Assembly: GCA_039638295.1 (NCBI GenBank)
Contig: JBDIWJ010000022.1
Span: forward strand, 1-26,471
Length of the DNA stretch: 26,471 nucleotides
From: Candidatus Phoenicimicrobium oleiphilum
GTDB lineage: Bacteria; Atribacterota; Phoenicimicrobiia; Phoenicimicrobiales; Phoenicimicrobiaceae
Direction of reading: 5' to 3'
Part shown: positions 1 through 26,471 of the stretch, piece after piece
Layout of the letters: each line of letters starts with the position of its first letter
How positions within the stretch are numbered: the stretch's first letter is position 1
Notes under the pieces: generated by a model
The model's database searches: none
What the model was told of the DNA's origin: nothing
What the model saw: only the letters and a program-made list of their open reading frames with translations
Translations under genes and position numbers: made by a program

Positions 1-47
1 AGTTCTTCCTCCAAGAATTCTCTTACAGCTTCTCTGTCAAGCAACAT
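1..47 (-). CDS. 5' end of a hypothetical protein running off the window edge (MLLDREAVREFLEEE...)
   Basis: ATG at 47 on the minus strand, AGGAGG Shine-Dalgarno at 52-57, frame open to position 1. Confidence 0.6.
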   Translation of the reverse strand, partial: MLLDREAVREFLEEE

Positions 48-334
48 AATTCCTCCTTTAGTGATATAATTATATCAAATAAATGACCTAATTACTGAGG
101 ATTAACAATACATCCTATTTTTTTCTATGGTTTAATTTGCCATCTTACAAGATATTCCTTTACGACATCTATCTATAGCAATATCTAAAGTTTCAATTAT
201 CCGGTTAAGAAACTCATTCGGACCCTATAGGTTTTCCACTAAAAATTACCGAATTATTGACTTGGTACACTTTCCCTATCTGTTTATTAAATTAAATAAG
301 ATAAATGAAACGTCCCATTATCTTACTACGTGGG

Positions 335-490
335 GTAATGACAGAGCGGGTCAGATGAATCCGAACTCTACAATTTAATAATACGACAAAGATGGCGGGA
401 AATCCTTCTTTTTTCGAAATATTTTTATCCTGTTCGATGATAATTATTATTCCCTGTTCTTTCTGTTCTCCCCATTCGAGAGTGGTTATT
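335..490. repeat. ~150-bp intergenic repeat, copy A (REP remnant + sigma-H-like promoter + AT-rich tail)
   Basis: Aligns by eye with 2143-2290 (shared GTAATG, GATGAATCCGA, ATTTAATAATAC, AAATCCTTCTTTTTT, AAATATTTTTAT, TTCGATG, TAATTATTAT, TTCTTTCT, CCATTCGAG). Confidence 0.85.
381..412 (-). promoter_or_regulatory. Putative sigma-H-like promoter AAAGAAGGA-N15-GTCGTAT
   Basis: The motif recurs upstream of six genes in the window, always pointing toward the gene. Confidence 0.55.
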
Positions 491-511
491 TTAGGTAGTT
501 GGATTTATTGT

Positions 512-534
512 GGGCACAATGCATTGTGCCCCTA
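512..534. repeat. REP-like palindrome GGGCACAATGCATTGTGCCC-CTA
   Basis: Perfect 20-bp palindrome; same family as copies at 6629, 6683, 9534, 11018, 11071, 24414 and 24468. Confidence 0.8.
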
Positions 535-600
535 TGTTAGAAAAATTAACAGAAATAGAGGTTGCCATGCTTTATTCGAAAGTTCTCAATGAGGCTAAAA

Positions 601-636
601 AATAAAAGGGGCTGGATAAATCCAACCCCTTTTATT
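601..636. terminator. REP-derived hairpin with A/T tails, probable terminator of the hydrolase gene
   Basis: AATAAAAGGGGCTGGAT-AA-ATCCAACCCCTTTTATT, 5 nt beyond the stop codon at 642. Confidence 0.6.
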
Positions 637-641
637 AGTTC

Positions 642-2006
642 CTACCTGGATAGTGATAATATCCAGGAGGCTAAGTCTTTGATTACCTCTGCCTCTATAT
701 GACCACCTATCTGGTATTCCTCTGGAGTAGATTTACCTTCCCCGGCAATAAAAAGATGATTAAGCTGGGGATAGAGCTGAAAGGTTACCTGGGTCTGAGA
801 AGCTAATCCTTGTTGCCATCCCTGAAAATCTTCTAAAGTTACCTGGTAATCTCTTCCACCCTGCAGGATAAATAAAGGACAGGAAAGTTTAAGTGCCTCA
901 GATACTGGGTCTCTTTCCTGTAGGTCATACCAGTACCCCGCATAACCTCCTAATCCAGTGGCTACTTCATCTTCTTTTAGTTTACGTTCATCAATTAATT
1001 GTACCCCGTTTTTAATTTCTTCCAGCTTCTTGGCTTCTTCCGGGTTGATTTCTCCATCTAAAGAAAAGATGTATTTCATTTGAGCAGGGATTAGATGATG
1101 GAGAGGTCGGGTTGGTCCAGCTAAGACTATAACCCCAGCTACTTTTTTATCTTGATTAGCAATATTAGGGACTAATTGCCCTCCCAGGCTATGACCAAGT
1201 AAAAATACTTTTTCGGGATCGACCTTCTCCTGCTGGCGTAAGAAATCCAGAGCCAGTAAGGCATCTTCAATTACTTCACCTTGCACGGTGAAATTTTTGG
1301 GATCAATTTGGGAGGCATATACTTTGGTTCGCTTATCATATCTTAGTACCACAATCCCTTCACTGGCTAAGCCCCAGGCCAAATCCTTAAAAGGTTTATT
1401 CGGTCCGATAGTTTCGTCTCTGTCATTTGGCCCAGAACCATGAATCAGAACCACTCCGGGGAAAGGACCTTCTCTCTGGGGGAGGGAAAGTAACCCCGGT
1501 AACTCCCACCCCGGTGCCCCAAAGGAAATCTCCTGCTCTAAAAATTGGTCTTTCTTCACATAATCAGGAGGTATATATTCATATCCCTCGGGGGGAGCAG
1601 TAGGTAAGAAGTGAAATCCGCTGATCTTCCCTTCTGAATTAAAGGCTAATTGTAAATCTAAGTTTACCTTTTCAAAATTACAAGTCAGTAGAGTTATCTG
1701 ATAACCGGCTTGTTCTGAGGTTCTAAAGTTCCCCCAAGAGATTAATTCTCCCAGATCTTTAGTTATCTTGTTCCATAGTTCTTTAAAGTCTTTCTCCGGA
1801 AGAGCAGCCCTTACTTTTTCATCAAATTGTTCTACCGCGCGGGCATAATCTGCAGTCTGTAAATATTCCAAAAAAGACAAAGTATCCTGGTATAATTCCT
1901 CATCGGTCTTACTTTCTGCAGTAACCCCGTTTAATGATCCATAAAAAACAATTCCGATTAATATTATTACTAAGGTCAAGGTCAATAAAATTTTTCTTTT
2001 TAACAT
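642..2006 (-). CDS. Exported or membrane-anchored alpha/beta-fold serine hydrolase with N-terminal DUF3887-like domain
   Basis: N-terminal hydrophobic signal/anchor, HGSGPNDRDE motif, GHSLG nucleophile elbow, GGRDYQV (Asp) and LNHLF (His); AGGAGG RBS. Confidence 0.85.
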   Translation of the reverse strand: MLKRKILLTLTLVIILIGIVFYGSLNGVTAESKTDEELYQDTLSFLEYLQTADYARAVEQFDEKVRAALPEKDFKELWNKITKDLGELISWGNFRTSEQAGYQITLLTCNFEKVNLDLQLAFNSEGKISGFHFLPTAPPEGYEYIPPDYVKKDQFLEQEISFGAPGWELPGLLSLPQREGPFPGVVLIHGSGPNDRDETIGPNKPFKDLAWGLASEGIVVLRYDKRTKVYASQIDPKNFTVQGEVIEDALLALDFLRQQEKVDPEKVFLLGHSLGGQLVPNIANQDKKVAGVIVLAGPTRPLHHLIPAQMKYIFSLDGEINPEEAKKLEEIKNGVQLIDERKLKEDEVATGLGGYAGYWYDLQERDPVSEALKLSCPLFILQGGRDYQVTLEDFQGWQQGLASQTQVTFQLYPQLNHLFIAGEGKSTPEEYQIGGHIEAEVIKDLASWILSLSR

Positions 2007-2142
2007 TATTAAGTAACCTCCTTACTTAAGGTTTTTTACGGTTGTTTTTCTTCTTAGAAAATAGAGGAAAAGAAAATTAGTTCATATTTTTTCTAAGATA
2101 CCTTATATTTGCAAAGATTACCATCCCTATCTTCGTTATATC

Positions 2143-2290
2143 GTAATGAATGCAAGGACTGGATGAATCCGATACTTGCTATTTAATAATACAATAAAAG
2201 TGGGTAAAATCCTTCTTTTTTAGAAAATATTTTTATTTTATTCGATGCTAATTATTATCCTTTCTTCTTTCTATTCCTTCCATTCGAGGG
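2143..2290. repeat. ~150-bp intergenic repeat, copy B
   Basis: Diverged direct repeat of 335-490; contains the sigma-H-like motif at 2189-2218 (minus strand). Confidence 0.85.
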
Positions 2291-2361
2291 TAATATTCTC
2301 CGGAATTCGGAGGGGGCGTGGGATTCTTTGGATCCTTCCAGATTTTCCCTTAAGGTGATGG

Positions 2362-2385
2362 TTTCCTGCTTGTGCAGGAATGACA
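2362..2385. repeat. REP-like hairpin TTCCTGC-TTGT-GCAGGAA-TGAC
   Basis: Short inverted repeat followed by TGAC; related hairpin CCCCTG-TGAAAG-CAGGGG at 11402-11419. Confidence 0.5.
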
Positions 2386-2485
2386 TAAAGAGGAAGGTAA
2401 TTATCTTTTGGGTGAGGGAGGTGAGCTTATTTTTAAGATTCTGGTAAGTTCTTCTGGAGAGACGGTGGAGTTGATATCTATTGCC

Positions 2486-2812
2486 TTATCTTCTGGTCTT
2501 TTGGAAAGGGGGAAAGATAGCAAATGTAAAAAGAATGGCAACCAAGACATTCAATAAAGGTACCCAGGTGCTGTGAGTTAAATAAATGGGGAATAAAGGA
2601 TTAAAAAGTATAGCAATAGTTATAAAGGCGAATTTTTGCCATTCGATTTTTTTCTTAAATGCTTTAAAAGTTAGAAAAATAGAGGCCATGCAGGTTATCC
2701 ATCTTAAAAAAGTGTTGTAGCTACTGGGCCTCTCAGCTATTGCTCCATATAGCAACACAATAACACTTATAATAATAAAATATTTTATAAAACTACTCTT
2801 TCGATTAGCCAT
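2486..2812 (-). CDS. Small membrane protein, DUF6804-like
   Basis: YNTFLRW...AILFNPLFPIYL...W pattern and hydrophobic segments; start moved to ATG 2812 because GGAGGAG lies just upstream. Confidence 0.65.
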   Translation of the reverse strand: MANRKSSFIKYFIIISVIVLLYGAIAERPSSYNTFLRWITCMASIFLTFKAFKKKIEWQKFAFITIAILFNPLFPIYLTHSTWVPLLNVLVAILFTFAIFPPFQKTRR

Positions 2813-2910
2813 TTTAATACTTCTCCTCCAGTTTAAAATGGGGTGTGTCTCCATTTATTTTTTCGGTTATTTTATTGCCTCTCCCTGATAAATTGAATCT
2901 TACCAGGAAA

Positions 2911-3000
2911 ATGCAAGTGCGAATCGAATGAATTTGACCCCCACCATTTAATATTACAATAAAAGGTGGGAGAAATCCTTCTTTTTTTGGATAATTTTTA
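2911..3000. repeat. Partial third copy (C) of the intergenic repeat
   Basis: ATGCAAG...ATGAAT...ATTTAATATTACAATAAAAGGTGGGAGAAATCCTTCTTTTTT closely matches 2150-2222; promoter motif at 2954-2984. Confidence 0.8.
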
Positions 3001-3049
3001 GAAATTATAAAGGAAATATTTTTTATATTTTTTATTGCATTTTGAAGAA

Positions 3050-3535
3050 TTATACTTTAAATAGGTAAATAAAAAAGTAGAAGGCCATTACAATAGATAA
3101 AGACAGTTTAACAAGAACTGCTGTCAAACTTCCGATAAAAGTGGCCAGGCCGGCTTTTAAAGCCATTGAATTTTCTTTACCGGCAATAAGCTCTCCTACA
3201 ATAGCGCCGATAAATATCCCTAAAACCATTCCTAAGGGAGGAAAGAAGATGATACCGGCCATCATCCCTATTATTGCTCCCCAGATTCCGTATTTACTGG
3301 TGCCGTACTTTTTAGCTCCCAGTAGGGGGAGAAAATAATCTCCCAGGGAGATTACAATAGTTAAGATAGCAAACTTGACCAAGAAACTATTACTAAAAAC
3401 AGGTTCCTCTTTGGCAAATTGAAGCAATATAAGGGCAGCATAACTAAGGGGAGGTCCAGGGATGGCGGGAAAAATACAGCCAATTACTCCTACAATAGTA
3501 CAAACTACTCCTAATAAAATTAAAATAAATTCCAT
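3050..3535 (-). CDS. DUF456 (YqgC-like) membrane protein
   Basis: GCIFPAIPGPPL, GAKKYGTSKYGIWGAIIG and GIFIGAIVGEL motifs; ATG 3535 preferred over GTG 3547, which abuts the RBS. Confidence 0.85.
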   Translation of the reverse strand: MEFILILLGVVCTIVGVIGCIFPAIPGPPLSYAALILLQFAKEEPVFSNSFLVKFAILTIVISLGDYFLPLLGAKKYGTSKYGIWGAIIGMMAGIIFFPPLGMVLGIFIGAIVGELIAGKENSMALKAGLATFIGSLTAVLVKLSLSIVMAFYFFIYLFKV

Positions 3536-3719
3536 AAAACTCAGCACTCTCCTTCTCTTTTTATCATTTGGGTCGTTATATTTCTACTTGTCCCAAAAGT
3601 CACTCCCCAGTACACAGATAAAGAACCGATATTGAAAATAAATTTAAACGAACCTTGATGTATTCTTAGTTTGGTAGTATTATCAAATTATATAATATAA
3701 ATCTAGGACGATATTTTAA

Positions 3720-4400
3720 ATGAAAAATTTATTAAATAATAAAAATATTTTAAAAAAAGAAATCAATCCCTCCCAACTTCAGACCTTGGGTGAGGAAATT
3801 GCCAACAGTATTACTCATGGTATAGGAGCAGCTTTAAGTATTGCTGCTCTGGTAATTTTGGTAGTCCTTGCCATCAGACGCGGTGATGCCTGGAGAATAG
3901 CGAGTTTCAGTATCTATGGAGCTACGCTCATTTTGCTTTATCTAGCTTCCACTCTTTATCATAGCTTTGTAAACCCAAAGATAAAAAATTTTTTCAGAAT
4001 CCTGGACCATTCAGCAATCTATCTTCTTATCGCCGGGAGCTACACCCCTATTACCCTTACCTTTATGCGGGGTCCCTGGGGTTGGACCCTCTTCGGTATC
4101 GTTTGGGGTATAGCTATAGGAGGTATTACTATAACCATACTTCTTCTGGATAAGCTCAAAGCCTTATTGGGCTTATCTTATGTTGCCATGGGATTAGTTA
4201 TCGTTATTGCTTTTAAACTAATGACACAGATGGTCCCCAGGGGGATGATTGCCTGGCTTTTTATCGGAGGAGCTTGCTATCTTTTAGGAATAATATTTTA
4301 TTTATGGAGAAGATTACCTTATCATCACCCCATATGGCACCTGTTTGTTTTAGGCGGAAGCATTTCTCATTTTTTAGGAATATTTTTCTATCTCACCTAA
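3720..4400 (+). CDS. Hemolysin III family (PAQR, TrhA/YqfA-like) membrane protein
   Basis: EEIANSITHG, STLYHS, LDHSAIYLLIAGSYTP and HPIWHLFVLGGSISHF motifs; about 7 hydrophobic segments. Confidence 0.92.
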   Translation: MKNLLNNKNILKKEINPSQLQTLGEEIANSITHGIGAALSIAALVILVVLAIRRGDAWRIASFSIYGATLILLYLASTLYHSFVNPKIKNFFRILDHSAIYLLIAGSYTPITLTFMRGPWGWTLFGIVWGIAIGGITITILLLDKLKALLGLSYVAMGLVIVIAFKLMTQMVPRGMIAWLFIGGACYLLGIIFYLWRRLPYHHPIWHLFVLGGSISHFLGIFFYLT

Positions 4401-6159
4401 AAATTTCGTTCTTAACACACTTCACCACCTTGTCAACAAAAGCTTTATCAATTTTACCCACCAAAGAAGGAGTCTCAAAGATTCGTTCAGGCAAATGATA
4501 GTTATCCAGTGAAAATCCTTCCTGCATTTTAAATTGATATTTTTCGCGGTGAATTTCTTCTCCTATATTTAAAAGATCTTCTTTGGCAATATCATAGCCT
4601 GCGGAATAAAGGGCTTCAGAACAAATTTCTGGAGTGTATAATCCCCGAGCAAAGAAACAAACTACCAGACTGGAGAGAATCTGCCGCCATCGCTCTTCAG
4701 TTAACAGTTCTTTAGCCAGTTTTTCGGGACTAATTTTTTCTTTGGTCAAAATCTTCTGGTCTATACTGTATCCGCCATTATCCAGATGACTGTGCCTTGC
4801 CCCAACCAGAAAGCCGATATGAGCAGCTGGACCGGTATGGTATCCAGCCATTTCATTCCTGCTAAAAGCAAGGGCGAACTCTTCCCCTCCATATTGTTGA
4901 GCAGCATATTTGACTCCCTGAGCCAGGTCTTGATAAAACTTGCTCGGTTGTTCGAAAATAAATTGTACTGCCTGAATAAAAGAGGAATAGTCTCCCCAGC
5001 TAAATTTGAGGCCATTGGTCTCTTTTTCAGAAATCATTCCTCTCTCCTGAGCCTCTGTAGCCCAGGCCAAAATCACCCCGGTACTCATAGAATCCAGCCC
5101 TAATCTTTCTATCTGGTCAATCAGTTTTAACAGTCCTTCAGCATCAGATATACCCAGCATTGAACCCAGGGCATAAATAGGTTCATAATCATAAGAGATC
5201 ATAGATGTTTTGTAGAAAAATAATTCATCTTCATAAGGCTCCCTAAGTGCAGCAATGTGAATACAGCCTACCGGACAGTGAGAACAGGCCAGCCGTCGGC
5301 CTAAATATCCCTCGGCAAGCCCTTCTCCAGATATATTTAAGGCTCCTTCAAATTTTGCTTCTTTAAGATTACGCGTAGGAAGTCCACCCAATTCATTTAA
5401 GGGGAGGATATTCTCGGCAGTCCCGAGGTCATGGTATTTCTTCATCACCGGCGAGGAAGTAGCCGCTTTATAGATATGGTCATATATCTTTCGATATTGA
5501 TTTCTATCTTTAGTAGGAAGAGAATGTTTTCCAGATATTACTACCGCCTTCAATTTTTTACTTCCAAAGACTGCTCCCAAGCCTAATCTGCCAAAATGCC
5601 GGTAAGTTTCTGTTGTAACACAGGCATAAGGAATTAATTTTTCTCCTGCTCCGCCTATCCGCATTATAGTTCTTAATCCGCCAGCCGGTTCGTTTTGTCG
5701 GATAATTCTTCCTACCGTAAAACTATTAGCCATCCCCCATAGGGCAGAAGCATCCCTGAAATAGATTCGGTCACCATGAATAGCTAAATATAGGGGAGTG
5801 GAACTTGCCCCCTTTATTACCATTGCCCCATATCCCGCTAAACGAAGAGCTACTGCACTTCGTCCTCCACAGTGGCTCTCACCGAGATTTCCGGTATGAG
5901 GAGACTTAAACATAGCCACTGTCTTTGAAGCCAGAGGGAACAAAGCGGTCAAGGGACCTATGGCAAATACAATAGGATTATCCGGACCCAAAGGGTCACT
6001 GCGGGCGGGACATTCTTCTTTAAGAAGCTGGATAGCTACTCCTGCACCCCCTAAGTATTTTTCAAAAAGGTCTTCTCTTACTTCTACCCAGTATTTTTTT
6101 TGAGAAAGGTCTATATAAAGAACATTAGTCAGAACATTATCTTTAAGCATTTCGGTCAT
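4393..6159 (-). CDS. Aldehyde:ferredoxin oxidoreductase family protein (W/Mo-pterin)
   Basis: KSPHTGNLGESHCGG, GRLGLGAVFGSKKLKA, CSHCPVGC, DYEPIYALGS, GLDSMSTG and LVVCFF motifs. Confidence 0.92.
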   Translation of the reverse strand: MTEMLKDNVLTNVLYIDLSQKKYWVEVREDLFEKYLGGAGVAIQLLKEECPARSDPLGPDNPIVFAIGPLTALFPLASKTVAMFKSPHTGNLGESHCGGRSAVALRLAGYGAMVIKGASSTPLYLAIHGDRIYFRDASALWGMANSFTVGRIIRQNEPAGGLRTIMRIGGAGEKLIPYACVTTETYRHFGRLGLGAVFGSKKLKAVVISGKHSLPTKDRNQYRKIYDHIYKAATSSPVMKKYHDLGTAENILPLNELGGLPTRNLKEAKFEGALNISGEGLAEGYLGRRLACSHCPVGCIHIAALREPYEDELFFYKTSMISYDYEPIYALGSMLGISDAEGLLKLIDQIERLGLDSMSTGVILAWATEAQERGMISEKETNGLKFSWGDYSSFIQAVQFIFEQPSKFYQDLAQGVKYAAQQYGGEEFALAFSRNEMAGYHTGPAAHIGFLVGARHSHLDNGGYSIDQKILTKEKISPEKLAKELLTEERWRQILSSLVVCFFARGLYTPEICSEALYSAGYDIAKEDLLNIGEEIHREKYQFKMQEGFSLDNYHLPERIFETPSLVGKIDKAFVDKVVKCVKNEIFR

Positions 6160-6554
6160 CCCCCCTTTTCTAATTCCAGCACCTCATGAGGACAAAATTT
6201 CGCACAATAACCACAATAGGTGCAGACCATCGGCTTATTAATTTCATCATCCCAAAATATAGCTCCTATAATACAGGCATCTTTGCAGTATCCGCATCCA
6301 ATACACTTGGTAATATCGAGCTTTACCCCTCCGCCTTCTTTAGGCACCAAAGCACCAGTAGGACATACTTTGGTACAGGGTGGGTCGGAACAAGCCCGAC
6401 AGACCAATACGATAAATCCTCTCTCCATCCCACCAGAAGACCTTATTCCTATACTTGATCTGGCCAAACCTGCCTCACCTTTTCTCCTGGCACAAGCAAA
6501 CATACAACTCTGACAACCAACACATTTATCCACATCTTTTACAGTTAATCTCAT
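6156..6554 (-). CDS. 4Fe-4S dicluster protein (AorA/DmsB-like electron-transfer subunit)
   Basis: CVGCQSCMFAC, CRACSDPPCTKVCP, CIGCGYCKDAC and CTYCGYCAKFCP; ATG 6554 with AAGGAGG RBS; ATGA overlap with the AOR start. Confidence 0.9.
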   Translation of the reverse strand: MRLTVKDVDKCVGCQSCMFACARRKGEAGLARSSIGIRSSGGMERGFIVLVCRACSDPPCTKVCPTGALVPKEGGGVKLDITKCIGCGYCKDACIIGAIFWDDEINKPMVCTYCGYCAKFCPHEVLELEKGG

Positions 6555-6628
6555 AATTTCCTCCTTGTTCAAAAAGGGAGATATTCCTATTTTATAATTG
6601 TAATCCAAAAAGAAAACAAAATGGTAAT

Positions 6629-6706
6629 GTAGGGGGCACGATGTATCGTCCCCACAGGAGAAATTAAGCAATAATATGGAGAGGACACAATTCATTGTGC
6701 CCTACA
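6629..6706. repeat. Pair of inverted GTAG-type REP units
   Basis: GTAGGGGGCACGATGTATCGTCCCC ... GGACACAATTCATTGTGCCCTAC. Confidence 0.75.
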
Positions 6707-6817
6707 TTATATAATTATAACCAAAAATTCATAATTTATTATAAAATTATCTACAAAGTACCATATATATAATCTGTTAAAAATATCTTTGGCTTTTTGG
6801 AAAATAACCATTTTAGA

Positions 6818-7999
6818 TTATTTTAACATAAATATTATTATAAACATAACTATTGATAATCCTGCCCCAGCATAAAACGCTCCACTTGTTCCCCAAACAC
6901 CTATAACCAGTCCCATTAAAAACGGTCCCAGAGTCTGACCCACCCGAAAAGTCATCCCACTTATAGACATAAAGGTAGCCCGGTATTTCAGGGGAGCCGC
7001 CCCCGCAAAGAGGGCCTGAATAACCGGAATACTCATACCATGAGCAATCCCAAAAATAAAAATAGGAATAAAAAGCAATTCAATCCGAGGTATAAAAGGA
7101 ATTATTGATAAGGCCAGAGCATAGAGAATAAAAGATATTTTTAAAATGGTTTTTTCTGAAAAGAAACTGGTAATTTTTCCCAGCTGGGAAGAGGTAAAGG
7201 CAGCGACAAGAGATACACCAGCCATAAACAAGCCGATAATAAGAGTAGATGCAGCAAATGAATTTCCCAATAAAAGGGGGAAATAGGTCATATATGAGCC
7301 GAAAAGCATAACAAAGATAATAATACCAATAACTAACACTCCGACGACCTGGCGATTTCTTAATTTTTTCCAAACGATATTCAGATGTTCGATAATATGA
7401 AGTTTATTTTTAGGTTCCGGGGTTTTTAGATTAAACAATACAAAAAATCCTATCGGAATAGCTATTACCGGTAAGATGAAGGGGTAATGCCAGCCTATCA
7501 TCGCCAGAGCTCCGCCAATAGCCGGATAACCTGCTGAACCTATACTTCGAATACTGGAATTATAGCCCATTGCGGCTGTGAGTTCTTTTTGGGGATAAAG
7601 ATCTCCAATAATAGTAACAGTTAAAGTGCCCAGAGGAGCCGCCCCTATCCCTTGAATTAGACGTAATATCAACAATAGTTTAAAATCACGGACAAAAAAA
7701 CATAATCCTCCAGCTATACCAAACAACATTAAAGAGGGAAAGATTATATTCTTCCTGCCCCATCGGTCGGCAACTATTCCGAAAAAGGGAGTTAATAAAA
7801 CACCAGGAAAGGAAAAAATAGTAATTAAAAGTCCGATATCCTTGGCTGTTATATTAAGCTCTTTAATTATCTTGGGGAAAGCAGGAGTAATACTGGCAAC
7901 TCCCATAATATAGATAAGAGTTATTCCAAAGATAATCTGCAAGTTAGTATCCAGATAGATTTTCCTCTTACATTTCTTTTGTTCTTTATCGTGCTTCAT
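6818..7999 (-). CDS. MFS transporter (drug:H+ antiporter-like)
   Basis: GIVADRWGRK (MFS motif A), LRLIQGIG, about 12 hydrophobic segments. Confidence 0.9.
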   Translation of the reverse strand: MKHDKEQKKCKRKIYLDTNLQIIFGITLIYIMGVASITPAFPKIIKELNITAKDIGLLITIFSFPGVLLTPFFGIVADRWGRKNIIFPSLMLFGIAGGLCFFVRDFKLLLILRLIQGIGAAPLGTLTVTIIGDLYPQKELTAAMGYNSSIRSIGSAGYPAIGGALAMIGWHYPFILPVIAIPIGFFVLFNLKTPEPKNKLHIIEHLNIVWKKLRNRQVVGVLVIGIIIFVMLFGSYMTYFPLLLGNSFAASTLIIGLFMAGVSLVAAFTSSQLGKITSFFSEKTILKISFILYALALSIIPFIPRIELLFIPIFIFGIAHGMSIPVIQALFAGAAPLKYRATFMSISGMTFRVGQTLGPFLMGLVIGVWGTSGAFYAGAGLSIVMFIIIFMLK

Positions 8000-8093
8000 T
8001 AAAGAAAATTTTCCCTAGTTTATTCTTGATTTTAAATTTGATGATTTTATAAAATATTTTGCCAAATGACCATTTTTTGACAAATTTCATAAA

Positions 8094-9491
8094 TTATCCT
8101 CTGGCTATATGGATAGGTTTACCAATTAGTCCTTCAGCTGCCTCGGCGATAGTCTCTGCTAGAGTGGGATGAGCATGGATGGTATTCACTATCTCGAAAG
8201 CAGTAGCATCCAGGGATAGAGCCAGGGTCCCTTCAGCAATCAGGTCACTGGCGTGAGCCCCTAAGATGTGAACCCCTAAGAGTTCAGAAGTATCTGCATT
8301 AACAACCATCTTTACCATTCCCTCGGTCTCCCCCATACCCAGGGCCTTGCCATTTGCCATAAAGGGGAATTTAGAGACTTTTATATTATTATTTTCTTTT
8401 CTGGCTTCCTCTTCCGTCAGCCCTACACTGGCTACCTCGGGCATAGAAAAAACACAATTAGGAACCACTCTGTAATCCATCAAAACCTCTTTACCAGCGA
8501 TATTCTCCACTGCTACTATCCCTTCTCGGGAAGCGACATGGGCTAACATTATTTTTCCTACCACATCTCCGACTGCATAGATACCAGGGATGTTGGTTTT
8601 CATCTTTTCATCAACTTTAATCGCTTTCCCATCTAATTCAATGCCCAATCTCTGGACATCTATACCCCCCAGATCAGGTAATCTACCAGCAGCTAATAGG
8701 ACTTTTTCGGTCTCTAATTTCTTTTCTCCATCAGTGGTGGTAACCAGGACTTCTAAATTCTGATGGTTCTTCTTTATCTCTTTGACTTTACAATCAGTAA
8801 GAATTTCAATCCCTTTTCTTTTTAGGAGCTGAGCAAGCCTGCGGGCTATCTCCTCATCTATGGGGAGTAAAATCCTGGGGAGCATCTCTACTACAGTAAC
8901 TTCTACCCCCAAAGTATTAAAGATACCGGCAAATTCTATGCCTACCACCCCTCCTCCGATAATTATCATCTTAGAGGGCAGCTCACTCAGGGATAGGGCA
9001 TCATCACTAGTAATTACTCCTTCATTATCTATGCCTGGGATAGGAAGTCTCATTACCTTTGAGCCGGTAGCAATGATAATATTCCTGGTCTTGATTATTT
9101 CTTTTTGCCCTTCCGCATCAAGTACTTCTACTGTCCCTGGTTCAATTATCTGCCCTTCTCCTCTTATCACTCTTATCTGATTGGCTTTCATTAGCTGTCC
9201 CACCCCGGAGGATAATCTCTGGGTTATCAGGTCTTTTCGTTTCATTATGGCAGGAAAATCGAAAGAATAATCTTTGACTTGAATCCCGAATTCTTCAGCC
9301 CTTTGAAGATGATTTAACATCTCGGCAGTGCTTACTAAAGCTTTGGTAGGTATACAACCTCGGTTCAGGCAGACTCCTCCTAATTTATCCTTTTCTATTA
9401 AAACGACCCTTAACCCTAAATGGGCGCCCTTTATAGCAGCTACATACCCACCAGGGCCTCCTCCAATAATTACTACATCAATTTCGTGCAT
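8094..9491 (-). CDS. lpdA: Dihydrolipoyl dehydrogenase
   Basis: GGGPGGYVAAI FAD motif, GGVCLNRGCIPTK redox disulfide, GGGVVGIE NAD motif, HAHPTLAE. Confidence 0.95.
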   Translation of the reverse strand: MHEIDVVIIGGGPGGYVAAIKGAHLGLRVVLIEKDKLGGVCLNRGCIPTKALVSTAEMLNHLQRAEEFGIQVKDYSFDFPAIMKRKDLITQRLSSGVGQLMKANQIRVIRGEGQIIEPGTVEVLDAEGQKEIIKTRNIIIATGSKVMRLPIPGIDNEGVITSDDALSLSELPSKMIIIGGGVVGIEFAGIFNTLGVEVTVVEMLPRILLPIDEEIARRLAQLLKRKGIEILTDCKVKEIKKNHQNLEVLVTTTDGEKKLETEKVLLAAGRLPDLGGIDVQRLGIELDGKAIKVDEKMKTNIPGIYAVGDVVGKIMLAHVASREGIVAVENIAGKEVLMDYRVVPNCVFSMPEVASVGLTEEEARKENNNIKVSKFPFMANGKALGMGETEGMVKMVVNADTSELLGVHILGAHASDLIAEGTLALSLDATAFEIVNTIHAHPTLAETIAEAAEGLIGKPIHIARG

Positions 9492-9533
9492 ATTTACTAC
9501 TTCCTCCTTCTAACAAATTTACCCCAATTTAGT

Positions 9534-9563
9534 TGTAGGGACACGATGTATCATGCCCCTACA
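9534..9563. repeat. GTAG-type REP
   Basis: TGTAGGGACACGATGTATCATGCCCCTACA imperfect palindrome. Confidence 0.75.
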
Positions 9564-9648
9564 TCACTACTTTGAACTTTTGGATTATAATCATGCAATT
9601 AAATTAGGATATAGAAATAAACTTTATACATTTTTAATTAAAGTTTTC

Positions 9649-10938
9649 TTAATACTCTATCTTATTCATCCCCACATAAATAGAGGTGGTCTCACCAGCA
9701 TATACCCATACATCCTCTACCCAGGTTCTATATCCATCTTTAACTAAAGTAATCTCATACTCCCCTTCTTTAATTTCCTCCAGGATTTTTGGTTGAGAAG
9801 AAGAGGACGCTGCCTTATAAGTTCCGTTTATAAATATTTTTGCTCCAGTTACATTACAGTAAATTGCCAGGGAACCATACTTTATTTCGGGAACCAAATA
9901 AGCAGATACCGTGCGAGTTTGGTTAGCTACAACCAAAATAGTGTTAACCCAGTCCTGATAGCCATCTTTGGTAATCATTAATTCGTGATAACCCGATTTA
10001 ACATTCTTTATTTCTACCGACTGGTTAGCATAAGTTCTTCTCTGGTAATTTCCGTCTAAATAAATCTTAGCGTTACCTTGATTACAATAAACAGAAATCG
10101 AACCGTAGACAGGTAAAGGAACCAAATCAGCTGAAACTGTAGTAGTCCGAGAAGGTGAAACTGATACATAATCACTCCAATCCTGATAACCTGCCCTTTC
10201 CAATTTAATATGATGCTGCCCAGCAGTAACTCGGTCTAAATTTAAAGGAGTTAATCCTTTATAAACATTATCCAGATATACCTTAGCCCCTTGAGGTTGG
10301 GAAGTTACTATAATCCTACCATAATAAGTGGGAGGTGGAGTGATTGGCCTTACTGTATAACTTAATAGATTACTGGAAGTCCAGGCAGTAGGAGGCATAG
10401 ATACTATTATACCTTTCAGGGTAATGGTAAAGTTTTTAAAATCTTTGCTTATTTCTGGCATTATTTCCTTAGAAATTAATTCTTTTTCTCGATCATCTAA
10501 AAACATGGGTCTGGTGGTAGCAAATCCCTGCACATATTCAACTCCTGGTCGGGTATGGGGGTCAATTACTCCTTCAATCGCTTTAGTTTCTCCCGCTCTG
10601 ACAAAATTGTCTGGGGTATACCGATTGGGGAAGATAATTTTTACCCTACCTTCGGTATCGTAGTTATAAATCTTTACATAAGAATCCCGAGAAACCTGAA
10701 AGAAAATTCTAATCCTCTCTCCGGGGGAATAAATATATCCTCTTTCTTTATCCAGCCATAATCTAAGAGAAAATGGGGGATGAGGATTGATAATCTGGAT
10801 GCTTTTCATCTTCTCTGTCTCTTCTTGAGTTTGGGCGAAATTAACTCCAGTAGTAATCAAACAAAGAGAAAGGACTAAAGCAGCAAAAATGTAGCTAAAA
10901 ATCTTTCTTTTCTTTATAAAAAGTATGCGATTTAACAT
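9649..10938 (-). CDS. Exported DUF4384 + three-PEGA-domain protein
   Basis: Signal peptide; YSPGERIRIFF...KIIFPN (DUF4384-like); three repeats of YG.I.V....GAK.YL(D/N)G....G.H...I.K.GY.(D/T)W; GGAGG RBS. Confidence 0.8.
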   Translation of the reverse strand: MLNRILFIKKRKIFSYIFAALVLSLCLITTGVNFAQTQEETEKMKSIQIINPHPPFSLRLWLDKERGYIYSPGERIRIFFQVSRDSYVKIYNYDTEGRVKIIFPNRYTPDNFVRAGETKAIEGVIDPHTRPGVEYVQGFATTRPMFLDDREKELISKEIMPEISKDFKNFTITLKGIIVSMPPTAWTSSNLLSYTVRPITPPPTYYGRIIVTSQPQGAKVYLDNVYKGLTPLNLDRVTAGQHHIKLERAGYQDWSDYVSVSPSRTTTVSADLVPLPVYGSISVYCNQGNAKIYLDGNYQRRTYANQSVEIKNVKSGYHELMITKDGYQDWVNTILVVANQTRTVSAYLVPEIKYGSLAIYCNVTGAKIFINGTYKAASSSSQPKILEEIKEGEYEITLVKDGYRTWVEDVWVYAGETTSIYVGMNKIEY

Positions 10939-10964
10939 TTTTTAAAAAACCTCCTTTTTTAATT

Positions 10965-10999
10965 TCGTATTTAGCATATTGTATATCGTATTTCGTAAA
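10965..10999. repeat. Degenerate heptamer tandem array
   Basis: TCGTATT TAGCATA TTGTATA TCGTATT TCGTAAA. Confidence 0.6.
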
Positions 11000-11017
11000 A
11001 AAAAATCAAGATTTAGG

Positions 11018-11094
11018 TGTAGGGTACAATGAATTGTACACTCATTATTTTACTGCTAAATATCTCTTATGGGCACGATGCATCGTGCCCCTAC
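11018..11094. repeat. Pair of inverted GTAG-type REP units
   Basis: TGTAGGGTACAATGAATTGTACAC ... perfect palindrome GGGCACGATGCATCGTGCCC followed by CTAC. Confidence 0.8.
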
Positions 11095-11181
11095 CTTTCT
11101 CTTCTCTTCTGTTTTCTTAGTGAGATACCATTCACGAGATACAAATTAGCTTACCATATATTTCTTTGAATTTATTATAAC

Positions 11182-11279
11182 ACAAGATTGTCAGGAGAGT
11201 GAACTCCCCGCAAAACCTTCCTCTATCTCTTTTTTTACTCCATTTCGGTTTTATATAAAACTTTCCCTGACAATCTTGT
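11182..11279. repeat. 98-bp element bounded by 14-bp perfect inverted repeats (MITE-like)
   Basis: ACAAGATTGTCAGG (11182-11195) / CCTGACAATCTTGT (11266-11279). Confidence 0.55.
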
Positions 11280-11307
11280 TAGAATCTATTGATTTTTAAA
11301 AAGAATT

Positions 11308-11352
11308 TATTTTAGAACATCGGGATTTTTGAAATTCCGATGTTCTAAAATA
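11308..11352. repeat. 21-bp-arm inverted repeat with one mismatch
   Basis: TATTTTAGAACATCGGGATTT-TTG-AAATTCCGATGTTCTAAAATA. Confidence 0.75.
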
Positions 11353-11617
11353 GGATATTTAATGTAAGCTTTTCCCTCGTATCACATTTTCACAGAGCCT
11401 GCCCCTGTGAAAGCAGGGGACAAGTTTTCTTCTCTTTCTTAACTCGATACTTATTATTAAAAATATTTGAAAGAACTTATATTTTCTTTTATAATGTACG
11501 ATATGTTTCTATTTTTTAAGAAATTTATCTACCTTTTAATGATAGATTGAGTCAAATTTATTAAAAAATGCCTGAAAATACCATTTTTTCTAAAAAAAAT
11601 TAAAAATAATTTATAAA

Positions 11618-11650
11618 AAAGAAGGATTTTTAAAATACTTGTCGTATAAT
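11618..11650 (+). promoter_or_regulatory. Putative sigma-H-like promoter of hup, with overlapping TATAAT
   Basis: AAAGAAGGA-N14-GTCGTATAAT about 80 nt upstream of hup. Confidence 0.6.
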
Positions 11651-11731
11651 ATACTATATAATAAGTAGTTTTCTTATATCTTAGCATTTGTTAAACTATT
11701 TTATTTTACGGAATGAAAGGAGGTGTAAATA

Positions 11732-12004
11732 GTGAACAAAGGTGAATTAATTGATAAAGTAGCAAGTGATCTTAGTTTTACCAAAGTTGAAGCTAAAAAA
11801 GTGGTTGAATGTGTATTTGAAAATATTTCCGATTGTATGGCAAAGGGAGAAGCGGTTAGACTTGTAGGCTTTGGTACTTTCGGTATTAGAAAAAGAGAAG
11901 CTAGAATGGCAAGAAACCCGAGAACTGGAGAAAAAATTTCTATAAAAGCTATGAATGTACCTTTCTTTAAAGCAGGCAAAGAATTAAAAGAGAAAGTAAA
12001 ATAA
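11732..12004 (+). CDS. hup: Histone-like DNA-binding protein HU
   Basis: MNKGELIDKVA, VRLVGFGTF, ARNPRTGE and FKAGKELKE; GGAGGT RBS and GTG start. Confidence 0.95.
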   Translation: MNKGELIDKVASDLSFTKVEAKKVVECVFENISDCMAKGEAVRLVGFGTFGIRKREARMARNPRTGEKISIKAMNVPFFKAGKELKEKVK

Positions 12005-12032
12005 TTATTTTCTTTATTATGGTAAATTTTGT

Positions 12033-12079
12033 AAAAAAGGCCTACCGGGAAAATATTTAATCCTGGTAGGCCTATTTTT
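12033..12079. terminator. Bidirectional intrinsic terminator between hup and the Asp23 gene
   Basis: AAAAAAGGCCTACCGGGA-loop-TCCTGGTAGGCCTATTTTT between convergent genes. Confidence 0.85.
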
Positions 12080-12082
12080 AGA

Positions 12083-12586
12083 TTATTTTTTTAGCCCCTC
12101 TATATGTACACCCTGAACATTCACATTTACTCCGGTAACCTTGAGTCCTGTTTTGGTTTCCAATTCTTCTTTTACCTTTTTCTGTATTTCCTTCGCTACC
12201 TGTATTATCACAGAACCATATTCCAAAATCACCGAAATAGTAGTTGAAACTTCCTTATTTTCAACAAGGTCAACCTTTATCCCCTTCTCTAACTCTTTTG
12301 TCCCTAATAATGTTCCTATTCCCCCTTTGGCTTGAGTAGCTAATCCTGCTACTCCGGGAATATTAATCACGGTTCTACTAATTATAGTTGCTATTACCTC
12401 TGGAACAATATTAATGTTACCCAAGATTTCTTTAGCTGGTATTTTTTCTTCCTTTTTTACTTCTTTTACTTCTACTTTCTCTTTTTTCTTGGCTTTTTCT
12501 CCTTCTCCCACCGGGACTTTTTCCTTCTTCTCATCCGAAATCACTTCTGGTTTCTCTTTTTCTTTTTTTTCTATACTCTTATCCAT
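12083..12586 (-). CDS. Asp23/Gls24 family envelope stress protein with Lys/Glu-rich N-terminal extension
   Basis: GNINIVPEVIATI...IPGV...KGIKV...EYG...EIQKKV...TGLKVTGVNVNVQGV. Confidence 0.9.
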   Translation of the reverse strand: MDKSIEKKEKEKPEVISDEKKEKVPVGEGEKAKKKEKVEVKEVKKEEKIPAKEILGNINIVPEVIATIISRTVINIPGVAGLATQAKGGIGTLLGTKELEKGIKVDLVENKEVSTTISVILEYGSVIIQVAKEIQKKVKEELETKTGLKVTGVNVNVQGVHIEGLKK

Positions 12587-12644
12587 TCTAATTTTTTACC
12601 TCCTATCCCCCCACTAATATTTAATTTTACCTAGTTTAAATTTC

Positions 12645-12908
12645 TTATTTCCCAGGCATAACCAAAAATTTAATGGCAGTCCTTTCTTCCCCCTCAATTT
12701 CTACATCTACAAAAGCTGGTATACAGATTAAATCAACACCACTGGTTGCGGTAAAACCTCGAGCAATAGCAATTGCCTTAATTGCCTGATTCACTGCTCC
12801 TGCTCCAATGGCCTGTAATTCTGCTTTTCCTTCTTCTCGTATTACTCCTGATAAAGCACCAGCTACTGCTTTAGGATTCGACTTAGATGAGACCTTTAAC
12901 AGCTCCAT
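12645..12908 (-). CDS. spoVS: Stage V sporulation protein S family
   Basis: MELLKVSSKSNPKAVAGAL, QAIGAGAVNQAIKAIAIARG and EERTAIKF; ATG 12908 with AGGAGGAG RBS. Confidence 0.95.
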   Translation of the reverse strand: MELLKVSSKSNPKAVAGALSGVIREEGKAELQAIGAGAVNQAIKAIAIARGFTATSGVDLICIPAFVDVEIEGEERTAIKFLVMPGK

Positions 12909-13159
12909 TTTTCTCCTCCTTATAATATTGAATTCCTTATTTAATATCCACATTTACTAATCTATGTATGCTACTTTTCATCTCTTTTTATTTTTACAAC
13001 AATAAGAAGCTTATTTAAAAAATCACCTCCTATTATCATATAGGATTGTCAGGGTGGTAGACTCTAAAAATTTTTTACTTTAATTTAAAGAATAGTAATT
13101 TTCCAATTCTTTTACTTTAAATTATAACACATTTTGATTTATATTTTTTATCTACTTTT

Positions 13160-14512
13160 TCAACTTTTTATCATTAATTTAATCTTTTGATAATCATCAA
13201 CATTAATATCGGGTGACAAATAAGGTAAAAGTGCATCATTATGAAACAAAGGGTCAACAGTTCCTTTTAAATTAAAATGGGATTTGGCTTTGTTCCAGAT
13301 TTTGGTGCCCGGGATGGCAGAAAACTTAGCTAAACGCGGATGAGCTCCACAATCTATCACAAAATGGACAGAATCAATAATTTCCCGAAAATTCTGCCCA
13401 GGTAACCCAATTAAAAGATAAGCACCAATTTGAGAAGTTTTGAACCCTGCCTTCAAAAGATAATCCACCGCCTTTTTAAATTCAAGATTGGTTACTTTTC
13501 CTCCAGTTTCTGACTGGCGATGGGGATCTACAGTTTCAAAACCCAATCTAATGGTCTCCACTCCTGCCTGGAACATCTTTTGGGCTATTTCCTCGTTTAT
13601 CATTCGAGCATGGAGACCATTAGGAGTATGAAGTCTAATAGATAATTTTTTATTGATTAATTCCTCTAAAATAATCAGAAAATTATCCTCTGAATTTATT
13701 AAAAGGGCATCATCATAAAAAACAAAATCCTTTATATTTCTTAACCTGTGCCAGTATTCTATCTCTTTTACCACCTCTTTAGGGTTTCTAAATTCTAATT
13801 CAGGATTTATTCTAAAAGAAGCACAATAACTACAGCGGAAAGGACATCCCCGGGAAGATAGGATACAGATATAATTAAGATTTGGATAAAGGTCCCAATT
13901 CGGATAAGGCAAATAGTTTAAACCTTTTTCGTATTTTGAATAATCACTTTTACTTCCGCCAAGTTCTTCTAAGATTTTTAATAAATCTCCTATATCATTC
14001 CCCTTTACTACGTAATCAGCTCTGGAAAATTGAATAGAGTGGTGATAACATAAGGTTGGATAGATCCCTCCTAAAATAATAGGAATATCGGGAAAAACTT
14101 TTTTCACTAACTCTATCACCCTGAATACCCCTGGATACCAGTAGGTCATAATAGAGGTAATCAATACTGCCTGCGGAAAAGGAATTTTGGTTAACTCATT
14201 TATAAATATGTCCTCAGTAATCCCATATCGACTAAAACGACGAGGGATATTTTTTAAAACTACGGGTTTTTTAACTTCTTCTTTGTAGAAAGACCCTCGG
14301 CCAAATTCATCATTCTTAGGAAATTCTCTATTCTGTAGTTTTAGGAGCTCTTGATTATAACGGTCCATACAATCCATATAGCTAATCTCATAACCCTGTT
14401 CTTTCAAGATGCTGGCAATATATAGTAACCCTAAGGGTTTGGACCAGAAATCATAAGCTGTAAAATCATAAATCCAGGGATTAATCAACAACAAATTAAA
14501 ATTTTTTCTCAT
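13160..14512 (-). CDS. B12-binding-domain radical SAM protein
   Basis: LLINPW...PLGLLYIA, ILGGIYPT, SRGCPFRCSYC (CxxxCxxC), FYDD, LGFET, LIGLPGQ. Confidence 0.88.
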   Translation of the reverse strand: MRKNFNLLLINPWIYDFTAYDFWSKPLGLLYIASILKEQGYEISYMDCMDRYNQELLKLQNREFPKNDEFGRGSFYKEEVKKPVVLKNIPRRFSRYGITEDIFINELTKIPFPQAVLITSIMTYWYPGVFRVIELVKKVFPDIPIILGGIYPTLCYHHSIQFSRADYVVKGNDIGDLLKILEELGGSKSDYSKYEKGLNYLPYPNWDLYPNLNYICILSSRGCPFRCSYCASFRINPELEFRNPKEVVKEIEYWHRLRNIKDFVFYDDALLINSEDNFLIILEELINKKLSIRLHTPNGLHARMINEEIAQKMFQAGVETIRLGFETVDPHRQSETGGKVTNLEFKKAVDYLLKAGFKTSQIGAYLLIGLPGQNFREIIDSVHFVIDCGAHPRLAKFSAIPGTKIWNKAKSHFNLKGTVDPLFHNDALLPYLSPDINVDDYQKIKLMIKS

Positions 14513-14541
14513 CGACTATTCAGTTCTTTTACCTTAAATCT

Positions 14542-15003
14542 CTAAAAAGACCTGGCGATAAAGAAATTCCTTTCCGCTAAAAAAATATCATTGATATATA
14601 CCTTAACCTTCCACTCTCCGGGTAATTTAGAAGCATATCTATCCCTAATCTTTATCCAATACCAGGTGCGATAATTATTGTAACTACCAGCTTCCATCTC
14701 TACTTCTCCCCGATGATACAATTTCCCTTGTGGGGTAATCCATTCCCATCTAAGTACAAAATTTTCTGGTGAATCATAGGAAAACCTGACCCAGGAAACT
14801 ACTTTCTCATCCTGAGAGATAAAAAAATTAGTCTCTTGTAAAGGATTTTTTTCCACAATATCTTTACATAGAGCAATCTTTTGCAAGTATTCCGAATCCT
14901 TAGCCGCCTCTTGGGCCATACCTGCTGCGGAGAAAATCATTAAAAGTAATGCCGACAACAACCACAATTTAATCCTAAAAATACTCTTTTTCTTTAACAT
15001 CAA
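14542..15003 (-). CDS. Exported hypothetical protein, beta-rich (DUF2914-like)
   Basis: Signal peptide ending AGMA; W.WITPQG...YRTW...LPGEWKVKVYIND pattern. Confidence 0.6.
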   Translation of the reverse strand: MMLKKKSIFRIKLWLLSALLLMIFSAAGMAQEAAKDSEYLQKIALCKDIVEKNPLQETNFFISQDEKVVSWVRFSYDSPENFVLRWEWITPQGKLYHRGEVEMEAGSYNNYRTWYWIKIRDRYASKLPGEWKVKVYINDIFLAERNFFIARSF

Positions 15004-15065
15004 AATTATTTTCCTCCCTTTTATTAGTCGTTAGTAAATAGTGAATATTATTACTACGAATTTGG

Positions 15066-15119
15066 TGTAGGGGTCGAATTTATTCGGCCCGAAACGGGTT
15101 CGATGAATCGAGCCCACAG
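15066..15119. repeat. Tandem REP doublet
   Basis: TGTAGGGGTCGAATTTATTCGGCCC-GAAAC-GGGTTCGATGAATCGAGCCC. Confidence 0.75.
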
Positions 15120-15282
15120 TATCTACATTTTCATAGACAAGCGGGCCTGTCTTACGGCTTTTTATAGATCATTGAGAACATATACAATAAGCCCGTACTT
15201 CTGGCTCCTGGATACCAGCTTCTATCTTCTTTTTCTCTTAACGATATACGGCATACTAAATACGATATACTTCTTTATAATT

Positions 15283-15310
15283 ATTCTCCACTCTTACCCC
15301 AAATTCCTGC
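15283..15310 (-). promoter_or_regulatory. Putative sigma-H-like promoter GCAGGA-N15-GGAGAAT
   Basis: Matches the Bacillus sigma-H AGGA...GAAT consensus; lies between the fmdB terminator and the 153-aa gene. Confidence 0.55.
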
Positions 15311-15351
15311 AAGTTTTTAAAAAAATTTTTTATTTTTTACTCTTTCAAAAT

Positions 15352-15398
15352 AAAAAAAGCAATAGTCTATTATTTATTACTTAAACTATTGCCTTTTT
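15352..15398 (-). terminator. Probable intrinsic terminator after the FmdB-family gene
   Basis: GCAATAGT...ACTATTGC stem with A and T tails. Confidence 0.6.
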
Positions 15399-15413
15399 AA
15401 ACATAATTTTATT

Positions 15414-15644
15414 TTATCCACAGGTTGAGCAAGAACGGGATGAACACGAGCTGCAAGAACTTGAACTTGAGCTGGTCAAGGATGAAGACTTTCCGGTAGA
15501 AAATCCAAAGCCATTAAATATCCTCTTGATATTTTTGCTCTTACACTTTACACAGGATATCTTGCCTTCTTCCATCTCTTTGATAGTTGCTCTAACCTCA
15601 AAGGTTTCATGACAATCTTGACATTCAAAATCATAGTTTGGCAT
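15414..15644 (-). CDS. FmdB family zinc-ribbon protein (CxxC_CxxC_SSSS)
   Basis: MPNYDFECQDC...CVKCKS and a Ser/Cys-rich tail. Confidence 0.88.
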   Translation of the reverse strand: MPNYDFECQDCHETFEVRATIKEMEEGKISCVKCKSKNIKRIFNGFGFSTGKSSSLTSSSSSSCSSCSSRSCSTCG

Positions 15645-15699
15645 CTTAACTTCCCCTTCTTTTTCATACTATTTTTGTCAACTTTTTTTTCTATATTTA

Positions 15700-15728
15700 T
15701 TTATACTCCAAACTATCTTTTCTGTCAA
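15700..15728 (-). promoter_or_regulatory. Sigma-70-type promoter for the FmdB-family gene
   Basis: TTGACA-N17-TATAAA on the minus strand. Confidence 0.6.
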
Positions 15729-15798
15729 GAAAAAAATATATAAATCTCTGGAGAGCATTCTTAAAAAACCTACCAGAGAACCGTCCCCTGGTGCCTTT

Positions 15799-16908
15799 TT
15801 ATCTTATGGATGTTCCTTTTATCATCTCCAATATCCAGGGCTGGGCTTGATTATATTTATCTGCTGGAACAGTTACGATTATCATAAAAGGTGTACCAGG
15901 ATAAGTAACCACAAGTGTGGCGTAATTTATATTATCCTGCGGATTAAACTTAGAATAAAGCTCAACCAAAGCCTGTCTGCTTCCAGCTTGCAGCTGGCTT
16001 TGCCCGTGAAACTGATGATTGGGTTTAATCTGATTTACCATACCCTGAACATATTGTTCTCCCAGAGTATACATAGCTACAATACCTGCACCATCAGGTG
16101 TGTTTAAGACTACACCTATTTCAGTAGTTTGAGTAGTAGTGCTACCAGCAGGAATGGGGATGCTGAAACGACCCTGGGGATCTGTATAGATATTCATTCC
16201 AGCAGTCGCTGGAGGTTGAATGGGTATACTAGGAGTACTTGGAACCGGTGTTGTTACAGGTGGTGCAGTTGGTTGAGGGGTAGGACAAATAACTGGTGGA
16301 GTAGGAGTTGTGGTTGGTGGAGTAGGAACTGGTGTCGATGGTACAACTGGTTGAGGGGTAGGTTGAATTGCTATTGGTGCCCCACTTTGCACTTGAAAAC
16401 TCGCCACTGCTTGAGCAAAACCTGGTTCCACTTGAGCAAAATAATCAAGTAAAACATCCAAAAGGATAGTATAGGCAGAGTTACCACTAACGAACATATA
16501 AGCTTCTGCTTGTAAAGTTAATCCGGTCTGAGGGCTGAAAGCAAAATTCTTTTTTATTGCGGGTAAACCAAAAATAGATGTAGGAAGTTGAGTCCCGGGT
16601 TTATAGCCAGGAAGCTGTTTAAAGCCATTTTCTTCCGCTGCTGCTGCGTATTGGTCTATACTTGCACTAAAGGGTAATTCTTCAATCATTACAATTAATT
16701 CTCCCACAATCCTTTGTTGAACCGAATAAGTAAAATAGGCTGCTTGAGAAGAATCGTAAGGAGTAGCAGCTTTCCAACCGGCAGGTAGGTTAAAGGAAAA
16801 ACGACCTTGAGGATCAGAATAAAGGCTCCCCTGACCATAAACTATCCCCATACTTAATACTAATACAATTAAAATTATTCCTATAATTAATCTACATTTT
16901 ATTCTCAT
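15799..16908 (-). CDS. Exported protein with two PsbP/DcrB-like domains joined by a Pro/Thr-rich linker
   Basis: Signal peptide; YSDPQGRFSFNLPAGW and YTDPQGRFSIPIPAG domain starts; PTPQP/PTPPTT linker. Confidence 0.7.
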   Translation of the reverse strand: MRIKCRLIIGIILIVLVLSMGIVYGQGSLYSDPQGRFSFNLPAGWKAATPYDSSQAAYFTYSVQQRIVGELIVMIEELPFSASIDQYAAAAEENGFKQLPGYKPGTQLPTSIFGLPAIKKNFAFSPQTGLTLQAEAYMFVSGNSAYTILLDVLLDYFAQVEPGFAQAVASFQVQSGAPIAIQPTPQPVVPSTPVPTPPTTTPTPPVICPTPQPTAPPVTTPVPSTPSIPIQPPATAGMNIYTDPQGRFSIPIPAGSTTTQTTEIGVVLNTPDGAGIVAMYTLGEQYVQGMVNQIKPNHQFHGQSQLQAGSRQALVELYSKFNPQDNINYATLVVTYPGTPFMIIVTVPADKYNQAQPWILEMIKGTSIR

Positions 16909-17043
16909 TACTTTTTTCTCCTTTCTATTTTTATAATATTAATGTTTAGTAAATATTTTTCAGATTAACCCTTTTTCCCCTGTCTTCTCTCTGGTAAAGA
17001 AAGGGGAAATAACCTATTTACCTAACTGTAACATACATCTCAC

Positions 17044-20000
17044 CTATCTGTAATCTCCAATCAGGATAAATCCTGCCCAGGCAACGGGGAGACCATATTC
17101 TTGCGCTAATTCTCTTTGAGCTCGACCGAGAGCTTCTACTTTAGCCATTCCCTCCTGTTTCCAGTATCCAAAAAATTTTATAAAAAGTTCCATTGTGGGC
17201 CTATCAAATACACTCCACAAACTGGCGATTACTGTGGGAGTGCCAGCATAAAGAAATGACCTCACCAGACCTATTAACCCTTCAGCTTCGCTTAATTTAC
17301 CTAATCCAGTCTCACATGCACCTAAAGCCACTAAATTGGCTTTCAAATCTAGTGAAAATACCTCATAAGCCCTTACTTCTCCATCATTTTTTTCATCTTT
17401 AGCTAAACAGATTATACTATATAGAGGTCTTTGGTCATCAGCTAATCCGTGGGTAGAGAGATGAATTACATCAAAATTAGAACAAATTTCCTTAAATTTC
17501 GTCTCAGTAGCTTCTTTACCGATAAAAACATCATTATAAATGAAATTTCGAGCCGTAATCTTAACTTCCTCCGCACTCAAAGGCAAGGAAGGTAGATCGG
17601 TTCCTTCAAAAGAGGGATTACCAAAACCAAGATAACTCTCCTGATTTCCTCTATTTTTCCCCAAGCAATAGTAATAGACGCTGGCAGAAGGGACATAAAA
17701 TAAATTATATCGGTCTACTAAAAATCCATCTTCACCCTTTAATGCCTGAAAAGGAAGGTAAAAAAGGCTGCGATGAGGAATTATCCCTATGGTAGTCTTA
17801 TCGCCTATTAGAGCTTCTACCGGGGTAAAAAGTATCCGGTAAAGTTCCTCACAAATCTTCTGATAGTCATAGTCACCTTCAGTAGCAGTAAAAGCCTTCC
17901 GAGCCTCTTCAATTTTTTTATTAAGATTAATGTCTTTTATACTTATCTCTTTAGTCTTTACCCCCCCTTGTTCTATCGCCCATACTAAAATCCTATCTTC
18001 GGTATTATAATAATCTAATAAAACAATTTCTTTATCTAAAATCCCCCTTATTTTATCTAAAGTAAGAGGATTGATGGTAACTAAAGAGGCTACTTCGGGA
18101 GAATAGTAATTTAAATCTTCTTTTACCTGATAATAAATTTGTTGAAGTTTCTTTTGAATCTTTTGTAATTCTTCTAAATAAGCAGTGTTTTGTTGTTCAG
18201 TCGGTTTAGATCTTTCCTGGCGTTCCTTTTCTTGAAGAGAGGTAATCCTTGTTTCTACATCTTGAAGTTTGCTAAACATCTCTTTATCTTTATCTTTTAC
18301 TTCCAGTATTGCTCCTCCCAGGATATCTAAAAAACTACGTGCTCGTGCCCTCTCCGTATAATCAAAAGCCTCTTCAAATCGGCCTAAATCCCAGAGAACT
18401 TCTATAGTCAAATCATAAGCTAAAAGTTTATTTTCAAAAAAACCTCTCTTCATTTCGGCAGAGGTAAGTTTTTCTCTTAATCCTTCTAAAATGTCTATAG
18501 CCTGTTTAAAGTAAGTAAGGGATTCTTCTCTTTTCCCTTGTTCTAATAATATTCGCCCTAAACCAGTCTGACAATACCAGATCATCTGGGAATAATTTAA
18601 TTTTTGAGCTAATTCTAAACTTTTTTTAAAATATTCTTCTGATTTGGTCACCTCCTTCATATCCAGGTAGATAGTCCCCAAATTACCATAATCCAAAGCC
18701 AGATCAAAAGGCATATTTAATTCCTGGTGAATCCTTAAGGCCTCTAACTGGCTTTCTAAAGCAAGTTCTAAATTGCCCAGATGTTGGTTTAAAGAGGCAA
18801 AATTATTCATTAAGGCTGCAATTCGGGGCTGAATATTTAATTTTTCATAGATTTTCATTGCCTCGGTATAAGCAGCAATCGCATCCTTATACCGCTCTTC
18901 ATTATTATACACTACCCCCAGATTCATCCAGGCATCAGCTATAGTTAAAGGATAATTTAAATTAGTCGCCAATCGAAGGACCCGGGTAATATAATTTTCC
19001 GCCTTCTTTAAATCATTAGTCTGTAAATAAAGGCTTCCCAGGTTGGTATATACCCCTATATCTCCAGGCATATTATATAATTGAATAAGCTCCTCTGCTT
19101 CCTCTAAGACCTTCCTGGCATTTTCAAAATCTCCTTTATCCAGGTAGATAATTCCCATATTATTGAGCACCCAAGCCTCCTGGTAACCCAGTTCCATTTC
19201 CCACGCCAATCTCTGTCCATCTATTAGATACTGTAGGGCTTGATTAGAATCTCCCCAGGCTTCATGAGAAAGACGGGCTAAAGAAAGTTTAGCCGCAAAT
19301 TCTCCGCACTTAAAACCGTTCTCTAAACTGACCTGTAAGGAGGATTCACAAACTTGCTGGGCTTTTTGGTAATCTCCTCTTTCAACATAGACATAAGCCA
19401 AATTGTTTAAAGATAATGCAGTTATTTCTACATTTTCAGCCCGAGTAGCTAAATCACAGGAGTCTAAGAAATATTTTTCTGCTTTTTCTAAGTCTCCTCG
19501 ATAAAAAGATATTATCCCCAAACTTAAAAAGGTAGAGGCTTTTCCAGAAATATCTTGAAGCTGTTCAGCTAATTGGTAAGCAAGTTGAGCGTATTCTTCG
19601 GATTTATCCAAATCCTGGTAACTTTGATATATGCCGGCCAGGGTAATATAAACCTTCATAATCCCTGAATTATCTTGCAAGGCTTCATATTTTTCTAATG
19701 CTTGAGGAAGTACCTGATGGGCTTCATCATCCTTCCCCTGACGATACCAGGCTCTCCCCTGATAATAAAGGCTATCTGCAAGTAAATCATCTTCCCCCTG
19801 AGAAAGCGCGAGGGCTTTTAAGATATTCATCTCTTCTATTAGGCGAGAATATTGACCGGTAAGATAAATTTGGTCAGCCCTACACTTGATATATTTAATT
19901 ACTTCTTCCTGCTGTTCAGGTGAAAGAGAGGTAATATCCAGAGAATAAGACAAAAAATCCTTCTTTTTAATCTCATTTTCCACCCATAGAGAGGGCTCAA

Positions 20001-20139
20001 ATTCAGTGTCGGGTAGACTTATAACTGTTCCATCATTTAAAGTTATTGAAACCCCTTGGCCGAATAAAGGAAATAAAAATAATATCATCAAGCTGATAAT
20101 TATCCCCGTTAGGATTATAAAAGTACTCTTACTCTTCAT
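17044..20139 (-). CDS. TPR-repeat + CHAT (caspase/separase-like cysteine protease) protein with N-terminal signal/anchor
   Basis: About 10 ~40-aa TPRs (SLNNLAYVY, VLNNMGIIY, AWMNLGVVY, DYGNLGTIY), ERARARSFLD, IIPH.SL..LPF.AL, VIHLSTHG (His), LGACETG (Cys), ASLWSVFD, WAGFILIG. Confidence 0.92.
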   Translation of the reverse strand: MKSKSTFIILTGIIISLMILFLFPLFGQGVSITLNDGTVISLPDTEFEPSLWVENEIKKKDFLSYSLDITSLSPEQQEEVIKYIKCRADQIYLTGQYSRLIEEMNILKALALSQGEDDLLADSLYYQGRAWYRQGKDDEAHQVLPQALEKYEALQDNSGIMKVYITLAGIYQSYQDLDKSEEYAQLAYQLAEQLQDISGKASTFLSLGIISFYRGDLEKAEKYFLDSCDLATRAENVEITALSLNNLAYVYVERGDYQKAQQVCESSLQVSLENGFKCGEFAAKLSLARLSHEAWGDSNQALQYLIDGQRLAWEMELGYQEAWVLNNMGIIYLDKGDFENARKVLEEAEELIQLYNMPGDIGVYTNLGSLYLQTNDLKKAENYITRVLRLATNLNYPLTIADAWMNLGVVYNNEERYKDAIAAYTEAMKIYEKLNIQPRIAALMNNFASLNQHLGNLELALESQLEALRIHQELNMPFDLALDYGNLGTIYLDMKEVTKSEEYFKKSLELAQKLNYSQMIWYCQTGLGRILLEQGKREESLTYFKQAIDILEGLREKLTSAEMKRGFFENKLLAYDLTIEVLWDLGRFEEAFDYTERARARSFLDILGGAILEVKDKDKEMFSKLQDVETRITSLQEKERQERSKPTEQQNTAYLEELQKIQKKLQQIYYQVKEDLNYYSPEVASLVTINPLTLDKIRGILDKEIVLLDYYNTEDRILVWAIEQGGVKTKEISIKDINLNKKIEEARKAFTATEGDYDYQKICEELYRILFTPVEALIGDKTTIGIIPHRSLFYLPFQALKGEDGFLVDRYNLFYVPSASVYYYCLGKNRGNQESYLGFGNPSFEGTDLPSLPLSAEEVKITARNFIYNDVFIGKEATETKFKEICSNFDVIHLSTHGLADDQRPLYSIICLAKDEKNDGEVRAYEVFSLDLKANLVALGACETGLGKLSEAEGLIGLVRSFLYAGTPTVIASLWSVFDRPTMELFIKFFGYWKQEGMAKVEALGRAQRELAQEYGLPVAWAGFILIGDYR

Positions 20140-20213
20140 CAATTTTTCTTCCCATAATTTTATTTATTGGATAGTTTTCCAAAAAACAACTAATTTTTCC
20201 TTAAAACAAAATA

Positions 20214-22535
20214 TTATTTTACCACTCCCAAAGCCCTCTTATAACTAAGTATCATCCGATTGAAATATTTTTGTTCTTTCTCTATGAAAATATTCTGAGG
20301 TGCCTGGGTTAAAATAACATATCCCATTCCAGAAGAAGGGCCATAAACTCCAGTATAGATAACATAAGTTTCTATATTAAATCTAAAAATAGTTTCCTGG
20401 TAACTCCCCTGTAAATTTACCTTACCTTCAGTTACTTCTATCGCCCCACTACCAGGAGTGGGTACTATTTTAAATTCCTGATTTAATATAGATAAATCAG
20501 TAACCTGTTGTTGTAAAAGATAAGTCATTTGCTGAGCAAGGTCTTGAGCACTGTTAAACTGCCCCATTAAACCGGGGAAAAGGGTCAAAGAAGTAAGCCC
20601 ACTGGCGTCTTCAGAAAAAGTAACATTTCTATTAAAGGAGTCTAAATTTACCAACCACGTAGATGGGTACTCTAAATAACCAGTAATTAAGGGATTATGA
20701 CTAAAAGCTTGATTTAAACTGTATTGTTTCCAGATTATCTGGGGTTCTTGAGGAGTACCCGGAGTAGGTAAAGCAATTCCACCAGGTCCAGGCTGAGATG
20801 GAACAGGCTGTCCTGGAGGAGTAAGAGTTATTCCTCCTTGAGCAGGTGCGCCGGGTGCAGGACTAACTATTCCTTCTGGTCCAGTAGCTGGAGAAGTTGT
20901 CCCCGGAATAGCTGTAGTGGTCTGTGGGGTAGTGGGAGAAGGAGTAGTCGGAGTTAAAGAAGGTAAAATCTCCCCTTCTCTCTTTACGCCTATTTCAGGA
21001 TTAACTTCCTTACCTATATCTGAAAAACAACCTCCTAGAAAAGATGAAGAACGATATTGTGGGGAAGTAATGAAACTTCCTATTTTAGAACTTAATTTTT
21101 GTAAGGAAGAACCTATAGAAATATCCTCTTCAACTCCTCTCTTGGCGTTTCTTAAAATCCAGGTTTTTTCTGAAAGAGGAGCTCTACTAACTTTTATTTG
21201 AGAGATAGTGCCCTCTCCTAAATTTTTTATAGGAGAACCTAATTGATCAATTACTCTTCCTCGAAAAGTTGTACTTATATTAGAATTAGTAGTTGGATTA
21301 AAGGCTATCTCTCTCCCTAATCCCCTAATATAGGAGAAATTAAAATTTGTCGGATAAAAACTTCTGATAGCTAAACTCTGAGAGGAAATTTTTCTCCCCA
21401 GAGAAGCAGGGAATAAATTAGCATAATTTCCTAACATAATTCTTTTAGAAACTGCCCAGGGGAAAATTGGATTTTCTGGAAATAGACGCACTAATTTTGA
21501 ACCAAAACCTCGTGAAATAAGAATAGGTTTAAAATATTTAAAAGGTTTACTATAACTCTTGTTTATTCCTCTTGGATAATTAAATTGATTGATTTCTTCA
21601 GAAAATCCTCTCGTCTGCGTCAAATTTTCTGAGTAATTTATATTAATCTTATTGTTATTCCTTACTCCTATCTCTTTCGGAACCTTTATTGACCTTTGGA
21701 CTGGAATAGGTTTTCCACACCCGGGACAGAACTTATAATCCGGCTGTAGTGGTGTTCCGCAATAAGGACAAAACTTAATAGTAATTTCTTCAGTAGTAGA
21801 TGAAGTAGTAGAAGAGGAAGGAGCCTCAGTTGTAGTAACTACTGAAGTTACATCAGATACTGGAGGTACTGGCTCTGTTGTTCTCTCTGACACAGTAAAG
21901 CTATTAAACATTGTCTCCAATTGAGGTAATATTTGGTCAAATTTATCTCGCACTACTTGACCTTCTAAAATATAACCCTTTTTGTCTTTTACCAAATAGA
22001 CATCAACTGCTTTAATAGGAATCTTTGAATTATCCTCTTTGTGTATCTTAGTCCAAGTATAAAGCCTTTTTATAGCCGGTAAACCCCCAATAGTTATCGC
22101 TTCTTCATTAATTTTATTATATTCAGGCATATTTTTTGGGTCTAACATCCATTCTTCTACAGAAATAGCATAACTTGCTAATGATGAATCATAATTTTCA
22201 ACATATACCGAAAAAGCAGCTATTATATAGTCTCCCTCAAAGAGATCAATCTCTGCTTTACAAGTCCCTGTATCATCCATCTCATAATAGGGTTCCCAAG
22301 TTTCAGGATAACTGAATTTAAAACTGCAATCAGGGTCAGAATAAGAATAAATATTGGGAACGAATACCGTCTCAGGGATAGCAGAAGGAGAAACTGGGGG
22401 AGGAGTAATATTAGTAGTAGGTGGAGTGGGAGTTGGACTGCTTTCGGTTAAAGAAGGCAACCCCTGAGCCAATCCTGCACTTCCTAAAGTTAAGATTAAA
22501 ACTAAAGCAACAAAATAAAAAATTAATTTTCTCAT
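20214..22535 (-). CDS. Exported multidomain protein: PsbP/DcrB-like domain, double zinc ribbon, degenerate Arg-Gly repeat region, Pro/Gly/Thr linker, probable second PsbP-like domain
   Basis: Signal peptide ending AGLA; YSDPDCSFKFSYPETW; CPYCG...CPGCG; GYLEYPSTW; ATG 22535 preferred because GAGGTG (containing the GTG at 22544) serves as RBS. Confidence 0.7.
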   Translation of the reverse strand: MRKLIFYFVALVLILTLGSAGLAQGLPSLTESSPTPTPPTTNITPPPVSPSAIPETVFVPNIYSYSDPDCSFKFSYPETWEPYYEMDDTGTCKAEIDLFEGDYIIAAFSVYVENYDSSLASYAISVEEWMLDPKNMPEYNKINEEAITIGGLPAIKRLYTWTKIHKEDNSKIPIKAVDVYLVKDKKGYILEGQVVRDKFDQILPQLETMFNSFTVSERTTEPVPPVSDVTSVVTTTEAPSSSTTSSTTEEITIKFCPYCGTPLQPDYKFCPGCGKPIPVQRSIKVPKEIGVRNNNKININYSENLTQTRGFSEEINQFNYPRGINKSYSKPFKYFKPILISRGFGSKLVRLFPENPIFPWAVSKRIMLGNYANLFPASLGRKISSQSLAIRSFYPTNFNFSYIRGLGREIAFNPTTNSNISTTFRGRVIDQLGSPIKNLGEGTISQIKVSRAPLSEKTWILRNAKRGVEEDISIGSSLQKLSSKIGSFITSPQYRSSSFLGGCFSDIGKEVNPEIGVKREGEILPSLTPTTPSPTTPQTTTAIPGTTSPATGPEGIVSPAPGAPAQGGITLTPPGQPVPSQPGPGGIALPTPGTPQEPQIIWKQYSLNQAFSHNPLITGYLEYPSTWLVNLDSFNRNVTFSEDASGLTSLTLFPGLMGQFNSAQDLAQQMTYLLQQQVTDLSILNQEFKIVPTPGSGAIEVTEGKVNLQGSYQETIFRFNIETYVIYTGVYGPSSGMGYVILTQAPQNIFIEKEQKYFNRMILSYKRALGVVK

Positions 22536-22612
22536 TTCGTTCACCTCTTTTATAAAAAATTTATGAAAATATTTTCTCTCCTATATATTTATACTTACCT
22601 TCTATGGTTTAC

Positions 22613-22642
22613 ATACGATATTTTTTCAAAAAATCCTTCTTT
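22613..22642 (-). promoter_or_regulatory. Putative sigma-H-like promoter AAAGAAGGA-N14-ATCGTAT
   Basis: Same recurring motif, about 80 nt upstream of the 776-aa gene and downstream of the riboswitch. Confidence 0.55.
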
Positions 22643-22752
22643 TTATACAAAAAAAATTAAAACTTTTTAAAGTACTTCTAAATATATTATTAATGAATAA
22701 CCTCCTACATCATCTCCATATAAAAGTGCAAATATTTCCAAAATAAAAAAAG

Positions 22753-22837
22753 CAGGCAGTCTGACAATCGTAGTATTAAAATGCCTTAGACCCATAACTT
22801 TGCGTCCTATCCTTTCGGATAGTTTGCCTTTTTCAAC
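22753..22837 (-). ncRNA. Cyclic di-GMP-I (GEMM) riboswitch
   Basis: Minus strand reads GGCAAACTATCC-GAAA-GGATAG-GACGCAAAG-TTATGGGTCTAAGG...TACGAT...CTGCC: GNRA-capped P2, GCAAAG junction, CTAAG/TACG receptor and GGCA/TGCC P1; U-tract follows. Confidence 0.92.
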
Positions 22838-22972
22838 TTTGTAAAATAATTATCCCATTTATATTATTCCCTAAATTCACTAATTTTAGACCTGATTTTA
22901 GGCAATATCGAAATACACCCCTTACGCCTTATAATTTAATAAAAAGTAGTCTGTCCTCTTTTATATCTCTTA

Positions 22973-23063
22973 AACTCGTAACTAACAACTTGAAACCAGA
23001 AACTTATTGCTTATTATATATTACTTATCACTGGTTACTTTATACTACACGCTATGAGCTAAT
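22973..23063. repeat. Degenerate heptamer array, about 13 units
   Basis: AACTCGT AACTAAC AACTTGA AACCAGA AACTTAT TGCTTAT TATATAT TACTTAT CACTGGT TACTTTA TACTACA CGCTATG AGCTAAT. Confidence 0.55.
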
Positions 23064-23158
23064 TTTTACGCAATATGTGATACAAAGTTAATGTAAATTT
23101 TCTTTCTTTTTCCCTAGTTCTTTTTCCTTACTCGATACTAATTTGGTACTAATTTGGT

Positions 23159-23187
23159 TTGACAAATACTTAAAAAAAGTATAAAAT
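23159..23187 (+). promoter_or_regulatory. Sigma-70-type promoter of the K+ uptake cluster
   Basis: TTGACA-N17-TAAAAT just upstream of the c-di-AMP aptamer. Confidence 0.75.
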
Positions 23188-23209
23188 CCGAAGGTAAAAA
23201 GGTCAATCG

Positions 23210-23340
23210 TTTTTTTACGCTGAATTTCCTAATCGGAAAACCGGCGAACCAAATTTAGGGGCAAATCTTATTTAAATAATAAGTAAGGCAATCCATTCAG
23301 CTTGAAACCATCAGCTAACCACGTAAGCGTTGGAGGTGGA
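23210..23340 (+). ncRNA. Cyclic di-AMP (ydaO/yuaA) riboswitch
   Basis: CGCTGAAT...GAACC...AGGGGCAAATC...GTAAGG...GAAACCATCAGCTAACCACGTAAGCG matches the ydaO consensus blocks; sits upstream of K+ transport genes, the established context. Confidence 0.88.
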
Positions 23341-23375
23341 ATGATTTTATAAATATATTTGTTATTAACAAATAG

Positions 23376-23410
23376 TAGAGAAACTAAATATTAGATAGTT
23401 TCTCTATTTT
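23376..23410 (+). terminator. Leader terminator, probable expression platform of the c-di-AMP riboswitch
   Basis: TAGAGAAACTA-AATATTAGA-TAGTTTCTCTA-TTTT between the aptamer and the first CDS. Confidence 0.7.
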
Positions 23411-23468
23411 AGTTTAATAAAAGTTCTTAAAATTTAGAATAAATTACTTTTTATAAAAACCAAGTGGG

Positions 23469-24347
23469 GTGAACCTCTTGAAAATAATTATCATAGGAGC
23501 AGGAAAAGTTGGTTGTCAAATAGCTAAAACTCTATCTTCAGAAAGTCATGACGTAATATTAATTGAAAAAGATAATACAGTTCGACAATCTGCTCAAAAT
23601 AGTTTAGATGTACTCACTATTTTAGGCAACGGAGCCAATGTTCATACTTTAGAAGAATCAGGAATCAAACAAGCAGATATGTTAATTGCAGTAACTAATA
23701 GCGATGAGGCAAATATACTTGCCTGTATGACCGCTAAAAAATATGATGTTCCCAAAAAGGTTGCTCAGGCAGAAAGCTTTGCTGGAGGAAAAGTGCAAAT
23801 TCTTGAACTTAAAATCGAAGGAGATTTTCCTTATATTAACCAAAGACTAAAGGATATTAAATTTGAATATCCTATATTAGTGGCTGCTATCTTTAGAAAA
23901 GATAAAATAATTATTCCTGATGGAGAAGAAAATATAGTTTTAGGTAATAATTTATATGTTTTAATCGAAAAAGATAATCTCCTGCATTTAAAAGAATTTT
24001 ATAAGCTGATACATCCTCAAGCAGTTACTCCTATCAGATTGGGAGATAAAGTAATTTCTGAAGATGTGATACGCAATATTACTGGATTTTTCTTTCTATA
24101 TATCTTAATTTTTGTAATTTGTACTTTTATAATGTCTTTGTTAGGATTGGATATATTAAGTGCTATGGCTTCAGTTGCCGCTACTTTAGGAAATGTAGGA
24201 CCAGGCCTCGGTTTGGTTGGACCAGCCCAGAATTATGCTTTTATACCACCCTTGGGGAAAATTACTTTGATTCTCTGTATGCTATTGGGTAGATTAGAAA
24301 TATATACTGTATTAATTCTGGTTGTTCCAGAATTCTGGCGGAAATAA
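23469..24347 (+). pseudogene. In-frame chimera of the TrkA N-terminal half (internally deleted) and the TrkH C-terminal ~115 aa
   Basis: TrkA: IIIIGAGKVG, AVTNSDEANILAC, SFAGGKVQ, AIFRKDKIIIPDG. TrkH: KLIHPQAV, ATLGNVGPGLG, MLLGRLEIYTVL, FWRK. Confidence 0.7.
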
Positions 24348-24356
24348 ATAAATCAG

Positions 24357-24490
24357 TCGTCAATATATCGTATTGCGTATTGAGTATCGCGGTAAGAAAA
24401 TCAAGATTAAGAAGTAGGGGCAGGATGTATCGTACCCTACAAGTGGCATTAGATGATAAAATGATGAGAGCACAATTCATTGTGCCCCTA
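24357..24490. repeat. Heptamer array followed by an inverted pair of GTAG-type REP units
   Basis: TCGTATT GCGTATT GAGTATC; GTAGGGGCAGGATGTATCGTACCCTAC ... GAGCACAATTCATTGTGCCCCTA. Confidence 0.7.
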
Positions 24491-24543
24491 AATATAATTA
24501 CAATTAAATTAAAATTTAAAATTTAAAAAATGAGGTAAGCAAA

Positions 24544-25887
24544 ATTACATCACCGGTTAAAATAATAAAAGAAGAAAAATTATCACCACCTCAGGTCTTA
24601 CTATTAGGATTTCTGACAGTAATTATCATAGGGACTATACTTCTTAACCTGCCTGCTGCTTCCAGCACAGGTAAGAGTGTCGGTTTTATTAATGCCCTTT
24701 TCACTGCCACTTCTGCCACCTGTGTTACCGGATTAATTGTTTTAGACACTGGGAAGGATTTCTCTACTTTTGGGCAATTAACCATTCTAATACTTTTGCA
24801 ATGTGGTGGATTAGGGATAATGACTATGTCCACTATGTTTGCCTTTTTAATGGGTAAAAAAATCTCTTTAAGGCAAAGATTAATAATGCAAGAATCCTTA
24901 AATCAATTTTCTATTGGCGGTTTAGTTCGCTTAGCCAAATATATTTTGATATTTACTGTAATTATCGAAGGTGTAGGGGCAACTATTCTGTTCTTTTGCT
25001 GGCAAAGATTTTATTCACCTATCAAGGCATTATACCTGGGAGTCTTTCATTCTATCTCTGCCTTTTGTAATGCTGGATTTTCTCTCTTCTCAGATAGTAT
25101 AATGCGTTATAAAGGAGATTTAACCATTAACCTGACTTTTATGGCTCTAATTATATTAGGAGGAATTGGATTTTTGGTGTTATTAGAACTTTTTCAATAC
25201 GGGAAAAACGGCACTCTTTCTTTGCACGCCAAATTAGCTTTAAAAATCAGTCTCATACTTATTCTAATCGGTTTTATAGGTATATACCTTATAGAATCTA
25301 ACAATCCTTTTACTCTGAGTAATCTTAATCTTTCAGAAAAGATATATGGTTCAATCTTCCAATCAGTTACTGCCCGTACTGCAGGTTTTAATACTATACA
25401 TATTGGAAGTATGTTAAATCCTACCCTATTTTTAATTATAATATTAATGTTCATAGGGGCTTCTCCAGGTTCTACTGGTGGAGGAGTCAAAACCACTACC
25501 TTTGGATTACTTATATTATATGTTTGGTCTTCCTTAACCGGGAAGGAAGGAATAAATCTTTTTAAGAGGAGAGTTTCTCCTGATATAATTCCTAAAGCAT
25601 TAACTGTTATTACCCTTTCCCTTGCCCTGGTTATCACTATGACTATTCTATTATCCTATGTAGAAGGAAAAGATTTCATAAAAATTTTATTTGAAGTTGT
25701 TTCTGCTTTTGGCACAGTAGGATTATCAACAGGCATCACTCCATCTCTGAGTGTGGCTGGAAAAATTATAATTATCATCACAATGTTTAGTGGGAGAGTT
25801 GGTCCTCTGGGTCTGGCTTTATCATTGATTAAAAAAAGAGAACCAGAAGTAATTAAATATCCTGAAGAGAAGGTTATGGTAGGATGA
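24544..25887 (+). CDS. ktrB: KtrB/TrkH-family K+ uptake membrane subunit, probable non-canonical ATT start
   Basis: Frame extends 84 codons upstream of the track's TTG and encodes LSPPQVLLLGF...ALFTATSATCVTGL; also SAFCNAGF, TARTAGF, GASPGSTGGGVKTTT, SAFGTVGLSTG and GRVGPL; GAGGT RBS 7 nt before ATT. Confidence 0.88.
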   Translation: MTSPVKIIKEEKLSPPQVLLLGFLTVIIIGTILLNLPAASSTGKSVGFINALFTATSATCVTGLIVLDTGKDFSTFGQLTILILLQCGGLGIMTMSTMFAFLMGKKISLRQRLIMQESLNQFSIGGLVRLAKYILIFTVIIEGVGATILFFCWQRFYSPIKALYLGVFHSISAFCNAGFSLFSDSIMRYKGDLTINLTFMALIILGGIGFLVLLELFQYGKNGTLSLHAKLALKISLILILIGFIGIYLIESNNPFTLSNLNLSEKIYGSIFQSVTARTAGFNTIHIGSMLNPTLFLIIILMFIGASPGSTGGGVKTTTFGLLILYVWSSLTGKEGINLFKRRVSPDIIPKALTVITLSLALVITMTILLSYVEGKDFIKILFEVVSAFGTVGLSTGITPSLSVAGKIIIIITMFSGRVGPLGLALSLIKKREPEVIKYPEEKVMVG

Positions 25888-26040
25888 AAATAAATTGCCC
25901 AATTAGCCAATCTAACAATTCACCAATTGCCTTACATAGTAGTTTACCTATTTACCGGTTAGTTAGTTGCCAGGTCAATTTAGACCTTAGTGGGACAGGC
26001 TAAGTGAAAACAGCAAAGGCTTGTCGTATTAATATACAAG

Positions 26041-26094
26041 GGGTTCGATTTATCGATCCCGCAAGAAATCGGAGCGGATAAATCCGCCCCCTGC
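26041..26094. repeat. Tandem REP doublet
   Basis: GGGTTCGATTTATCGATCCC ... GCGGATAAATCCGC. Confidence 0.7.
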
Positions 26095-26255
26095 CCAAAA
26101 TAAGAATAATGATATAATAATATAACAATAAACTAACATTTGAAAACCCGATAACCGTAAACTTATAATTCGCAACTATAAACCCGTAATCTGTAATTTT
26201 AATTGGTAAATTAGCGAATTGGTCAATTGGTCAATTTTATAAGGAGGTAATTTTC

Positions 26256-26471
26256 GTGAAACAATTTATAGTTCTCGGTTTAGGCAGATTTGGTTCAGCA
26301 GTAGCCACCACTTTAGCAGAAATGGGACATGAAGTCCTGGGGGTAGATACTGATGTTGAAAGAATAAATGACCTAAAAAATAAAATTACTGAAGTTGTTC
26401 AGGCAGATATTTCTGATGAAAAGGTATTGACCGAACTAGGGGCAAAAAATTTTGACGCAGCAATTGTAGGA
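26256..26471 (+). CDS. ktrA: KtrA/TrkA-family RCK regulatory subunit, 5' part truncated by the window edge
   Basis: AAGGAGGT RBS and GTG start; MKQFIVLGLGRFGSAVATTLAEMGHEVLGVD...FDAAIVG. Confidence 0.9.
   Translation, partial: MKQFIVLGLGRFGSAVATTLAEMGHEVLGVDTDVERINDLKNKITEVVQADISDEKVLTELGAKNFDAAIVG

Follow-up and report, generated by a model that had tools for sequence, protein, structure and literature searches.

HetF of Anabaena PCC 7120, the CHAT namesake, cleaves PatU3 at R117|S118, and the Arg residue is required for the cut (PMC9457339). In another report (PMC11506125), DdvA of Myxococcus xanthus is described as a solved periplasmic TPR-CHAT whose protease activity is still a proposal, and Csx29 of Craspase as cleaving after Met or Leu. 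Separase substrates are unstructured and are cleaved after Arg, and securin blocks separase through a missing P1 Arg (PMC10317155). We analyzed a unit of three genes (A, B, and C; Table 1) in a 26,471-nt stretch of DNA from Candidatus Phoenicimicrobium oleiphilum, called the window hereafter. B is likely to be an exported Arg-cutting TPR-CHAT with A as its likely dedicated substrate and C as a predicted adaptor, a reading to which we assign a probability of about one half.

Table 1. Features of the three-gene unit, in window positions
Feature	Position	Strand	Remarks
c-di-GMP-I riboswitch aptamer (RF01051)	22838-22752	(-)	77.2 bits (cut-off 35), E 8e-14, model positions 1-87
Promoter-like motif AGGATTTT-N-GTAT	22613..22637	(-)	conserved; 3' of riboswitch and ~100 nt 5' of gene A
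Gene A	22535-20214	(-)	773 aa; ATG start behind GAGGTG ribosome site
A domain 1 (residues 60-217)	21885..22358	(-)	PsbP/DcrB fold; homologous to C domain 1
A zinc ribbon CPYC..CPGC (residues 256-276)	21708..21770	(-)	PF13240 over cut-off; dN/dS 0.09
A residues 277-522	20970..21707	(-)	nine Arg|Gly/Ser sites; disordered by prediction, net charge +19
A C-terminal domain (598-773)	20217..20744	(-)	small family, 22 representatives
Gene B	20139-17044	(-)	1031 aa, TPR-CHAT protease
B catalytic dyad	H897 17449-17451; C942 17314-17316	(-)	invariant in 58 rows
Gene C	16908-15799	(-)	369 aa
Terminator-like hairpin and U run	15792-15772	(-)	3' of gene C, closes unit

The three co-oriented genes are separated by short gaps (A/B, 74 nt; B/C, 135 nt), as the initial annotation described. 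No terminator-like hairpin of the kind found behind gene C lies within either gap; taken alone, this terminator evidence is weak because five sites were found against 6.4 expected by chance. Four sets of RNA-run contigs over positions 13000-25000 cover genes and intergenic DNA alike and are therefore uninformative on expression or co-transcription. Two sets of metagenome loci (34/34 and 27/27) keep the order A-B-C throughout, and distant orders of Atribacterota share it; co-conservation of the unit is borne out. The N-termini of all three proteins are basic-hydrophobic by hydropathy, and their relatives keep a small-x-small|Gln pattern there. This agrees with the signal-like N-termini noted previously and suggests that A, B, and C are likely exported, with either a cleavable signal peptide or a membrane anchor at the N-terminus.

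B carries a CHAT domain (PF12770, E 6e-60) behind TPRs with the His/Cys dyad intact, confirming its assignment as a caspase-like protease. Its hydrophobic segment is N-terminal (residues 5-25). The predicted fold resembles those of separase (the top match), Csx29, and DdvA (E 5e-15), while a whole-length profile search of the PDB was dominated by TPR matches. DdvA shares with B the extracytoplasmic TPR-CHAT and the His-Cys dyad, but it is a transmembrane anti-sigma protein that has its zinc domain in the cytoplasm and controls CBASS-CRISPR with an ECF sigma partner (PMC11506125). B has neither an anti-sigma zinc domain nor an adjacent sigma gene. A separate system with the DdvA-type anti-sigma layout was observed in another genome (G028, locus L071). 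The earlier statement that characterized CHAT proteases are all cytoplasmic does not hold, given the periplasmic TPR-CHAT described for DdvA (PMC11506125). Export is not an unusual trait either, since a sample of 67 relatives in other phyla contains 57 exported TPR-CHATs.

The residues around the dyad should be noted. B keeps E858 and D979. A weak alignment (E 1.4) places the P1-binding (Arg-binding) Asp of separase, Cys+41, at about T982/M983 of B, and by this alignment the Asp is not conserved; D979 was rejected by numbering as its counterpart. Separase is comparable with the proposed B-A pair as the top fold match, in Arg cleavage of unstructured substrates, and in docking motifs distant from the site (PMC10317155 and PMC12609080). 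Contrarily, separase is eukaryotic and intracellular, its ExxR motif is absent in A, and its P1-binding Asp has no aligned counterpart in B. For B, cleavage after Arg is likely by analogy with HetF.

Csx29/Craspase of type III-E CRISPR has the same TPR-CHAT fold and dyad and a nearby-encoded substrate, but is cytoplasmic and RNA-activated, with Ser at the position of D979 of B. A module of the DdvA or Craspase kind, directed against phages or linked to CRISPR, would fit the patchy occurrence of the unit (3/30 genomes of the window's family) and the role of known TPR-CHATs in defense. This explanation is nevertheless very improbable, judging from the lack of RAMP/Cas7-11 matches in the own genome (0 matches; 91% complete) and among the window ORFs, in line with the earlier view that the unit is not CRISPR-linked. 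PADLOC gave only a generic TPR model on the unit. Furthermore, the neighbors are Trk, radical SAM, HU, and SpoVS genes, no sigma or anti-sigma gene lies inside the unit, and B forms one phylum-wide clade. As to gasdermin-associated proteases, none of A, B, and C has a gasdermin match in Pfam, NCBIfam, or PADLOC.

A consists of a signal-like N-terminus, a PsbP-fold domain, a zinc ribbon, an Arg|Gly/Ser region, a Pro/Thr linker, and a conserved C-terminal domain. The predicted structure of domain 1 superimposes on 2xb3 (Z 16.9, rmsd 2.4, 146 aligned) and belongs to the PsbP/DcrB/Mog1p fold (Foldseek E 4.5e-8), though the PsbP match at the sequence level is weak. Relatives of this fold include immunity proteins and chaperones. 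The C-terminal domain is PsbP-like by language-model features only (lead 0.93), and its structure is poorly modeled. The initial annotation of A as a PsbP-like/zinc-ribbon/repeat protein thus stands in its length, zinc ribbon, and PsbP fold, but not in the repeat, since the middle part is predicted disordered and studded with Arg-Gly/Ser sites. A zinc ribbon is an odd fit within a putatively exported protein and was counted against A as a substrate. Homologues occur in Synergistaceae and Aerophobetes as well, and P0187-P0189 of Synergistaceae have Arg-Gly/Ser sites.

The positions of Arg in residues 277-522 of A should be noted. Nine of the 18 Arg residues (R281, 309, 322, 342, 391, 404, 425, 466, and 495) precede Gly or Ser (shuffle p 0.004). 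In this region of 53 homologues, 49.5% of Arg residues are followed by Gly or Ser against 23% expected by composition, whereas the value for Lys is 13%. The shuffle p value is below 0.05 in 40 of 51 homologues, to be read with the homologues being kin and the motif having been chosen after the sequence was seen. The region ranks first in site density among 821 own ORFs, and the genome background for Arg followed by Gly or Ser is 11.6%. Despite a pLDDT of about 25, its dN/dS (0.28) is close to that of the folded domain (0.24), indicating purifying selection. R281, R292, R309, R495, and R519 are kept in 24/24 genes, and key Arg residues are rarely replaced by Lys; R292, R365, and R519 are invariant or nearly so but do not precede Gly or Ser. 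An atlas search with residues 277-525 yielded no usable hit and carries no weight either way. The region is a candidate cleavage array as judged from these sequence features. The initial annotation had left partner or substrate open, and the array favors a substrate role for A. HetF-PatU3 is similar in combining a TPR-CHAT protease with an Arg|Ser cut in one dedicated substrate. However, PatU3 has one site against nine candidates in A, and the TPRs of HetF are periplasmic and were removed with the membrane helix for an active CHAT construct (PMC9457339), whereas the whole of B and its partners are likely exported here.

The conserved sites bound conserved pieces with net charges of -1 to +6. 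Such regular sites in a disordered region under purifying selection would also suit a polyprotein precursor, from which B frees some eight cationic peptides, each 13-49 residues long, as signals or antimicrobials. We consider this improbable, because no amphipathic moment exceeds shuffles in any of the eight pieces (p 0.11-0.80), whole segments are deleted in three homologues (P0048, P0053, and P0058), distant A orthologues have one site only, and no receptor gene adjoins the unit. Amphipathic antimicrobial peptides were rejected on the same moments.

The TPR part of B has a net charge of -28, complementary to the cationic stretch of A, and the hydrophobic and aromatic positions of this stretch are conserved to the same degree as Arg. 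These observations also suit a securin-like role, in which A wraps the acidic TPRs as a keeper or bait and holds B inactive or folded while the true target lies elsewhere. Separase as the closest fold to B, the immunity proteins and chaperones among the PsbP-fold relatives, and the persistence of A beside B even where the site is absent are in its favor. Securin lacks the P1 Arg (PMC10317155), whereas A multiplies Arg, and B occurs throughout the phylum whereas the long stretch is confined to the window's family. A keeper role is rather unlikely.

The relation between the site and linkage to B was compared among short A orthologues. The site is present in 5/8 orthologues beside B and in 0/19 family members unlinked to B (Fisher p = 0.0007, a value overstated by kinship of the sequences). 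Two frameshifted genes, G079 with the site and G058 without it, were left out of this comparison. Three orthologues (G070, G063, and G061) lack the site yet are linked to B, the linkage in G063 being through a 141-nt contig overlap and the B start in G061 lying at a contig end. Only G075/G058 is therefore a clean paired loss; G075, which has no CHAT and is nested among linked A orthologues, reads ESTQSGLP where its linked kin read ETRSGLP. A general Arg-Gly rule for neighbors of exported CHATs was rejected, since the exported neighbors at 69 loci of other phyla (L089-L158 minus L100, which is Atribacterota) gave 0.083 against 0.076 (p 0.66).

C consists of a signal-like N-terminus, the PsbP-like domain C1, a Pro/Thr linker, and the C2 domain, with only weak Pfam matches (PsbP/DcrB) and no Arg-Gly/Ser site. 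Several other types of locus also have C2 next to the C-terminal domain of A, and in one C2 is joined to a C14 caspase as a fusion. C is predicted to be an adaptor. The pairing of A-family and C2 domains also occurs in loci without CHAT, and the copy number of C1/A1 varies (L031, L037, and L065). Together with the motif not being enriched beside CHATs of other phyla, this would suit a surface scaffold of the three proteins joined through PsbP-fold domains, where Arg-Gly/Ser serves polyanion binding or is the target of a different protease and B has its targets elsewhere. The scaffold is hardly probable, as Lys is not followed by Gly/Ser and rarely substitutes the key Arg, and the site is absent in all 19 unlinked family members.

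The c-di-GMP-I aptamer reported earlier was recovered by the Rfam scan over the full model, and 17 leaders were aligned. A U run lies directly 3' of it, preceded by only weak hairpins (-0.9 to -5.3 kcal/mol). The own genome has four GGDEF matches over the cut-off and five c-di-GMP-I aptamers, as found for a c-di-GMP-making host. The same riboswitch class precedes pilin and surface genes there, consistent with the surface link drawn previously. However, the riboswitch is present before the unit in 14/19 close loci and 0/7 distant loci, and gene A is separated from it by a promoter-like motif, which we take to be sigma-H-like. In the unit, the riboswitch is a lineage-specific addition rather than an integral part. 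The motif precedes 30/1283 own ORFs against 10.6 in shuffles and is also found at loci without the riboswitch (L018 and L025). In LapG/LapD, a c-di-GMP receptor protein controls an extracytoplasmic cysteine protease acting on surface proteins. The unit is similar in tying c-di-GMP to such a protease and surface proteins, but the protease family is different, and a riboswitch at the unit stands in place of receptor-protein control.

In the preferred reading, A is the substrate and its cationic stretch would be threaded through the acidic groove that the TPRs of B form, with C bridging the two via C2 and the C-terminal domain of A. Cleavage would part the N-terminal PsbP/zinc-ribbon half of A from the C-terminal domain and free short cationic pieces. 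In the window's family, the riboswitch likely adds control jointly with pilin and other surface genes, and this sharing suggests that the output is most likely remodeling of an assembly in the cell envelope or at the surface. The exported regulated-proteolysis unit proposed initially is thus retained as to co-conservation, intact protease, likely export, and separation from CRISPR, but not as to an integral riboswitch and all-cytoplasmic CHATs. A broader scenario, unlikely to be right as a whole, is an undescribed extracytoplasmic caspase-like processing system inherited from the ancestor of Atribacterota. CHAT would be docked on its substrate by PsbP-fold domains, and in one lineage the nine sites would have arisen from a single Arg|Ser switch site, giving a polyprotein that sheds cationic peptides under c-di-GMP control.

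No demonstration of an extracytoplasmic substrate for an exported TPR-CHAT came up in our literature search. The unit offers a candidate substrate in which the bonds likely to be cut are defined, together with natural controls that have or lack the site, which make the reading testable. Atribacterota have unusual membranes and signal peptides (PMC7736352). The unit suggests that this abundant subsurface phylum has a proteolysis system dedicated to its envelope.

The three genes are co-oriented behind a c-di-GMP riboswitch with the intergenic gaps stated in the initial annotation (about 75 and 135 nt), all of which re-examination of the window confirmed. The anticipated co-conservation of the neighbors was also borne out, the order A-B-C being held both in close loci and in other orders of Atribacterota. 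A is followed by B in 34/34 metagenome loci with room, and B by C in 27/27 with a whole B and room, in a set of 35 loci (29 distinct) that are close kin with 56-100% identity. Recurrence in other orders is a stronger test of the unit than these loci. A-B-C is found there in genomes G070, G085, G080, G083, G076, and, decayed, G079, and A-B runs up to the contig end in G078, G063, and G061; B of these orders shows 32-37% identity. In a quick tree of 84 rows, B of the close and distant groups forms one clade (SH-aLRT 99). Occurrence is patchy: the CHAT is found in 17/86 genomes, the A C-terminal domain in 20/86, and the unit in 3/30 genomes of the window's family. The three-gene unit is real and conserved. 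By the source names of its close homologues, the organism belongs to Atribacterota (Ca. Caldatribacteriota). Decaying copies were also observed (table).

Coordinates of the unit and of other elements mentioned in the text
Feature	Position	Remarks
c-di-GMP-I riboswitch	22752-22838 (-)	ahead of A
Gene A	start 22535 (-)	ATG behind GAGGTG site; 773 aa
A, PsbP-fold domain	residues 60-217	
A, zinc ribbon	residues 256-276	
Gene B	start 20139 (-)	1031 aa
Gene C	start 16908 (-)	369 aa
B-C gap	16909-17043	8-bp inverted repeat TTTCCCCT/AGGGGAAA, without U run
DUF4384-PEGA gene	9649-10938	exported
153-aa protein gene	14542-15003	exported
c-di-AMP riboswitch	23208-23344 (+)	64 bits
Trk ORF	23469-24347	
Further c-di-GMP-I aptamers, own genome (contig:position)	C2:37712, C20:18990, C62:1291, C3:83477	lead DUF4382 lipoprotein-like, PAS/HD-GYP-type, type IV pilin, small exported protein genes
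Caspase(C14)-C2 genes	L169:11491-15165, L164:4177-7851, L067:3-2216	
ECF sigma system, G028	L071:1312-7787	
Decayed B	L044:494-2749	ends ahead of catalytic domain
Decayed unit, G079	L068:7400-12400	frameshifted A, split B, broken C
Decayed riboswitch	L026:9011-9101	3' half missing

A basic-hydrophobic segment ending in small-x-small|Gln is present at the N-terminus of each of A, B, and C, and the pattern is seen again in relatives, suggesting from sequence that all three are exported. Export of B would not be new, since a periplasmic TPR-CHAT has already been solved (PMC11506125), and 57/67 full-length relatives of other phyla have a hydrophobic N-terminus at a threshold set by us. The former contradicts the earlier statement that characterized CHATs are cytoplasmic. 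Downstream, beyond the unit's putative terminator, the DUF4384-PEGA gene and the 153-aa protein gene are syntenic in many loci.

In an Rfam scan, the aptamer is placed ahead of A in 14/19 close loci (one truncated; upstream DNA of L027 only 339 nt) and 0/7 distant loci, two of which have little upstream DNA. A U run lies 3' of the aptamer, and the hairpin is weak. The conserved promoter-like motif between the aptamer and A, presumably sigma-H-like, is present in riboswitch-less loci too. The motif AGGATTTT-N-(T)GTNG(A/T)AT, found ahead of 30/1283 own ORFs versus 10.6 in shuffles, is likely a promoter class of the lineage. The own genome contains four GGDEF matches and four further c-di-GMP-I aptamers, two with a long insertion in P2. 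Their leading of pilin, HD-GYP-type, and exported protein genes fits the surface link proposed for such riboswitches; a comparable c-di-GMP-linked surface proteolysis is of the LapG type. Back to back with the c-di-GMP riboswitch, a c-di-AMP riboswitch leads Trk/Ktr potassium genes; it scores higher in relatives (89-106 bits), and the Trk ORF looks like a TrkA-TrkH fusion with an internal deletion.

The B model (pLDDT 88) consists of a TPR superhelix and CHAT, with separase, Csx29, and DdvA as best fold matches; H897 and C942 are invariant in 58 aligned rows. In A, a 246-residue region after the zinc ribbon is modeled at a pLDDT of about 25, and a Pro/Thr linker leads from it to the C-terminal domain. 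The latter is conserved and has no more than 22 representatives in a set of 1.84 billion proteins, with source names from Atribacterota, Synergistaceae, and Aerophobetes. C comprises C1, homologous to the first domain of A, a linker, and C2. An LP(S/T/P/A)L motif, possibly for docking, recurs in Pro-rich linkers of A, its orthologues, and C, often right after an Arg site (TR|SGLPSL, KR|EAETLPSL).

According to PMC9457339, HetF cuts PatU3 at R117|S118, R117 changes abolish cutting, and S118A slows it. We consider, with a probability of roughly 0.5, that B cuts A at Arg|Gly/Ser. It is unlikely that A is instead a keeper or bait of B. The Arg-binding Asp of separase, 41 residues past the Cys, is not kept in B in a weak alignment. 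B keeps E858 and D979, the latter column showing Ser in Scalindua-type Csx29 rows, and these two residues may form the Arg pocket.

In region 277-522 of A, Gly/Ser follows Arg in 49.5% of cases among 53 homologues; composition alone would give 23%, and the value for Lys is 13%. In the window's A, 9/18 Arg in this region precede Gly/Ser (shuffle p 0.004), ranking first among 821 own ORFs of at least 250 aa (genome background 11.6%). That A is a peptide precursor is quite improbable. The dN/dS of the region is 0.28; the folded domain has 0.24 and the first linker 0.57. In 24/24 genes, the same five Arg are conserved, three preceding Gly/Ser/Thr and two not. In distant orders, short versions of A comprise a signal, a Pro-rich linker, and the C-terminal domain; one or two sites (TRGG, IRS, ETRSG) occur in 5/8 B-linked cases, versus 0/19 A-family members without B beside them, a count that is not independent, as the latter form about five clades. 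A scaffold with sites unrelated to B is improbable. The only clean loss pair is G075 (and broken G058), which lacks the CHAT (genome 89% complete) and has Gln in place of the Arg. Real exceptions are G070, G063, and G061, in which A beside B has Arg-Pro or Arg-Ile only. Across other phyla, exported proteins encoded next to a CHAT are not enriched in Arg-Gly (69 loci), which counts against a general neighbor rule.

In most other loci compared, A-family genes adjoin a C2-bearing gene, encoding a TPR-WD40-caspase fused to C2 or ankyrin/TPR and DUF4919 proteins that carry C2 in tandem; in G075 the neighbor is a C1-C2-TPR protein, and a C2 neighbor is absent in L160, L162, L163, and L177. This adjacency suggests C2 and the A C-terminal domain as a candidate docking pair that would have been reused alongside caspase-like proteases of two kinds. 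In three loci, an exported TPR-WD40-Ig-caspase(C14)-C2 protein, with YQR|G conserved just past the catalytic Cys motif, lies directly ahead of an A-family paralogue with an Arg-free linker.

B is likewise a TPR-CHAT, but the unit is not a Craspase, in line with the annotation's inference and with 0 RAMP matches in the own genome (91% complete), and not a DdvA-type anti-sigma system; a defense role is very improbable. In G028, a separate system has two TPR-CHAT genes flanking an ECF sigma and a likely anti-sigma with a membrane helix then YRGG. No description of the partner family, multi-site array, or paired presence/loss was found in the open-access papers searched. The proposed working of B and A would resemble HetF-PatU3 and separase-Scc1, but outside the cytoplasm. 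The unit may be a novel form of proteolysis by a CHAT, one for which a candidate substrate and candidate bonds can be named.

Follow-up and report, generated by a model that had tools for sequence, protein, structure and literature searches.

The locus raises the question of why a protein encoded directly ahead of a TPR-CHAT protease should carry, in the middle of its chain, some 245 basic residues punctuated by arginine. In the window (the whole stretch of 26,471 nucleotides of contig JBDIWJ010000022.1 from Candidatus Phoenicimicrobium oleiphilum), a three-gene cassette reads from this tract-bearing partner (gene 1), at its head, to the TPR-CHAT protease and on to a PsbP-like protein. The original prediction, in which the tract serves as multi-site cleavage substrate or peptide precursor, had located it correctly, at 20975-21710 on the minus strand (residues 279-524 of the 776-aa ORF at 20214-22544), between a zinc ribbon (PF13240) and a Pro-rich linker. 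Sequence comparison shows the tract to be an array of some eight units delimited by Arg and kept by selection, and we give about even odds (roughly 0.5) to its lying within a polyprotein that is cut after Arg by the neighboring CHAT protease. The features concerned are as follows.

22752-22838, minus strand: c-di-GMP-I riboswitch (RF01051, 77.2 bits, gathering 35), 207 nt upstream of gene 1
20214-22544, minus strand: gene 1 (P0001, 776 aa), with signal peptide, PsbP-like domain, zinc ribbon, Arg-bounded tract, Pro-rich linker and C-terminal domain
22449-22535, minus strand: signal peptide, residues 4-26, then QGLPSL as predicted mature N-terminus (read from the sequence)
21888-22361, minus strand: PsbP/Mog1/DcrB-like domain, residues 62-219 (pLDDT 76-94)
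21705-21773, minus strand: CPxCG...CPxCG zinc ribbon, residues about 258-280 (PF13240 over cut-off)
20975-21710, minus strand: the tract, about eight units (residues 285-312, 313-345, 346-368, 369-394, 395-428, 429-465, 466-498 and 499-522; from alignment and repeat profile)
21003-21242, minus strand: three clearest amphipathic cores (residues 435-446, 477-488 and 503-514), of the form apolar-G/S-x-x-apolar-x-x-apolar-G/S-x-x-apolar
20955-20981, minus strand: R522 followed by EGEILPSL, corresponding in position to the one T-R|SGLPSL site found in short relatives
20229-20744, minus strand: C-terminal domain, residues 601-772 (from distant homologues and dN/dS)
17044-20142, minus strand: TPR-CHAT protease (P0002, 1032 aa) with signal peptide (PF12770, E 6e-60)
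15799-16908, minus strand: gene 3 (P0003, 369 aa), with signal peptide, PsbP/DcrB-like domain, Pro/Thr linker and second domain

Signal peptides, called by eye from the sequence, are found on all three proteins of the cassette, the likely start of P0001 being Met4 (at 22535). In the 57 sequences of the tract-bearing homologue set, the predicted mature N-terminus reads xQGLPSL in 47 and xQELPSL in seven. Fold searches with the gene 1 model, which tested the N-domain only, matched cyanobacterial PsbP (VIA Z 17.1, rmsd 2.4, 146 aligned) as well as LpqN, SciW and DcrB. The C-terminal domain, with a dN/dS of 0.09, constitutes the entire mature protein of distant Atribacterota; a PsbP-like strand order is suggested for it but not established, as hhalign against the N-domain gave only E 0.018. 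Gene 3, whose product has no R-G/S pairs, follows the CHAT gene in both Atribacterota classes, and the protease has as its neighbors genes for PsbP-like proteins and radical SAM, as well as trk genes. The lineage occurs in oil-field samples. As for regulation, a c-di-GMP-I riboswitch sits at the same place in loci L013, L022 and L025 and in the decayed L015, and was not found at L014, L023 and L024, hence in only 3/6 other intact long-form loci; it lies beside none of the short-form cassettes scanned, and promoter and terminator scans stayed at chance level.

All 12 motifs named in the original prediction are present in the tract, which contains 18 Arg, 12 of them followed by G, S, N or A, and is basic as noted there (K+R 36 vs. 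D+E 16, net +20). Compared with 20,000 shuffled versions of the tract, RG (6 vs. 1.53 expected, p 0.0016), R[GS] (9 vs. 3.80, p 0.005) and R[GSNA] (12 vs. 5.75, p 0.0014) were all in excess, these motifs having been picked after inspection of the sequence; for R[GS] per 245 aa, the tract ranks first among 1183 ORFs of the genome (9, the next having 7). No relatives of the tract outside its own cluster were found in Pfam, in the ESM Atlas or in a 50%-cluster search of 1.84 billion representatives.

Across the homologues, the Arg of ten of the listed motifs is mostly kept, strongly so in QRS 284 (57/57), TRG 312 (55/55), FRG 428 (56/57), YRS 498 (56/56), LRN 465 (54/56), IRS 394 (50/53) and VRN 295 (52/57), and more weakly in KRG 469 (45/56), PRG 325 (44/54) and SRG 345 (39/54), while YIRG 407 (4/56) and VSRA 454 (21/56) are not conserved. 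Two further near-invariant Arg had escaped the first list, S-K-R-I 368 (51/52) and K-R-E 522 (56/56), neither followed by a small residue. A strict R|G rule, as first proposed, fails at two invariant sites (K/R-R|I and K-R|E). The near-invariant boundary Arg are 284, 312, 368, 394, 428, 465, 498 and 522 (codons 21693, 21609, 21441, 21363, 21261, 21150, 21051 and 20979), with R345 (codon 21510) as a weaker boundary; dibasic sites occur in the tract only at R368, R469 and R522. The units these Arg delimit vary from 23 to 37 residues. Their conserved repeat is not the RG..EEI pattern noticed at first but an apolar-Gly core, exemplified by LGSPIKNLGEGT (435-446), IGSSLQKLSSKI (477-488) and LGGCFSDIGKEV (503-514), which the first two units fit poorly. 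The internal repeat is significant (window score 26.0 when profiles were compared, where column shuffles gave 15.8 and 1/300 as high); at the DNA level we found no strong repeat in the tract, with seven short families at 71-87% and a 23-nt repeat of 78% between two cores.

The eight tract Arg are nearly invariant among the 57 homologues while lysines drift, all eight being present in 42/57. On a tree of 50 of the 57 rows, at most one change was counted in 7/16 Arg columns vs. 1/18 Lys, 7/103 polar and 31/224 non-Arg columns overall (Fisher 0.0004 and 0.006); as a control, 49 close CHAT proteins conserve Arg and Lys equally (23/40 vs. 39/68). The 31 non-Arg columns, e.g. IS-x-x-F and FP-x-x-P-x-x-PW, are equally fixed, as a folded or bound structure would need, and we count them against the polyprotein reading. 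In-frame deletions were present in 7/57 homologues, six of them distinct, spanning 13 to about 110 residues and up to four units; several join equivalent positions of two units, and all retain R284, R522 and LP(S/L)(L/I). The dN/dS was 0.26 for the tract vs. 0.20 for the PsbP domain and about 0.5 for the Ser/Thr linker (five genes, in non-independent pairs). Bait regions of the alpha-2-macroglobulin type are hypervariable linkers with sites for many proteases; a tract with this dN/dS and fixed Arg fits that part of the original prediction poorly. Two other ideas were discarded. An apparently linker-like rate for the tract (7.4 vs. 4.0 changes per site) reflected bias from a domain-built tree, and an assembly artefact or frameshift is ruled out by 57 homologues in one frame and by a contig of run X1, possibly the source sample, that runs right across the tract and for which no difference is listed there (runs X2 and X3 barely cover it).

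The same data bear on whether the tract might be one conditionally folded domain, membrane-inserting or self-assembling (a bundle of helices, or a domain that forms fibres), which terminal cuts would unmask and in which the inner Arg have structural roles, e.g. contacts to lipid head groups. An apolar periodicity of 3.6-4 residues (z 2.3-4.1), a slightly positive FoldIndex (+0.04), a length of 240-249 in 47/50 rows and a change rate near that of the PsbP domain (6.25 vs. 5.39 on the tract's own tree) would suit such a domain, but six distinct in-frame deletions of 13 to about 110 residues and the retention of Arg where Lys is not tolerated would not, and we judge it distinctly unlikely. AlphaFold left the tract at pLDDT <50, a weak point against folding as the shallow alignment (45 rows) left the C-domain at 30-60 too.

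P0002 has a CHAT domain (PF12770, 203.6 bits, cut-off 24) preceded by TPR families, and is the sole CHAT match in the genome; its dyad, His898 (17449-17451) and Cys943 (17314-17316), is intact in 52/52 close and 66/66 distant CHAT homologues. Two acidic residues, D980 and E859 (which opens the helix following the first strand, the location given for gingipain Asp163 in PMC4626109), are fixed in every one of the 118 aligned CHATs and hence do not discriminate an Arg-binding S1; comparison of CHAT and caspase profiles gave no alignment from which such a residue could be mapped. A PDB sequence search returned one weak match for the CHAT domain and, with the full profile, only TPR among the 60 matches listed. 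We also dismissed the possibility that other CHATs carry R-G/S in a loop of their own, which the partner here would supply in trans, as only 1/22 parsed distant CHATs did so (background 0.065), 44/66 being unparsable.

The model of P0002 matches separase best, including its securin and SCC1 complexes (11-12% identity), along with Csx29 and DdvA. Such a match invites a rather doubtful alternative in which the tract is a securin-like ligand, extended and wrapping the TPR solenoid so as to hold, inhibit or activate the protease, with Arg as binding or pseudo-substrate anchors, at most one or two (R522, R284) being cut and no free peptide having a role of its own. It would account for the opposed charges of tract (net +20) and mature protease (net -48), for the numerous fixed apolar residues and for the recurrence of LPSL, given that securin and Scc1 bind separase through several spaced motifs including LPE (PMC10317155). 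However, securin, according to the same paper, has an apolar residue in place of the P1 Arg which is fixed here, and up to four units are deleted in homologues; short-form CHATs lacking a tract are acidic too (TPR net -8 to -21 vs. -17 to -31 in long forms), for which reason we also dropped charge complementarity as a long-form hallmark. Modelling protease residues 95-1032 in complex with residues 490-536 of the partner gave a score of 0.00, which counts neither way.

The sites mostly go with CHAT genes. The tract occurs in 3/86 genomes of the phylum, each time immediately before TPR-CHAT, as in 4/4 metagenome loci; the G009 copy of gene 1 breaks off ahead of the tract, and neither CHAT nor gene 3 remains there. 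The N-terminal linker of short relatives, poor in Arg, contains R-G/S in 6/8 beside CHAT (one of the six, G079, being a broken cassette) vs. 0/16 elsewhere, a contrast among non-independent kin which the tree reduces to about four site-bearing lineages and two losses beside CHAT. The single T/I-R-G/S site often lies just before an LPSL motif: the 18 short homologues have T-R-SGLPS in eight, G-R-SLPSL in one and I-R-SLAL in two, and in three QSGLPSL/QGSLPSL directly follows the signal peptide. Two exceptions, G070 and G063, keep CHAT beside a partner without R-G/S. They would fit the view that the Arg serve some other peptidase or an enzyme that modifies Arg, or bind an anionic polymer, DNA or cell-wall component, the CHAT linkage being historical. 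Caspase, clostripain and subtilase gave no match in the genome (subtilase control positive in 8/14), which contains one trypsin-family match, HtrA-like; it is 91% complete, so that other peptidases may be missed, and the gingipain search was run without a positive control. We nevertheless find this view quite improbable, since site and CHAT co-occur in several lineages and G075 has lost both (TQSGLPPL), and polymer binding would tolerate Lys.

Selective Arg conservation, modular deletions, linkage to an intact dyad and the single site in CHAT-adjacent short relatives lend comparative support to the substrate or precursor idea, though not in its strict R|G form; the further suggestion that released peptides bind the TPR solenoid gained no support here. 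If the polyprotein reading holds, cuts after Arg would part two folded domains and free short, mostly cationic amphipathic peptides. We infer five steps, with certainty falling from first to last: 1) all three cassette proteins would be exported, as their sequences suggest; 2) the ancestral partner probably had one pro-segment site, T/I-R|S/G before LPSL, where a cut would give an N-terminus identical to the signal peptidase product of site-less copies; 3) in this lineage, a PsbP-zinc-ribbon module plus a tandemly expanded unit may have been inserted before this site (now R522), yielding the polyprotein; 4) the acidic TPR solenoid may thread the basic tract through to the active site; 5) once released, the peptides might work at a membrane or surface, regulated by c-di-GMP, and the PsbP-like domains might carry them or confer immunity.

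Few studies have dealt with exported TPR-CHAT proteases, and little is known of TPR-CHAT proteins generally, the trigger of one periplasmic example being unknown (PMC11506125). The cassette supplies a candidate substrate, target residues for mutagenesis and natural variants whose sites range in number from eight down to one or none; should peptides be released, it would be an additional bacterial route to multi-peptide products, missed by genome mining based on known peptidase families. Our literature search, which covered few subscription papers and no supplements, found no account of the cassette or of a multi-site CHAT substrate.

Among known systems, HetF of Anabaena PCC 7120, a CHAT-TPR protein and the namesake of CHAT, likewise has a dedicated partner, PatU3, cut at R117|S118 (context TNYR|SPET by mutated residues; PMC9457339), and the tract offers comparable candidate sites, QYR|S, IR|S and QR|S. 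However, HetF makes one cut in one substrate, and its CHAT domain is apart from its periplasmic TPRs, whereas here protease and partner both have signal peptides and the partner about eight candidate sites. Craspase (Csx29/Csx30, type III-E CRISPR) resembles our pair in being a TPR-CHAT with a nearby-encoded substrate cut in a linker, but is cytoplasmic and RNA-activated, with a single non-conserved site. Our window holds no CRISPR genes, and of the Craspase hallmarks, neither Cas7-11, a CRISPR array, Csx30/Csx31 beside the protease nor a cytoplasmic location was found. Since CHAT specificity differs among families, those of Craspase having little preference for sequence and cutting at L|D, M|K and A|S (PMC11106740), Arg specificity is not to be assumed; an accessible SAVED-CHAT preprint text (10.1101/2023.06.23.546230) gives no cleavage site. 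Separase, the best fold match, cuts after P1 Arg in unstructured motifs aided by distant docking motifs (PMC10317155), yet is eukaryotic and nuclear with an ExxR consensus; its (S/D/E)xExxR motif is absent from the tract, where T/F/L/Q/K precede Arg and a P4 Glu is found only at R522 and partly at R295. DdvA of Myxococcus xanthus is a TPR-CHAT outside the cytoplasm, but a membrane anti-sigma factor with proposed self-cleavage and, in the part of PMC11506125 available, no separate multi-site partner.

Similar in working are the fungal Kex2-processed polyproteins, Ustilago Rep1 with 11 surface-active peptides, Candida Ece1p with eight peptides in 271 aa, and KEPs (PMC12153327, PMC3133707 and PMC9769878), which share a signal peptide, short repeated units parted at basic sites and amphipathic products. 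By analogy, we speculate, while thinking it unlikely as a whole, that the cassette is a bacterial counterpart of Rep1/Ece1 in which, under c-di-GMP control, a precursor is exported together with a dedicated separase-like protease. Cuts at Arg might then yield about eight peptides, cationic and amphipathic, that form a coat on surfaces or at oil-water interfaces or damage the membranes of competitors; PsbP/Eag-like domains might carry or neutralise them, and the array might have grown from the one pro-peptide site that the sister class retains. There is no homology to the fungal proteins, which rely on dibasic KR and a Golgi subtilase; here only R368, R469 and R522 are dibasic, and no subtilase match was found in the genome. 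In place of these, the cassette has mostly monobasic Arg, a clan CD protease of its own and folded domains at both ends of what may otherwise be a precursor design familiar from fungi.

The tract (window 20975-21710 (-)) covers residues 279-524 of the protein encoded by the first gene of a cassette whose elements are as follows:

22752-22838 (-), c-di-GMP-I riboswitch, 207 nt upstream of gene 1 (77 bits, gathering cutoff 35)
minus strand, gene 1, 776 aa, first of three co-directional genes
minus strand, TPR-CHAT protease, 1032 aa, second in the cassette
minus strand, gene 3, PsbP-like protein, 369 aa, third in the cassette

Each of the three proteins has, as read by eye, a signal peptide before Gln-Gly, with which all three predicted mature proteins begin (15799-22544). 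The source genome is 1.65 Mb and 91% complete; 3 of the 6 runs listed contain the stretch, in the form of contigs, and these libraries come from two studies that sampled crude oil and oil fields. Judging from sequence, we consider it most likely, with a probability of roughly one half, that the neighboring CHAT protease has the gene-1 product as its polyprotein substrate and would cleave it after conserved arginines.

Every arginine motif listed in the original prediction is present in the tract, and RG and R[GS] do exceed compositional expectation in 20,000 shuffles (RG 6 vs. 1.53, p 0.0016; R[GS] 9 vs. 3.80, p 0.005; R[GSNA] 12 vs. 5.75, p 0.0014), these motifs being post-hoc choices; in R[GS] density, the tract ranks first among 1183 ORFs of the genome. 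Searching 1155 candidates with the tract matched 57 proteins at 47-100% identity, with the alignment comprising the query and 56 others (1 of the 57 being the window's own cluster). A profile from 7 loci recovered only the tract's own cluster among 1.84 billion representatives, indicating that the tract is lineage-specific; named relatives are Candidatus Atribacteria / Atribacterota and Caldatribacteriota, with a few homologues labelled Omnitrophica or Caldisericota. Eight arginines (R284, R312, R368, R394, R428, R465, R498 and R522) are retained in 94-100% of covering rows, and R295, R325, R345 and R469 in 72-91%; of the motifs in the original prediction, YIRG and VSRA are retained in 4/56 and 21/56. 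In trees built from 50 rows, after 7 of the 57 were removed because of gaps, columns changing at most once comprised 7/16 Arg vs. 1/18 Lys, 7/103 polar and 31/224 of all non-Arg columns. Since 49 close CHAT proteins retain Arg (23/40) and Lys (39/68) equally, the Arg preference is specific to the tract. Six of the eight sites are mostly R-S/G (R284 also R-T); R368 and R522 are dibasic, followed by Ile and Glu, respectively. An unrelated role for the conserved arginines is another reading, which we consider very unlikely. Across five genes, dN/dS was 0.26 for the tract, 0.20 for the PsbP domain, 0.09 for the C-domain and about 0.5 for the Ser/Thr linker (one saturated pair). The array is real and under selection. 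A linker-like evolutionary rate of the tract was rejected as an artefact of tree bias.

The units bounded by these arginines and the weaker R345 span 23-37 residues each, with a mean net charge of +1.9 to +3.8 (final unit +0.6). What repeats is an amphipathic core, as evidenced by: 1) the top off-diagonal match between 12-column windows of the profile, which pairs 435 with 503 and scores 26.0 vs. 15.8 in shuffles (1/300), a pair that hhalign recovered weakly (E 0.026); 2) the third-best match, scoring 21.0 vs. 12.5 (0/300). Apolar periodicity is strongest at 90-100 degrees (z 2.3-4.1), and one of the two scales used also gives a signal at 170-180. In 7/57 homologues the tract is shortened in frame, by six different deletions that remove between 13 and about 110 residues. 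R284, R522 and an LPSL-type motif persist in all 7, and several of the deletions join equivalent positions in two units (I-D-Q to I-D-Q, Y-P to Y-P-E-N-L, G-x-K-L to G-K-L). The tract could instead be a single conditionally folded domain, consistent with a FoldIndex of +0.04, which does not class it as disordered from composition alone; given unit-wise deletions and, as a weak point, an AlphaFold pLDDT <50 for the tract (shallow alignment), we find this distinctly unlikely. Gene-1 variants of 839-934 aa also occur (P0029, P0031, P0032, P0056, P0057, P0059), and in the five that were inspected two PsbP-like domains stand in tandem ahead of the zinc ribbon.

Linkage to the protease points to the polyprotein reading. 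The tract occurs in 3/86 genomes of the phylum, always directly ahead of TPR-CHAT and gene 3, and ahead of TPR-CHAT in 4/4 metagenome loci (one ending inside that gene). Sister-class versions of this cassette carry a short gene 1, of 260-320 aa, comprising signal peptide, Pro-rich linker and C-domain. R-G/S occurs in the Arg-poor linker of 6/8 short forms beside CHAT vs. 0/16 elsewhere (5 orthologues without CHAT and 11 paralogues), a contrast that rests on few lineages on the tree; 24 of 30 loci were scored, omitting 3 long forms and 3 fragments, and 5 further matches had no locus. Exceptions are G070 and G063, two genomes whose contigs overlap by 141 identical bases, which retain CHAT next to a partner without R-G/S. 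In the genome G075, gene 1 abuts gene 3 with no CHAT match, and TQSGLPPL occupies the TRSGLPS position of its kin. Among 18 short homologues (overlapping the genome-derived set), 8 have T-R-SGLPS, 1 G-R-SLPSL, 2 I-R-SLAL and 1 no R-G/S; in 3 the signal peptide runs straight into QSGLPSL/QGSLPSL, and the remaining 3 lack the N-terminus; the long form combines QGLPSL after the signal peptide with K-R522-EGEILPSL after the tract. A cut after Arg would therefore yield an N-terminus equal to the signal-peptidase product of site-less copies, and this predicted match is the strongest argument for processing.

Cassette decay was seen repeatedly, at L015 (G009; gene 1 shortened, CHAT and gene 3 gone), L090 (G075; CHAT deleted), L095 (G058; 101-aa remnant) and L053/L063 (G079; frameshifted gene 1, CHAT split). 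The sister class also has a paralogous module, at loci L051:3-3056, L016 and L078-L086, in which a C14-like WD40-caspase with a Q-R-G-L linker after its catalytic Cys is fused to a gene-3-like domain; next in order comes a paralogue of the gene-1 C-domain that has no Arg sites. Two different clan CD proteases thus share the same partners.

In the protease, His898 and Cys943 are intact in 52/52 close CHAT homologues, and no S1 residue for P1 Arg was identifiable. It is the sole CHAT match in the genome (91% complete); caspase, clostripain and subtilase searches yielded no matches with positive controls detected, nor did a gingipain search, which had no positive control. A trypsin-family match is an HtrA-like protein. 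HetF, the namesake CHAT protease, cleaves R|S (PMC9457339), and separase cleaves after Arg aided by distant docking motifs (PMC10317155), but Craspases cleave other bonds (PMC11106740). The model of the protease resembles separase, Csx29 and DdvA, a likeness that would also suit the tract as a securin-like binding partner; we regard this as rather unlikely. M-K-R-G at R566 (residues 564-567, window 18442-18450 (-)), present in 49/49 close CHAT homologues and replaced by D-R-I/T/V-C/A-F in short-form CHATs, is a possible self-cleavage site, though within a predicted helix. A short L-x-N/D-G-x-x-I-x-LP hairpin motif opens the mature CHAT (20020-20060), whereas in G085 and other short forms akin to it gene 1 is what carries the motif (L049:12527-13489).

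We infer a role for the products from their amphipathy, from the c-di-GMP-I riboswitch and from an N-domain whose fold resembles those of PsbP, LpqN, the Eag-type chaperones SciW/EagT6 and immunity proteins; sharing a fold demonstrates no function. The riboswitch was found in 3/6 other intact long-form loci; the genome has 5 in total, and of the other four, one precedes a pilin-like gene, one a gene that looks HD-GYP-like by eye from its sequence, and two precede signal-peptide proteins. Nearby, a c-di-AMP riboswitch (23208-23344 (+)) lies ahead of trk potassium genes, as in six relatives' loci, and a 292-aa TrkA-TrkH fusion (23469-24347 (+)), formed via two internal deletions vs. separate 451-/480-aa genes at L022, is probably a decayed remnant. 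A signal-peptide DUF4384-PEGA protein (9649-10938 (-)) lies 5 kb downstream; G009, without the cassette, has one too.

We found no account of the cassette or of a multi-site CHAT substrate in our literature collection, which is incomplete. New here are the riboswitch and the multi-unit array, together with its counterparts that have one site or none, and cleavage by the CHAT protease would be the likely mechanism. The protease belongs to the CHAT family; the cassette is not a Craspase, and gene 1 does not belong to the Kex2-type precursors, but would work like the fungal repeat proteins Rep1/Ece1p (PMC12153327, PMC3133707).
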